Origin: an uncultured Bacilli bacterium
Lineage (GTDB): Bacteria; Bacillota_I; Bacilli_A; RF39; UBA660
DNA: 64,000 nucleotides
Direction of reading: 5' to 3'
Assembly (NCBI GenBank): GCA_944332435.1
Contig: CALVJW010000001.1
Span: forward strand, 16,370 to 80,369
In this document: one piece after another, positions 1 through 64,000 of the stretch
Position numbering within the stretch: the first letter of the stretch is position 1
How the letters are laid out: each line of letters begins with the position of its first letter
Made by a program: the position numbers and the translations under genes
Notes under the pieces: generated by a model
The model's database searches: none
Seen by the model: only the letters and a program-made list of their open reading frames with translations
What the model was told of the DNA's origin: nothing

Positions 1-22
1 AGTGATAGCGAGGTAATGAAGT

Positions 23-715
23 ATGAAAGAAATGATGCCAAAACATGTTGGAATTATTATGGATGGAAATGGAAGATGGGCAAAAAAACGTTTTCTTCCT
101 AGAAGTATGGGACATAAAGCAGGATCTGAGAATCTTAGAACACTGTGTCAATATATTTATGACTGTGGGGTAGAAGTATTAAGTGTCTATGCCTTTTCAA
201 CGGAAAATTTTAAACGAGAACAACAAGAAGTTGATTATTTAATGAATTTATTTGTTTCTAAATTTGAAGAGGAATTAATTGAATTTCAGGAAAAAAATGT
301 TAAAGTAGTGTTTTCTGGTAGAAAAGAACCACTCAGTGATGATGTATGGAATGCGATGCAAAAGATTACTGAGGCTACGAAAGATAATACGGCAGGTATT
401 TTTAATGTTTGTTTAAATTATGGTGGACAATATGAAGTTGTTGATGCCGTAAAGAAAATTGTTGAGAATAATATTGATGTTACCAATTTAACACCAGAAG
501 AATTTCAACATTATTTGTATCAAGATTTACCACCAATTGATCTGTTAATTCGTACAAGTGGTGAGTATCGACTTAGTAATTTTATGATGTATCAAGCATC
601 ATATGCAGAATTTTACTTTACAGATACTTATTTTCCTGACTTTGATGCTAAAGAATTTGATAAGGCAATTTTAGCTTATCAAAATCGTGATCGTAGATTT
701 GGAGGAACAAAATGA
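23..715 (+). CDS. uppS: Undecaprenyl-diphosphate synthase (cis-isoprenyl transferase)
   Basis: 230-aa ORF. HVGIIMDGNGRWA N-terminal motif and RFGG C-terminus are typical of UppS. Stop overlaps the cdsA start (ATGA). Confidence 0.95.
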   Translation: MKEMMPKHVGIIMDGNGRWAKKRFLPRSMGHKAGSENLRTLCQYIYDCGVEVLSVYAFSTENFKREQQEVDYLMNLFVSKFEEELIEFQEKNVKVVFSGRKEPLSDDVWNAMQKITEATKDNTAGIFNVCLNYGGQYEVVDAVKKIVENNIDVTNLTPEEFQHYLYQDLPPIDLLIRTSGEYRLSNFMMYQASYAEFYFTDTYFPDFDAKEFDKAILAYQNRDRRFGGTK

Positions 716-1512
716 AAACAAGAATCATTAGTGCCGCAATTATGATTGCAATTCTATTACCAATTTTTATTATGGGTGGTACTATTTATGATATTGCTAT
801 TTGGTTCATTGGTTTATTAGGATTAAAGGAATTTTTGGATATAAAAGCAACAAAAAAGCCAATCCCTGTTTTTATAAAAATTATTTCTTATATCTTATTT
901 ACCTTATTAGTACTGATTAGTATGGTTGAAAGTGAATTTGTAATTAGTATGGATTTTCGTTTAATTACGGGACTGTTTATTAGTTTATTGTTACCAGTAA
1001 CGTTATATCATAACAGAGAAACTTATAGTGTCAATGATGCTTTTTATCTAATCGGTAGTATTTTTTTCTTAGGTGTTTCATTTAATTTATTAACAGTTCT
1101 TCGGGATTGGGGATTAGAATATATCATTTATTTATTTGTGATTACAATTATGACTGATACTTATGCTTACTTTGGTGGTATGTTAATTGGAAAAAATAAA
1201 TTATTAGAATCAGTATCACCAAAGAAAACAATTGAAGGTATGGTTATTGGAACAATATTTGGAACTATTTTTGGGGTAACTTATTATCACATCATGGTTG
1301 AGCCAACTTTAGCACTTTCCATTCTTGTTTTAATTACATTATTTTTATCAATATTGGGACAATTTGGCGATTTAGTGTTTTCTTCCATTAAACGTTATTT
1401 TGGAAAGAAAGATTTTTCTAATTTGATTCCTGGGCATGGAGGAGTTTTAGATCGTTTTGATAGTATTATTTTTGTAGTCCTTGGCTTTATGTTTTTTATT
1501 ACAATCATTTAG
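712..1512 (+). CDS. cdsA: Phosphatidate cytidylyltransferase
   Basis: 266-aa polytopic membrane ORF with the C-terminal CTP-transferase signature SIKRYFGKKDFSNLIPGHGGVLDRFDS. Confidence 0.92.
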   Translation: MKTRIISAAIMIAILLPIFIMGGTIYDIAIWFIGLLGLKEFLDIKATKKPIPVFIKIISYILFTLLVLISMVESEFVISMDFRLITGLFISLLLPVTLYHNRETYSVNDAFYLIGSIFFLGVSFNLLTVLRDWGLEYIIYLFVITIMTDTYAYFGGMLIGKNKLLESVSPKKTIEGMVIGTIFGTIFGVTYYHIMVEPTLALSILVLITLFLSILGQFGDLVFSSIKRYFGKKDFSNLIPGHGGVLDRFDSIIFVVLGFMFFITII

Positions 1513-1521
1513 GAGGGATTT

Positions 1522-2562
1522 ATGACATTTATTTATTTTGTATTTGTACTTGGAGTAGTAGTATGTGTTCATGAATTTGGACATTTTCTCTTTGCCAAAA
1601 AAGCTGGAATTTATGTTTATGAGTTTTCAATTGGTATGGGACCTAAATTATTTCAGTGGCACCGAAAAGAGGATGAAACAACTTACAGTATTCGACTTTT
1701 TCCGATTGGTGGATATGTTAGAATGGCAGGGGAAGAGGTAGAATTAGATAAAGATATTCCAGAAGAAAAAAGAATGCAAGCAAAAACATGGTGGCAAAAG
1801 TTTTGGACCATTATTGCGGGAGTATTATTTAATTTTATTCTTGCCTTTCTTATTTTTGTCATTGTTGCTTGGATTGCTGGAACACCGCAGACAAAACCAG
1901 TTATCTATGAGACGTTAAAAGATAGTCCAGCTTATGATACTCATTTACAAAAAGGTGATCAAATATTAAAGATTGACTCAACAAAGATTTATTCTTTAGA
2001 TCATTTCTTAGTGGAATTTCAAGTAAGAAATGGAAAAGAAATGAATCTTTTGGTAGAACATGAAAATGGTACCAAAGAAAGTATCAAAATAAAACCAGAA
2101 AAAAAAGTAGTCGATGATGTGGAAACTTATCAATATGGATTTTCTTTAGATAATAGCACAAAAAGAAATTTTTGGACTGCAATTAGCTATGGTTTTACTA
2201 AGATTATTAGTTTATTTCATCAAATGATTTTAATTATTTTCTACTTATGTACTGGAGCAATCGGGATTGATTCCCTTGCAGGACCAATTGGTATATTCAA
2301 TGTGGTAAGTGAAAGTGCAAAAGCAGGATTAATTAATGTTATTTACTTAATTGGTTTTTTAAGTGTTAATGTTGGTTTTATTAATTTACTTCCAATTCCA
2401 GCATTTGATGGTGGAAGATTATTATTTTTAGTAATAGAAAAAATAACGAAAAAACCATTAAAACCAGAAACAGAAAATATGATACATGCAGTAGGTTTTA
2501 TTCTATTAATGTTGTTGATGATTGTTATTACATGGAATGATATTACAAGATTATTTAGATAG
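1522..2562 (+). CDS. rseP: Site-2 (RIP) zinc metalloprotease, M50 family
   Basis: HEFGH in the first TM, a central PDZ-like segment, and NLLPIPAFDGG. Conserved uppS-cdsA-rseP order. Confidence 0.9.
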   Translation: MTFIYFVFVLGVVVCVHEFGHFLFAKKAGIYVYEFSIGMGPKLFQWHRKEDETTYSIRLFPIGGYVRMAGEEVELDKDIPEEKRMQAKTWWQKFWTIIAGVLFNFILAFLIFVIVAWIAGTPQTKPVIYETLKDSPAYDTHLQKGDQILKIDSTKIYSLDHFLVEFQVRNGKEMNLLVEHENGTKESIKIKPEKKVVDDVETYQYGFSLDNSTKRNFWTAISYGFTKIISLFHQMILIIFYLCTGAIGIDSLAGPIGIFNVVSESAKAGLINVIYLIGFLSVNVGFINLLPIPAFDGGRLLFLVIEKITKKPLKPETENMIHAVGFILLMLLMIVITWNDITRLFR

Positions 2563-2571
2563 GAGACTTAT

Positions 2572-2922
2572 ATGCAACGGGTTATGATAAGAAAAAATAG
2601 TATGATGAATATTTGTAAGAATTATGATAAGATTGTTAATTATCATTATGATGAACAAGATATTATGACAAAGATGTTAATTGATTGTTACCGTGATTCT
2701 ATGGAAACAATTCATTTAGATAATATGGATGAAGTAAAAAATCTTTTTCAGTATGATCAAGTATTAAATCTTTATCTAGAAAATCATAAATTTTACAAAA
2801 TGGTACAAATGTATTATCATAATCAAACAGATTGGGGTAACTCAATTATTGAAAATATGAATCAGTTATATCAAATTTTTCAAGAAATACAAATTCCTAC
2901 TGAAAAAAGTAAATGGTTATAA
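2572..2922 (+). CDS. Hypothetical protein
   Basis: 116-aa ORF directly after rseP on the same strand. No recognisable motif. Confidence 0.35.
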   Translation: MQRVMIRKNSMMNICKNYDKIVNYHYDEQDIMTKMLIDCYRDSMETIHLDNMDEVKNLFQYDQVLNLYLENHKFYKMVQMYYHNQTDWGNSIIENMNQLYQIFQEIQIPTEKSKWL

Positions 2923-2935
2923 ATATGGTGGTAGT

Positions 2936-3511
2936 ATGAGAAAAAATACATTAAAAATATATATGGGAGCATCTATTATCTTAGGTTCAGCTTACATGAG
3001 CACTGGTTGTTCTATTCAGCAAAATCATTGTTCTATTTCATATGAACATGCACATGTATATGAAAATGATTATGGCTTCAAAACTTATTTTGCTAGTGAA
3101 AAAGAGCAAATAGGCGAATACGAGAAGCGCGATATCATTGTAAAAGTAAGTGATAAAATACAGATGATAGAAGAGAATCAACTATCTCCGATTGCAATTA
3201 ATCGAGAACCACTTACTAAATTAATGGAGGAATTACAACCATATACAGAATATGAATACGTATCACAGCAAGGAAATAAGTTAAGTTGGACACAAGATAG
3301 TACACATTCAAATTTAACGGGTAGAGCACGTGATATTACGTATCAATATCTTATTTATCGGTTGGAACCGAATTTAGATGGTAACTTTTCTTTTGATATG
3401 GTTACTACAAATAATATTTTAGAAAATGAATATAATGAATATCAATATTTTAAAAAGGATGCTTTATATATGAAAGAAGAAGGAGAGCCTTACTTAGTAA
3501 AAAGAAGGTAG
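2936..3511 (+). CDS. Putative lipoprotein, unknown function
   Basis: 191 aa. N-terminal hydrophobic signal ending in lipobox-like STGC. Confidence 0.45.
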   Translation: MRKNTLKIYMGASIILGSAYMSTGCSIQQNHCSISYEHAHVYENDYGFKTYFASEKEQIGEYEKRDIIVKVSDKIQMIEENQLSPIAINREPLTKLMEELQPYTEYEYVSQQGNKLSWTQDSTHSNLTGRARDITYQYLIYRLEPNLDGNFSFDMVTTNNILENEYNEYQYFKKDALYMKEEGEPYLVKRR

Positions 3512-3576
3512 CTTCTTTTTTTTCTATACAATTATCATAATTTCATGTATAATGAATTTATAGAAAGAGTGAGAAT

Positions 3577-4476
3577 ATGTTAGAAGTAAAACATGTGACA
3601 AAATATTATGGTGATTTTTTAGCCGTAGATGATTTATCATTTTCGGTTGCGCCAGGAGAAATTTTTGGATTACTTGGAGTGAATGGAGCAGGGAAAACGA
3701 CAACATTCCGTATGATTATGGGGTTATTAGATGTAACAAAGGGGAGTATTACCTTAGATGGGAAGCCAATCGATTATTCGGTAACTGATCAAATTGGCTT
3801 TTTAACAGAAGAACGTAGTTTACTTACAAAATTAACAGTAAAAGAACAAGCTATTTTTTATGGGCGTTTAAAAGGAATGACTGAGAGCCAAATCTTAAAA
3901 AGATTAGATGAATTATTAGAAAAATTTGGTATTCAAGAATATAAAGAAAAAAAGATTAAAGAATTATCAAAAGGAAATCAACAAAAAATTCAGTTTATTA
4001 CAGCTATTCTTAATAAACCAAAATTACTAATATTAGATGAACCGTTTAGTGGATTAGATCCATTTAATGTAGAACTATTTAAACAAGAAATTACAGAAAT
4101 GTCAAAAGAAGGAAGTATGATTATTTTTTCATCACATCGTATGGAACACGTTGAATTATTCTGTAAGAAATTAGTAATTATTATGCATGGAAAAACTGTA
4201 TTAGGTGGTAATTTAAATGATATAAAAGAACAATTTCGTAAAAAGAATATTTTCGTAAAAGGGGATATTACGAAAGAGGAGTTATTAAAAATAAAAGGTG
4301 TTTTAGAAGTAGTTGAGCATGCTTCTGAATATGAAGTAAAAATAGATAGTATCGAAGTAGCAGAAGATGTATTTAAAGAAGTGTGCAAACATAAACATAT
4401 TATGAAATTTGCAGTAGAAGAACCATCCCTCAATGAAATATTTATCTCGAAAGTAGGTGAATCATATGACAAGTAA
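3577..4476 (+). CDS. ABC transporter ATP-binding protein (ABC-2/NatA-like)
   Basis: Walker A GVNGAGKTT, signature LSKGNQQK, Walker B LLILDEP. Confidence 0.92.
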   Translation: MLEVKHVTKYYGDFLAVDDLSFSVAPGEIFGLLGVNGAGKTTTFRMIMGLLDVTKGSITLDGKPIDYSVTDQIGFLTEERSLLTKLTVKEQAIFYGRLKGMTESQILKRLDELLEKFGIQEYKEKKIKELSKGNQQKIQFITAILNKPKLLILDEPFSGLDPFNVELFKQEITEMSKEGSMIIFSSHRMEHVELFCKKLVIIMHGKTVLGGNLNDIKEQFRKKNIFVKGDITKEELLKIKGVLEVVEHASEYEVKIDSIEVAEDVFKEVCKHKHIMKFAVEEPSLNEIFISKVGESYDK

Positions 4477-5806
4477 ATTAAGTTTTTTAACTGGTATTTC
4501 TTTAAAAAGAAAAATTAAGACGAAATGGTTTGTTTTAGCTAATTTATTAATTGCTGCCGTTATTATTGCTGGACTGAATATTGATACTATCATCAAAGCA
4601 TTCGGTGGAGATTTTAATAAGAAAACAGAATTATACGTGATTGATAATACCAATGTAGCATATGATTTATTTAAAAGTAGTATGGAAAGTGCTAATAAAA
4701 ATTCTCAATTAGCAGATAAACAAGAAACAACAGAGACAACAGAGTCTAAATTTCAAATTAAAAAATATAAGAAATCAGAAAAAGAAGCAAGAAAAGAATT
4801 AGAAAAGAAAGAAGATGCAATTCTCTTAATATTTCATCAAACAGATTCTTCGATTTTAGAAGCAAATTTAATTACCAAAGATTATATTTCAACTTCTAAT
4901 TATCAATTATTAAATACAGCACTTAATAATACGAAAAGTATTTTAGCACTAGAACAGTCTAATATTTCTTCTGAAGAACTTGCAAAATTATCGGAGCCAA
5001 TTAAAATTAAACGAGAATTTTTAGATAAAGATAAAAGTGAAAAAGGCGAAAATAATGAACATATTATGGGATTTATTTTTCCAGTTATTATTTTACCATT
5101 TTTTATGCTAACATTATTTTTAGTTCAAATGATTGGTGCTGAAGTAAATGATGAGAAAACAACTCGTGGAATGGAAATTATTATTTCTAATGTTTCACCA
5201 AAAACGCATTTTTTCTCTAAAGTTTTAGCTGGTAACTTATTTGTTTTAATTCAAGGAGCTCTATTATTCTTATATAGTGGCTTAGGATTATTCCTTCGTA
5301 TATTACTTGGTGGAGACAAACTTGGGGGTGTAACTTCAGAAATTGGTTCTATGGTAGGAGATGTATTAAAAGGTGGTATTGGAGATAAATTAATTTATAT
5401 TATTCCTTTAACGCTTATTTTGATGCTTTTAACATTTATTGCTTATTCATTACTAGCTGGTATTTTAGCAAGTATGACAACCAATATTGAAGATTTCCAA
5501 CAATTACAAACACCAATTATTATTATTTCATTAGTTGGATATTATTTAGCGATGATGTCAACGTCATTTAGTGGTTCTTTATTTATTCGTATTTTTGCCT
5601 ACGTACCCTTAATTTCAGCAATTTTAGCACCATCTTTGTTGATGCTAGGCCAAATCGGAATTATTGATATTTTAATTGCAATTATACTTGTAATTATCAC
5701 CAATATTGTTCTTGTAAAATATGGATTAAAAATTTATAAAGTAGGAATTTTAAATTATTCTTCGAAAGGATTATGGAAGAAAATGTTTAAAGCATTAAGA
5801 GACTAA
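4466..5806 (+). CDS. ABC-2 type permease (NatB-like)
   Basis: N-terminal TM, large hydrophilic loop and a C-terminal TM bundle. Overlaps the ATPase gene. ATG 4466 behind AGGTGA is preferred to GTG 4457. Confidence 0.7.
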   Translation: MTSKLSFLTGISLKRKIKTKWFVLANLLIAAVIIAGLNIDTIIKAFGGDFNKKTELYVIDNTNVAYDLFKSSMESANKNSQLADKQETTETTESKFQIKKYKKSEKEARKELEKKEDAILLIFHQTDSSILEANLITKDYISTSNYQLLNTALNNTKSILALEQSNISSEELAKLSEPIKIKREFLDKDKSEKGENNEHIMGFIFPVIILPFFMLTLFLVQMIGAEVNDEKTTRGMEIIISNVSPKTHFFSKVLAGNLFVLIQGALLFLYSGLGLFLRILLGGDKLGGVTSEIGSMVGDVLKGGIGDKLIYIIPLTLILMLLTFIAYSLLAGILASMTTNIEDFQQLQTPIIIISLVGYYLAMMSTSFSGSLFIRIFAYVPLISAILAPSLLMLGQIGIIDILIAIILVIITNIVLVKYGLKIYKVGILNYSSKGLWKKMFKALRD

Positions 5807-5822
5807 AAAGTCTCTTTTTTCT
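5798..5822 (+). terminator. Rho-independent terminator
   Basis: AGAGAC-taaaaa-GTCTCT followed by a T-run, overlapping the permease stop. Confidence 0.7.
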
Positions 5823-5868
5823 TTTCATAAATCAAAATTTAGTGTAGAATAGGAAAAAGAGGTGGGTT

Positions 5869-6705
5869 ATGGGAAAAAATGTTCAAGTTTCTTTGGTTGA
5901 CATCATGAATCTTTCAGTGACGGATTTATTGCAACCAAATACCAAAGTAATAGAAATTCCTTATAGTATGGATATCACAAGAGAAGTTAACCAACAACTT
6001 CATTATATAAAAGAAATAGGATCTATCTTAGAATTATTAAATGAGCTGATTGGTGATGAATTGGCTGTTTTTTTAGGACTTGGTAATTCTACTAAGGTAT
6101 TTGGTAAAAGCTGTTATGAATGGTTTTCTTATATTAATCATAGTTATTATATTATGAGTCATAACGTAAAAAAAGAAAATTGTGAGTATACAGATACTAA
6201 TGAAGCATTGCGAAATGTTTTTTTACCCATGTTTCTTTGCTATGATAGTATTTCTTATTTAGAAACGCTAGAAACATTAGATATTCCTTTACAAAGTATA
6301 GAACAATTAAAAGAACAGTTACTAAAATTATTTGCCATTGATATTTATATGTATCAACAAGATCGATTTGGAAATGTTATTATTGAAAAAGAGCAAGATA
6401 ATTATCAATTAGCGACTATTTATGATTTTGAATATGCATTTTGCAATTGTTCGATTGATGACCCTATATTATCTATTCCATTTACCGATTATCAAATATT
6501 AAAAGAGAGTTACCCAACAATTACATGTTACTTAAATAAATTATATCAACTAAATCCCATGTTTATACTTCAGCATATAGAAACAAAGTATCAAATAAGG
6601 ATCCCTAGCATTGTAAAAGAATATTATCAAAAACAAATCAATATAGGAAAAGAAAAAATTATTCCTGATAAATCGGTTGTGAAAGAAAAAAGTTTACGTT
6701 TTTAA
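5869..6705 (+). CDS. Hypothetical protein
   Basis: 278-aa ORF. The segment QQDRFGNVII...ATIYDFEYAF weakly recalls a kinase-like catalytic loop plus DFG. Not assignable. Confidence 0.4.
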   Translation: MGKNVQVSLVDIMNLSVTDLLQPNTKVIEIPYSMDITREVNQQLHYIKEIGSILELLNELIGDELAVFLGLGNSTKVFGKSCYEWFSYINHSYYIMSHNVKKENCEYTDTNEALRNVFLPMFLCYDSISYLETLETLDIPLQSIEQLKEQLLKLFAIDIYMYQQDRFGNVIIEKEQDNYQLATIYDFEYAFCNCSIDDPILSIPFTDYQILKESYPTITCYLNKLYQLNPMFILQHIETKYQIRIPSIVKEYYQKQINIGKEKIIPDKSVVKEKSLRF

Positions 6706-6752
6706 AATAAGAACGTATCTTTTCTTTTTGATCTGTGGTAGAATAAAATTAT

Positions 6753-6838
6753 GCAGAGGTGGTGGAATGGTAGACACGCAACTTTGAGGGGGTTGTGGGA
6801 GTAATCCTGTGCGAGTTCAAGTCTCGTCCTCTGTACCA
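6753..6838 (+). tRNA. tRNA-Leu (anticodon GAG)
   Basis: 86-nt class II cloverleaf read by hand. Anticodon loop TTGAGGG, long variable arm, T-arm GCGAG-TTCAAGT-CTCGT, encoded ACCA. G1-U72 wobble. Confidence 0.88.
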
Positions 6839-6848
6839 GTTTACAAAT

Positions 6849-6877
6849 AACTAGTTCAGAAATGAATTAGTTTTTTT
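6849..6877 (+). terminator. Rho-independent terminator after tRNA-Leu
   Basis: AACTAGTTC / GAATTAGTT stem followed by T7. Confidence 0.6.
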
Positions 6878-7204
6878 GTGCTTAAGAAATTATTGAATAT
6901 TTTGTTCAGTATTGCTATCCGATATTTTAGAATACGATAATGTTGTTAATGAGTTCTTTTTATCAGTTTTAATATTAAAATATATAATCTAAAAGAAAAA
7001 TATGAAAAAGAATTAGAATTAATAGAAATGAAAATACCACAAAGTGAAAGATTCCTTAGATTAAATAATATAAAAAGAAAACAAAAGGAATTACTAAAAA
7101 ACCAAATCATTTAATAATTTGGAATATATTGAAAATAAAGTAAATGATAAATAAGTATTACTTTTATGAAATTAAAAAGATGACTTTGAAAAATAAGTCA
7201 TCTT

Positions 7205-9298
7205 TTAGCGTAATCTTTTAACAAATTTTATTTCGTTTTGCTGATGTTCCTTGCCAAATTGTTTTTGAACTTCTTCTAATGCAACATTATATTCCGTAAT
7301 AGCCCTTTCATCATGTTTTAAATATTCTCCATAAATATTCCCATCATATGTTTCAACAATATACCAATCATCATTATATATACAATAAGCTATTTTGTAT
7401 TTTGTACATAATCTAAAGTCCTCTAATTCTTCTAAATCATAATTTGCATATCTAACGGCATTAATATTTTTTAATGCTTTTTCTTGCTCATTATTAGTAG
7501 ACTCCATAAAATAACAAGAAGAAATTAAAGGCCTTGGATCTCGATAACTACATTTAGGATTTCCATATTTTATATTAGTTAAATCTAATGCAGGATTTTT
7601 ATATATTATTGTTAAATGTCTATGATAACAATCAGTGTTTTTATATGTTTCGTCATCCTTTTCATAAATAGTTGGAGTTTTAATTTTAGTAGGAAATGGA
7701 GTTCCATTAGGTTTAGCATATGCCTCAGTTCCTATACATACTAAATTTATAGGAGTACTCTCATCCCTATTATTTTGAGATACATTAACAATGCTTTTAA
7801 CAGCTTCAGAAAAAGCTGTAATAACTTTTTCATTTTTAACTTTATGGGTACATTCTATACTATTAGCAATTAATACTTCGCCATTTCTTTTTAAAGGCAC
7901 AAATCCAGCGATTTGGTTATTGTCATTATAAATAATTAAGATTCTACCATTTCTACATAAGGTTGCGTGTAGTAAGTGATTATGTGCTATGTCATGTGTT
8001 CTAATACAACAATTTCCTTTGTATCCTAATGTAAATGCAATTGGATCATTTAATTTCATCATTTCGTAAGAATAACCATTGGAGCAATATCCTTTAACAT
8101 AAGGAATGCTAGATTCATTTCTTTTTTTCATTTGTTCATAAATATCTAATACTGATTTATAAATTTCCTCATTAGTTTCCATTGTTTTGTTTCCGAGACA
8201 TATATCATTTAAAATGTCATTTTCTTTTAATTTATAATTATCTGGAGAAACATTGCTAATATCTCGTGATGGTGAATATTGTTCAAATATAATATTTAAT
8301 TTTTTTAATGTCATAACATTATGACATTTTTCTTTTAATTCGTCAAAATTATTATATAAATAACTCCAATACTTACTTAATAGACTAGTTGGATTATTGA
8401 GCATATCTATAAAGTGGTTATTTTTTTGATTTGCAAACATGAAGTTAATAAACTTGTTAGATATTTGTGGTAAATATTTACTTCCATCTTTTACAAACTG
8501 AACTTTATCTACTTTTAAAGAACTTACATTATCAAAAAATACTCTATTTGTTCTATCTAATATACCATAATCACCATTTAATATTTGCAAAGTTCGTTCT
8601 AATCCAAAAGTTAAATATAATTTAATAGCATAACCATAAATATTTGACATTTCATCTTCATTATCAATATATAATAATAATAATTTTAATATTTGATTTA
8701 TATGTTTTATATTTAATAGCATTATTTGTTTGGGTGATATTCCATTTAAATAATCCATTCTATTTGATGTTTTACCAATTCTTAAATAGAATATAGTTTT
8801 TAATACACTAGGTGAATAGAATAGTTTTTGATAATCTTCTTTTGAAATATGATTCATTTTCATTTTACTATATAATGCGTTTTTTACGATATTAATTTCA
8901 TTTTCATCTAATTCTTGTGTATTACATAAAATTTTATATACAAAATCAATAAAAAGTTTTTTTATTTTTTCATTTTTCTCACATTCATCCATGATTACTT
9001 TAAAGTATATAAAATCAATATCATTAAAATTTGGATATCTATTCGCTACCAAATGCAAAAATATCTTGTTAAAATCATAATGATTCTTTTTAAGAGATTC
9101 AGGAATATCTTTTTCTAAAAATTCTTTAATAAAATTTGTATCTACATTTTTAAATTTTAAAAGTTCTTGAATCATGTTAGTGGTCATTAGAGATAAAGTT
9201 CTTTTATCTACAATAACTTTTTCGCTATTAGCTAAACGCCAGCTTTTATTTTTGATAAATTCTTCTGGATTTACAATTTTATCATAATCATCTGACAA
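7205..9298 (-). CDS. Large orphan protein (697 aa from a TTG), probably 5'-truncated
   Basis: Long ORF with no family recognised. Its frame stays open for 95 more codons upstream (to 9583) without any ATG, GTG or TTG. Confidence 0.5.
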   Translation of the reverse strand: MSDDYDKIVNPEEFIKNKSWRLANSEKVIVDKRTLSLMTTNMIQELLKFKNVDTNFIKEFLEKDIPESLKKNHYDFNKIFLHLVANRYPNFNDIDFIYFKVIMDECEKNEKIKKLFIDFVYKILCNTQELDENEINIVKNALYSKMKMNHISKEDYQKLFYSPSVLKTIFYLRIGKTSNRMDYLNGISPKQIMLLNIKHINQILKLLLLYIDNEDEMSNIYGYAIKLYLTFGLERTLQILNGDYGILDRTNRVFFDNVSSLKVDKVQFVKDGSKYLPQISNKFINFMFANQKNNHFIDMLNNPTSLLSKYWSYLYNNFDELKEKCHNVMTLKKLNIIFEQYSPSRDISNVSPDNYKLKENDILNDICLGNKTMETNEEIYKSVLDIYEQMKKRNESSIPYVKGYCSNGYSYEMMKLNDPIAFTLGYKGNCCIRTHDIAHNHLLHATLCRNGRILIIYNDNNQIAGFVPLKRNGEVLIANSIECTHKVKNEKVITAFSEAVKSIVNVSQNNRDESTPINLVCIGTEAYAKPNGTPFPTKIKTPTIYEKDDETYKNTDCYHRHLTIIYKNPALDLTNIKYGNPKCSYRDPRPLISSCYFMESTNNEQEKALKNINAVRYANYDLEELEDFRLCTKYKIAYCIYNDDWYIVETYDGNIYGEYLKHDERAITEYNVALEEVQKQFGKEHQQNEIKFVKRLR

Positions 9299-9506
9299 TA
9301 AAACATGATTACTGACATTATTAAATATTGTGATTATGTTTTTTTTTCTTGAATTTTTAGTATTAAATATTTCATCATCATTTATAATATTATAGAATAA
9401 TTTAACCTCATCGATTCCTCTAAAAAATGATGCTTTAAGTTGTTTATCAGAACATAGAGCAACAATTCTTTGAAAGAATTTGCTTTCAACGATTTGATCA
9501 AATACT

Positions 9507-9755
9507 ATGAATGAAATAAGATTGAACTTAGGGTATTTTTGGGATTCTACTTCTAATATAGAATCTAATATAAATTCAATAAATTATAATATTGAACACA
9601 ATAAAGATAAAAAGCTTATTATTGATCTTTCTGTTTCATATTTTGATTCAAGTATATTTGAAAGAATTGTTGATTTAGACGCGATTGAATTTGAATCTAG
9701 GGATGGTCATAGATATAAACCAAATGATATATTAAGAGAAAATACAAAATTTTAA
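9507..9755 (+). CDS. Hypothetical; in-frame N-terminal piece of the downstream transglutaminase-like gene
   Basis: 82-aa ORF in the same frame as 9759..10526, separated only by TAA-AAT. Confidence 0.3.
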   Translation: MNEIRLNLGYFWDSTSNIESNINSINYNIEHNKDKKLIIDLSVSYFDSSIFERIVDLDAIEFESRDGHRYKPNDILRENTKF

Positions 9756-9758
9756 AAT

Positions 9759-10526
9759 ATGATTAATAACATAAAAAATAGTACACTTAGTCCTTTCGAA
9801 AAATTTATATCGATATATTCATTTGTGACAAACTATAAATCGTATAAATCGGGAGATAATAATTATTTTGATATAGGAAGAAGTCCATATTTATTTTTAA
9901 ATGACGATTATATAAATTGTGTTGGAATTTGCCAATTTTTATGTATATTGTGTAGACAAGTCGGATTCAATATTGTAATGCTAGCAGATGAAGAAAATGA
10001 ACATGTTATATGCTATTTCTATGTCAAAGATGATAAATATGGAATCGACGGTTATTTTAGTACTGATCCAACTAATGATACTAAATGTGATGATAATTTA
10101 GAATCTAAATATCATAATATGATAAACAGAATTACAGTAAATAATGATTTTGAAAAATTTTTAAATAGTAATATACAATTATCTTATCCAAAAGATATGG
10201 TCGATATTAATTTATTCTTTAAATATATTTCTTTTTTAAAGACAAATAATAATTTTATAGAAGATAATAATAAAAATTCATTAGATTTAATAAATTCTTT
10301 TAGAGATAAATATTGCAAGAAAATAAATTATATTGATTATGATATTGTTTATAATGCTATTATTGAGGTTGAAAGCCTAGGATATATTCCACCATTAAAA
10401 GAAGATAAAGAAATGTTAAAGAATTTATTATTTATTCAAGAAGTAAAAGATAAAATGTTAATGAGAGAACCAACAGATGATTTAATTTCTTCATTCGCAA
10501 ATTTTTCAATAAGCAAAAAAAAGTAG
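9759..10526 (+). CDS. Transglutaminase-like cysteine peptidase domain protein
   Basis: Ordered Cys-His-Asp core: NCVGICQFLCILCRQVGF ... EHVICYFYV ... STDPTND. LSPFEKFISIYSFVTNY helix upstream, as in the TGase-core family. Confidence 0.6.
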   Translation: MINNIKNSTLSPFEKFISIYSFVTNYKSYKSGDNNYFDIGRSPYLFLNDDYINCVGICQFLCILCRQVGFNIVMLADEENEHVICYFYVKDDKYGIDGYFSTDPTNDTKCDDNLESKYHNMINRITVNNDFEKFLNSNIQLSYPKDMVDINLFFKYISFLKTNNNFIEDNNKNSLDLINSFRDKYCKKINYIDYDIVYNAIIEVESLGYIPPLKEDKEMLKNLLFIQEVKDKMLMREPTDDLISSFANFSISKKK

Positions 10527-20210: not shown

Positions 20211-20309
20211 ATGGAGTTTTGGATTATTATGATTGTTTTTATTGGTATTGGTGGAAGTTGTTCATTAGCTGGTACTTGGTGGAGTAAAAAAAAGAAAAAT
20301 AATCAATAA
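20211..20309 (+). CDS. 32-aa membrane peptide
   Basis: GGAGGAG RBS 6 nt upstream. MEFWIIMIVFIGIGGSCSLAGTWWSKKKKNNQ. Terminator hairpin follows. Below the ORF-track size cutoff. Confidence 0.3.
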   Translation: MEFWIIMIVFIGIGGSCSLAGTWWSKKKKNNQ

Positions 20310-20362
20310 TAATAAAACAGTCGATAGGATTATCATTGTAATGATAGTCTTTTTTTATTATA

Positions 20363-20402
20363 TTGACAATTGTTATATAGTGTTATATAATACATATAAC
20401 AG
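20363..20402 (+). promoter_or_regulatory. Promoter with an overlapping GntR/YtrA-type operator
   Basis: TTGACA (20363-20368), 17 nt, TATAAT (20386-20391). TGTTATATA occurs twice directly (20371, 20381) and once inverted (ATATAACA 20394-20401). Confidence 0.55.
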
Positions 20403-20417
20403 TTAAGGAGGAAAAAT

Positions 20418-20798
20418 ATGAGAATCATTATTAGCAATAGTAGTTCAGTACCAATTTATGAACAAATAAAAAATGCAATTATTAATCAAATCATGAATGA
20501 TGAATTATCTACTGATGAAGCTTTACCATCTATTCGATCCTTAGCTCAGGACATAAAAATAAGTATTATGACTATTAAGAAAGCTTATGATGAATTAGAA
20601 CAAGAAGGCTATATCGTTTCAATTCAAGGAAAAGGTACTTTTGTTGCTCCTAAAAATAAAGAACTAGCACAGGAACAAGCACAAAAAGAAATAGAAAGTT
20701 ATTTTATGAAAGCAATCGATATTGCAGAAAGATATAATATTCGTAAAGAAAATTTAGTTGAATTGATAGACATGTTATATGGGAGTGATGATAAATGA
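20418..20798 (+). CDS. GntR-family (YtrA-subfamily) transcriptional regulator
   Basis: 126 aa. wHTH LPSIRSLAQDIKISIMTIKKAYDELEQEGYI with a short C-terminus. Heads an ABC operon. Confidence 0.85.
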   Translation: MRIIISNSSSVPIYEQIKNAIINQIMNDELSTDEALPSIRSLAQDIKISIMTIKKAYDELEQEGYIVSIQGKGTFVAPKNKELAQEQAQKEIESYFMKAIDIAERYNIRKENLVELIDMLYGSDDK

Positions 20799-21655
20799 AA
20801 AATGCTATTGAAATTAGAAATTTAGTTAAGAGTTATAGTGATAAATTTACTCTAGGAGAGATTAATTTAGATATTCCAAGTGGAATAATTATAGGGCTTA
20901 TTGGAGAAAATGGAGCAGGTAAAACAACACTTATTAAATCTATACTAAATATTATTAGATCAGATAAAGGAAATATAAAAATATTTGAAAAAGATATTAA
21001 GAAAAATGAATGTGAAATTAAAGAAAATATTGGTGTTGTACTAGATAATATGTTTTTCCCAGAATTATTAATGCCTAAAGATATAAATTCTATTATGAAA
21101 GATATTTATAAGAATTGGGATGAACAATTATTTCATAAATATTTAAGTGAATTTAAACTTAAAAATAATCAATCAATTAAATCAATGTCAAAGGGGATGA
21201 GAAAGAAGCTAGAGATTGCAACAGCGTTATCTCACCATCCAAAATTATTGATTTTAGATGAACCTACTAGTGGTCTTGATCCAGTAGTTAGAAATGAAGT
21301 GTTAGATATATTTTTAGATTTTATTCAAGATGAAGAGCATACAATTTTACTATCTACTCATATTACAAGTGACCTAGAACACATTGCCGATAAAATAATA
21401 TTTATTAATCAAGGAAAGGTTGTTCTAGATCAAAGTAGAGATGATTTGTTAGATAATTATGGAATATTGAAATGTGATGTTGATAAGTTTGATACTATAT
21501 CAAAAGATGACATCATTGCTTATAAGAAAAATAAATACGACTATGAAATATTAATTAATGATATTAATAAAATAAAGAAAAAATATAAAGATTTTATTAT
21601 TGATAAAATAACCTTAGAAGAACTTATGGTATTAATGATTAAGGGGGAAAAATAA
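20795..21655 (+). CDS. ABC transporter ATP-binding protein
   Basis: GENGAGKTT, MSKGMRKKL, LLILDEPTSGLD. Confidence 0.9.
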   Translation: MKNAIEIRNLVKSYSDKFTLGEINLDIPSGIIIGLIGENGAGKTTLIKSILNIIRSDKGNIKIFEKDIKKNECEIKENIGVVLDNMFFPELLMPKDINSIMKDIYKNWDEQLFHKYLSEFKLKNNQSIKSMSKGMRKKLEIATALSHHPKLLILDEPTSGLDPVVRNEVLDIFLDFIQDEEHTILLSTHITSDLEHIADKIIFINQGKVVLDQSRDDLLDNYGILKCDVDKFDTISKDDIIAYKKNKYDYEILINDINKIKKKYKDFIIDKITLEELMVLMIKGEK

Positions 21656-22284
21656 TGTTAGGTTTAATAAAAAAAGATTTGTTGATAATAAAAAATAATA
21701 TTAAATTTGCCATTATCTTTATTGTTGTATTTGTATGCTTCACAGAGCAAAGTAGTGAACTATTATATTTTGTACCAATATTTTTGAGTACAATGCTATT
21801 TATAAGTACATTTAGCTATGATGATTATAATAAATGGGATGCTTATGCTTGCACTTTACCTCAAGGAAAGAAAAGTGTTGTTAAAGCTAAATATTTAGCA
21901 AGTTTATTATTAACTTTAATGGCTGTTTTAATTACTTTAATTTTAGGTTTTATTATTGGAGCTATCAACAAAAACTTTGATGCAAAAGAAATGTTGGAAA
22001 TTATAAGTGGAGTTGTGGTTGCTATAGTATTATTGCAATCTATAATGTTCCCTTTAATGTACAAATATGGAGTTGAAAAAGGTAGAATTGGAATATTTTT
22101 GGGAGTATTTGGTATGAGTGGATTAATAGGATTTTTATTTAAATATCTTAATATAAAAATTCCTAATAATGTTATTCAAACATTTAATGATTATTGGTTT
22201 ATAATATTACCAATTATTGTAATTTTAATGATATTAGTTTCGTATAATATATCTAAGAAAATATATTTAAAAAAAGAATTCTAA
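21655..22284 (+). CDS. ABC-2 family permease
   Basis: 209 aa, about 6 TM. Start overlaps the ATPase stop. Confidence 0.65.
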   Translation: MLGLIKKDLLIIKNNIKFAIIFIVVFVCFTEQSSELLYFVPIFLSTMLFISTFSYDDYNKWDAYACTLPQGKKSVVKAKYLASLLLTLMAVLITLILGFIIGAINKNFDAKEMLEIISGVVVAIVLLQSIMFPLMYKYGVEKGRIGIFLGVFGMSGLIGFLFKYLNIKIPNNVIQTFNDYWFIILPIIVILMILVSYNISKKIYLKKEF

Positions 22285-22286
22285 TA

Positions 22287-22320
22287 AAACAAGCTAAATA
22301 GAGTTTTAGCTTGTTTTTTT
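22287..22320 (+). terminator. Rho-independent terminator
   Basis: AACAAGCTAAA / TTTAGCTTGTT stem followed by T7. Confidence 0.75.
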
Positions 22321-22373
22321 GTGTTTATATGATGTAGTTATAGTTTATATACTAATTCTAAAGATAATTTATT

Positions 22374-22570
22374 ATGTCTTTCTGATGGAAATTCGTTCTC
22401 AGACATTGTTGAGAAATTTGTCCAATAGAAAACTGTTTTATGCAATTAAAACATGAATGGTTATGTCAATTTGATAAATTAACTAAAAAAGAAGCAACTA
22501 AAGAAATAAAAAATTAGGATACTTGTCACCAGTACAGTATCGATTAAAATATAATACGTTAATTTACTAA
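22374..22570 (+). pseudogene. IS3-family transposase C-terminal remnant
   Basis: Broken frames read ...CPIENCFMQLKHEWLCQFDKLTKKEATKEIKN* and LGYLSPVQYRLKY. These match the ENFFgxLKxE ... LgyxSPvxyR end of IS3/IS150 OrfB. Confidence 0.55.
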
Positions 22571-22684
22571 TTAGCACCAAGCATGATATAATATATATGG
22601 TAACAAGTAGTAAATACAAAATAAAAAATTAATTTTTCTAGCAAAATATGATACAATGTATAAAATATAAATAAGGTGATAAAA

Positions 22685-23557
22685 ATGAATAAATCAGTAA
22701 AAGTAATGTGTTTTAGTATCGTAGTAAATTTGACTTTATCGGTTATAAAGATTATTGTTGGATTTTTTGGTAATAGTGGAGCTTTAATTGCTGATGGTGT
22801 GCATTCGTTAAGTGATTTTGGAACAGATTTTTTTGCGATAGCTGGAACCTTCTTTTCTAATAAACCAGCTGATGAAAATCATCCATATGGTCATGGAAAT
22901 ATTGAGTATTTAACAAGTATAGGAATTTCAATAGGAGTAATTATTGTAGGTATTTCAATTATATATGAAGCAATTGTAAGAAAAGCTGTCATACCGAGTA
23001 TAATAGTCATATTAGTAACAATATTCACAATTATTGCTAAATATTTACTTGCAAGTTTTATCTTGAAAAAAGGGAAAGAATATAATAACCATATTTTAAT
23101 TGCTAGTGCTAAAGAAAGTAATATGGATGTAATAAGTTCAATCGTTGTATTAATTTCATCAATTCTAATTCAATTTTCTAATCAAGTACCAGTACTAAAA
23201 TATAGTGATAAAGTTTCTATGTTTGTAATAGGAATATTTATAGTAATAGTTGGTATTAGTATTTTAAAAGAAAATATTAGTTTAATACTTGGTCAGCAAG
23301 TAGATGATGAAGAAATGAAATGTGAGATAGAGAGTATATTATTAAAACATAATAAAGTTCATGGGGTAATGAGTTTTATCTTAATAAAATTTGGACCACA
23401 TTATAAATTTAGTTGTACACTAAGAATGGAAGAAAATTTATCATTAAAAGAAGCACATAAAATAACAGAAGAATTAGAAGAGAAAATTAAAGAGTATAAT
23501 CATGATATAAATTACATTAATATTCATATGGAGCCAGAACAAAATACAACTTTATAA
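22685..23557 (+). CDS. Cation diffusion facilitator (CDF) transporter
   Basis: 6 TM with HSLSDFGTD and the C-terminal cytoplasmic domain. ATG 22685 behind AAGGTGA. Confidence 0.85.
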   Translation: MNKSVKVMCFSIVVNLTLSVIKIIVGFFGNSGALIADGVHSLSDFGTDFFAIAGTFFSNKPADENHPYGHGNIEYLTSIGISIGVIIVGISIIYEAIVRKAVIPSIIVILVTIFTIIAKYLLASFILKKGKEYNNHILIASAKESNMDVISSIVVLISSILIQFSNQVPVLKYSDKVSMFVIGIFIVIVGISILKENISLILGQQVDDEEMKCEIESILLKHNKVHGVMSFILIKFGPHYKFSCTLRMEENLSLKEAHKITEELEEKIKEYNHDINYINIHMEPEQNTTL

Positions 23558-23720
23558 AAAAATATTTAATCATACTAATGTTGTTTTTTCTTTTTGTGAT
23601 ATTTCTAATATGGTTATAATTATTAGCATTGGTGCTACTTTGAATTTAAGAAAATTGTAAAGTATATATTTACATTTATAGTAAGAAAAAAATAGTAATT
23701 TATTTAAATGGGGAGTAATT

Positions 23721-24182
23721 ATGAAAAAAGTAATAGTAATTGTTTTATTGTGTGAGGCCATGTTTCTAGGCATTACAGGTTGTAGTACAAATAAGAATGA
23801 GTTTGAAGTTGGTGATAAATCCGATATTGTGGTAAAAAATGATGATGTTTTATTATCTATAAAAAAAGAAACTTTAACAAATAAAGGGGCAACATTGATA
23901 TTAAAAAATAATGGCACTATGGATTTTGAATATGGGGAGCCATACGAAATTGAAATTAAAAAAAATGGGGATTGGCATAAAATTAATGTGGAATTAAATT
24001 TTATTTTACCTATTTATATTCTTAAAAAAGGTGAAACAAAAGAGATTAATTTAAACTGGGAAAATGGATATGGGAAATTATCTCCTGGAACATATAGAAT
24101 TATAAAATCCATAAATTATAAAAATGATAAAAATAATGATCAGTTATTTAATATAGCTGCGGAGTTTATGATTGAATCATAA
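23721..24182 (+). CDS. Lipoprotein, Ig-like domain candidate
   Basis: Lipobox LGITGCS. 153 aa. Confidence 0.55.
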   Translation: MKKVIVIVLLCEAMFLGITGCSTNKNEFEVGDKSDIVVKNDDVLLSIKKETLTNKGATLILKNNGTMDFEYGEPYEIEIKKNGDWHKINVELNFILPIYILKKGETKEINLNWENGYGKLSPGTYRIIKSINYKNDKNNDQLFNIAAEFMIES

Positions 24183-24561
24183 ATTATAATTGGAAACCGA
24201 TGAGGTTATGAAAAAACAGTAATTGTATATTTGGACTTATTAATACAGATTATTTCATAAATCAATATATAAATGATAGTTAAAATCTCTTAGTTAGATA
24301 CTTTTTTAAAGATTGCACTTGGAATGTAATCTTTTTTGTGGAAGAACAATAAAAATTCTTAAAATAGTTGTGAGAAACAAAAATAGGAAAATTTTCAATT
24401 TAATGAAAAAGGTTAATAATTGATTAGAAATTTTGTAATGTGATTATAAAATTAAAAAAAATAATAATACTACTTACATTTTGTGATGAAAAGAAAAAAA
24501 TGATATAATATTAACTGTATAGAATGATATTTTATGCTTAGTAAAATAAGGAGAAGATGAT

Positions 24562-25254
24562 ATGAAATATTCAAAAGAAGTTGAAAATATGTGCTCAGTA
24601 AAATGTGGTGCTAGTCATGGATGTGCACCAATTCCTGAAGAAGGAAAATGGGTATATTCGAGAGAAATTAAAGATATTTGTGGACTTACTCATGGTATTG
24701 GGTGGTGTGCACCTCAACAAGGAGCATGTAAGTTAACATTAAATATTAAAGAAGGGATTATTGAAGAAGCATTAATTGAAACGTTAGGATGTTCTGGTAT
24801 GACTCATTCAGCAGCTATGGCATCAGAGGCATTGGTTGGTAAAACTTTATTAGAAGCTTTAAATACAGATTTAGTTTGTGATGCAATTAATACTGCGATG
24901 CGAGAGTTATTTTTACAAATTGTTTATGGTCGTAGTCAATCAGCTTTTTCTGAAGGTGGACTACCGATTGGGGCAGGTTTAGAAGATTTAGGAAAAGGAA
25001 CTCGCTCACAAGTTGGAACTTGTTATTCTACTAAATTAAAAGGGCCTCGTTATTTGGAGTTAGCTGAAGGATATGTAATGAAGCTAGGCTTAGATGAAAA
25101 TGATGAAATAATAGGCTATGAATATGTAAATATGGGATTATTTATGGATGCGATAAAAAAAGGTGAAAATCCTATGGAAGCACTTGAGAAGGCGAAAGGA
25201 ATTTATGGACGATATCAAGAAGCAGTGAAATATATCGATCCAAGAGAGGAATAG
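24562..25254 (+). CDS. Cys-rich NifU/IscU-N-like protein, partner of the GGGtGRT protein
   Basis: GCSGMTHSAAMASE, WCAPQQGAC. 12-nt gap to the next gene. Confidence 0.5.
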   Translation: MKYSKEVENMCSVKCGASHGCAPIPEEGKWVYSREIKDICGLTHGIGWCAPQQGACKLTLNIKEGIIEEALIETLGCSGMTHSAAMASEALVGKTLLEALNTDLVCDAINTAMRELFLQIVYGRSQSAFSEGGLPIGAGLEDLGKGTRSQVGTCYSTKLKGPRYLELAEGYVMKLGLDENDEIIGYEYVNMGLFMDAIKKGENPMEALEKAKGIYGRYQEAVKYIDPREE

Positions 25255-25266
25255 GGGGGATTAGAG

Positions 25267-26271
25267 ATGGCATTATTTGAAAGTTATGAAAGACGTATTG
25301 ATAAAATTAATGAAGTATTAAATACATATGGTATTTCTTCACTTGAAGAAGCAAAAAAAATAGTTGATGATTTGGGGGTTGATGTTTATAGTATCGTAAA
25401 AGGGATTCAGCCTATTTGCTTTGAAAATGCTTGTTGGGCATACATCGTTGGTGCAGCAATTGCAATTAAAAAAGGAAATAGTGAAGCTTGTGAAGTTGCA
25501 AAGGCAATTGGTGAGGGATTACAATCTTTTTGTATTCCAGGATCTGTTGCTGATGATAGAAAAGTTGGCTTAGGACATGGTAATTTAGCGGCTATGCTTT
25601 TAAGTGAAGACACGAAATGTTTTGCTTTTCTAGCAGGACATGAAAGTTTTGCAGCTGCCGAAGGGGCAATTGGTATTGCCAGAAATGCTAATAAAGCACG
25701 AAAAGAACCATTACGTGTTATTTTAAATGGCTTAGGAAAAGATGCGGCTAAAATTATTTCTAGAATCAATGGATTTACGTATGTAGAAACAAAGTTTGAC
25801 TATTACACGGGTAAATTGACGGTTATTTCTAAAACGCCATATTCTAATGGAGAGAGAGCCTTAGTCGATTGTTATGGAGCAGATGATGTTCGTGAAGGAG
25901 TTGCCATTATGCATTATGAAGGTGTTGACGTTTCAATTACCGGAAACTCAACGAATCCAACACGTTTCCAACATCCTGTTGCTGGTACTTATAAAAAAGA
26001 ATGTATCGAACAGGGAAAAAAATATTTCTCAGTTGCTAGTGGTGGTGGAACAGGTCGGACATTACATCCCGATAATATGGCAGCTGGACCAGCTTCTTAT
26101 GGTATGACGGATACAATGGGAAGAATGCATTCTGATGCACAATTTGCTGGATCTTCCTCTGTTCCTGCTCATGTTGAAATGATGGGATTAATTGGTATGG
26201 GGAATAATCCTATGGTTGGAGCCAGTGTAGCTGTTGCTGTAGCAATTTCAGAATCAATGAAAAATAAATAG
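25267..26271 (+). CDS. GGGtGRT family protein (uncharacterised)
   Basis: Contains the family-defining string VASGGGTGRTLHPDN. 334 aa. Confidence 0.8.
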   Translation: MALFESYERRIDKINEVLNTYGISSLEEAKKIVDDLGVDVYSIVKGIQPICFENACWAYIVGAAIAIKKGNSEACEVAKAIGEGLQSFCIPGSVADDRKVGLGHGNLAAMLLSEDTKCFAFLAGHESFAAAEGAIGIARNANKARKEPLRVILNGLGKDAAKIISRINGFTYVETKFDYYTGKLTVISKTPYSNGERALVDCYGADDVREGVAIMHYEGVDVSITGNSTNPTRFQHPVAGTYKKECIEQGKKYFSVASGGGTGRTLHPDNMAAGPASYGMTDTMGRMHSDAQFAGSSSVPAHVEMMGLIGMGNNPMVGASVAVAVAISESMKNK

Positions 26272-26369
26272 ATTGATACATAAAGACATGGTAATGGATT
26301 TATGGTAAGTAAAAAGATAAAAGTATGGAATATAAATTTAAAAAAAATGATAATTTTATGTGTAAATTA

Positions 26370-27059
26370 TCATTTTTTATATGTTTTAGTAATAATTGGA
26401 TACGGATGTTTTATATTATTAAAGTAATCTATTTTTATTTCCATATCATTTGGCAACCCTTTGTTTACTTCACTCATTACATATTCATTCCATAAATATT
26501 GCATTTGATGGTATGAAAGGTATGGAATAGATTTTAACTTTTGACTTTCGAAATGAGTACACCCACAGAGTGCAATAGAAAATGGTATGTGATTCTTTCG
26601 CGCATTTCTTATAATTGGTATTGTTGCTTCACATGTATAAGTTCCAATGATTAAATCACAACTTTTAATCTTAGTTTTTTCCGTAAATGCTTCTTTTTTT
26701 AAAATAATACCATTTAATTTGTTGACCACTAAATTTGGATCAAAAACAGTGATTGTTCCTGTTTTCAATTTTACTTGTTTCTCTTTTATATAAGTAGCAA
26801 GTGCAGGGTAAACCCCACCACCAACATCGATAATATTATGATCTAATGTAAAGTATTTTTCTAAATTTGCAAGAAATTCTAAATACATATTATCATTTTC
26901 TTCTAAAATATCACAAGCACTATATGCTTGAGAAACTACATCACACATACAATTGGTAGATAAGGAATTTAAGATGAAATCTTTCATTTTTTCATCATAG
27001 TCATATTTTTTTAAAAATACTTCTAATCTTTTTTTCTTTTCTTGATAAGTAAGATCCAT
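26370..27059 (-). CDS. Hypothetical protein with a Rossmann-like Gly loop
   Basis: IIDVGGGVYP. 229 aa. No further assignment. Confidence 0.4.
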   Translation of the reverse strand: MDLTYQEKKKRLEVFLKKYDYDEKMKDFILNSLSTNCMCDVVSQAYSACDILEENDNMYLEFLANLEKYFTLDHNIIDVGGGVYPALATYIKEKQVKLKTGTITVFDPNLVVNKLNGIILKKEAFTEKTKIKSCDLIIGTYTCEATIPIIRNARKNHIPFSIALCGCTHFESQKLKSIPYLSYHQMQYLWNEYVMSEVNKGLPNDMEIKIDYFNNIKHPYPIITKTYKK

Positions 27060-27327
27060 GCAATCTCTCCTTTCAAACTGTAAGAATATTATACATATTT
27101 TTATCTTAATGTCAATTTATAACTGATGCTTCCTTTTTAGATTATAGTTTAAATTTATATAGAGAAGTAGTAGATGAATGTAAAAATGTGACACCTAATA
27201 TCATGCCATTTCATACATAATATCATAAAAATATTTAAAAATGATGATGAATCAAAATGATAAAAAATAGGATAGTTGTGTTATAATATAAATGGAAGGC
27301 TAAATCGTTTTTTATAGGAGGAACAAA

Positions 27328-27759
27328 ATGGATATATTATCTATTTCAATTATAATATTTTGTGTTATGGAATTAGGAAATGTATTAATTTTATATTTTA
27401 TGCCTGATTCTAAATTAGGAAATGGGGTAGCTGTATTTGATAGTTGGAGAGATGTAAAAAAAGATGAGTCGTTAGATTTATTTGCTCATTATATGGCTTA
27501 TTGGGTTGCTGGAGTAAAACTTATTTTTATATTTCTTTTAATGGTAGTTCTTTTTACAGGTACAGAAGTGACAAAAATGTGGGCAGTTATTGCTATGATA
27601 TTATCTATAGCTACTTATTTTTGGAAATTACATCCAATAATAAAAAAATTAGATAGAATGAATAAAATTACTCCTAAGGGGTATTCCAAAATATTAGGAT
27701 TTATGATTATTGGTTTTTTATTAATGTTTACAATTGCTTTAATTATATATTTAATATAA
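27328..27759 (+). CDS. Integral membrane protein
   Basis: 143 aa, 4 TM. Confidence 0.5.
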   Translation: MDILSISIIIFCVMELGNVLILYFMPDSKLGNGVAVFDSWRDVKKDESLDLFAHYMAYWVAGVKLIFIFLLMVVLFTGTEVTKMWAVIAMILSIATYFWKLHPIIKKLDRMNKITPKGYSKILGFMIIGFLLMFTIALIIYLI

Positions 27760-27876
27760 TCATAATAATTAAATTATAATTTATAAAAAAATAGAAGTAG
27801 AAAAAAGTTATTTCTATTTTTTTTTCTATTCAAGTTAAAATCATGATATAATATTATATTAAGCGAGGTGAAAAAT

Positions 27877-30800
27877 ATGGCTAATTTAGCACGTATTGAA
27901 GATATCATTGAAGTAGTAGGAATGACCAATTATATTAAATCATTAGAGTTACCTGAACATCAACTAAAATATACCGGTTATATTATAGATGATGCTAATC
28001 AAGCCGTTTTAAACTTTAAATATATATATTCACAAGAACAAGTTTATTTACAGAAAGTTGCAATTTCAAAAAATCGAAAATTAACATTTATTCAATGTAG
28101 CTGCCATGACTTTAATGAGCAAGAATATTGTCCCCATATTGCCTTAGTCATTAAATTTTTATTTGAACAAAAAGAAATGATAAATGAAATCGTTGATAGC
28201 TTAAAAACAGAGCAAGATAATACTTTTAATCAATATTTATTTTCCCAATTTATAAAAGAAAAAAATCAGAAGCAGCCGATTACATTAGAGATTATTTTAA
28301 AAAAAGAATACTACTATCATCAAGAAAATGGCACCTATTTACTACAGTTAAAAATAGGGCAAGAAAAATTATATCAATTAAATTCGCAATTACGTTATTT
28401 TTTACAAAATTATCATGATCCTGAATTTGAATGGGAGTTTGGTAAATATTTTACTTATCAAAGTAAAATTCACTATTTTAAAGAAAATGACGAAAAAATA
28501 CTTTCTTTTTTATCTGCTTACTATAGTACTAAAAATCCTTATGAATCTTATTACGATAACAAAATTTTATTATCAGAATCGTTAGTTAAACAGTTTTTCC
28601 CTTTACTGAAACAACATGATTTTTATATTCAAACGGGTTTACTAACAGAACATTATTCTAAAATACGTACTGATTTTAAACTAGAAAGTGAATTAAAAGA
28701 AGAAAATGAAGAGATTGAATTAGTATTGCCAAACTTAAATATCGAAGCCCTTACTTCTGATTACACATATATAAAATATCAAAATCATATTTATGCATTA
28801 GAGGAAGAAAGTGCAAAATTATTATCTATTTTAGTAACAAATAAACGGAAAAATATTGTATTTAAAAAAGAAGAATATGAACAATTTGGTAAATTGATAC
28901 TTCCTGTGATTAAAAAGATGGATCAAGGTGTAAAAATAGATCATAAAATAAAAGAACAATTTTTAGATACACCGTTAATACCTAAATTTTATATTAATGC
29001 GAAAGATCAAGCGATATGTGCTAAAATCATGTTGACATATCAAGATAAGGAGATAAACTTATTAGAAAAAAATAATAAGATAGGGGATCACTTTATTGTA
29101 AGAAATTCTTCATTAGAGCAGACTTACATTGATGCATTAATTGATTATGGATTTACTTGTAATCAAAAAGAACAAGAATTTGTACTAACAGAAGTAGACC
29201 ATATTGCTACATTTTTAGAGTATGGATTAGATGCATTATGTCATAAATATCAGGTATTTGTTTCTAAAGAGGTAAAAAATAAACGAATTATGAAAACAGT
29301 TTATGTAAAAAGTTCCTTTGAAATTGGTAAAGATAATATATTATCTTATCAATTTGATTGTAACCAAGTACCAAAAGAAGAATTATATCAATTATTAGTT
29401 TCTATCAAAGAAAATAAAAAATATTATCAACTTAAAAATGGGGATATTCTTTCTTTACGTGATTCCGATTTAGAAACGTTTACATACTTGGTTGATTCTT
29501 TTGATTTAACAGAAGAAGAACTGAAAAAAGGAAATGTTTTTATAGAACCATATCAATTAGCTAAAGTAGAAGATGTATTAGAACAAGAGTATGTTACTTA
29601 TGGAATGGATGTTCAAACTTTGTTAAATCGTTTTCACAATTATAAAAATCAAAAAATTATTTGGGATGAAGAAAGCGAAAAAATTTTAAGAGAATATCAA
29701 AAAGATGGAGTCAAATTTTTTGTGATGCTTGCAGAATGTGGATTTGGTGGTATTTTAGCAGACGAAATGGGTCTTGGAAAATCCTTGCAAACGATCACTT
29801 ATATGAAATTACAGTTACAAAAAAATAGGGACGCAAAATTTTTAATTGTCGTACCGACTTCATTAATTTATAATTGGGAGAATGAAATTAAAAAATTTGC
29901 GCCCGAATTATCCTATTTAATTGTTAACGATAAAAAGAATGAAAGAGTAGAACGCCTACACAAATTGGATAATGTACAAATCATCATTACTACGTACGGA
30001 CTTCTTCGTCAAGATATTGAATTGTATGAAAATTTATCATTCCATACTTGCATTATTGATGAAGCACAGGCCATTAAGAATCTAACAAGCCAAAATGCCA
30101 AGGCGGTGAAAAAGATTGTCGCAACTACAAAATTTGCTCTTACTGGAACACCAATTGAAAATTCGATTTTAGAGTTATGGAGTATTTTTGATTTTGTCAT
30201 GCCAGGATTTTTGAAAAATAGTAAACAATTTAAAGAATTGTATAGCGTAAAAAAAATTGAAGAACATCCTGAACGTTTAGACGAATTAAAAAAACAAATT
30301 AGTCCATTTATTTTAAGAAGAAAGAAAAGCGATGTTTTAAAGGATTTACCAGAGAAAATAGAAAATACAGTGTATATTGATTTAACAGAAGAACAAAAGA
30401 AATTATATCTAGCTTGGTTAGAGACAACAAAAGAAGAAATTGAAAAAGTAGTAAAAGATGGTAATTTTGAAAAGAGTCAAATTTTAATTTTATCACTTCT
30501 TATGAAGTTACGACAAATTTGTATTGAGCCAAGATTAATTATGGAAAACTATAAAGGGGAAAGTGCTAAACTTGTTACATTATTAGATATGTTGAAACAA
30601 ATCATTGAAAATGGTCATAAAGTATTATTATTTTCCCAATTTCCCTCAGCACTACAATTTATAAAAGAAGCCTTTGATGAAGAAAAGATTACCTATTACT
30701 ATTTAGATGGTTCTACTAAGAGTAAAACAAGGATGGAATTAGTAGATAAATTTAATCAGGATGAAACAAATGTATTTTTAATTTCTTTAAAAGCTGGTGG

Positions 30801-31086
30801 GACAGGACTTAATTTAACAAGTGCTGATGTGGTAATACATTTTGATCCATGGTGGAACCCTCAAGTAGAAAATCAAGCGACTGATCGGACTCATCGCATT
30901 GGTCAAAAAAATGTAGTTGAAGTATTGAAATTTATTACCAAAGGGACAATTGAAGAAAAAATATTAGAATTACAAGAAAAGAAAAAAAGATTAAGTGAAC
31001 AAGTTATCGAGGGAAAAGAACGCAGTGAATTAGTTCTTTCTAAATTAGATGAAGAAGAACTACGTGAACTTTTAGAATTATCATAA
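27877..31086 (+). CDS. SNF2-family helicase with an N-terminal SWIM zinc finger (YwqA/RapA-like)
   Basis: SWIM CSCHDFNEQEYCPHIALV. Helicase motifs LADEMGLGKS, DEAQAIKN, LTGTPIEN, QATDRTHRIGQ. Confidence 0.9.
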   Translation: MANLARIEDIIEVVGMTNYIKSLELPEHQLKYTGYIIDDANQAVLNFKYIYSQEQVYLQKVAISKNRKLTFIQCSCHDFNEQEYCPHIALVIKFLFEQKEMINEIVDSLKTEQDNTFNQYLFSQFIKEKNQKQPITLEIILKKEYYYHQENGTYLLQLKIGQEKLYQLNSQLRYFLQNYHDPEFEWEFGKYFTYQSKIHYFKENDEKILSFLSAYYSTKNPYESYYDNKILLSESLVKQFFPLLKQHDFYIQTGLLTEHYSKIRTDFKLESELKEENEEIELVLPNLNIEALTSDYTYIKYQNHIYALEEESAKLLSILVTNKRKNIVFKKEEYEQFGKLILPVIKKMDQGVKIDHKIKEQFLDTPLIPKFYINAKDQAICAKIMLTYQDKEINLLEKNNKIGDHFIVRNSSLEQTYIDALIDYGFTCNQKEQEFVLTEVDHIATFLEYGLDALCHKYQVFVSKEVKNKRIMKTVYVKSSFEIGKDNILSYQFDCNQVPKEELYQLLVSIKENKKYYQLKNGDILSLRDSDLETFTYLVDSFDLTEEELKKGNVFIEPYQLAKVEDVLEQEYVTYGMDVQTLLNRFHNYKNQKIIWDEESEKILREYQKDGVKFFVMLAECGFGGILADEMGLGKSLQTITYMKLQLQKNRDAKFLIVVPTSLIYNWENEIKKFAPELSYLIVNDKKNERVERLHKLDNVQIIITTYGLLRQDIELYENLSFHTCIIDEAQAIKNLTSQNAKAVKKIVATTKFALTGTPIENSILELWSIFDFVMPGFLKNSKQFKELYSVKKIEEHPERLDELKKQISPFILRRKKSDVLKDLPEKIENTVYIDLTEEQKKLYLAWLETTKEEIEKVVKDGNFEKSQILILSLLMKLRQICIEPRLIMENYKGESAKLVTLLDMLKQIIENGHKVLLFSQFPSALQFIKEAFDEEKITYYYLDGSTKSKTRMELVDKFNQDETNVFLISLKAGGTGLNLTSADVVIHFDPWWNPQVENQATDRTHRIGQKNVVEVLKFITKGTIEEKILELQEKKKRLSEQVIEGKERSELVLSKLDEEELRELLELS

Positions 31087-31088
31087 TA

Positions 31089-31115
31089 TTGGCACTAATC
31101 TATTGACAGTGCTAA
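31089..31115 (+). promoter_or_regulatory. CIRCE-like HrcA operator
   Basis: TTGGCACTA-N9-CAGTGCTAA against the consensus TTAGCACTC-N9-GAGTGCTAA (15/18). Overlaps TTGACA (31103-31108), 17 nt, TACAAT (31126-31131). Confidence 0.6.
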
Positions 31116-31229
31116 TGAATTGTGCTACAATGTAAGTGTAAGAGATAGGAAAGAATTCTTACAGGTATGAAGATTATATTTATGTGCTACCAAATTGGCA
31201 ACATGTAAAAAGAAAGGAAGTAGATATTT

Positions 31230-31649
31230 ATGATGATGATACCGAAAAGAAATGATTTTGACTTACTAGAAGATATGTTCTTTGATCCTTTTTTTAGAAC
31301 AAATGAAAATAAGATGATGAAAACAGATATTAAGGAACATGAAAACAGTTATACGATTGATGTTGATTTACCAGGTTATGATAAAGAAAATATTAAAGTA
31401 GCTATTGATGATGGGTATTTAACTGTTCATGCTACAATGGATAATTCAAATGAAGATACAGAAAAAGGAAAGTTTGTTCGAAGAGAACGTTATTTTGGAG
31501 AATGCTCTAGAAGTTTCTATGTTGGAGATAACATTGAAGTAGAAGACATTAAAGCTTCTTTTAAAAATGGTACTTTAACATTAGAAATTCCTAAGAAAGA
31601 AGAGAAAAAAGAACTTCCAGAAAAAAAATATGTACAAATTGAAGGATAA
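31230..31649 (+). CDS. Hsp20/alpha-crystallin small heat-shock protein
   Basis: 139 aa. DIKEHENSYTIDVDLPGYDKENIKV ... ASFKNGTLTLEIPK. Confidence 0.9.
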   Translation: MMMIPKRNDFDLLEDMFFDPFFRTNENKMMKTDIKEHENSYTIDVDLPGYDKENIKVAIDDGYLTVHATMDNSNEDTEKGKFVRRERYFGECSRSFYVGDNIEVEDIKASFKNGTLTLEIPKKEEKKELPEKKYVQIEG

Positions 31650-31800
31650 GGAAAAAGTCTAACGTAAAAGTTAGATTTTTTTTTATAAAAATAGCAATTG
31701 TTCTTAAAATTTATAGAATTACAGACTTGATTATGGTATTATACTTTTACAGGTTAATGGTTATAATATGTAATTATGATTGAAAAAGGAGATGTTTAGT

Positions 31801-32430
31801 ATGCAGCAGGAATTATTAAAACGCTGTCCTTGTTATTTAATACAATCAGGACATTTTAAAAATAATATTCATGATATTGAAGGAAGAAAGGATATTATAG
31901 AATTAAATTATATGGGCTCAGCTGAATTTGAAGGAGGAGAACTTTTTAATTCTACTAAGAGAATGCTTGTAAATATGGATTTTTATGATTTTTTTTCGTT
32001 TCCTAACTATGTAAATGAAAAAGAAGAATCATTAATGGTTTATGCGCCTAAAATGTATATAAATCATATTGCTAATATTGTAGATAGGCTTGCTAATAGT
32101 AGCTATGGTTTAAAAAAATATTGCACTTTAAACGATGTGATTCGTAATTATGATCAAATTTTTAAAACAAAAGATGATTTTTGGTGGGATATTGAAAATG
32201 ATTTTTATATATTTTTTGGTGAAAATCACGCACATTTAATAAAAGAAGCACAAATTAAAATGTTAGAAAATAAAAAAATAAAACTTGGAGATTGGGATGA
32301 ACTTGCAGAATATTATTTATTAAAAAATCCTGATTTAAGTGAAGAAGCAATACAATTTTTACAGCAAAAAAAATCTAATTCAATCAAAAGATATATAAAG
32401 AAAATAAGAGTACAAAGAATGAATAAATAA
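31801..32430 (+). CDS. Hypothetical protein
   Basis: ORF with ATG 31801 at good spacing from GGAG. No motif. Confidence 0.45.
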   Translation: MQQELLKRCPCYLIQSGHFKNNIHDIEGRKDIIELNYMGSAEFEGGELFNSTKRMLVNMDFYDFFSFPNYVNEKEESLMVYAPKMYINHIANIVDRLANSSYGLKKYCTLNDVIRNYDQIFKTKDDFWWDIENDFYIFFGENHAHLIKEAQIKMLENKKIKLGDWDELAEYYLLKNPDLSEEAIQFLQQKKSNSIKRYIKKIRVQRMNK

Positions 32431-32560
32431 TCATTTTGAAAACAGTGATGAAATTATGTATAAACTTAATAATAATGAATAAGAATTTCTATTGTAAAAA
32501 AATGAATTTTTTGAAACTTTTTTTTCATAATTTGGGATTATACTATTGTAGGTGATGAAA

Positions 32561-33112
32561 ATGATTGGTCAATCAAGCCTAAATGATTTTAATAGAATAT
32601 ATGATGAAACATATACTGATGTTATAAGATTTATAGTAGTTAAATGTTCTAATATTGATGATGTAAATGATATATTGAAAGAGACTTACTTAGAATTTTG
32701 GAAAATCTTACAAAAAAAGAAATTGGATGACAAAAATATAAAGAGTTATTTGTTTGGAATCGCTTTAAACAAAATACGGAAGCATCATAGTTTACTTTAT
32801 AAATTAAATACAATTTCTTTATTTCAAAAAGATGAACATGATAAAGAATTAATTGAATCTTTTTCATTAGATTTAACGATTGAAGATTTAATAATAAAAA
32901 AAGATGAGTGGAATCAAATTTGGCAATATATTAAAACTAAGAAAAATCAAAATATACCAAAGATATTTTATTTATATTATAAATTAGAGTTATCAATAAA
33001 AGATATATCGAAAGAACTAGGTAAAGGGGAATCATATGTAAAAAATTCGATTTATAGGACATTAAAAGAATTGAACTCAATTTTTGGAAAGGAGTCTGAT
33101 TTAAATGACTAA
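32561..33112 (+). CDS. ECF-type sigma-70 family RNA polymerase sigma factor
   Basis: Region 2 (ETYLEFWK) and the region 4 HTH LSIKDISKELGKGESYVKNSIYRTLKEL. Confidence 0.8.
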   Translation: MIGQSSLNDFNRIYDETYTDVIRFIVVKCSNIDDVNDILKETYLEFWKILQKKKLDDKNIKSYLFGIALNKIRKHHSLLYKLNTISLFQKDEHDKELIESFSLDLTIEDLIIKKDEWNQIWQYIKTKKNQNIPKIFYLYYKLELSIKDISKELGKGESYVKNSIYRTLKELNSIFGKESDLND

Positions 33113-33899
33113 TAAAGAGAATCTAAATAAAGCCATTGACAATGATTTTAATAAAAAGAGAAATTATTTAAAAATAGTGGAAAAACAAGAAAGAAAAAAA
33201 AGTATGAATAAAGTATTCAAGCATATATTTGCTCCAGTAATGGCACTTGTTGTCATAGTAGGAGGAATCGTATTATTTAATAGCCCTTCTAGTTATGTTT
33301 CAATTGATATTAACCCGAGTATCATGTTAACAGTAAATAAGTTAGATAAAGTAATTAAAGTTGATTCTTTAAATTCTGATGCAAAAAAAGTAATAGAAGG
33401 TATGAATCTATATGGAATGGATGTTAGTGACGCTACTATAAAAATAACTAGTAAAGCTACAGAATTAGGGTATATCGATAACGAGATAGATAATAATGTT
33501 GTATTAGTATCTACTTATTGTGATAATAGTAGGAAACAAGATAAATTGCAACAAAAACTTCATGAAAAATTGAACAAGAATTTAAATAGTAATGGAATTG
33601 GTGCTTTAATTATTGATATGGAATTAACTGAAGAAGATGCAAAAAAAGCAAATGAGTATGGTGTTTCAGAAGCAAAAATATTATTTGTAAATAAGGCAAT
33701 AGAAGAAAATCCTGAATTAAAATTTGAAGATTTAGTATATCTACCTGCTAGAGAAATAGCAAAGTATATTGATGAATATGAAAGTTTAAATATTGGTAAC
33801 CAACATCAAAACGTACAAGGTAACCAAAACAAAAATGGGCAAGGTAGTCAACATCAAAATGGAAAGAAAAATAAAGAAGCAAATAATCAAGATAATTAA
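33105..33899 (+). CDS. Anti-sigma factor candidate
   Basis: Overlaps the sigma gene by 8 nt. Single TM (FAPVMALVVIVGGIVLF), extracytoplasmic domain and Q/N-rich tail. Confidence 0.55.
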   Translation: MTNKENLNKAIDNDFNKKRNYLKIVEKQERKKSMNKVFKHIFAPVMALVVIVGGIVLFNSPSSYVSIDINPSIMLTVNKLDKVIKVDSLNSDAKKVIEGMNLYGMDVSDATIKITSKATELGYIDNEIDNNVVLVSTYCDNSRKQDKLQQKLHEKLNKNLNSNGIGALIIDMELTEEDAKKANEYGVSEAKILFVNKAIEENPELKFEDLVYLPAREIAKYIDEYESLNIGNQHQNVQGNQNKNGQGSQHQNGKKNKEANNQDN

Positions 33900-34088
33900 A
33901 ATTAATCGTTGTTAAACTGGCTATGATTTTAACTCTTTCTTTGTCAGATATTTTAGTCATAAAAGTAGAGTAGGATGAAAGAATGTACAGGTTTATCAAT
34001 TATTAGTTTTTAATAAAAATATATAAAAAATGGACAAAAACCCATGAGTAAGTGATATAATATTTTTACTAGATTTATGGAGGGGAAA

Positions 34089-34466
34089 ATGAAAACACTT
34101 AAAGTATATAGAGAAGATGTCATTACAATTGCTTTATTACTCAGAAAAAAATACGCAGGAACAGATATGGTTTCACTTAAAACAATTGAAGAATATGAAG
34201 AAATTATTAATTCTAATTTAGAGGGAACCGATTATCAGTGTAGACTTTATGCAATTTTTTCAGATTGCAAAATTTATTCTATCTTTCGAGATGAAAATGG
34301 CGAACTTTATGCTGTAATAACAGATTATGAAAAATTAGATAGAGCTGAAATGTTTTTTTATCGTATGCCGTCAGAACTTTATACTGCGATAAACGAAGAA
34401 AATGCGCTTTCTGTAATTAAATTAACTAGACAAAAAGATAGTATTAAACAAAAAAAGAAAATTTAA
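34089..34466 (+). CDS. Hypothetical protein
   Basis: ORF behind GGAGGGG. No motif. Confidence 0.4.
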   Translation: MKTLKVYREDVITIALLLRKKYAGTDMVSLKTIEEYEEIINSNLEGTDYQCRLYAIFSDCKIYSIFRDENGELYAVITDYEKLDRAEMFFYRMPSELYTAINEENALSVIKLTRQKDSIKQKKKI

Positions 34467-34577
34467 TTTTGTTTCGTCTTATGTCTTACTAAAGTTATAC
34501 TATATAAAGTTTCAAAAATTTTTTCTGTGTAAACCGTATTGGTGTAGCTAATAGCAGAGTGAGCACTATCATGAAAT

Positions 34578-34619
34578 TTAAAATCGAGCAATTAAAATCT
34601 GCTCGATTTTTTCTATATA
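34578..34619 (+). repeat. 42-nt conserved terminator hairpin, copy 1
   Basis: TTAAAATCGAGCA-loop-TGCTCGATTTTTTCTATATA. 39/42 identical to 37841..37882, with all differences in the loop. Confidence 0.7.
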
Positions 34620-34711
34620 CTATTATTACCATAAATATAAATAATTCATTATAATAATTCTAAAAAATAGTCAGCAGTAATTGACTAGCTGACTATGGTA
34701 TAGCATAAAAT

Positions 34712-35515
34712 CTACAAATTGATTAGTCTCTTTAGCATAATGTTTATATTTCTACATTGTTCTTCTCTTAATTTAACTCTTTGAGAACTAGATAATGGTA
34801 CATAGTCTTTCATGTGACAATAATATAAATCTTTCATTTGAAGAGAAGTGGAAGGATATATTTCTCCTTCTAACCAACCATCTTTATATAAATCATCTTT
34901 TGACATTTTAAAAGTCAAGTAAGTTGATAAATCATTAGCTTTTGCTACTTTTTCATTTAGTTTTCCAATATTATATATAGTAGGAGCTATTAAACGAATA
35001 ATATCTTCCTCTAAAATATTACCATTTGCATCTAATTGAATATCAAGATCAGTAAGTAAGTCTTGTATTGATTTTGTATCTTTATTTCCAATTTTCTCTA
35101 TTACACTTAATAATAAAAGAATTTTATTTCTTACAATATTTGAATGAGTAATAAAATATTCTAAAGAATATGGTTCAGAATAATATCTTCTAGCACTTAA
35201 TTCATCACAAAATTCTTTTGTGCGAGCTTCTATATCCTCAATAGTTAATTTAATAAGATTCTGGGGTCTTTTTGGTTTTGGAGTTTCGACTCTCTTTTTT
35301 AATTCTGAATCTTCTTCTTCAAATTTCTTGTCTAAAAACTTTATTATTTGTTCCTTAGTAACAACAATTTGAGTATTGTCAATTGCCTTTTTAATATCTT
35401 CAAATTTAGTATCAAAAATACTTTCTAAAATTGTTATCATAAATTTAGCATCATGGTATTGATAACTTGTATTTTCAAAATATGAATCAAAGTTTAAATT
35501 TTCCGTATTTTTCAT
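34712..35515 (-). CDS. Hypothetical protein
   Basis: 267-aa ORF. No motif. Confidence 0.45.
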   Translation of the reverse strand: MKNTENLNFDSYFENTSYQYHDAKFMITILESIFDTKFEDIKKAIDNTQIVVTKEQIIKFLDKKFEEEDSELKKRVETPKPKRPQNLIKLTIEDIEARTKEFCDELSARRYYSEPYSLEYFITHSNIVRNKILLLLSVIEKIGNKDTKSIQDLLTDLDIQLDANGNILEEDIIRLIAPTIYNIGKLNEKVAKANDLSTYLTFKMSKDDLYKDGWLEGEIYPSTSLQMKDLYYCHMKDYVPLSSSQRVKLREEQCRNINIMLKRLINL

Positions 35516-35895
35516 ATAAAATTCACCTCTGTTTATCTGTATTATAAACTACTTTCCATTGTTTTATAATAGCAGTTGCTATAGAATAGTAGGTATTCCT
35601 TTAGTTAGAAGAATAGTTTATTCTACACATAAACTTATGTATAAAGATGTTTTTATTGTACAGAAAATGCAAGAGGTTATTTTTTGTGCAAATGAAAACT
35701 CCAACTACAAAAGTTAGAGTATCAATTAATTTGGTGCCCTTATGGTGAAAGTATAATAATCACTAAGCATAAATTTATAGGTAGTAATAACTACTAACTA
35801 TATTTAGTATACACTATTTTTGCTAATTTGATTTTTTTATTTTAAATTAGCAAAAAAAAATGATATAATCAATAATAGAAGGGAATGAGTAAAGT

Positions 35896-36465
35896 ATGAT
35901 TATTGATTTAAAACATAAAAACAATTTATCTTTTGAGGTATATGTTAATAAGCAAAAAAAGTATATTGCTACTGGAAATCTAGACTGCCTAAAAATTAAA
36001 GGACATCAAGTCTTAAATAAATTTACCTTAAATGATGAACAAGGACAAGAATTTAATTTTGATAACATTAATATCAAAAAAGTAAAAAAGGGATTATTTT
36101 TTAAATATTTTTCATTAGAATATGAAAATAAAATATATAATGTGTATGATGTTGGCAACGGATTTGTTGCACATTACATGGTGTATGATAACGATAAACA
36201 AATCTCTGAAATAGTTAATACTGCTAAAAATATTGAAATTCAAACAAAAGGATATATTTTAGACGATTATAAATATTTAGAATTACCAATTATTTATTTA
36301 ATGTTACATTATTGTGCATTTTACTTTAAAACATGTTCGAGAGATACTTCTTGTACCATATATTCAAAAACATATTCAAAAAATAATAAATTTTATAATA
36401 AAGAATGGATAAAGAACAATTTTAATGATTTAATTTTTTTTGAAGATGTAAATAATAGCAAATAA
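35896..36465 (+). CDS. Hypothetical protein
   Basis: 189-aa ORF. No motif. Confidence 0.45.
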   Translation: MIIDLKHKNNLSFEVYVNKQKKYIATGNLDCLKIKGHQVLNKFTLNDEQGQEFNFDNINIKKVKKGLFFKYFSLEYENKIYNVYDVGNGFVAHYMVYDNDKQISEIVNTAKNIEIQTKGYILDDYKYLELPIIYLMLHYCAFYFKTCSRDTSCTIYSKTYSKNNKFYNKEWIKNNFNDLIFFEDVNNSK

Positions 36466-36538
36466 AAATACGTAATTATAAAATTAATTTAGAAATAATG
36501 TAATTATAAAAAAGAAAACAATATTAAGTTTCGTATTC

Positions 36539-37120
36539 ATGCTGTTTGTATTAGCATTACTAACAGGATGTACAATATCAAAAGAAGAAAAACAAAAAAG
36601 AGAAGAATATTTTGCCTAAGCAAAAGAAAATACAATTAAATATATTAAAAGTAAATATGGTTTTACTCCAGAAATTGAAACTACTAAATGTACATTTGAT
36701 AATTCTGATAGTTTTAGCAGTTGTAATGAAGAAATTATTGTTAATGCAAAATATAATAATAAATGGTTTGAAGTGATTATTGATGGTGCACAACAAACTG
36801 AAAAAGGTATTGACAATTATCAATATGATTTAATTACAGACGATTTAATAAAATTTATTAACAATGATTTTGTAACATCATATAAATATCAATTTTATTA
36901 TGGCTCATATTCAGTGGATATTGAAGGCTTGATAGATATATATTAGGATGGTAATAATTTTAAAAATTTACAAAACAAATTAACTTCTATTGATTATTCA
37001 ATATTTAAAAAGTTATATATTGTTAATTATAAATCATTAGATTCATACAAAAAGTTTCAAAAAATGATTATTGTGTACTTTGTTCGTCGGGTGGTTCTTA
37101 TTTTGAAGAATATTTTTATG
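36539..37120 (+). pseudogene. Lipoprotein pseudogene
   Basis: MLFVLALLTGCT lipobox. In-frame TAA at 36617 and TAG at 36944. The frame keeps reading as protein-like sequence after each stop. Confidence 0.4.
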
Positions 37121-37148
37121 ATATATTTAGTAAAAGGAGATGATATTT

Positions 37149-37637
37149 ATGTCTTATGAAGAAAGACTAAAAAAAATAAGTGGGAATGATCCTTATTGGT
37201 TTCAGCGAATAGATAAATTTATTCTTGAAAATTTTGACGATAAAGATTTAGGACTTATACAAATAGAAAATTTAATGGATGATAAAGAATCTTTTAATGA
37301 GTTTACTAAAATGTTAAATTATACTAAAGATGAGGATTTAGGTAATATAATAGAGCAAGTTAAAGGGTTAAATTTATCATTTAAATATTCACAAGATGAA
37401 TTAAAAGATTTTTTTTACCATCAAATGAACGAAAATGAATTACAAAAAATAAATAATTTAAATTTAAGAGAAGTTATTTCTAAACTTGAAACAGACAAAT
37501 ATAAAATAAAATATATAGATAATGTTGGATATATTGATATCGGCGAGGGATATTTGATATTAGCTGATGGTACTGAACCAACACATTATTTTGCTAAAAT
37601 ATTTACTGATGCTGATTTTTTAGAAAACAAATATTAA
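37149..37637 (+). CDS. Hypothetical protein
   Basis: ORF with ATG 9 nt after AAGGAG. Confidence 0.45.
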   Translation: MSYEERLKKISGNDPYWFQRIDKFILENFDDKDLGLIQIENLMDDKESFNEFTKMLNYTKDEDLGNIIEQVKGLNLSFKYSQDELKDFFYHQMNENELQKINNLNLREVISKLETDKYKIKYIDNVGYIDIGEGYLILADGTEPTHYFAKIFTDADFLENKY

Positions 37638-37840
37638 ACAATTATAAAGAAAAAAATTAATTTATTATATGTTAATTAGCAACAAACAATTTTGAATTCA
37701 TATAAACATAATTTTGTTTGGTACTAAACCTTGATAAAATTATGTTTTGCAAAAAGGAGTTAAAAAGTGAGTTTTCTTTTTTCTCACCGTTATTGGCTTT
37801 ACCAATAGCGTAGTGTATTACTATAATGGAATTATAGTCT

Positions 37841-37882
37841 TTAAAATCGAGCACTTGAAATTTGCTCGATTTTTTCTATATA
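37841..37882 (+). repeat. 42-nt conserved terminator hairpin, copy 2
   Basis: See 34578..34619. About 150 nt upstream of both copies are also similar. Confidence 0.7.
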
Positions 37883-38441
37883 CCAATATCTCTATCATCA
37901 TAATCTTTAGAATACAAATAATCATTGATTTTTTGTTCTTTAGAAGTATCATTTGCTATATCATGCAAATCAAAATTATCATATAAATCTTATGCATAAT
38001 ATTTTTTTATATCTGATATAACATCATCTTTATCTTTTTCAGTTCCAATTTTAAGTAATCTATGAAAAAATTGTTTTAGAGTTTGTAAAATGTTATGGAT
38101 TAAGTTATGAAGTCTGCTATTTTCTTCTTGTAATTTCTCATTTTGTTATTCTTGCTTTTTAACTTCAACTTGAGTATTTCTTTTTTTGTTTTCTAAATCT
38201 TTGAATTTTATCTTTTTATTATAGACATTAATAAAAAAATATCACATTCTTCAAATATTGAATAATTATTATTTTTAATTTTTAATATATGTGGCTTTAC
38301 ATAAGAAATATTTGTTTCTTTAATACTTTTAATAGTTTCATTTTTAAATGTAAATTTAACATTTGCAAACCTGCATACCGTTTCAATCTTTCTTTTTAGT
38401 TCTTCACGTATCTTTAATTCTTTAGTTTCTATTGTTAACAT
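37876..38441 (-). pseudogene. Decayed gene (frameshift plus two in-frame TAA), coiled-coil-rich
   Basis: The 77-aa ORF 38208..38441 continues after a frameshift as NKKIKFKDLENKK...QE*QNEKLQEENSRLHNL...KKYYA*DLYDNFDL.... Confidence 0.4.
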
Positions 38442-38844
38442 ATATAATTACTCTAATTTTCTTAAATAACAAAAAAACTAACATTTCTGTTAGTAATTTA
38501 TTACTCTCAAAAATATAAAAGCTCGAGTTTCCTATCAATCTGGTGCGTGAGATAACCACGTTTGGAAATCGCAATAAAGGTTAATTTCTAAAGTAATTAG
38601 AGCATATTTAGTTATATATTAAAAGATTATTAACATAAATATTAGTATAAAATGTAACAATTTATGGTCAAGTTAAAAAAAATAATTTATATTTCAATAC
38701 ATTTTTCAAAATTTTTTCATTAAAACTTTTGTTGCTGACTATAATATTATTTATGTTACTATAAATATAATTTTATTAAAACATGTTAAAAAATTTAAAA
38801 AATTGTAGTATAATAAGTGCTATAAACAAAAGGAGGCTTTATAT

Positions 38845-39672
38845 ATGGCAAAAAAAGAAGAAATAGAGTTATCTCCAATCGAAACTACTGCTTATTGGTG
38901 GATTAATTTAATGAGATATAGAGTGAGAGAAATAGCAACTAGTGGAGCTAGAGATAGAAATGAAGCTAAATTTGCAGAAATTTTCTATAGTTTTACCGAA
39001 ATAGATTGGCGAAAAGTATATTTAGAATTAATAAAATATATATCTAAAGATGTAGACAGATATATCCCTAAAAATCATTCAGATGCCTTTAGTCAAGATA
39101 CTGATATAGAAGGGCATAAAATACTTAATGATGAGATATCTAAAATAATCGGTCAACAAATTCCTGATATCCGTCTTGCTAGTAATGGCGTAAAAGATTC
39201 AGTTATTTATACAACCGTATCTGTTGTAAGCGTTTGGTATAAATCTTGTGGAGTAAATAAATTATCAACAAAATATGAACCGAGTTATGTTTTAACAGGA
39301 GATCGTAATAGTTTAGATTTTTATAATTTACTTATTTCAACAATAGCAGTTTTAAATAAAACTGATAGTAGTTTCAAATCTGTTTCTACTCTTAGAGAAA
39401 GATTTTGTAGAGAATATATAAAATTATCTGAATTAGAAGAAACTTTTGATGATGTTGTTGAAAGATTTAATTATGCTTTTAATAAAGCTAGTGATAATGG
39501 AATAATCTTAGGCCGATCTTACAATGAAATGTATTTTCCTTCTTTTCGAGATATAGACTATATTGGATTAGACTCTTATATTGATTTGGCAAACCATTAT
39601 GCAAATGTTATACTTCAAAAAACTAAAGATGGTGATAAAACACCTTTTTGTAAAATACTTAAAAAGAACTAA
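38845..39672 (+). CDS. Hypothetical protein
   Basis: 275-aa ORF behind AAAGGAGG. No motif. Confidence 0.5.
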   Translation: MAKKEEIELSPIETTAYWWINLMRYRVREIATSGARDRNEAKFAEIFYSFTEIDWRKVYLELIKYISKDVDRYIPKNHSDAFSQDTDIEGHKILNDEISKIIGQQIPDIRLASNGVKDSVIYTTVSVVSVWYKSCGVNKLSTKYEPSYVLTGDRNSLDFYNLLISTIAVLNKTDSSFKSVSTLRERFCREYIKLSELEETFDDVVERFNYAFNKASDNGIILGRSYNEMYFPSFRDIDYIGLDSYIDLANHYANVILQKTKDGDKTPFCKILKKN

Positions 39673-39997
39673 TAATATTTCAATGAAAGTGTTAAGTTTT
39701 TAACATCAATAGAAATGAGAAACAAATTATTAAACGTAAAAAATAATTCAGTTAAGACTAAACATATTTAATTTATGTACATTTTTGTGTACATATTTTT
39801 TTAAATTTTCTTAAAATTTGTGTACATACTCAAGGAACAAAAAAACAGGATAAGTGTGTCTGACAAAACAACTCCCAAGTGGGGAGTAAAACCTATTTAT
39901 AATGGCTTGTAATCTTTTTTATTGTCCGACAATTTTATTACTGTCTGACTTATGTCATACAATATTTTTAATAAATATACCTAAAAAAGCCCATTCG

Positions 39998-41226
<1,229 letters not shown>

Positions 41227-41694
41227 TTAAAACTCTTTTCATAATTTTTGCATTTTACTACATTTTAACGTATCTAGTATTAAATACAATAAACTAAATA
41301 ACATTTTTAAAGTATTTCAAAACTATATTAATTAATTTTATTTACTTTTATGTATTTTTCTAATTCATTTAATGATATAGATTGTTCAAGGGTATTAATA
41401 TAAACATTTTCACAATTATTAAAGAATAAATAAGTTATTTCATTAATAACTAATTTATGTGGTTCAATATAAACAAGATTAGTTTTTGATATATGAATAA
41501 TATTTCCATTTATAAATTTTGATTTAATATTTAAAAACTTAAGTTATTTATTAATTCTTTTGTTTAAAATTTCATCAATCTCTAATTTTTCCTTTGTTAT
41601 TTGTATAACTAATCAACTCCTTTCGAGCAAACAAAAAAAGGTTAACCGAAATTAACCTCTATGTATAAGTCGATTAGTTCGACTAATTTCCCTA

Positions 41695-41768
41695 TGGTGC
41701 CGAATGGTTGAATTGAACAACCCTCTGATGCTTACCATGCATCTGTTTTACCACTAAACTAAATCGGC
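41695..41768 (-). tRNA. tRNA-Thr (anticodon GGT)
   Basis: 74 nt. GCCGATT acceptor, anticodon loop ATGGTAA, T-arm GGTTG-TTCAATT-CAACC, encoded ACCA. One U-U mismatch at 6:67. Confidence 0.82.
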
Positions 41769-41875
41769 ATTAATTAAGACAATCTAAGTTTATCATGAAT
41801 GCTTTTGTTCTGTCAATTATAAATTTTTCTTTTTGTAAGAAATAGTGTATAATATAACAACTAAGAGGTGGTTAT

Positions 41876-42457
41876 ATGAATATAAAAAATTTTTTAATTA
41901 AAATTAAAGAGTTTGCTCAAGAAAATTCGTCAAACGTTGAAAATAATGACTTTATAAGTTCACCAATTATATTGCCAGAACGCGGATTTGTTATTTTAAA
42001 AGAAAGTCCATATTTTATTCGATTTGATGAAGAAATTCATAACGATAATTTATTAAAAATCATTGAAACATATTATCCAACATCAATCGATTTTAAAAAA
42101 TTATTAAAAAAAGATTTAAATGTATGTTTAGATTATTTATTGGGGAAAGGGGCAATTATATTCGAAAATCATGGGTTAATTAGAATGAATGAATATCAAA
42201 CAAATCCTGATTCAATACATCGTTCATCAGGTGAATTATATATTCCAAAGAGTATTTATGATGTTACAGGAGCTCAAGCAAGTATTTTATTAAAATATAT
42301 GCATGATTTTAATCGATTTGGAAAGTTAGACATTGTAGAAGTTAGCAGTAGTATCTCTGATGGTGCTTCTATTCTGAGCCTTTCTCTTGATGAGTTTGAA
42401 AAAATATTAAAAGAATTAAGTTATCAATCTTTAAAAGAAAAACTGAATAGGAAATAG
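41876..42457 (+). CDS. Hypothetical protein
   Basis: 193-aa ORF behind GAGGTGG. Confidence 0.45.
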   Translation: MNIKNFLIKIKEFAQENSSNVENNDFISSPIILPERGFVILKESPYFIRFDEEIHNDNLLKIIETYYPTSIDFKKLLKKDLNVCLDYLLGKGAIIFENHGLIRMNEYQTNPDSIHRSSGELYIPKSIYDVTGAQASILLKYMHDFNRFGKLDIVEVSSSISDGASILSLSLDEFEKILKELSYQSLKEKLNRK

Positions 42458-42550
42458 GGAAGAATTTTATAGATGGAATAAAAGTGGCATTAAACCAATG
42501 TGCCCTTTTTATTTTTTGAAAATTGTGTTATATTATTATAAGGTGAGAAT

Positions 42551-45175
42551 ATGAAACATTGGCATACAATGAAGTTAGAAGAAATTTATGAAGTATTACA
42601 AACAAAAAAAGAGGGGCTTTCTAGCACGGAAGCAAAAATAAGATTGGAACAAAATGGAAAAAATGAGTTAGCAAGTAAACCGAGGACAACAATTTTTGAA
42701 ATGTTATTAGAACAGTTGAAAGATAAAATGATTATCATTTTATTTCTTGCCTCCCTTATTTCGTTTATTTTGGGAGAAACATTGGAAGGTGTTGTGATTC
42801 TTGTAATTATTGCTATCAATGCAATTGTTAGTATTGTGCAAGAAAAAAAAGCTGCTGATGCGATTGAATCTTTAAAAAAGATGAACACACCACATGCACA
42901 GGTGCTTCGTGATCAAAAAAAGGTATCAATTTCATCAAAAGATTTAGTAGTTGGCGATATTGTCTATATAGAAGATGGAAGTGTTGTACCAGCAGATATT
43001 CGTTTAATTGACAGTAATCATTTAAAAATTGATGAATCATCTCTTACTGGTGAAAGTGTACCAGTAGAGAAGGAAGAAACTTTAATTTTACCAGAAAATA
43101 CTGTTTTAGCAGAACGTAAAAATATGGTTTATTCTTCTACAATTGTAACATATGGAACGGCAATGGGAGTTGTTGTAGCAACAGGAATGCACACTGAAAT
43201 TGGAAGTATTGCCAAAATGTTAGATGGAGAAGATGATTTAGAGACACCACTTAAGAAAAAATTAAATGCGGTTGGTCAAACATTAAGTATTGTGGGTATT
43301 TTAATTAGTATCCTTATTTTCATTATTGGACTTTATTATGGTAAACCAGTGATTTCTCTTTTAATGATTGCGATTTCTCTTGCCATTTCTGTTATTCCAG
43401 AAGGGCTTCCTGCAACAGCCACAATCGTTATGGCACTAGGAGTACAACGTATGGCTAAGAAAAATGCGTTAGTAAAAAAACTTCCTGCTGTCGAAACACT
43501 TGGAAGTGCAAGTGTTATTTGTAGTGATAAAACTGGGACTTTAACACAAAATAAAATGACCGTCACAAAGATAGCCTTCTATGATGAATTTATTAAGGAA
43601 AGTGCGGAAGATATAAAGAATGTTATTTTTGATAAGGATTTATTATATGCTGGAATATTATGTAATAATGCTTATGTTGATGTAGAGAATCCTAGTAATG
43701 TGATTGGTGATCCAACGGAAAGTTGCTTATTAGTTCTTGCACAAACACAAAGTTTAAATCCAGTTATAATAAGTAAAGAGCATCCAAAATTATTCGAGCA
43801 ACCATTTGATTCCATTCGTAAAAGAATGTCAACAGTACATCAAATGGAAGAAGGGTATACTGTTTATACAAAAGGTGCGACAGAAGAATTATTACCATTT
43901 TGTACCCATATGAAATATCAAAATGAAATAATTCCTCTTACTGATGACATGAGAAAACACATTTTAAATACTGTTGAAAAGATGTCTAGACAATCACTTC
44001 GTGTTTTAGGATTTGCGAAAAAAAATATTGAAGAAGTTCCAAAGACAGATGATGTGAATTTAGAAGAAAATTTAATTTTCCTAGGTGTAACGGGAATGAT
44101 AGATCCACCTAGAAAAGAAGTAATTGGAGCTATTCAAACGTGTCATAAAGCTGGAATTAAAGTAATTATGATTACGGGAGATAATAAAATAACGGCAACT
44201 GCCATTGCTCAAGAACTTGGAATTTATCAAGAAGGAAATGATGTTATTACTGGAGATGAACTTGCAAAATTAAGTCCGGAAGAATTATGTTGTCGTGTAA
44301 AAAATACGACAGTATTTGCTCGTGTGACTCCACAAGATAAATTACATATTGTAAAAGCATTACAAAAAAATGGAGAAGTAGTAGCCATGACAGGAGATGG
44401 TGTAAACGACTCTCCAGCACTTAAGACTGCAGATATTGGAGTAGCAATGGGAATTACTGGTACTGATGTAGCAAAAGGTGCTGCTGATATGGTATTACTA
44501 GATGATAACTTTACAACGATTGAAGCAGCAATTAGAGAAGGAAGAAGGGTATATCGTAATATCCAAAAAGTAATTCAATTTTTACTAGCTGGAAACATTG
44601 CCGAAGTAATGACGATTTTTGTAGCAATGCTTCTAAATTGGGAAACACCAATTTTAGCAGTACACATTTTACTCATTAATTTAGTGACAGATACATTACC
44701 AGCATTAGCACTTGGAGTTGATCCAGCAAGTAGTAATATTATGAACCATAAACCAGTTAAGAGTGGAAGTTTATTTGAACGAGGACTTATAGGAAGAATT
44801 ATTTTCTATGGATTACTTATTGCAACATTATCATTATTAGCTTTCCGTGTTGGACTTCATACAGATTACCAAACAGGTGTTACAATGGCATTCTTAGTGT
44901 TATCACTTTCACAAATTGTGCATTCATTAAATCAACATTCCAATACAATTTCTATTTTTTCAAAAAAACATCCAAAAAATATCTATTTGTATGGAGCTAT
45001 GTTATTATCAATGTTAATTGTAGGTGCAATCATCTTTATACCATTTTTCAAAGAATTCTTCTTTATTACAAATTTAAGTATGGAAAATTGGATCTTTGTA
45101 TTGATTGCGTCAATCGCGCCACTTGTAATAGTAGAAATCGTAAAATTCTGGCGTAGATTGGTTTCTAAAAATTAA
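42551..45175 (+). CDS. Calcium-translocating P-type ATPase (P2 type)
   Basis: TGES, ICSDKTGTLT, MITGDN, TGDGVNDSPAL. 10 TM. N-terminal cation-ATPase domain. Confidence 0.9.
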   Translation: MKHWHTMKLEEIYEVLQTKKEGLSSTEAKIRLEQNGKNELASKPRTTIFEMLLEQLKDKMIIILFLASLISFILGETLEGVVILVIIAINAIVSIVQEKKAADAIESLKKMNTPHAQVLRDQKKVSISSKDLVVGDIVYIEDGSVVPADIRLIDSNHLKIDESSLTGESVPVEKEETLILPENTVLAERKNMVYSSTIVTYGTAMGVVVATGMHTEIGSIAKMLDGEDDLETPLKKKLNAVGQTLSIVGILISILIFIIGLYYGKPVISLLMIAISLAISVIPEGLPATATIVMALGVQRMAKKNALVKKLPAVETLGSASVICSDKTGTLTQNKMTVTKIAFYDEFIKESAEDIKNVIFDKDLLYAGILCNNAYVDVENPSNVIGDPTESCLLVLAQTQSLNPVIISKEHPKLFEQPFDSIRKRMSTVHQMEEGYTVYTKGATEELLPFCTHMKYQNEIIPLTDDMRKHILNTVEKMSRQSLRVLGFAKKNIEEVPKTDDVNLEENLIFLGVTGMIDPPRKEVIGAIQTCHKAGIKVIMITGDNKITATAIAQELGIYQEGNDVITGDELAKLSPEELCCRVKNTTVFARVTPQDKLHIVKALQKNGEVVAMTGDGVNDSPALKTADIGVAMGITGTDVAKGAADMVLLDDNFTTIEAAIREGRRVYRNIQKVIQFLLAGNIAEVMTIFVAMLLNWETPILAVHILLINLVTDTLPALALGVDPASSNIMNHKPVKSGSLFERGLIGRIIFYGLLIATLSLLAFRVGLHTDYQTGVTMAFLVLSLSQIVHSLNQHSNTISIFSKKHPKNIYLYGAMLLSMLIVGAIIFIPFFKEFFFITNLSMENWIFVLIASIAPLVIVEIVKFWRRLVSKN

Positions 45176-45267
45176 ATTTCGTATTATTTACGAAATTTTT
45201 TTTCTTGTTTTTTCTTTTTACTATGATATTCCTACCAATTTATGATATACTATCGATAGGTGATAAA

Positions 45268-45882
45268 ATGCAACAAATAATGATAGAACTTATGAATCAA
45301 TTTGGATATTGGGCAATTTTATTGTTAATTGCCGTGGAAAATATTTTCCCACCCATTCCATCAGAACTTATTTTAACATTTGGTGGTTTTATGACAACCC
45401 ATACCGATATGAATGTTTTAGGAGTCATTTTTTTTGCTACCTTAGGTTCGCTAATTGGAGCTATCATTTTATATTATCTCGGGCGTATTTTAAATAAAGA
45501 ACGCTTAGAACGTATTATTGAAGGAAAAATTGGGAAAGTTCTTAGACTTAAGAAAAAAGATATTGAAAAAGCAGATCATTGGTTTGATACAAAAGGATAT
45601 TATACCGTTTTTTTCTGTCGCTTTATTCCTGTTGTTCGTAGTTTAATTTCAATTCCAGCAGGAATGAGTGAAATGCACTTTGGAAAGTTTTTAGTTTTTA
45701 CAACTGTTGGTAGTATTATTTGGAATTCCGTGTTAGTCGTATTAGGTAGTATTATGGGAGATCATTGGATGAAGATTGTAGAATGGATGGATCTTTATTC
45801 TCGTATTATTTTATTATTACTTGTAATTCTTTGTATTGGTGGAATCTGTTTCTATTATTATAAAAAAACAAGAAAAAAATAA
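45268..45882 (+). CDS. DedA-family membrane protein
   Basis: ENIFPPIPSELIL and FFCRFIPVVRSLISIPAG motifs. ATG 45268 preferred to TTG 45205. Confidence 0.85.
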   Translation: MQQIMIELMNQFGYWAILLLIAVENIFPPIPSELILTFGGFMTTHTDMNVLGVIFFATLGSLIGAIILYYLGRILNKERLERIIEGKIGKVLRLKKKDIEKADHWFDTKGYYTVFFCRFIPVVRSLISIPAGMSEMHFGKFLVFTTVGSIIWNSVLVVLGSIMGDHWMKIVEWMDLYSRIILLLLVILCIGGICFYYYKKTRKK

Positions 45883-45903
45883 GTTCGTAATGAACTTTTT
45901 TTG
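45881..45903 (+). terminator. Rho-independent terminator
   Basis: AAGTTC-gtaat-GAACTT followed by a T-run. Confidence 0.7.
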
Positions 45904-45957
45904 TTGACATAAATAGGAATAAAACGTATAATGAATATATGAACAATCATTCATATA
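45904..45957 (+). promoter_or_regulatory. Promoter plus an ArsR/SmtB-type operator
   Basis: TTGACA (45904-45909), 17 nt, TATAAT (45927-45932). Inverted repeat TATATGAA-caatca-TTCATATA (45936-45957) just downstream. Confidence 0.6.
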
Positions 45958-45975
45958 ATAGAAGGTGACGAGTAA

Positions 45976-46272
45976 ATGAAAAAACAAGAATTAGAAGCAT
46001 TGGCGTTCTTTTTTAAAGTGTTTGGTGATGTAACAAGACTTAGAATCATCCAAGTATTAAGGACAAACTCGATGTGTGTTTCAGATATTGCGGAAGAATT
46101 AAAGATGACACCATCTTCCATTTCTCATCAGTTAAAAACCTTACGAACGATGAATTTAGTGAAAACGGATAAAGTAGGGAAAGTAGTTTATTATAAATTA
46201 AGTGATCGTCATATTTTCGATATTTTTGATAAAGGATATGAGCATATTTGTGAAAGAGGGGTAATGAAATGA
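45976..46272 (+). CDS. ArsR/SmtB-family metalloregulator
   Basis: 98 aa. FKVFGDVTRLRIIQVL...CVSDIAEELKMTPSSISHQLKTLR wHTH. Overlaps the ATPase gene start. Confidence 0.85.
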   Translation: MKKQELEALAFFFKVFGDVTRLRIIQVLRTNSMCVSDIAEELKMTPSSISHQLKTLRTMNLVKTDKVGKVVYYKLSDRHIFDIFDKGYEHICERGVMK

Positions 46273-48311
46273 AACGATATGAATTTCCACTATATGGATT
46301 AGATTGTGCGAAATGTGCACAAGAAATAGAAGAATATTTGCAAAAACAAGATGATTATTCGTTTGTTCGTGTTTCTTTTGCAACAGCGAAAGTAATCATA
46401 GAAACAACATTAGAAGAAGAAATGGTAACACAACAAATAGAAAAAGATATTCAAAAAGTAGAACCTAACGTATCTATTTTTACTACAGAAAAGAAAAAAA
46501 TTGATATGATGTTACTTCGTATTATCATTACAACGGTTTTACTTATCATAAGTTTTGTCTTTTTCAAAAATATATTTTTGTTTCTGTTTATTTATCTTAT
46601 AATAGGATATGATATACTTTTTACTTCTTTAAAAAATTTAGTCAAAGGGAAATTTTTTGATGAATTCTTTTTGATGTCTCTTGCAACTGTTTGTGCATTT
46701 ATCATTGGTGAATATACAGAAGCAGTTGCTGTCATGCTATTTTTTCAAATCGGTGAATATGTTCAAGAAAAAGCAATTCGTAAGTCAAGACAATCGATTA
46801 CAGAACTATTAGATTTAAAAAGTGATTATGCAAATTTAATTGTTGACCATATTACTAAAAAAGTAGATCCTAGTATGGTAAAAGTCGGTGATGAAATTCT
46901 TGTAAAACCAGGTGAAAAAATACCTCTTGATGGGGTTGTTATCGATGGAAAAAGTACATTAGATACTTCGATGCTGACTGGAGAGTCAATGCCTCGTAGT
47001 GTTACAGTAGAGGATATCGTATATGGTGGTACGATTAATTTATCTGGATTATTAAAAGTAAAAGTGACAAAAATAGCAACGGAAACACTTGCTAGTTCTA
47101 TTTTAGATATGATGGAACATGCTGCAAGTAAGAAAACAAATACAGAACGTTTTATCACAAAATTTTCGAAAGTTTATACACCAGTGATTGTTATTTGTGC
47201 ACTATTACTATGCTTGATTCCGGTTTTATTTTTTCAAGGAAATATAGAAACTTGGGCATATCGATCATTAGTCTTTTTAGTCATTTCTTGCCCATGTGCA
47301 TTAGTAATTTCCATTCCACTAGGATTCTTTTCTGGAATTGGAACGGCATCTAAACAAGGAATTTTATTAAAAGGAAGTGACGCTTTAGAATTGCTTCCTA
47401 AGATAGATACTGCTGTATTTGATAAAACTGGTACGATTACTAAAGGAAAGTTTGCGATTACTAGTGTTGTAACTGATAAAAATAAAAACACTAATTTGAT
47501 TATAGAATATGCAGCAATTGCGGAACAATTTTCTAACCATCCAATTGCCAAAACAATTTTAGAACGCTATGGTAAAAGTTGTAATTCAGAAGAAGTAAAA
47601 AATTATCAGGAAGTTGCTGGTAAAGGAGTAAAAGTAGAATATCGGAATGAAGTGATTACGGTTGGAAATTATGCTTTTATGGAGCAAGAACAGATTGAAG
47701 TTCCTACTACCAATGCGTTTGGTACAATTGTTTATGTCGCAAGAAATAAAGAATATATGGGATATTTAATTATTGAAGATCAAGTAAAAGATGAAATTGA
47801 TCGAACATTATATGGATTAAGAAAACAAGGGATTCATCATTTTGTTGTTGTATCAGGAGATAGCAAGCCAATTGTATCACGTGTTTGTCATGGGATTGGA
47901 ATTCAAAAGTATTATGCAGAAACGTTACCAACAGAAAAAGCGAATATTGTAAAAGAATTAAAGCAGAAACACAAAGTATTTTTTGTGGGAGATGGTATGA
48001 ATGATGCTTTAGTATTAACGGAAGCGGATTTAGGAATTAGTATGGGTGGTATTGGTAGTGATGCTGCGACGATGGCAAGTGATATTGTGATTATGAATGA
48101 CGATCTTAGCAAAATTGTGACGGCGATTGAAATTGCTAAGAAAACAAAACGCGTTGTATGGACCAATATCATTTTTGCCATTTCCGTCAAATTATTGGTA
48201 TTATTATTAGGTGCCTTTGGTTATGCTCCGATTTGGCTTGCAATATTTGCTGACGTTGGAGTAACACTGATTACCATTTTTCATACAATTTGGATTACAA
48301 GAAGAGGGTAA
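46269..48311 (+). CDS. Heavy-metal translocating P1B-type ATPase (Cd/Zn/Co class)
   Basis: N-terminal HMA domain with a CAKC motif, TGES, CPC (SCPCALV), DKTGTIT, SNHP, GDGMNDA. Confidence 0.9.
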   Translation: MKRYEFPLYGLDCAKCAQEIEEYLQKQDDYSFVRVSFATAKVIIETTLEEEMVTQQIEKDIQKVEPNVSIFTTEKKKIDMMLLRIIITTVLLIISFVFFKNIFLFLFIYLIIGYDILFTSLKNLVKGKFFDEFFLMSLATVCAFIIGEYTEAVAVMLFFQIGEYVQEKAIRKSRQSITELLDLKSDYANLIVDHITKKVDPSMVKVGDEILVKPGEKIPLDGVVIDGKSTLDTSMLTGESMPRSVTVEDIVYGGTINLSGLLKVKVTKIATETLASSILDMMEHAASKKTNTERFITKFSKVYTPVIVICALLLCLIPVLFFQGNIETWAYRSLVFLVISCPCALVISIPLGFFSGIGTASKQGILLKGSDALELLPKIDTAVFDKTGTITKGKFAITSVVTDKNKNTNLIIEYAAIAEQFSNHPIAKTILERYGKSCNSEEVKNYQEVAGKGVKVEYRNEVITVGNYAFMEQEQIEVPTTNAFGTIVYVARNKEYMGYLIIEDQVKDEIDRTLYGLRKQGIHHFVVVSGDSKPIVSRVCHGIGIQKYYAETLPTEKANIVKELKQKHKVFFVGDGMNDALVLTEADLGISMGGIGSDAATMASDIVIMNDDLSKIVTAIEIAKKTKRVVWTNIIFAISVKLLVLLLGAFGYAPIWLAIFADVGVTLITIFHTIWITRRG

Positions 48312-48362
48312 CCTCTTTTTATTTGTTATAAATTTTAGTATAATACATATTAGGTGATAAAA

Positions 48363-49676
48363 ATGGAATTACAAAAAGGATTATCAGAAGAAACCGTACT
48401 TACCATTTCAAAGATAAAAAAAGAACCAGATTGGATGCGAGATTTTCGTTTAAAATCTTATCAAGCATTTAAAAAGATGAAAAATCCTAATTTTGGTCCG
48501 GATTTACATATTAATTTTGATGATATTACATACTATAAAACAAGTGATGATAAAGTAAATCATACCTGGGATGATGTACCAGAAGACGTAAAAGATACTT
48601 TTAATAAAATTGGCCTTCCTGAAGCAGAGCAGAAGTATTTAGCTGGCTTAGGGGCACAATATGATAGTGAAGCCATTTACCATAATATGTTAAAAGAATT
48701 AACGGATAAGGGGATTATCTTCTGTGATACGGATACGGCTTTAAAACAGTATCCTGAATTATTTCAGAAATATTTTAATACCCTTGTTTCTTATGATGAG
48801 AATAAGTATACTGCATTAAATGGTTGTGTTTGGAGTGGTGGAAGTTTTATTTATGTTCCTCCCTATACGAAATTAGATCGACCTTTACAAAGTTATTTTC
48901 GTATTAATACCAAAGATATGGGACAGTTTGAAAGAACGTTAATTATTGTTGATGAAGGAAGCGAACTACATTATATGGAAGGATGTACGGCTCCCACTTA
49001 TACCACAGATTCTCTTCATGCTGCCGTTGTAGAAATCTTTGTTGGAAAACATGCGAAATGTCGTTATACAACAATTCAAAATTGGTCCAATAACGTTAAT
49101 AATTTAGTAACAAAACGAGCAATTGTAGAAGAAGATGGCTTGATGGAATGGATTGATGGTAATATTGGTTCTAAAATTAATATGAAATATCCATCTTGTA
49201 TCTTAAAAGGTGATTATGCAAAGGGAAATTGTATTAGTATTGCTGTTGCGACAAAAAATCAAATTCAAGATGCTGGAGCTCGTATGATTCATTTAGGACG
49301 TCATACTACAAGTAATATTATTAGTAAATCAATTGCAGCAAATGGAGGAAACGCTAGCTATCGTGGAGCAGTTAAAATAAAAAAAGATGCTGAGTATTCA
49401 AAAAGCATTGTAAAATGTGATACTATTATTTTAGATGAACAATCAAAAAGCGATACGATACCAATTAATATTGTTGAAAATCAAACTTCGGATATTAATC
49501 ATGAAGCTACTGTGGCTAAAATTAGTCAAGATAAATTATTTTATTTAATGAGCCGTGGATTAAATGAAGAAAAAGCCAAAGAACTTATTATCATGGGATT
49601 TATTGATCGCTTCCGTGAAGAATTACCAATGGAATATGCAGTAGAATTAAATGCATTATTAAAACATTATTTTTAA
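48363..49676 (+). CDS. sufB: Fe-S cluster assembly protein SufB
   Basis: [19 protein letters not shown]...YTTIQNWS core. No sufC/D/S/U adjacent. Confidence 0.82.
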
Positions 49677-49691
49677 TTAGGAGAAGAAAGA

Positions 49692-49988
49692 ATGAAAAAG
49701 GTACTGATATTAGGATTAAGTTTCGTCATATTAACAGGTTGTACTGGAAAAAAAGAAAAACGCATGCAAGCGATGGAACAATATGGAAAAGAGTATTATC
49801 AAAGTTATGGAAAACAATATGATATAGATGAATATACTGTTTCTTTAAAACAGTTACGTGAAGCAAAAAAACAATTAAAGCAAGAGTATGATTTAACTGT
49901 ATTAGAACAGTGTGAAGATACAACAAAGATTATTTTTACGGTGAAGGATCAAAAAATAAAAAGTTTTAAAATTAATCTAAATTGTTAA
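49692..49988 (+). CDS. Small lipoprotein
   Basis: Lipobox ILTGCTG. 98 aa. Confidence 0.55.
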   Translation: MKKVLILGLSFVILTGCTGKKEKRMQAMEQYGKEYYQSYGKQYDIDEYTVSLKQLREAKKQLKQEYDLTVLEQCEDTTKIIFTVKDQKIKSFKINLNC

Positions 49989-50159
49989 ATTTTATAAATA
50001 TGAAAAAAGAGGAAAACAATAAAATAAATCTAGTTATCGTTTAAATAATGAATATTAACCTCTTTTCTTAATCTGATAAAAAACAAAAAAGAAATAGCAA
50101 ATCATTCATTTGTATTTCTTTTTTTATTGTTTTATGATGAACGTGAAAGGAGAAATGTT

Positions 50160-50381
50160 ATGTTAAATCAAACGATTATTGTAGGTAGAATGGTTCGGGA
50201 ACCAGAACTTAGGGAAACAGAGAATGGGAAAAAAGTTACTAATATTACGCTTGCCGTACCACGTAGTTTTAAAAACCAAGAAGGAGAGTATGAAACGGAT
50301 TTTATTCATTGTACATTATGGCAAGGAATTGCCGAAAATACCGTGCAATATGTTCAGAAAGGTGATTTACTTGGTCATTAG
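50160..50381 (+). pseudogene. ssb: Single-stranded DNA-binding protein, 5' half only
   Basis: GAAAGGAGA RBS. MLNQTIIVGRMVREPELRETENGKKV...HCTLWQGIAENTVQYVQKGDLLG, then H and a stop. The last OB-fold strands are missing. Confidence 0.7.
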
Positions 50382-50505
50382 TTTTGTAGATACAATTTTT
50401 TTCTGAAAACTTGATTTAATTCAATAAAACTTGAATTTTTTTTGTATTTTACAATTTTACTATTTGTAAAAAATGTTATAATATTTATTAGGTGGTGTGG
50501 TAGGT

Positions 50506-50781
50506 ATGAAGCATGTTAATTTGATAAGAATTAGAAAAAACAAAGAATACACTTGTGAAAATATGGCGAAGATGTTGGGAATAAGTACTAGCTATTATTC
50601 ACAAATTGAAAATGGAAATAGAAAGTTAGACTATAAAATGGCTGTAAAGATTGCATCAATATTTAAATTATATCCTGACGATATTTTTTATAGATATTAT
50701 GAAAGATATAAAGTAATTCCTAACCATCCTAAAAAAATTAAGGTGATAAGTTATTTTAATTTTGAGGAGGAGAATTTATGA
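50506..50781 (+). CDS. XRE/Cro-type HTH regulator
   Basis: MAKMLGISTSYYSQIENGNRKL. Extended -10 TGTTATAAT at 50474-50482. Confidence 0.8.
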   Translation: MKHVNLIRIRKNKEYTCENMAKMLGISTSYYSQIENGNRKLDYKMAVKIASIFKLYPDDIFYRYYERYKVIPNHPKKIKVISYFNFEEENL

Positions 50782-51314
50782 TTAGAAATTTTGTAGATGA
50801 TATCAAAAGAGCTAAAGATAATAAAGCATATTTATCAGCATTGGCATTAGCGTTAACAATACCTGATATATGTGGAAAAATAGAATATTACAAAACTAGC
50901 AACATGAATAATAGAGATAAATATATAGCATGGTTTGATAAATGGATTTATAAATATGTAGAAATACCTAAGTCGAAATTTGAAAATTTTCATGATTATG
51001 ATGAAATGGTAAAATTTGATGGAGAGGTTTGCTATGCATTAAGAAATGAATTGTTACATCAAGGAAATACAATAGATGGTTATAATTCAAATGGAATAAA
51101 ATTTGATCGATTTGAATTATGTGTGTCAGATAGTGAATGGCAATTTGGAGATGGACATGGATGTCAATTATCGGATGGAGAAATAATAGAAACGCACAGG
51201 ATATTTAATGTTGTTAATCTTTTAGAATGCTTTATATCAAGTACAGAAGATTATATCGATCAAAATGGAGATAACTCTGATTCCTTAGGGATTATAAAAA
51301 TTCAAAAAATATGA
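50778..51314 (+). CDS. Hypothetical protein with a HEPN-like RNxxxH motif
   Basis: ATGA overlap with the XRE gene. ALRNELLHQGN fits Rx4-6H. Fold not verified. Confidence 0.45.
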   Translation: MIRNFVDDIKRAKDNKAYLSALALALTIPDICGKIEYYKTSNMNNRDKYIAWFDKWIYKYVEIPKSKFENFHDYDEMVKFDGEVCYALRNELLHQGNTIDGYNSNGIKFDRFELCVSDSEWQFGDGHGCQLSDGEIIETHRIFNVVNLLECFISSTEDYIDQNGDNSDSLGIIKIQKI

Positions 51315-51340
51315 TATAATTAATTTAATAAATAGTAACT

Positions 51341-51688
51341 TTGCAAGTAAATGGATGTGATTGTATGAAAGATAATAATAAATCAAAATATATGCCTACT
51401 GAAGAAGAATTAGAACAACAAAGAAAAGAAATGTTATTTGAAATGAATAAACTTAATAATGAATTTAGAAAAGAAAAAAAGAAGAAAATTATTATTATAT
51501 CGAGTGTAGTAATTATTGCTTTTGTGTTATTTAAAATCTTTGTTGGCGAAATAAATATAACCATTCCAAACCTTGCTTCACAACACAGAAATAGACAATA
51601 TGATGTTAGTGTAAATAATACATTGATAGATGTAGGTGTAGAAGAAACCAAAAAAAACAACAATTATTCCTTTTGTAATGTATATTAG
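51341..51688 (+). CDS. TM-anchor fragment (upstream half of a frameshifted gene)
   Basis: KKKK-IIIISSVVIIAFVLFKIFVG anchor. The frame ends just after the A8 run 51650-51657. Confidence 0.4.
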   Translation: MQVNGCDCMKDNNKSKYMPTEEELEQQRKEMLFEMNKLNNEFRKEKKKKIIIISSVVIIAFVLFKIFVGEINITIPNLASQHRNRQYDVSVNNTLIDVGVEETKKNNNYSFCNVY

Positions 51689-52040
51689 TGATTTTAGTAG
51701 TCATATGTTTTTTGGTGATATAGATGAAAAAAGCATGAAGTATGAAAAAGGAACTTCAGTTATTTTGAATGTTGATTCGTATGAATGCTATACCAAGAAT
51801 GATAATATACAATTGTCTTGTGTAGGTGGTACAGATCGTTATAAAAAATTAAAGACAGATGATACAACTTATACTTTAAGAATTAAAAGACTTAATAGAG
51901 AAGAAACAATTACTTACAACGGTAAATTTATAAACGATATAAGTGATTATCTTGTTGAAAAAGGAAAATATAGAGTGTTTATTGTTGGTAAGTATAAGAA
52001 TGTAACAAGCACATTATATTTTAACTTGGAAATAATTTAG
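51678..52040 (+). CDS. Domain fragment paralogous to 18699..19268 (downstream half of a frameshifted gene)
   Basis: Shares RYKK, L-x-IKR-x-N, EKGKY and FNL with the 18699 ORF. Its frame is open from 51642. Confidence 0.45.
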   Translation: MYISDFSSHMFFGDIDEKSMKYEKGTSVILNVDSYECYTKNDNIQLSCVGGTDRYKKLKTDDTTYTLRIKRLNREETITYNGKFINDISDYLVEKGKYRVFIVGKYKNVTSTLYFNLEII

Positions 52041-52074
52041 TTAGTAGAAACCTTTATAATATAAGGTTTTTTAT

Positions 52075-52218
52075 TTGTATCACCAAAAACCATTAATCGG
52101 AATCAAAGGTCGTATTCAAACAAGAGATGTAGAGTTAGAAGATGAAACTCATAAAAAATATGTAGAAGTCATAGCAGAAAAAGTTACGTTTTTATCTAGT
52201 AAGAAAGCAGATGAATAG
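52075..52218 (+). pseudogene. ssb: ssb 3' half, copy A
   Basis: LYHQKPLIGIKGRIQTRDVELEDETHKKYVEVIAEKVTFLSSKKADE*. No start or RBS. Confidence 0.65.
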
Positions 52219-52228
52219 TCTGCTTTTT
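52207..52228 (+). terminator. Rho-independent terminator
   Basis: GCAGA-tgaatag-TCTGC followed by T5. Confidence 0.65.
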
Positions 52229-52255
52229 ATGGTATAATTATATTTAGGTGGTTAT

Positions 52256-52891
52256 ATGAATTATGAAATATTAGTAAATAAAGAAAATCCAATTGAGGTT
52301 GAATATTTAAATCAAGTTATAATTCCAAATTTAGAAGAAGTACAATTTTTTAGAGATAATGATGATATATTTGAAGACTTTAAAATTACTGATAAAAAAA
52401 TTTTTCTTGAAAAACAAACTAAGATTGCATTTTATGAACTTAGAAAATTTTTAAATAAACAAGGAATTTTGTTTGATATTTGTTCTGGATATTTATCGCT
52501 TGAAAATCAAAAAAACAAATATAATTCTTTTCTTGAACGTAATGGAGAAGCATTAACAAAAAATAGAATACCTATGCCGGGATGTAGTGAACATCACACT
52601 GGTTTAGCTATTGATTGTGATTTTTATAAAGACGGTGATTGGGCTGGTATTTGTCCATTAGAAGATGGAACTGAAAATGAGGAAACAAAATATATTCATA
52701 GTATTTTATCCGACTTTGGTTTTGTTTTAAGATTCCCTAAAAATAAGACTAATATAACAGGAATGCAGTATGAACCTTGGCATATTAGATATGTAGGTAA
52801 AGAGTTGGCAAAAAAATTAGAAAGTGAAAATAAAACATTAGAAGAGTATTATATAGAATTTGGTTATATTAAAGGTCAAATAAAAAAATAA
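52256..52891 (+). CDS. M15-family D-Ala-D-Ala carboxypeptidase (VanY-like)
   Basis: SEHHTGLAIDC and EPWHIRYVG zinc-ligand motifs. Confidence 0.85.
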   Translation: MNYEILVNKENPIEVEYLNQVIIPNLEEVQFFRDNDDIFEDFKITDKKIFLEKQTKIAFYELRKFLNKQGILFDICSGYLSLENQKNKYNSFLERNGEALTKNRIPMPGCSEHHTGLAIDCDFYKDGDWAGICPLEDGTENEETKYIHSILSDFGFVLRFPKNKTNITGMQYEPWHIRYVGKELAKKLESENKTLEEYYIEFGYIKGQIKK

Positions 52892-52892
52892 T

Positions 52893-53051
52893 TTGTATCA
52901 CCAAAAGCCATTAATCGGGATTAAAGGAAGATTACAAACAAGACAAATTTCATTAGATGATGAAACAACTCGTAATTCAGTAGAAGTTGTTGCCGAACGT
53001 GTAACGTTTTTATCTAGTAATAAAAAAATAGACGAAGATAGAAAAAAATAG
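52893..53051 (+). pseudogene. ssb: ssb 3' half, copy B
   Basis: LYHQKPLIGIKGRLQTRQISLDDETTRNSVEVVAERVTFLSSNKKIDEDRKK*. Starts 1 nt after the vanY-like stop. Confidence 0.65.
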
Positions 53052-53072
53052 AACAAATTTGTTCTATTTTTT
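53042..53072. terminator. Bidirectional terminator
   Basis: A7-TAGAAC-aaattt-GTTCTA-T6, between convergent units. Confidence 0.65.
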
Positions 53073-53321
53073 CTTGCTTTCTTTTTTCTTGTTACTATTT
53101 GTTCCTTTTTTTAAGAATTCTTTACGATCTTTTAATTCGTCGTAAAAAATATCATCTGGTTTTAAATCAAATACTTTAGCAATTTGAATTGCTAATTCAT
53201 AAGTAACACGACGTTGATTATTTTCTAATTGCCAATAAAATGGCTTACTAATTCCTACTAGTTCGGCCATTTCTCTAAAATTATATCCATTTTCAATTCT
53301 TAATTGTTTTAATTTTTCCAT
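53064..53321 (-). CDS. XRE-family HTH regulator (CI/Cro-like)
   Basis: MAELVGISKPFYWQLENNQRRV. About 45% identical to the 50506 XRE by eye. Confidence 0.85.
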   Translation of the reverse strand: MEKLKQLRIENGYNFREMAELVGISKPFYWQLENNQRRVTYELAIQIAKVFDLKPDDIFYDELKDRKEFLKKGTNSNKKKESKKK

Positions 53322-53462
53322 AGTACACTCCGTTCTTCTACATGCATATTATAACTAATTTTATACATAATAGCAATAGAAAATAGTTACTCTGTTGTGA
53401 ATTACATAAATTTGACATTCATTGATTGCTATAATGAACACATAAATATTGGAAGTGATAAT

Positions 53463-53819
53463 ATGTTTTTAGGAGAAAGGCTAAAGAAACTCAGATTAGA
53501 AAAAGGTTTATCTCAACAAGAGTTAGGAGATCTAATTGGAGTATCAAAAGTATCGATTAGTGAATATGAAAATGGAAATCGAATTCCATTATTAAATAAC
53601 TTTAATGAGTTATTAGATGTATTCCACGTAACAGCTGATTATTTCTTAGGTAGAGATATGATAGCGGTAAGTGAAGAAGAAGAACCATATACTTATCGTA
53701 TTGCAAAAGAAGATATCGATATTCTAAAAGCATTGAAAAATGAAAAGTCTTTATATTTAAAACTATATCGTGATCCAATAAGAACCGTAGAATTAATTCA
53801 AAGAAAATTAAATAAATAG
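53463..53819 (+). CDS. XRE-family HTH regulator
   Basis: LGERLKKLRLEKGLSQQELGDLIGVSKVSISEYENGNR. Divergent from 53064..53321. Confidence 0.85.
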   Translation: MFLGERLKKLRLEKGLSQQELGDLIGVSKVSISEYENGNRIPLLNNFNELLDVFHVTADYFLGRDMIAVSEEEEPYTYRIAKEDIDILKALKNEKSLYLKLYRDPIRTVELIQRKLNK

Positions 53820-53917
53820 TGCTAGTTAGCACTTTTTTTATTGTCAAGTAGTTGTTTTCTTATTTTTATCTAGATAGACACGTGATATAATAATATTGAT
53901 ACTAAAGGAGAGTTATT

Positions 53918-55192
53918 ATGAATATTATAGAAATTATTAATAAAAAACGTGAAAAACAAATACTAACGAAAGAAGAAATTGAATTTGCGGTAACTGGTTT
54001 TTGTACTGGAGAAGTAAAAGATTATCAAATGTCAAGTTTATTAATGGCTATCTGTTTAAATGGGTTATCACAAGAAGAGACTTTTTATTTAACTGATTGT
54101 ATGTTACATAGTGGTGATACAATTGATTTATCTAGTATTCACGGTATTAAAGTAGATAAGCATTCTACTGGTGGAGTTGGGGATAAAACAACGATTATTT
54201 TAGCCCCCCTAGTGGCAAGTTTAGGAGTACCAGTTGCTAAAATGAGTGGAAGAGGGCTTGGATATACTGGTGGAACTATTGATAAGTTAGAATCGATTCC
54301 TGGGTTTCAAGTAACAAAAACAGAAAAAGAATTCATCAAACAAGTAAATGAAATTGGTGTTAGTGTAGTAGGACAAACTGGTGATTTGGTTCCAGCTGAT
54401 AAAAAAATCTATGCATTACGAGATGTAACAGGGACTGTTTCTTCTATACCGCTAATTGCGAGTAGTATTATGAGTAAAAAAATAGCTAGTGGAGCAGATA
54501 AGATTGTAATTGATGTGAAAGTAGGAGAAGGGGCACTCGTAAACAATATAGAAGATGCAAGAACACTAGCCCATACTATGGTAGAAATTGGAAAACGCTA
54601 TCAAAAACAAACAGTTTGTATTTTAACAAACATGGATGAACCATTGGGATGTAATATTGGGAATGCTTTAGAAGTACAAGAATGTATTGAAATATTGCAA
54701 GGAGGAGGTCCAAAAGATTTAAAGGATTTGGTAATTACACTTGCAAGTTATATGGTAATGCTAGGAAAAGAAATTTCATTACAAGAAGCAAAAGTACAAG
54801 TAATTGAACAATTAACAAGTGGAAAAGCTTATGATAAATTTTTAGAATTTATAAAAGCCCAAGAAGGAGATATTACAAAGTTAATGGTAGCACCAAAAGT
54901 ATTTTCTGTAAAAAGTGTTAAGACTGGTTTTGTTGAAACGATTGATGCTTTAAAAATTGGAAAATTAGTTCATGATATCGGGGCTGGTCGTACTAAAAAA
55001 GAAGATGAGATTCACTATGGTGTTGGTGTGAAAATTAATAAAAAACCTGGTGACTTTGTAACGGAAGGAGAAGAATTAATAAAAGTTTACTTAGATACAA
55101 TTGACTGTAAGATGCAAGATGTATTGGACTGTTTTGTCATTGCTAATGATGCAAAAGTAAATCAAACGCTCATTTATGAAGTGATTGAATAG
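53918..55192 (+). CDS. pdp: Pyrimidine-nucleoside (thymidine) phosphorylase
   Basis: DKHSTGGVGDKTT, SGRGLGYTGGTIDKLE. Confidence 0.9.
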   Translation: MNIIEIINKKREKQILTKEEIEFAVTGFCTGEVKDYQMSSLLMAICLNGLSQEETFYLTDCMLHSGDTIDLSSIHGIKVDKHSTGGVGDKTTIILAPLVASLGVPVAKMSGRGLGYTGGTIDKLESIPGFQVTKTEKEFIKQVNEIGVSVVGQTGDLVPADKKIYALRDVTGTVSSIPLIASSIMSKKIASGADKIVIDVKVGEGALVNNIEDARTLAHTMVEIGKRYQKQTVCILTNMDEPLGCNIGNALEVQECIEILQGGGPKDLKDLVITLASYMVMLGKEISLQEAKVQVIEQLTSGKAYDKFLEFIKAQEGDITKLMVAPKVFSVKSVKTGFVETIDALKIGKLVHDIGAGRTKKEDEIHYGVGVKINKKPGDFVTEGEELIKVYLDTIDCKMQDVLDCFVIANDAKVNQTLIYEVIE

Positions 55193-55274
55193 GTGTCTAG
55201 TTTTGTCAATTGAGCGTAATTCACTTGTAAATAGTAAAAAATCATTATATGATTATATTGTAGGAGAGTGAAAT

Positions 55275-55475
55275 ATGTTATATCCATCAATTGATAAGCT
55301 ACTAAATCATGTAGGCTCTAAATATTTACTTGTAAATGTTGTTTCTAAAAGAGCAAAAGAAATGATAGAAACGGGACATTATCAATTAAAAGAAGAAGAG
55401 TATAAATCTTCAAAACCAATTGGAAGAGCGCTTGAAGAAGTAGCCAAAGACTTAATTCATTTAAAAGAGAATTAG
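55275..55475 (+). CDS. rpoZ: DNA-directed RNA polymerase subunit omega
   Basis: 66 aa. MLYPSIDKLL...SKYLLVNVVSKRAKEM. Confidence 0.8.
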   Translation: MLYPSIDKLLNHVGSKYLLVNVVSKRAKEMIETGHYQLKEEEYKSSKPIGRALEEVAKDLIHLKEN

Positions 55476-55546
55476 GTCTTTTTTTAAGAAAGAATAGAAA
55501 TCACTTTGGTTTTGTGATATACTGTAAATAGTAGCGGGGTGTATGT

Positions 55547-57790
55547 ATGGCAAAGAAGAAAAAAAGAAAAGATACCAAGAAAAAAGGAAGTAATTATCAA
55601 GTTGAATTAAAAGGGTTAGGCCTAATTTTAATTGCCATTATTGGATTTGGTCGTTTTGGCATTGTTGGAAAATTAATTAGTGCATTTGCTGTATTTTTAG
55701 TAGGAACTTGGTTTAACGTTTTATTAGCAGCAATCTTTGTTATTGGAACTTATATGATGGTAAAACGAGAAAAACCAGATTTTTTTACGTCTAAGTTATT
55801 TGGACTTTATCTCTTTTTTATTGGATTACTTATCTTTTCTCACTTAGATTATATTATTCATAATGATTTAAAAGATTTTGAAATGATTAAAGAAACAATT
55901 AATAATTTTATGGCTTCTACCAAGACTATTATGAATGTACAAGGTGGAGGAATTATTGGGGCAATCTTTTCTTTAGCGTTTGTAAAATTATTTGATATTA
56001 ATGGGACAAGAATTGTAACTTGGGCACTGCTTATTTGTGGAGTTGTCATGTTTACTGGTATGAGTATTGCGGATATGTTCCATACTGTAATTGATAAGTC
56101 AAAGAAAGCACGTGAAAGACGTCAAAAATTACGTGAAGAAGAAGAGGAAGAAGAAAAATTAGTCATTAATGAAGCAGAAGAACCAGAAGAAAAAGATGAT
56201 AAAATTGTTGTTACGAGTATGGATGAATTAATTGGAAAAAAAGCACCAGTGGAGAAAGAAACTGAGGAAGAAGAAATTGCTTACCGTGAGGATACAGGTG
56301 AAATTATTGAAGAGGAAAAACAAAAACCTTATCAATTACCACCAATTTCTATTTTATCTCCAAGAAAGAAAACAAAAGGAAATGAAAATGCTAAAGTAAT
56401 TAATGAAAATAAAAAAATATTAGAACAAGTATGTAGTGATTTTGGAATTTCTGGACATGTAGTAGCAGCGAATATTGGACCGAATGTTACACAATATGAA
56501 ATGGATTTAAAATCAGGTACAAGGGTAAGTAAAATACTTAGTATTGATAAAGAAATTGCACTTGCATTAGCCGCAAAACACGTTCATATTCAAGCGCCAA
56601 TTCCTGGTAAAAAGACAATAGGGATTGAACTACCAAATAAAGTAACAACCATGGTAATGGTTCGTGAAATATTAGAACAAGTACCAAGTCAATATCAAAA
56701 TTCGAAGTTACTAGCAGTACTTGGCCGTGATATTATGAATCGCCCACAATGGTTTGAAATTAATAAAACACCACACCTTTTAGTAGCTGGTTCAACTGGT
56801 AGTGGTAAATCGGTATGTATTAATAGTATTATTATTTCTATTTTAATGCGCTCAAAACCAGATGAGGTAAAATTAGTATTAGTTGACCCAAAAAAAGTAG
56901 AACTTAGTATGTATAATGGAGTTCCACACTTATTAGCTCCAGTAGTGACGGATCCTAAAAAAGCCAATATTGCATTAAAGAAAATTGTTGTGGAGATGGA
57001 ACGACGTTATGAGTTATTTAGTGAAAATGGAACAAAAAATATTGCTGGATATAATGCGCAAATAGAGAAAACAAATGCTATGTTACCGGAAGCAGATCGT
57101 AAAAAGAAATTACCTTATATTGTGGTGATTCTTGATGAATTAGCTGACTTAATGTTAGTTGCAGCCAAAGAAGTAGAAGACTCTATTATGCGTATTACCC
57201 AAATGGCACGTGCTGCAGGAATTCACTTGATTGTCGCAACACAAAGACCAAGTACCGATGTTATTACGGGAGTTGTAAAGGCCAATATTCCATCACGTAT
57301 TAGTTTTGCCGTAGCAAGTAGTATTGACTCACGTACGATTTTAGGAATGACAGGGGCAGAAAAATTACTTGGTAAGGGGGATATGTTATTCTTACCACAA
57401 GGAGAAAATACACCAATTCGTATTCAAGGTACTTTTATTGATGAAGATGAAATTAAAAAAGTAGTAGATTATACGATTAAACAACAAAAAGCCCATTACG
57501 ATAGTACGCTAACAATGGATGAAGAAGAAATGCATGCGACAACGATGGTTGGAAATGAAAACAGTGGTAATGATTATGAAGAACCACTTTATAATGATAT
57601 TGTAGAATTTGTTGTAACACAAGGGAAAGCTAGTGCTTCTTTATTACAACGAAGATTTCACTTAGGATATAATAGAGCAGCGAGATGTATTGATTTACTA
57701 GAAGAAAGAGGAATTATTGGACCATCAAGAGGTTCAAAGCCAAGAGAAGTCTTAGTTAAAGTAGAAGGACAAGAACAACAAGAATCGTAA
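55547..57790 (+). CDS. ftsK: DNA translocase FtsK/SpoIIIE
   Basis: N-terminal TMs, acidic linker, AGSTGSGKS Walker A, VVILDELADL, and the gamma wHTH (LLQRRFHLGYNRAARCIDLLE). Confidence 0.92.
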   Translation: MAKKKKRKDTKKKGSNYQVELKGLGLILIAIIGFGRFGIVGKLISAFAVFLVGTWFNVLLAAIFVIGTYMMVKREKPDFFTSKLFGLYLFFIGLLIFSHLDYIIHNDLKDFEMIKETINNFMASTKTIMNVQGGGIIGAIFSLAFVKLFDINGTRIVTWALLICGVVMFTGMSIADMFHTVIDKSKKARERRQKLREEEEEEEKLVINEAEEPEEKDDKIVVTSMDELIGKKAPVEKETEEEEIAYREDTGEIIEEEKQKPYQLPPISILSPRKKTKGNENAKVINENKKILEQVCSDFGISGHVVAANIGPNVTQYEMDLKSGTRVSKILSIDKEIALALAAKHVHIQAPIPGKKTIGIELPNKVTTMVMVREILEQVPSQYQNSKLLAVLGRDIMNRPQWFEINKTPHLLVAGSTGSGKSVCINSIIISILMRSKPDEVKLVLVDPKKVELSMYNGVPHLLAPVVTDPKKANIALKKIVVEMERRYELFSENGTKNIAGYNAQIEKTNAMLPEADRKKKLPYIVVILDELADLMLVAAKEVEDSIMRITQMARAAGIHLIVATQRPSTDVITGVVKANIPSRISFAVASSIDSRTILGMTGAEKLLGKGDMLFLPQGENTPIRIQGTFIDEDEIKKVVDYTIKQQKAHYDSTLTMDEEEMHATTMVGNENSGNDYEEPLYNDIVEFVVTQGKASASLLQRRFHLGYNRAARCIDLLEERGIIGPSRGSKPREVLVKVEGQEQQES

Positions 57791-57878
57791 TATTTATTGA
57801 AGAAGGAATCAAATATCAGTTTGATTCTTTTTTCAAATAGAGTTTTGTATGTTATAATAAGTAAAGGGAAGTGAAAAT

Positions 57879-59003
57879 ATGGTGTACTTAGATTATTCAG
57901 CAACAACGCCAGTAAATGAAGAAGTTTTAGATAGTTTTTGTAAAGCAACAAAAACATTTATTGGAAATGCTAATTCATTACATACATTAGGTATTAAAAG
58001 TAAAAAAATGATTGATAGAGCAACCAAACAGATTGCTAGTTTATTACAAGTAAAAGAAAATGAACTGATTTATACAAGTGGTTCCAGTGAAGCAAATAAT
58101 TTAGCAATCAAAGGAATTTGTTTCAAGTATCAAAATCGTGGGAAACATATTATTACAACACAGTTAGAACATTCTTCCATTTTAGAACCGTTAGAATATT
58201 TAAAAACGTTAGGTTTTACTGTTGATTATGTCTCAGTAACAAAAGATGGTAGAGTGGACTTAGAACATTTAAAAAAACTAATGCGGGAAGATACGATTTT
58301 AGTAACGATTGCTTCTGTTTCAAGTGAATTAGGAATAGAACAACCAATCAAAGAAATTGCCGAGATTGTAAAAAAATATCCAAAATGCTTTTTTCATAGT
58401 GATATGACACAAAGTATCGGAAAAATAGAAATCCCATTATCTTATGTTGATTTAGCTAGTTTTTCAGCCCATAAATTCTATGGGATAAAAGGTATTGGAT
58501 GTTTAGTAAAAAAAGAAAAGATTGAATTGCTACCACTAATTCATGGTGGAGAAAGTACTTCTATTTATCGTAGTGGAACACCAGCACTACCTTTAATCGT
58601 AAGCTTAGCAAAAGCTCTTCGTTTAGCATTTACCAATTTAAATCAGAAAATCGAATATGTAACAGTGTTAAAACAGCATTTGATTTCTGAGTTGAAAAAA
58701 AATCCAGATATTATAATAAATAGTACCGATTATTCTATTCCTTATATTGTTAATTTTAGTGTGACAAAAGTAAAGCCAGAAACATTACTTCACGCTTTAG
58801 AACAATATGAAATTTATATTTCAACAAAGAGTGCTTGTTCTAGCCATAGTAAAGAAAGTAAGGCCGTATTTGCACTTACACATGACCAAGAGCGTTCTAG
58901 CCATAGTTTGCGAGTTAGTATTAGTGCGCTTACGACAAAAAAAGAAATCGATTATTTTATTGAAAAGTTAAATTTATGTTTAGAAAAATTAATGTTGAGG
59001 TAA
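57879..59003 (+). CDS. Cysteine desulfurase (NifS/class V aminotransferase)
   Basis: SGSSEANN, PLP-lysine context SFSAHKFYGIKG, active-site STKSACSS. Confidence 0.85.
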   Translation: MVYLDYSATTPVNEEVLDSFCKATKTFIGNANSLHTLGIKSKKMIDRATKQIASLLQVKENELIYTSGSSEANNLAIKGICFKYQNRGKHIITTQLEHSSILEPLEYLKTLGFTVDYVSVTKDGRVDLEHLKKLMREDTILVTIASVSSELGIEQPIKEIAEIVKKYPKCFFHSDMTQSIGKIEIPLSYVDLASFSAHKFYGIKGIGCLVKKEKIELLPLIHGGESTSIYRSGTPALPLIVSLAKALRLAFTNLNQKIEYVTVLKQHLISELKKNPDIIINSTDYSIPYIVNFSVTKVKPETLLHALEQYEIYISTKSACSSHSKESKAVFALTHDQERSSHSLRVSISALTTKKEIDYFIEKLNLCLEKLMLR

Positions 59004-59009
59004 TGAGGT

Positions 59010-59567
59010 ATGAAAATAAAATATTATAGTGTTATGATAGTAATCGGATTGGTTTGTTTATTACCAGTTCGTGTAATGGCAAAAGAAAAAATAACCCTTT
59101 ATTTTTTCCATGGAAACACATGTGTTCATTGTCAAGCAGCATGGGAATACTTAAATGAAATTGCCCCTGACTATCCAAATATCGAGGTGGTAGGGTATGA
59201 AGTATTTGATGATGCGGCCAATGAACAATTATTATCACAAGTAAAAGAAGTACTAGGTTCTGATAGTCGTGGAGTTCCCTTTTTTGTAATTGGAGAACGT
59301 TATTTAACTGGGTTTAATGAAGCAAGAAAAGAAGACTTAAAAGCAATTATGGATTATTATTTGGATCATTCAAATGAATATCAAGATGTGGTAAAAAAAG
59401 TAGTATCTGGTGAATATGCACAAGAAGAAAAAGAAAATATTATAGAAGAGGTTCATCCTGTAAATATGAATCAAATGCGAAGAAAAGAAATGATTCAAAA
59501 TATTCTTGTTTTTAGTGGGTTATTAATTGTATTAAGTGGTATTTTAGTGGCGTTACATAAAAAGTAG
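59010..59567 (+). CDS. Secreted/anchored thioredoxin-fold protein
   Basis: Signal peptide, FFHGNTCVHCQ CxxC motif, C-terminal TM. Confidence 0.6.
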   Translation: MKIKYYSVMIVIGLVCLLPVRVMAKEKITLYFFHGNTCVHCQAAWEYLNEIAPDYPNIEVVGYEVFDDAANEQLLSQVKEVLGSDSRGVPFFVIGERYLTGFNEARKEDLKAIMDYYLDHSNEYQDVVKKVVSGEYAQEEKENIIEEVHPVNMNQMRRKEMIQNILVFSGLLIVLSGILVALHKK

Positions 59568-59624
59568 TGAGCCACTTTTTTCATATTTTGAAACTTGATT
59601 CATAAATTTAATAGGAGGAAATTT

Positions 59625-60122
59625 ATGAATGTGAAAGGAAATCAATCTTATCCAGAACCTAGGGTAGAATGTAAAAATTTATATTATGCAAATTTATTAT
59701 CAGAAGCTTATGCTGGAAGTGTGAGTGAAGATACTGCAGTCCATTTGTATTTTTATCAACATTTGATATTAGAGGAAGATTATGCAGAAATCTCTGACAT
59801 ATTGGAAAAAATTTCAATTGTTGAAATGCATCATTTAGAATTGTTAGGACAAACAATTACATTATTAGGCGGAACCCCTATTTTTGGTGTCAATAAAAAT
59901 AGAGAAGTAGTCTATTGGAATGGAAATAATGTTAATTATAATCAAAATATACGGGATATATTGAAAATAGATATGGATGCGGAAAAAGAAGCAATTAAAA
60001 ATTATGAATATACTTTACAAGTAATTCAAGATAGATTCATTCAAGAATTATTAGAAAGAATTATTGAAGATGAAAAAATTCATTTACAAATATTTGAAAA
60101 TTTATATCAAAAACTAAAATAA
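59625..60122 (+). CDS. Ferritin-like di-iron protein (CotJC / manganese-catalase family)
   Basis: YPEP...AGSVSEDTAVHLY, VEMHHLE, DAEKEA, EDEKIHL: four-helix ExxH pattern. ATG behind AGGAGG. Confidence 0.55.
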   Translation: MNVKGNQSYPEPRVECKNLYYANLLSEAYAGSVSEDTAVHLYFYQHLILEEDYAEISDILEKISIVEMHHLELLGQTITLLGGTPIFGVNKNREVVYWNGNNVNYNQNIRDILKIDMDAEKEAIKNYEYTLQVIQDRFIQELLERIIEDEKIHLQIFENLYQKLK

Positions 60123-60137
60123 AAGGAAAGTTTATAA

Positions 60138-60368
60138 TTACTTTCCTTTTTTAAATACACCAGATAAGGGATTAGAAAATCTTCTTGAGTAATTTTCATT
60201 ATCAAATTGTTTTAATTCCGCTATTTTATTTAATTTTTCTGGTTCCTTGTTTTTCTTTTCAATCATTTTTCTAATTTCATTTTGTTGTTTAATATAATCA
60301 AATGGTGTTTGTTGCATCCCTGGTAACGTTGGATGTTCTTGCATTTGTTTTGGGTCTCTTATAATCAT
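60138..60368 (-). CDS. Hypothetical protein
   Basis: 76-aa hydrophilic ORF. Confidence 0.35.
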   Translation of the reverse strand: MIIRDPKQMQEHPTLPGMQQTPFDYIKQQNEIRKMIEKKNKEPEKLNKIAELKQFDNENYSRRFSNPLSGVFKKGK

Positions 60369-60467
60369 ATTCTCACCTGTTTTTAGTATAACATATTTTT
60401 ATTATTTAATAAAGAATGGCTGTGATAAATTCTTTTTTTTGTCATAGGATGAAATGAGGAGGAATTT

Positions 60468-61712
60468 ATGAGATTATTTCAATCAAAAGTATGGAAGGCA
60501 TACCGATTTCCGTTAATTTTGTTTTTTAGTGTTATCATTGGATGCATATTAGGTGTTATATTAAAAAGTGATGCCGTGATATTAAAACCATTCGGAGAAA
60601 TTTTCTTAAATATGATGTATACCATTGTTGTACCACTTGTCTTTTTTACCATTTCTAGTAGCGTTGCTAACATGGTTGACATGAAACGTCTTGGAAGAAT
60701 ATTGAAGTATTTATTTTTTGTTTTCTTTGCGACTAGTTTTGTTGCCGCATTATTAATGCTTCTTTTTACGTTCTTTATTGATCCAGTCGGAAATACCAAT
60801 ATTGCACTTGAGGTCGGTGAGACAATCGAAAAAATTGATGTGAAAGAACAAATTGTAAGTGCACTTACAGTATCTGATTTTTCTAATTTACTATCAAGAA
60901 GCAATATGTTACCACTTATTATTTTTACTTGTTTATTTGGAATTGGTGTTAGTTTAGTAGGAAAACAAGCAGCTGGAATTGCTAAAGGTTTAGATGCTTT
61001 ATCACAAGTCATGATGAAAATCGTTAAAATTATTATGTACTATGCTCCAATTGGCTTATGTGCTTATTTTGCATCATTAATTGGGGAGTTTGGCCCAAAT
61101 TTAATTGGCAGTTATGCGAAGAGTATGGTGTTATATTATGGATTATGTATTGTATATTTCTTTGTTTTTTATACCATTTATGCATATTTAGCGGGAGGAA
61201 AAAAAGGAATTCGTACCTTTTATCAAAGTGTTATGCCAATTGCCGTTACATCACTTGCCACCCAAAGTTCACTTGCTAGTTTACCCACGAATTTAGAAAA
61301 TACAGCAGAAATGAAAGTTCCAAAAGATGTTAGAGAAGTTGTACTTCCGATTGGTGCTACCATGCATATGGAAGGTAGTGCCATGGCAGCTATTTTAAAA
61401 ATTGTCTTTTTATTCGGTATTTTTAATAAACCATTTGTTGGCCTTGATACTTATTTCATAGCTATTTTAGTTGCTGTATTGTCAGGTGTTGTAATGTCTG
61501 GTATTCCAGGTGGTGGTTTGATCGGTGAGATGTTAATTGTAAATTTATATGGTTTCCCACCAGCAGCATTTCCAATTATCGCTACAATTGGTTTCTTAGT
61601 TGATCCACCAGCAACTTGTTTAAACGTAACAGGGGATAGTGTAACTGCTATGATGGTAACAAGATTAGTAGAAGGTAAAAATTGGTTAAAGAAAAAGTTC
61701 ACCACTGCGTGA
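60468..61712 (+). CDS. Dicarboxylate/amino acid:cation symporter (DAACS)
   Basis: About 8 TM plus re-entrant loops. SSVANM, LPIGATMHMEGSA, TGDSVTAM motifs. Confidence 0.85.
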   Translation: MRLFQSKVWKAYRFPLILFFSVIIGCILGVILKSDAVILKPFGEIFLNMMYTIVVPLVFFTISSSVANMVDMKRLGRILKYLFFVFFATSFVAALLMLLFTFFIDPVGNTNIALEVGETIEKIDVKEQIVSALTVSDFSNLLSRSNMLPLIIFTCLFGIGVSLVGKQAAGIAKGLDALSQVMMKIVKIIMYYAPIGLCAYFASLIGEFGPNLIGSYAKSMVLYYGLCIVYFFVFYTIYAYLAGGKKGIRTFYQSVMPIAVTSLATQSSLASLPTNLENTAEMKVPKDVREVVLPIGATMHMEGSAMAAILKIVFLFGIFNKPFVGLDTYFIAILVAVLSGVVMSGIPGGGLIGEMLIVNLYGFPPAAFPIIATIGFLVDPPATCLNVTGDSVTAMMVTRLVEGKNWLKKKFTTA

Positions 61713-61716
61713 ACTT

Positions 61717-62334
61717 TTAAATTTTTCGATATAATCCAATTGCTTTTCCTAAAATGGTTACGTTAGGTAATAAAATTGGTGCCATAGTATCATTTTCTGG
61801 TTGTAAGCGAATATGATCTGTTTCTTTATAGAAACGTTTTAATGTTACTTCATTTTCTTCTGTCATAGCTGCAACAATCTCTCCATTACGAGCTACATTT
61901 TGTTTAGCAATAATAATAATATCTCCATCTAATATTCCAGCATTTATCATACTTTCACCACTTACTTTTAAAGTAAATACTTCTTTATCACTTGGTACTA
62001 AGTAAGATGGTAAAGAAAAGTATTCATCAGGATTTTCAATTGCTTCAATTGGACTCCCAGCTGTAATTTTTCCAAGTAATGGAACATCAATCACATCTTC
62101 ATCTTGTTTTGCAAATTCGTTTTCAACTAATAATTCAATGGCACGATTTTTTGCTTCTTCTTTTTTAATAAATCCTTTACTTTCCAAATTATTTAAATGT
62201 GCATGAATGGTAGCTGGTGAAGAGACTCCTAAAGCTTTTCCAATTTCTCTTACAGTTGGCGGATATCCGTATTTTACGATGTATTCTTTAATATAAGTTA
62301 AAATTTCTTGTTGTCGCTTGGTAAGTTCTTTCAT
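61717..62334 (-). CDS. lexA: LexA repressor
   Basis: LTKRQQEILTYIKEYI...PPTVREIG wHTH. S24 peptidase with GESM ... VTLKR. Confidence 0.95.
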   Translation of the reverse strand: MKELTKRQQEILTYIKEYIVKYGYPPTVREIGKALGVSSPATIHAHLNNLESKGFIKKEEAKNRAIELLVENEFAKQDEDVIDVPLLGKITAGSPIEAIENPDEYFSLPSYLVPSDKEVFTLKVSGESMINAGILDGDIIIIAKQNVARNGEIVAAMTEENEVTLKRFYKETDHIRLQPENDTMAPILLPNVTILGKAIGLYRKI

Positions 62335-62384
62335 CGTATGACCCCTTTCTCTGTCATTATCATATCAGAAAGTTACCTTTTTGT

Positions 62385-62414
62385 CAAACGAATGTTTGCA
62401 AAAACAAATGTTCC
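62385..62414. promoter_or_regulatory. Two Cheo/SOS boxes in the lexA control region
   Basis: CAAACGAATGTTTG (62385-62398) overlaps the lexA -35 (TTGACA, minus strand 62387-62382; -10 TATGAT 62364-62359). AAAACAAATGTTCC at 62401-62414. Confidence 0.6.
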
Positions 62415-62487
62415 TTTTTTTAGGTGTTGACAACACACAAATTATCTGCTAATATATGTCCTTGTCAAAGGAAAGAGGGTTTATAAT

Positions 62488-63312
62488 ATGAAAGATATTG
62501 AAAATTTAAGATTATGTTGTGGTGCTATGGCAAGTGTTACAAGAGGACATGAATATAGAAATTATATTGATAGAGAAATTAATCATATTATGGTATTATT
62601 TCCAGAAGATAAAATGTCTGAATTATATAATCTTTGTATAAATAATGGAATTGACCAAGTAGCAGAGCAATACATGTTTTCAGGTGAAGCATTAGCAATT
62701 GTTATTAATGGATATGTAAATGGTTTAGTGGCAGAAAAACAAGTGGGAAAAAAGAAAAAACCACAACAAGCGAGAGTTTTTTCAAAAAGTAGGCTTGTTA
62801 CCGATATAAAACAAAGCCGAAAAGCAAATAAAATTTTTATATATTTTGCTGATGGAAGATTTGAAGCATTAGCTCGTGAAGGAAAAAACTATCGATTAGT
62901 AAAAGAAAAAATTATTGAATTCGGAAGAGTGATTGTTGAAACAATTGAGGAAAATATATTGTCAGACCAAACTATTAATAAAGTTAATAAATTAGAACCA
63001 TCAGAACGTTCTAATGCATTAATAAAAAAAGTTAAAACCGAAAAGAAACTTTTGATGGAGGAAAGACAACTATATATGAAGTGGAAATTCTATTTTGAAC
63101 ATCAAGATGAAATTGAACAAATGATGCAGTATAAAACAAGCGAAGATTTAAAATTATTACTACGTGGAAGAATTCCTACTTTTAAGCAATTGAATTCAGC
63201 TACTTATACTTTTTCAAATTTAGAAGAAGATTTTGATATTGCAAGAAGAATGTATGAGCAAATTCAAGCAAACGAAGAATCTTTAGTTCAAACATTAATA
63301 CATATAAAATAG
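62488..63312 (+). CDS. Hypothetical protein divergent from lexA
   Basis: 274-aa ORF. Promoter TTGACA-17-TAATAT at 62427-62455. No motif. Confidence 0.5.
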   Translation: MKDIENLRLCCGAMASVTRGHEYRNYIDREINHIMVLFPEDKMSELYNLCINNGIDQVAEQYMFSGEALAIVINGYVNGLVAEKQVGKKKKPQQARVFSKSRLVTDIKQSRKANKIFIYFADGRFEALAREGKNYRLVKEKIIEFGRVIVETIEENILSDQTINKVNKLEPSERSNALIKKVKTEKKLLMEERQLYMKWKFYFEHQDEIEQMMQYKTSEDLKLLLRGRIPTFKQLNSATYTFSNLEEDFDIARRMYEQIQANEESLVQTLIHIK

Positions 63313-63346
63313 AGTTTTAGCTCTATTTTTTATTTTGATGTAAACA

Positions 63347-63398
63347 CGAACAATCGTTTGATAAAATCATTGACACAAACAAGTGTTCGTGATAAGAT
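63347..63398 (+). promoter_or_regulatory. Promoter with two Cheo/SOS boxes
   Basis: CGAACAATCGTTTG (63347-63360). TTGACA (63370-63375). CAAACAAGTGTTCG (63376-63389) fills the spacer. -10 TAAGAT (63393-63398). Confidence 0.6.
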
Positions 63399-63420
63399 GT
63401 AAATAGAAAGAGGGATGTAT

Positions 63421-63567
63421 ATGAAAGAAATTATGGAAAGCAAAATTATGGTAGGATTTATTATCTTTGTATTGGGATTTACTTATCTAGATTCAATGAA
63501 AGTAAAACGATTGGAAGAAAAACAGACCAATGAAATGAAAGAAATTGTTGTAATGAATATGAATTAA
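63421..63567 (+). CDS. 48-aa single-TM peptide, SOS-regulated candidate
   Basis: RBS AGAAAGAGGGA. MKEIMESKIMVGFIIFVLGFTYLDSMKVKRLEEKQTNEMKEIVVMNMN. Below the ORF-track cutoff. Confidence 0.45.
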   Translation: MKEIMESKIMVGFIIFVLGFTYLDSMKVKRLEEKQTNEMKEIVVMNMN

Positions 63568-63628
63568 GTCTTTTATGGTTATAAAAAGTTTGATATAATA
63601 GTTTTGATAAGATAAAGGGGACTAGAAT

Positions 63629-64000
63629 ATGGAACTAAATATAGAAAAAAATGTAATATCAGAACAAGATATTGTTAGTAACATTAAAGGGTTAGCACTG
63701 GATATGATTCATGAAGCAAAAAGTGGGCATCCGGGTATTGTACTTAGTGCTGCACCTATTTTATATACGTTATTTGCACATCATTTGAATATCAATACAA
63801 ATGATCCAAAATGGGTAAATCGCGACCGCTTTGTCATGTCAGCAGGACATGGCTCAGCGTTGCTGTATGCGACAATGTTTATGGCTGGATATGATTTAAC
63901 GATTGAAGATTTAAAACAGTTTAGAAGAGCAGGATCTAAAACACCAGGGCATCCAGAATATGGTGTAACTCCTGGTGTAGATGTTTCTACTGGACCACTT
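63629..64000 (+). CDS. tkt: Transketolase (5' part, runs off the window)
   Basis: [20 protein letters not shown]...[18 protein letters not shown]...PGHPE. Confidence 0.9.

Follow-up and report, generated by a model that had tools for sequence, protein, structure and literature searches.

The 64-kb stretch of DNA analysed here (the window) contains one ssb 5′ half and two ssb 3′ ends, with the same block of sequence ahead of each 3′ end (Table 1). The coordinates and sequences given for these pieces in the first-pass annotation were confirmed. The 5′ half (50160-50381) matches positions 1-72 of the 104 positions of the Pfam SSB model (E = 1.9e-20), and the two 3′ regions (52075-52218 and 52893-53051) match positions 71-104 (E = 2e-3 and 3.5e-4, respectively), in agreement with the SSB origin assigned to both; neither of them reaches the gathering score, which stretches of only 34 residues would not be expected to do. 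The 3′ regions repeat each other directly over 134 nt (75% identity, 818 bp spacing), and the 36-nt block occurs in the 64 kb only at 52074 and 52892, with a chance expectation of 0. Pfam also supports the VanY and XRE gene assignments made earlier (Table 1).

Table 1. Features of the interrupted ssb locus (window coordinates).
Feature	Coordinates	Strand	Remarks
ssb 5′ half	50160..50381	+	codons 1-72 native (B side of attL); then His and stop from the element
Crossover dinucleotide GG at attL	50373..50374	+	junction alignment against the empty site of L001-L010
Unit 1 (E1), 1.7 kb, recombinase-less	50375..52100	+	P′ and P arms at its ends
P′ arm of unit 1 (left end), TCATTAGTTTTGTAGATACAAT	50375..50400	+	imperfect inverted copy of the P arm
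XRE-family regulator, unit 1	50506..50781	+	Pfam HTH_19, HTH_3; PHROG repressor families
178-aa Rx4H cargo protein	50778..51314	+	phrog_18591, E = 1e-17
Membrane-protein gene	51365..52040	+	frameshifted at ~51660-51690
Conserved right-end segment of E1-type elements	52030..52074	+	aligned in the window, L022, L023, L030 and L016
P arm 1 (attR of unit 1), TTGTATCACCAAAAACCATTAATCGG	52075..52100	+	arm architecture as in the L026 attP
Unit 2	52101..52918	+	foreign ssb 3′ end, M15 peptidase, second P arm
Copy A, foreign 'A-type' ssb 3′ end	52102..52218	+	tail hairpin to ~52228
M15/VanY-type peptidase	52256..52891	+	PF02557, E = 4e-27
P arm 2 (attR), TTGTATCACCAAAAGCCATTAATCGG	52893..52918	+	same 26-nt block as P arm 1
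Copy B, native ssb 3′ end displaced by insertion	52920..53051	+	completes P0001; contiguous with the native XRE pair

The uninterrupted ssb and the empty site anticipated at first reading are both found in relatives. Ten contigs (L001-L010) carry an intact 115-aa ssb at the matching locus, in the order sufB, lipoprotein gene, ssb, XRE(-), XRE(+), pdp, rpoZ, ftsK that is also the order of the window; with a DNA identity of 87-88% to the window, these contigs represent a related species rather than a sister strain. Joining the 5′ half to copy B gives a product with 97% identity to the uninterrupted P0001, and therefore copy B is the native 3′ end and about 2.5 kb was inserted. The divergent XRE/XRE pair, originally taken for a switch closing the array, is native as well, since it is found at the empty site too. 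Copy A is a foreign end: it shares 96.3% nucleotide identity with the corresponding part of an uninterrupted ssb from another species (L016), against just 86% for sufB. In L012 copy A has a 1-nt deletion, so this end is drifting.

The intact P0001 (115 aa, C-terminus ..NKKIEEESKK) matches TIGR00621 with 94.8 bits against a cut-off of 53.95. Its best PDB match is B. subtilis SsbB (3VDY, 1.3e-28), narrowly above SsbA (9.5e-26), and its scores against the NCBIfam short-SSB models fall under the model cut-offs. The ssb beside sufB thus appears to encode a short, tail-less, SsbB-like paralog. The net outcome at the locus is an inactivated ssb paralog carrying XRE, Rx4H, membrane-protein and peptidase cargo.

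With a slash marking the point of exchange, the attB junction at the empty site reads CTACTTGG/AATCAAAGG, the attL junction in the window TTACTTGG/TCATTAG, and the attR junction in the window ..TTAATCGG/AATCAAAGG. GG is common to attB (L001), attL and both attR sites of the window, and there is no longer target duplication. As proposed at first reading, insertion was serial at a single position, the GG of the Gly codon ahead of (I/V)KGR.

The identity of the repeated block is revealed by related loci. In L026/P0205, a 486-aa protein combines Resolvase (PF00239), Recombinase (PF07508) and Zn_ribbon_recom (PF13408) domains, and an attP (TTGTATCACCATTTGGACTTAATCC/CAATTAATGGTAAATGGTGATACAA) starts 6 bp past the stop codon of this LSR. 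The site is a palindrome of about 50 bp, with 19 of 24 positions matching between its arms (equalled by 1 of 2000 shuffles). Compared with the arms that adjoin the ssb 3′ fragments of L028 and L016, its P arm shows 1-2 differences in 26 nt. LSR genes likewise adjoin palindromic attP sites in L047 and L054. Furthermore, the L042 phage, whose P′ arm equals that of L026, is integrated at the ssb GG; so are L043-46, with a matching free attP in L047, and L055/56/59/61, with a matching free attP in L054. The same GG is thus the interruption point for three LSR phage lineages. Judged from these alignments, the ssb site is the attB of LSR temperate phages, with the crossover at GG, and the 36-nt block opens with 26-27 nt that correspond to the P arm of an LSR attP, not to ssb codons, so that each 'block plus 3′ end' represents an attR. 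The block is indeed repeated at both 3′ ends, as noted at first reading, without its initial part belonging to ssb. By the same token, the roughly nine codons (YHQKPLIG) thought to overlap the end of the 5′ half are element DNA, and their likeness to it is that of attP and attB half-sites. Since the site is an LSR-phage attB, the units would be prophage-derived relics and non-autonomous derivatives, which replaces the earlier picture of a recombinase-free cassette system distinct from a prophage scar.

A tblastn search with the L026 LSR found no cognate LSR in the 64-kb window and returned a decayed homolog only, a serine recombinase pseudogene at 40312-41220, where the matching stretch (40312-41217) has 25% identity. 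The window is thus not devoid of recombinase sequences, as had been stated; the fragment is an unrelated recombinase, and it was ruled out as the cognate enzyme, like the LSR of L015, because each is only 25-30% identical to the L026 LSR. The LSR clade comes from uncultured bacteria, and its best match among GenBank phages is 41% identical. Scans with the P arm returned only 5 loci in genomes and 7 in metagenomes, and no exact copy in the IMG/VR viral scan; the 2.9-kb region has no match among GenBank phages. We read as chance the P-arm matches in L024, a Bacteroidales contig, and in L025, L029 and L031, where GC is higher and no ssb 3′ frame stands behind the arm. An insertion of IS200/IS605 type 3′ of TTAC was dismissed on inspection of the junctions, as neither end of the element borders on TTAC and relatives have CTAC.

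Unit 1 contains the XRE, 178-aa and membrane-protein genes alone, with recombinase and transfer genes absent, and it is bounded by attL and attR; in gene content and ends it is a predicted non-autonomous, CIME-like element. Its P′ arm is the weaker palindrome partner, matching the reverse complement of the P arm at 17 positions with a 3-nt gap (47 of 2000 shuffles did as well, a frequency of ~0.02). The attP reconstructed for unit 1 accordingly has 17 matches (47/2000), and the L022 site has 16 (33/2000). In L022, a homologous 1.7-kb element with a matching layout, a homologous left end, an identical 26-nt P arm and an XRE protein 62% identical to that of unit 1 is located in a non-ssb gene. 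Elements of the E1 type also occur in L023 and L030, and a terminator-like hairpin (52050-52069) lies within their right end. The homologous elements adjoin four distinct sequences on the right, including one outside ssb, which may point indirectly to mobilization by the recombinase of a helper. These comparisons show a family, E1, whose members share conserved ends and an XRE gene but differ in cargo, and which is found beyond ssb too.

The 178-aa cargo protein had been called HEPN-like. It has no match in Pfam, NCBIfam or PADLOC; across 47 homologs L88, R89 and H94 are invariant, so that the R-x4-H motif stands. Its AF2 model (pLDDT 88.6) places AbiV/HEPN structures on top in Foldseek, although these matches are weak (E ≥ 1.2, TM ~0.35), and the protein is possibly HEPN-like. 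The frameshift described in the membrane-protein gene is real, because the 224-aa gene is intact in L012, where the DNA is 99.8% identical. A promoter and terminator scan, which gave 22 promoter-like sites against 31 expected, is uninformative in this AT-rich DNA.

The proposal that each element brought or left an ssb 3′ end holds for unit 2, with its foreign 3′ end; unit 1 did neither. The unit 2 peptidase scores below the cut-off of the NCBIfam VanXY/LdcB-like models, and no close homolog of this VanY protein was found in IMG/VR viral contigs. In the related LSR phage L054, the lysis genes, for a holin and a GH25 endolysin, are oriented like ssb and located some 100 nt upstream of the P arm, and a relic endolysin is a possible identity for the peptidase.

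Similar arrays recur in other genomes, and the pattern is found in many uncultured gut Bacilli. The arrangement of intact ssb, cargo, P arm and displaced 3′ end is present at at least six other loci (L015, L016, L021, L027, L048, L049 and L053) and over 24 ssb alleles; the L048 array has three copies, of which the oldest is decayed. Among the 84 short proteins retrieved with copy A, 59 start with the P-arm peptide, behind which stand 24 distinct ssb 3′ bodies. From GG to ..AGTAAGA, the displaced copy shows 100% identity to the gene copy in both L016 and L021, and their tails diverge thereafter; L027 is a mosaic, and the A-type end or its KKADE tail is attached to several distinct 5′ halves and bodies. 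Cargo begins 25-40 nt past the ssb stop and ends 0-30 nt ahead of the P arm, and a TGnTATAAT-like motif precedes the first cargo gene. In the window and the arrays alike, ssb is flanked on its upstream side by sufB or a lipoprotein gene and on its downstream side by XRE or pdp; no recombinase gene stands beside ssb in the window or in any array. Single-strand folding of both junctions on both strands revealed no attC-like folds (z from -0.95 to +0.89).

The joint explanation that we favour, at a probability of roughly three in four, is an LSR-phage attB in ssb, a recombinase-less unit 1, and a unit 2 with an imported 3′ end. Canonical LSR chemistry, limited to attP x attB, is insufficient alone to produce the series of intact ssb, cargo, P arm and 3′ end, and homologous recombination is implicated in the formation of the units that carry a 3′ end. 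For unit 2-type structures we infer an origin from an LSR prophage, namely from the end that bears its lysis module. Units with a 3′ end would restore an intact ssb; attB would thereby be regenerated and further insertion become possible. Unit 1 could then have inserted later into the regenerated ssb site. Alternatively, the whole 2.5 kb, from P′ to the distal P arm, may have entered as a single composite in one attP x attB event, after a prior excision in the donor via the distal attR. The 3′ repeats may also have been reshuffled through homologous recombination or gene conversion. Formation of hybrid genes by deletion between the host ssb and a phage-borne ssb was judged unlikely, because the SSB genes of the phages belong to the replication module and are thus separated from the LSR/P′ end by some 7-9 kb.

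The arrays also invite comparison with integron cassettes. Circles made of an ssb 3′ end, cargo and P arm could insert at GG by a non-canonical recombination between an attR-like site and attB, restoring ssb and adding to the stack of cargo each time. The cargo is always tightly framed between ssb stop and P arm, the arrays are ordered with more decay in older copies, and the native/foreign junction of the window falls inside 11 nt (GGAATCAAAGG), all of which such circles would explain. Yet ssb has no adjacent recombinase gene in any array, the junctions lack attC-like folding, and the two 3′ bodies show 100% identity in L016 and L021 with the tails alone differing, which fits homologous insertion-duplication and not a foreign 3′ end entering at GG. 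Moreover, LSRs are reported to pair attP with attB and no other sites (PMC3783163). We therefore consider this mechanism improbable. It is equally doubtful that ssb acts as an LSR-driven, integron-like collector, in which promoter-bearing mobile circles repair the gene at each insertion and re-arm the site; were this true, ssb would, throughout uncultured gut Bacilli, gather cargo for defence and other functions.

Quite unlikely, too, is a single prophage scar, in which internal deletions would have reduced one LSR prophage to the 2.5 kb and the second 3′ end would be there by accident. LSR prophages are known at the ssb site, and the position of the L054 lysis genes relative to the P arm would suit such a remnant; however, one integration yields one attL and one attR, whereas the window has two P arms with a foreign 3′ end between them, and unit 1 is repeated as a discrete 1.7-kb, two-ended element at another locus. 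That no site-specific step took place, and the locus is a variable islet kept by homologous recombination of ssb segments and flanking genes, is hardly credible: the mosaic 3′ ends and the identical copies within genomes do indicate active homologous recombination here, but the 26-nt arm is fused at the exact GG to 24 ssb alleles and a non-ssb gene, and it is part of an attP adjoining LSR genes.

An LSR-phage attB inside ssb has parallels among serine-integrase elements that reside within host genes, such as SPbeta in spsM and skin in sigK of B. subtilis. The Listeria prophage A118 in comK is another LSR prophage inside a host gene (PMC12378983; A118 integrase, PMC3556126). Like these, the ssb phages insert within a gene and without target duplication, rely on a Resolvase, Recombinase and Zn-ribbon enzyme (here in related loci), and possess an attP that is an imperfect palindrome of about 50 bp with a 2-bp crossover and an adjoining recombinase gene. 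Here, in contrast to A118, SPbeta and skin, an ssb paralog is targeted, the LSRs form an uncultured clade, and recombinase-less derivatives and repeated displaced 3′ ends pile up at the site. Prophages in ssbB have been described in Streptococcus mitis B6 (phiB6) and S. pneumoniae, by authors who also describe a prophage remnant intervening at a competence locus (CIPhR) (PMC2828477; PMC12637031; PMC12378983). As with phiB6, a mobile element breaks a short competence-type SSB (a putative role here), in line with the theme of transformation genes as targets of mobile elements. phiB6 uses a core of 9 bp, and its insertion lies close to the 5′ end of ssbB, its integrase class being unstated in the source; the LSR insertions here occur at a GG dinucleotide in mid-gene (codon 72), in other hosts, and include arrays with restored genes.

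Accretion at one att site is known for ICESt1/ICESt3 and CIMEs at fda of Streptococcus thermophilus; those systems use tyrosine integrases, and their attL and attR stay usable targets. Shared with CIMEs are the recombinase-less elements between att sites, their tandem arrangement at one site and possible composite excision via the outer sites, whereas an LSR needs a regenerated attB, for which imported or duplicated ssb 3′ ends seem to be the source here. In integron arrays, too, small cargo units are lined up in order at one site, with a junction element repeated between them; unlike integrons, the ssb locus has no adjacent intI/attI and no folded attC-like site, and what is repeated at its junctions is an attR, made up of a P arm and the target-gene 3′ end.

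The conserved mid-gene attB in an SsbB-like gene serves at least three LSR phage lineages in low-GC gut Bacillota that are largely uncultured, and provides a non-streptococcal example for the view of transformation-type genes as targets of mobile elements. The attP/attB pairs from the ssb site are candidates for new serine-integrase tools. Recombinase-less mini-elements and attR relics with candidate defence or toxin cargo collect at this site, and repeated restoration of the target gene suggests a route to tandem arrays for a strictly attP x attB recombinase.

Among the ssb-site cargo, candidate defence or toxin proteins are the Rx4H protein, a PD-(D/E)xK YhcG protein (PDC-S02) and Bro-N. A second class of junctions (..SKIYLSLF.C.LW..), considered as the site of another integrase, turned out to be a group II intron instead. 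For annotation, the P arm explains dozens of orphan 'hypothetical proteins' of 46-60 aa that begin with (L/M)YHQKPLIG.

The interrupted ssb gene is a serial-insertion hotspot driven by the attachment site of phage large serine recombinases (LSRs). The relics that fill it are prophage-derived and non-autonomous, and the locus is no autonomous cassette system. The first-pass annotation, which proposed a cassette-array-like hotspot and not a simple prophage scar, is partly supported in its interpretation: insertion is serial and at one site inside ssb, with prophage-derived relics among the occupants. The coordinates and sequences of the ssb 5′ half and the two 3′ halves (copies A and B) were confirmed, and all three pieces match the Pfam SSB profile. 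The two 3′ regions align as a 134-nt direct repeat with 75% identity and a spacing of 818 bp, and their 36-nt opening block has matches only at 52074 and 52892 within the window (0 expected by chance). Pfam likewise supported the VanY gene between the 3′ halves (PF02557, E 4e-27) and the XRE genes of the array region.

Features of the split ssb locus and of related loci (window positions unless a contig is named)
Feature	Position	Strand	Description
Decayed LSR	40312-41220	-	129-aa Resolvase ORF plus tblastn continuation
tRNA gene	41698-41768	-	beside the decayed LSR
ssb 5′ half	50160-50381	+	72 OB-fold SSB residues, then His and stop; Pfam SSB 1-72/104, E 1.9e-20
Unit 1	50375-52100	+	starts at GG with TCATTAGTTTTGTAGATACAAT; ends with conserved segment, hairpin, P arm 1
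Frameshift in membrane-protein gene	51640-51690		at A-run ..ACCAAAAAAAACAACAA..
Copy A ORF	52075-52218	+	Pfam SSB 71-104, E 2e-3
Unit 2	52101-52918	+	copy A, tail hairpin, extended -10-like motif, M15 peptidase, P arm 2
Copy B ORF	52893-53051	+	Pfam SSB 71-104, E 3.5e-4
XRE/XRE pair	53064-53321; 53463-53819	-; +	native neighbour of ssb
LSR and Mob_Pre relaxase	L015:1664-4754	-	621-aa LSR; goat-colon Bacilli MAG
DUF1016/YhcG PD-(D/E)xK genes	L048:6349-7239; L048:8179-9069; L015:8715-9605; L053:8669-9973		directly after an ssb 3′ end
Partial ssb 3′ remnant	L016:11222-11295		third in its array; ..KKVTFLSSMKA, then stop
Intron-split ssb	L050:4762-7794		GCA_947581715.1; also in L051, L052

Using the 5′ half joined to copy B as query, we found the uninterrupted gene in relatives: an intact 115-aa SSB (P0001), 97% identical to the query over its full length, is carried by ten contigs (L001-L010) with the gene order of the window (sufB, 98-aa lipoprotein, ssb, XRE(-), XRE(+), pdp, rpoZ, ftsK). 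Since this protein equals the 5′ half plus copy B in the same synteny, copy B is the native 3′ end and ~2.5 kb have been inserted. At only 87-88% DNA identity to the window, the ten contigs represent a related species, not a sister strain. With the slash marking the junction, their attB reads CTACTTGG/AATCAAAGGAAGA, the left junction of the window TTACTTGG/TCATTAGTTTTGTAGATACAA, and the junctions 5′ of copies A and B CCATTAATCGG/AATCAAAGGTCGT and CCATTAATCGG/GATTAAAGGAAGA. The same array is present in an independent assembly (L012, 99.8% identical to the window), and the structure is therefore not an assembly artefact; in L012 the membrane-protein gene encodes all 224 aa without a frameshift, and copy A has lost 1 nt, which shows it to be drifting. 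The divergent XRE/XRE pair, previously taken as the end of the inserted array, also stands at the empty site and is native; it may be an older relic of an immunity region. L053 has a similar pair after its array, and in L050 ssb is followed by an XRE of 118 aa.

The copy A ORF retrieved 84 short proteins and no full-length SSB. A start resembling (L/M)YHQKPLIG is found in 59 of the 84, fused to 24 different ssb 3′ bodies. The opening 26-27 nt of the block are therefore a conserved end of foreign origin, attached at a single fixed position to many ssb alleles, and not re-encoded ssb codons as first annotated. Among the informative matches of DNA scans, the same 26 nt stand beside other ssb 3′ ends (L021, L023, L027, L028, L030) and beside a non-ssb gene (L022). 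In L026 they lie inside a ~50-bp imperfect palindrome, starting 6 bp past the stop codon of a 486-aa LSR (Resolvase, Recombinase and Zn_ribbon_recom domains) that follows a CI-like S24 repressor fragment. Between the two palindrome arms 19 of 24 positions match, equalled by only 1 of 2000 shuffles, and the P arm, TTGTATCACCATTTACCATTAATTGG, shows 1-2 differences in 26 from those flanking the ssb 3′ fragments of L028 and L016. The conserved block was shown to be an attR, namely a P arm plus an ssb 3′ end.

Integrated phages use the same point. The LSR P0206 (74% identical to that of L026) is integrated in L042 (..GGTGATATTGTTGG/GATTAAGTCCATTTGGTGATACAA, the latter being the L026 P′ arm; free attP as in L026), P0209 (63%) in L043-L046 within a ~38-kb prophage (..GATATGATCGG/GAACAAGTTCATTTGTGGTAAC; free attP in L047, GTTACCACAAAAGGATTTAATTGG/GAACAAGTTCATTTGTGGTAAC), and P0214 (59%) in L055, L056, L059 and L061 within a ~33-kb phage (..GGTGATATTGTCGG/GAATAAGTCC..; free attP in L054, AGTATACCAAATGGAATTAATAGG/GAATAAGTCCAAAAGGTATACT). 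The arm sequences of the three lineages differ, the common crossover being the GG of the Gly codon before (I/V)KGR. The L043-L046 prophage, which encodes DnaB_2, RecT or ERF, its own 151-155-aa SSB, a Cro/CI pair, Bro-N and the LSR, adjoins an 81-aa truncated ssb next to amidase and sufB; the free form in L054 has, ~100 nt upstream of its P arm, a holin and a GH25 endolysin reading in the same direction as ssb. These junctions show the ssb site to be an attB of the LSRs. No close cultured phage was found for this clade, the best GenBank match being 41% identical. An integron-like reading of the ssb arrays is improbable.

The earlier statement that no recombinase is left in the window holds for unit 1; a decayed LSR, 25% identical to that of L026, does lie elsewhere in it, and the ORFs around this gene, at 34-42 kb, are without Pfam match, probably another degraded island. 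The LSR of L015, encoded with a relaxase 3.6 kb upstream of ssb, is likewise only 25% identical to the L026 LSR and therefore probably unrelated; the region is probably an integrative mobilisable element of its own.

Unit 1 was shown to have both arms, its left end (P′) repeating the P arm imperfectly in inverted orientation (17 matching positions, equalled by 47 of 2000 shuffles). It carries genes for an XRE, a 178-aa protein and a 224-aa membrane protein; the last is frameshifted in the window, perhaps through a homopolymer sequencing error or else as a difference between strains. A 1.7-kb homologue in L022 (P arm 26/26 identical, XRE 62% identical, common promoter/operator patch, related left end) is inserted in an unrelated minus-strand gene at CCCTTACTTGG/GATGAC, and the ~70-nt right end of unit 1 recurs beside two further ssb alleles in L023 and L030; by these alignments, unit 1 belongs to a family of non-autonomous elements bounded by LSR arms. 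The 178-aa protein, proposed to be HEPN-like, has invariant L88, R89 and H94 residues that make up an R-x4-H motif. It has 1043 homolog clusters and no match in Pfam, NCBIfam or PADLOC, it matches phrog_18591 (a PHROG of unknown function), and its confident AF2 model (pLDDT 88.6) finds AbiV and HEPN proteins as best folds, not significantly (E at least 1.2). A HEPN-like identity is plausible but unproven.

Copy A shares 96.3% identity with the 3′ end that the intact ssb has in L016, another species (sufB only 86% identical), showing that unit 2 brings a foreign ssb 3′ end. Its M15 peptidase, which adjoins a P arm, fits a remnant of a prophage lysis module; no close phage homologue was found among viral contigs.

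An intact ssb followed by cargo, a P arm and a displaced 3′ fragment recurs in L015, L016/17, L021, L027, L048, L049 and L053. L048 has three ssb 3′ copies in order of age, the outermost combining a degenerate arm with stop codons. Among the cargo are a PD-(D/E)xK YhcG protein (PADLOC candidate defence family PDC-S02, E 2e-65), Bro-N and unknown proteins. The two YhcG genes of L048 are 75% identical, and that of L053 is fused to a dCMP deaminase domain. In L016, and likewise in L021, gene copy and displaced copy show 100% identity between the GG and ..AGTAAGA and diverge beyond it, the gene copy ending in KKADE and the fragment in the native tail; L027 is a mosaic, and in L048 near-identity runs into the next gene. 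Among full-length SSBs, the A-type end or KKADE tail is joined to several different 5′ halves and bodies. Such patterns are the mark of insertion-duplication by homologous recombination or gene conversion, superimposed on a P-GG junction that is site-specific. The partial remnant farther downstream in L016 precedes ABC-transporter and cation-efflux genes, and this island may be longer than the part analysed.

Units carrying a 3′ end would rebuild an intact ssb and thereby restore attB, so that a strictly attP x attB enzyme could insert again, pushing older 3′ ends downstream. In the window, a composite reaching from P′ to the distal P arm might have been excised in an A-type donor via its distal attR and integrated at ssb as a single piece. 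Alternatively, unit 2 would have entered first and unit 1 then inserted into the hybrid gene. We slightly prefer the one-step route, because canonical chemistry would then place the native/foreign boundary exactly at the GG.

Prophages are known in ssbB of S. mitis B6 and S. pneumoniae (phiB6 having a 9-bp core and inserting near the 5′ end); these insertions were seen as mobile elements targeting competence genes, and a competence locus with an intervening prophage remnant was reported by these authors too (PMC2828477; PMC12637031; PMC12378983). LSR prophages inside genes are classical, e.g., A118 in comK (PMC12378983; PMC3556126). Compared with these, the target position and the LSR clade are new here, as are the family of mini-elements that lack a recombinase and the recurrence of arrays in which genes are restored and 3′ ends displaced. 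The intact ssb protein is short, without acidic C-terminal tip, and has B. subtilis SsbB (3VDY, 1.3e-28) as its nearest match, with SsbA only marginally behind; a competence role may be suggested. Finally, the same ssb paralog beside sufB is split at ~codon 50 by a group II intron in L050-L052 (5′ 53 aa, RVT_1 protein of 621-625 aa, 3′ 71 aa), which accounts for a second class of short "SSB" ORFs starting ..SKIYLSLF.C.LW.

Follow-up and report, generated by a model that had tools for sequence, protein, structure and literature searches.

The 48-codon open reading frame described here, located close to lexA in the genome of an uncultured gut Bacilli bacterium, raises the question of whether it is a genuine gene under SOS control and, if so, what its product does to the cell when DNA is damaged. 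The window, which is the whole stretch of DNA analysed, comprises 64,000 nucleotides, and all positions are counted from its first letter. In the initial annotation the ORF was proposed to encode a small membrane protein under SOS control, possibly one new to this functional class, expressed from a promoter packed with two LexA boxes. The ORF and the elements that precede it are as follows.

63347 to 63360, unstranded: LexA box 1, CGAACAATCGTTTG, identified by pattern scan, 9 nt 5' of the -35 hexamer
63370 to 63375, plus strand: -35 hexamer TTGACA, identified by promoter scan, invariant in 11/11 lineages
63376 to 63389, unstranded: LexA box 2, CAAACAAGTGTTCG, identified by pattern scan, filling the spacer between -35 and -10
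63390 to 63398, plus strand: extended -10 element TGaTAAGAT (TG at 63390-91, TAAGAT at 63393-63398), identified by promoter scan and alignment
63405 to 63415, plus strand: strong Shine-Dalgarno sequence AGAAAGAGGGA, identified in the sequence, properly spaced from the ATG at 63421
63421 to 63567, plus strand: peptide ORF of 48 codons, MKEIMESKIMVGFIIFVLGFTYLDSMKVKRLEEKQTNEMKEIVVMNMN, with the ATG at 63421 and a stop codon ending at 63567, called on public contigs

The ORF product is a predicted single-pass membrane peptide of 48 residues. An in-frame ATG located two codons upstream (63415) has an unusable Shine-Dalgarno spacing and is not conserved. The ORF had been described as unannotated, a statement that needs correction, as gene callers do report the 48-residue product on independent public metagenome contigs, always without a name. 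Word-indexed searches revealed 27 clusters of the peptide family at the 90% identity level, while at the 50% identity level the family comprises at least 159 clusters with lengths mostly of 42-52 residues, a count obtained by an exhaustive HMM search over 1.84 billion representatives with a cut-off of E<1e-3. A metagenome pattern scan for the family was based on an alignment of 23 sequences. The members come from uncultured low-GC gut “Bacilli”. Conservation is concentrated in residues 1-25, which follow the pattern MKExxKSKxMxxFxxFVLGxTYxxS with Asn or Asp at position 24; the information per column is high over this region and falls to ~1 bit beyond it. In particular, Lys-8 is found in 151 of 154 sequences, Phe-13 in 138, Gly-19 in 119 and Tyr-22 in 119. 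At the C-terminus, a hydrophobic-N-x-K ending recurs with only loose conservation, and the rest of the tail is variable. Over codons 1-25 of six species-level orthologues, 65, 5 and 143 differences were observed at codon positions 1, 2 and 3, respectively. As these differences lie mainly at third positions, they reveal coding selection on the ORF, which is a real gene under purifying selection. The initial annotation had also raised the case in which the boxes are kept while the ORF is broken in relatives; the comparison was performed, and the ORF is intact in every relative.

The promoter of the peptide gene scores 10/12 and has a 17-nt spacer. The two boxes, the promoter, the ribosome-binding site and the 48-codon ORF all lie where the initial annotation had placed them, and its spacing requires a minor adjustment: the 22 nt that it gave between the -10 element and the ribosome-binding site separate the -10 element from the ATG, the ribosome-binding site starting 6 nt past the -10. 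The predicted leader is short, ~16 nt, and unstructured, with a fold of 63405-63470 presenting a z-score of +0.68 relative to shuffles. A search of the 64-kb window with the box pattern MRAACN4GTTYS revealed four sites only, all at the lexA locus, corresponding to 7 strand-hits against 1.5 expected, a number that 0 of 100 shuffles reached. The four boxes near lexA noted initially were therefore recovered, although the formula proposed for them, beginning C/A-AAAC, does not describe box 1, which begins CGAAC. The motif is equal to the Firmicute LexA operator, GAACN4GTTC/GTTT (PMC4234289). The remaining two boxes belong to lexA itself, and the features surrounding the peptide gene are as follows.

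61717 to 62334, minus strand: lexA, encoding 205 residues (TIGR00498 equivalog, E 2.9e-71; Pfam LexA_DNA_bind and Peptidase_S24)
62387 to 62382 and 62364 to 62359, minus strand: lexA promoter, TTGACA and TATGAT, respectively, identified by promoter scan
62385 to 62398, unstranded: LexA box CAAACGAATGTTTG, overlapping the lexA -35; the same box is found by lexA in L005, L009 and L010
62401 to 62414, unstranded: LexA box AAAACAAATGTTCC, the second lexA-proximal box, identified by pattern scan
62488 to 63312, plus strand: orphan ORF of 274 residues that separates the peptide gene from lexA and has a promoter of its own (TTGACA at 62427, TAATAT at 62450-55)
63306 to 63336, plus strand: A-T-rich hairpin followed by a U-run, terminator-like (fold -9.8 kcal/mol, z = -4.2)
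63591 to 63599, plus strand: extended -10 element of tkt, TGaTATAAT, identified in the sequence and conserved in L005, L009 and L010

The locus was compared across 16 chromosomal lineages (the window, L009, L005, L010/L020, L011, L015/16, L021, L022/23, L025, L027, L028, L029, L031, L032, L033/34 and L035/36), the source genomes being MAGs of uncultured gut ‘Bacilli’ of ~27% G+C from chicken, mouse and rabbit samples. A 205-residue lexA adjoins the peptide gene in 16/16 lineages, and its product is 69-100% identical to the LexA of the window. The two genes are directly divergent in 13/16, with intergenic regions of 130-190 nt. In the window, L009 and L005, inserted orphan ORFs separate the peptide gene from lexA, leaving its orientation unchanged. 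The gene in the window is therefore not directly divergent from lexA, a point against the division-inhibitor reading set out below. The tkt gene is located downstream of the peptide gene in 10 lineages and is absent in L011, L015 and L031. Judging from these gene orders, divergent in 13/16 and followed by tkt in 10, the ancestral arrangement is lexA transcribed divergently from the peptide gene, with tkt downstream of the latter. We take this order to match that of lexA, yneA and tkt in B. subtilis.

The layout of the promoter, consisting of box, -35, box and -10, is kept in the 16 lineages, with box 1 being weaker in L031. Box 2 is located 46-49 nt before the ATG in 16/16 lineages, while box 1, positioned 28-38 nt 5' of box 2, retains at least 8/10 consensus positions in 15/16 and 7/10 in L031. 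An alignment of 11 lineages displays as invariant columns the AAC/GTT half-sites of both boxes, TTGACA and the T/A/T of the -10, while the spacers diverge. Where the intergenic region is short, box 1 also overlaps the -35 of lexA. Ten distant members carry mis-called N-terminal extensions with the sequence T-R-T-x-V-R/C-D, as results from translating CGAACN4GTTCG in frame, and box 2 is thus present in these members too. The restriction of the boxes to the lexA locus within 64 kb, the conservation of the operators while their flanks diverge, the presence of the same motif on lexA's own promoter and the match to the Firmicute operator make it very likely that LexA represses the peptide gene, and we infer that the gene is induced by DNA damage.

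The hairpin at 63306-63336 stands after the 274-residue ORF, and 0 of 200 shuffles were equally stable; it was missed by the consensus terminator scan because it contains fewer than three G-C pairs. Since this terminator-like element precedes the peptide gene, which has its own promoter, the gene appears to form its own transcription unit. The ATG of tkt, a gene securely identified by Pfam and NCBIfam, is at 63629, 61 nt past the peptide ORF. In the scan, the stretch separating the peptide gene from tkt contained no terminator, and the fold of 63555-63630 presents a z-score of 0.21, so that read-through from the peptide gene into tkt is possible. Public RNA data add little here. Metatranscriptome X11 contains contigs for lexA and for the 274-residue ORF, the latter covering 62492-63273, and none for the peptide gene, and was judged uninformative. 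In run X25, a contig of 236 nt that belongs to a related strain spans 63372-63606 and starts 5' of the predicted start site; the library is ambiguous as to RNA or DNA, and this contig was therefore also judged uninformative.

Members of the peptide family display an uncharged segment with a median length of 15 residues, preceded by an N-terminal flank with a mean net charge of +1.6 and followed by 10 residues with a mean net charge of -0.6. This asymmetry leads to a predicted N-in/C-out topology with a single N-terminal transmembrane (TM) helix, leaving a tail of ~23 residues that is polar and slightly acidic. A segment of ~15 uncharged residues is short for a membrane span, and its length is also typical of the h-region of signal peptides. 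The AF2 model of the peptide comprises one helix extending from residues 2 to 47, with a mean pLDDT of 83 overall and 97 at residues 11-20; a single helix was expected and the model does not discriminate between readings. Neither the peptide nor its phage paralogues, described below, produced a significant hit in Pfam, NCBIfam, PHROGs, PADLOC, PDB, Rfam and the INPHARED phage genomes. In particular, no LysM domain was matched in Pfam or NCBIfam and no known toxin family in Pfam, both at E<=1. These results bear out the view, based initially on inspection, that the peptide has no LysM domain and no similarity to known toxins or inhibitors. A lipobox-like Cys is present in only 2/156 clusters, both of them phage members, and a lipoprotein reading of the family was thus rejected. 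Being unnamed and absent from every curated library searched, the family is new, within a known functional class.

The most divergent family members are found in early-lytic operons of temperate phages of the same hosts (L012/13, L014, L017/18, L019, which is an IMG/VR contig, and L024). These paralogues come after CI/Cro or ImmA/ImmR-Cro switches and precede genes for DnaD-like, RecT, ERF, Sak4, exonuclease and SSB proteins, and neither LexA boxes nor lexA were found near them at the phage loci. L026, which has a phage-type tail and no boxes, is grouped here by tail type and box absence alone. The phage-type tail motif, QK(K/N)D(L)H, defines a distinct sub-family of 17/156 clusters. The N-terminal/TM module of the phage copies is nearly identical to that of host copies. 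At the DNA level, the modules of the window and L018 differ by 8 synonymous and 4 non-synonymous changes. A recent transfer between phage and host was rejected, as the shared module differs at many synonymous sites; the similarity is thus kept by selection. The place of the phage paralogues is equivalent to that of lambda Kil, a phage division inhibitor with the same early-operon position (PMC3961180), and of Qin DicB and e14 YmfM, which like Kil are small early or derepressed prophage proteins that arrest host division (PMC3961180, PMC6832061, bioRxiv 10.1101/2020.11.19.390815). Kil and DicB differ in being soluble and in acting on FtsZ, ZipA or MinC. None of Kil, DicB and YmfM is homologous to the SOS inhibitor of its own host, whereas here host and phage copies form one family.

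The reading that best accommodates these data, to which we assign a probability of roughly 0.55, is that the peptide acts as an SOS-induced division inhibitor with N-in/C-out topology, a counterpart of YneA and SosA by position and regulation. According to Bojer et al. (PMC6851548), the SOS division inhibitors of Gram-positive bacteria have one TM and share no mutual homology, and their genes adjoin lexA and are transcribed divergently from it. The assignment proposed here is drawn from position, regulation and architecture, sequence homology to characterised inhibitors being absent. The suggestion that the peptide may be a new addition to the SOS-controlled small membrane proteins likewise gains support, at the level of sequence, from its position by lexA, its conserved boxes and promoter, and its architecture. 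Among the genes of the window are uppS, ftsK and those for a sortase and an M50 site-2 protease, and the host thus probably has a peptidoglycan wall and a divisome on which such an inhibitor could act.

The proposed mechanism is as follows. In undamaged cells, two LexA dimers on box 1 and box 2 would block RNA polymerase. DNA damage would lead to RecA-stimulated self-cleavage of LexA, freeing a strong promoter, and the short unstructured leader would allow rapid peptide synthesis after derepression. The short basic N-terminus of the peptide would remain in the cytoplasm, with one helix in the membrane and ~23 polar residues outside. The N-terminal/TM module would then dock on the septal peptidoglycan synthase through one of its conserved membrane components, such that septation would be delayed; by analogy with YneA, SosA and SidA, this target may be of the FtsW type. 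The phage paralogues would impose the same arrest at prophage induction, independently of LexA. The TM of YneA binds TM7 of FtsW, and SosA, ChiZ and SidA are predicted to do likewise (PMC13396833). The residue-specific conservation of the N-terminus and TM in the peptide family is consistent with such a TM-mediated contact with a conserved membrane partner.

YneA, from Bacillus subtilis and Listeria, resembles the peptide in its position divergent from lexA, with tkt further downstream, and in the SOS induction, LexA repression and single N-terminal TM that are predicted for the peptide; the C-terminus of YneA is outside and its TM gives target specificity via FtsW TM7 (PMC13396833). It differs in being about twice as long and in requiring an extracellular LysM domain and peptidoglycan binding for activity, whereas the peptide has no LysM domain, a variable tail of ~23 residues and no sequence similarity to YneA. 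SosA, from Staphylococcus, is also LexA-controlled, lexA-adjacent and divergent, and displays a single TM, an extracellular C-terminus, no LysM domain and no homology to other inhibitors (PMC6851548). With 77 residues it is longer than the 48-residue peptide, and the part of it that is both conserved and indispensable is the extracellular segment nearest the membrane (PMC6851548). This contrasts with the peptide, where the cytoplasmic N-terminus and the TM are conserved and the tail is free; length and conservation pattern thus set the two apart, and no NCBIfam model matched the peptide. The short tail, the least conserved part of the peptide, argues against a close likeness to YneA and SosA: both depend on their extracellular part, the TM of YneA alone localising without inhibiting and removal of the C-terminal 40 residues abolishing the activity of SosA (PMC13396833, PMC6851548). 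The short and variable tail therefore suggests a TM-driven mechanism nearer to that of SidA than to those of the Gram-positive examples. Caulobacter crescentus SidA, which the peptide resembles in its small size, is described as hydrophobic, LexA-regulated and comprising little beyond a TM helix, and as blocking late division via FtsW/FtsN (cited in PMC13396833 and PMC4211646). SidA differs from the peptide in its alphaproteobacterial origin, its length of 29 residues and its other LexA operator, and the two are not homologous. Moreover, the SidA gene is not known to be adjacent to lexA. A more specific proposal, put forward tentatively and with less confidence than the division inhibitor assignment itself, is that the conserved 25-residue N-terminal/TM module may be sufficient as a SidA-like minimal Gram-positive brake, common to the host SOS regulon and to phage early-lytic operons.

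A small peptide with an N-terminal hydrophobic helix, a charged tail and a predicted LexA-controlled promoter could also be an SOS-induced membrane-damaging peptide of the TisB/DinQ or Fst/TxpA kind, causing loss of proton motive force and thereby growth arrest or persistence with no specific block of septation. The 15-residue hydrophobic segment could perturb a bilayer and the AF2 model is a single long helix, although several observations render this reading unlikely. The E. coli SOS type I toxins of the TisB/IstR-1 and DinQ/AgrB systems are, similarly to the peptide, LexA-controlled and small and hydrophobic, and they differ in possessing long structured leaders and antisense RNA antitoxins and in depolarising the membrane. 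The unstructured leader of ~16 nt in the peptide gene leaves no room for a type I translational lock, and no antisense partner was found: an Rfam search of 62300-63700 returned nothing at E<=1, the minus strand of the peptide ORF has a single promoter-like site, which scores 9/12 and is at chance frequency, and the 61-nt gap between the peptide gene and tkt is occupied by the tkt promoter. Pfam toxin families were unmatched at E<=1, and the conservation is specific to residues such as Lys-8, Phe-13, Gly-19 and Tyr-22, which is more than mere hydrophobicity would require. Furthermore, an early loss of membrane potential would harm a phage that carries a paralogue in its early-lytic operon, and these paralogues fit a non-lethal arrest of the host of the Kil/DicB/YmfM kind, which argues against a depolarising toxin. 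Taken together, the leader, the lack of a recognised antisense partner and the phage paralogues speak for division inhibition more than for type I toxicity. The phage copies also suggest a different, phage-related function, in which the peptide would block a receptor or channel and so exclude superinfecting phages, the chromosomal copy being domesticated and deployed in the SOS response during prophage induction. The distinct phage sub-family (17/156 clusters) in prophage early regions is consistent with this, as is DicB, a division blocker that in addition inhibits phage receptor proteins of the inner membrane (PMC6832061). The two phage members with a lipobox-like Cys recall some exclusion lipoproteins. 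In temperate phages, classical exclusion genes are typically active in the lysogen, in contrast with the phage copies described here, which lie in a lytic early operon. In addition, chromosomal copies are strictly linked to lexA in 16 lineages, which suggests a core SOS role, and neither PADLOC nor PHROG presented a match, making exclusion a distinctly improbable function.

Two further readings are contradicted by the conservation pattern. The basic n-region and the 15-residue h-region would suit a Sec signal peptide formed by the N-terminal 25 residues, with the tail of ~23 residues released to signal DNA damage or phage induction outside the cell, similar to arbitrium or pheromones; tails that differ between lineages, as in communication peptides, the recurring loose C-terminal hydrophobic-N-x-K and the location of phage copies near the lysis-lysogeny switch point the same way. 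The conservation is nevertheless the reverse of that expected, as the presumed signal part is conserved and the presumed mature part variable, no convincing signal-peptidase site is present, and no TPR/RRNPP receptor gene is linked at any locus examined, and this explanation is thus very improbable. Finally, the location of the ORF 61 nt 5' of tkt with no intervening terminator could reflect an ORF that arose by chance, or one that serves only tkt regulation as a leader or upstream ORF. Purifying selection at the protein level, a length of ~48 residues conserved in 159 clusters, the presence of the gene by lexA also in L011, L015 and L031, where tkt is absent, and the existence of family members in phages refute both possibilities.

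An SOS-induced division inhibitor beside lexA is what specialists would expect to find; the unusual features of the present family are its minimal size, its TM-centred conservation and its occurrence in both host SOS and phage early contexts. In Gram-positive bacteria, SOS division inhibitors differ from lineage to lineage and escape recognition by homology. Each new family reveals which features are dispensable. If it is a division inhibitor, the peptide family would provide the smallest Gram-positive example, and its conserved cytoplasmic N-terminus and TM would bear on the recent proposal of TM-to-TM contacts with FtsW. The data also fill in the SOS regulon of uncultured low-GC gut Bacilli, a large group represented in chicken, mouse and rabbit samples. 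Linking a putative host checkpoint effector to phage early genes provides a testable case of exchange between stress response and host takeover. Should the module itself be the inhibitor, either phages took over the checkpoint effector of their host as a means of halting division while they are induced, or the host domesticated a phage kil-type gene, and this would be the first case of homology between a host SOS division inhibitor and phage-encoded inhibitors.

The orphan 274-residue ORF that separates lexA from the peptide gene sits, in the window and in L009, between the lexA-proximal box pair and the box pair of the peptide gene. It has no match in Pfam, NCBIfam or PHROG, is absent from 13/16 related loci and has homologues in only 4 clusters. 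A role as partner or receptor of the peptide was rejected on this distribution, and the ORF is context, outside the ancestral unit. The insertion at the equivalent position in L005 consists of a sigma-70-like gene and a 260-residue ORF, and the 274-residue protein and the L005 protein have only a 70-residue C-terminal stretch in common.

The intergenic region between lexA and the gene of the predicted single-pass membrane peptide (window 63421-63567, + strand) seems to be an insertion hotspot. The features of this region, in the window and in the related chromosomal lineage L005, together with the promoter element downstream of the peptide gene, are as follows:

Window 62488-63312, + strand: orphan ORF, 274 aa, without family match
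L005 3285-3983: sigma-70-like gene, 232 aa
L005 4118-4900: 260-aa ORF, alongside the sigma-70-like gene
Window 63591-99: extended -10 of tkt, TGaTATAAT, conserved and tkt's own

The 274-aa ORF sits as an insertion exactly between two box pairs, the one next to lexA (window 62385-62398 and 62401-62414) and the one belonging to the peptide (63347-63360 and 63376-63389), and the two L005 genes occupy the same site. Likeness between the 260-aa and 274-aa ORFs is limited to a C-terminal stretch of ~70 residues. Homologues of the 274-aa ORF form 4 clusters only, and a metatranscriptome contig covers it in the window. Both this ORF and the L005 pair may be under SOS influence.

Downstream, no terminator was found between the peptide gene and tkt (window 63568-63628), and thus read-through may raise transketolase expression upon SOS induction. 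In one related lineage, a 68-aa ORF without family starts 2 nt past the peptide stop codon (L015 3264-3470, also L016 1376-1582) and is probably co-transcribed with the peptide from the predicted LexA-controlled promoter.

Ten distant family members (P0003, P0006, P0028, P0030, P0035, P0041, P0114, P0121, P0156 and P0167) carry false N-terminal extensions, the gene-caller starts being placed too far upstream. The extension, T-R-T-x-V-R/C-D, is the in-frame translation of the LexA box, and is usable as an operator marker at the protein level.

A second tiny hydrophobic ORF lies just upstream of the phage-borne peptide gene in the temperate-phage locus L018 (894-959), with a counterpart likewise placed at about 60-150 in L026, a different phage background. 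The products, MAALITLMICITVITLKILDD and MDSGIVITLIICVTLIILSILSIIKENKNK, have ITLxIC in common, and may represent another conserved phage micro-peptide.

Elsewhere, the window carries uppS, cdsA and an M50 (RseP/RasP-type) protease at 23-2562 in the classical Firmicute order, and further contains:

7205-9298, - strand: large ORF, 697 aa, no Pfam match at E<=1e-5
12650-14293, + strand: large ORF, 547 aa, no Pfam match at E<=1e-5
14357-15112: ORF with pectate-lyase-like adhesive domain
15104-15820, - strand: sortase
17222-18385, - strand: IS110-family transposase (DEDD_Tnp_IS110 + Transposase_20)
27868-31086, + strand: bacterial SNF2-family helicase, 1072 aa (SNF2_assoc + SNF2-rel_dom + Helicase_C)

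The uppS/cdsA/protease set and the sortase suggest that the uncultured host has kept a peptidoglycan wall. Since the sortase and the adhesive-domain ORF lie nearby, the 697-aa and 547-aa ORFs may encode surface proteins. The transposase adjoins a tRNA gene (16395-16468).
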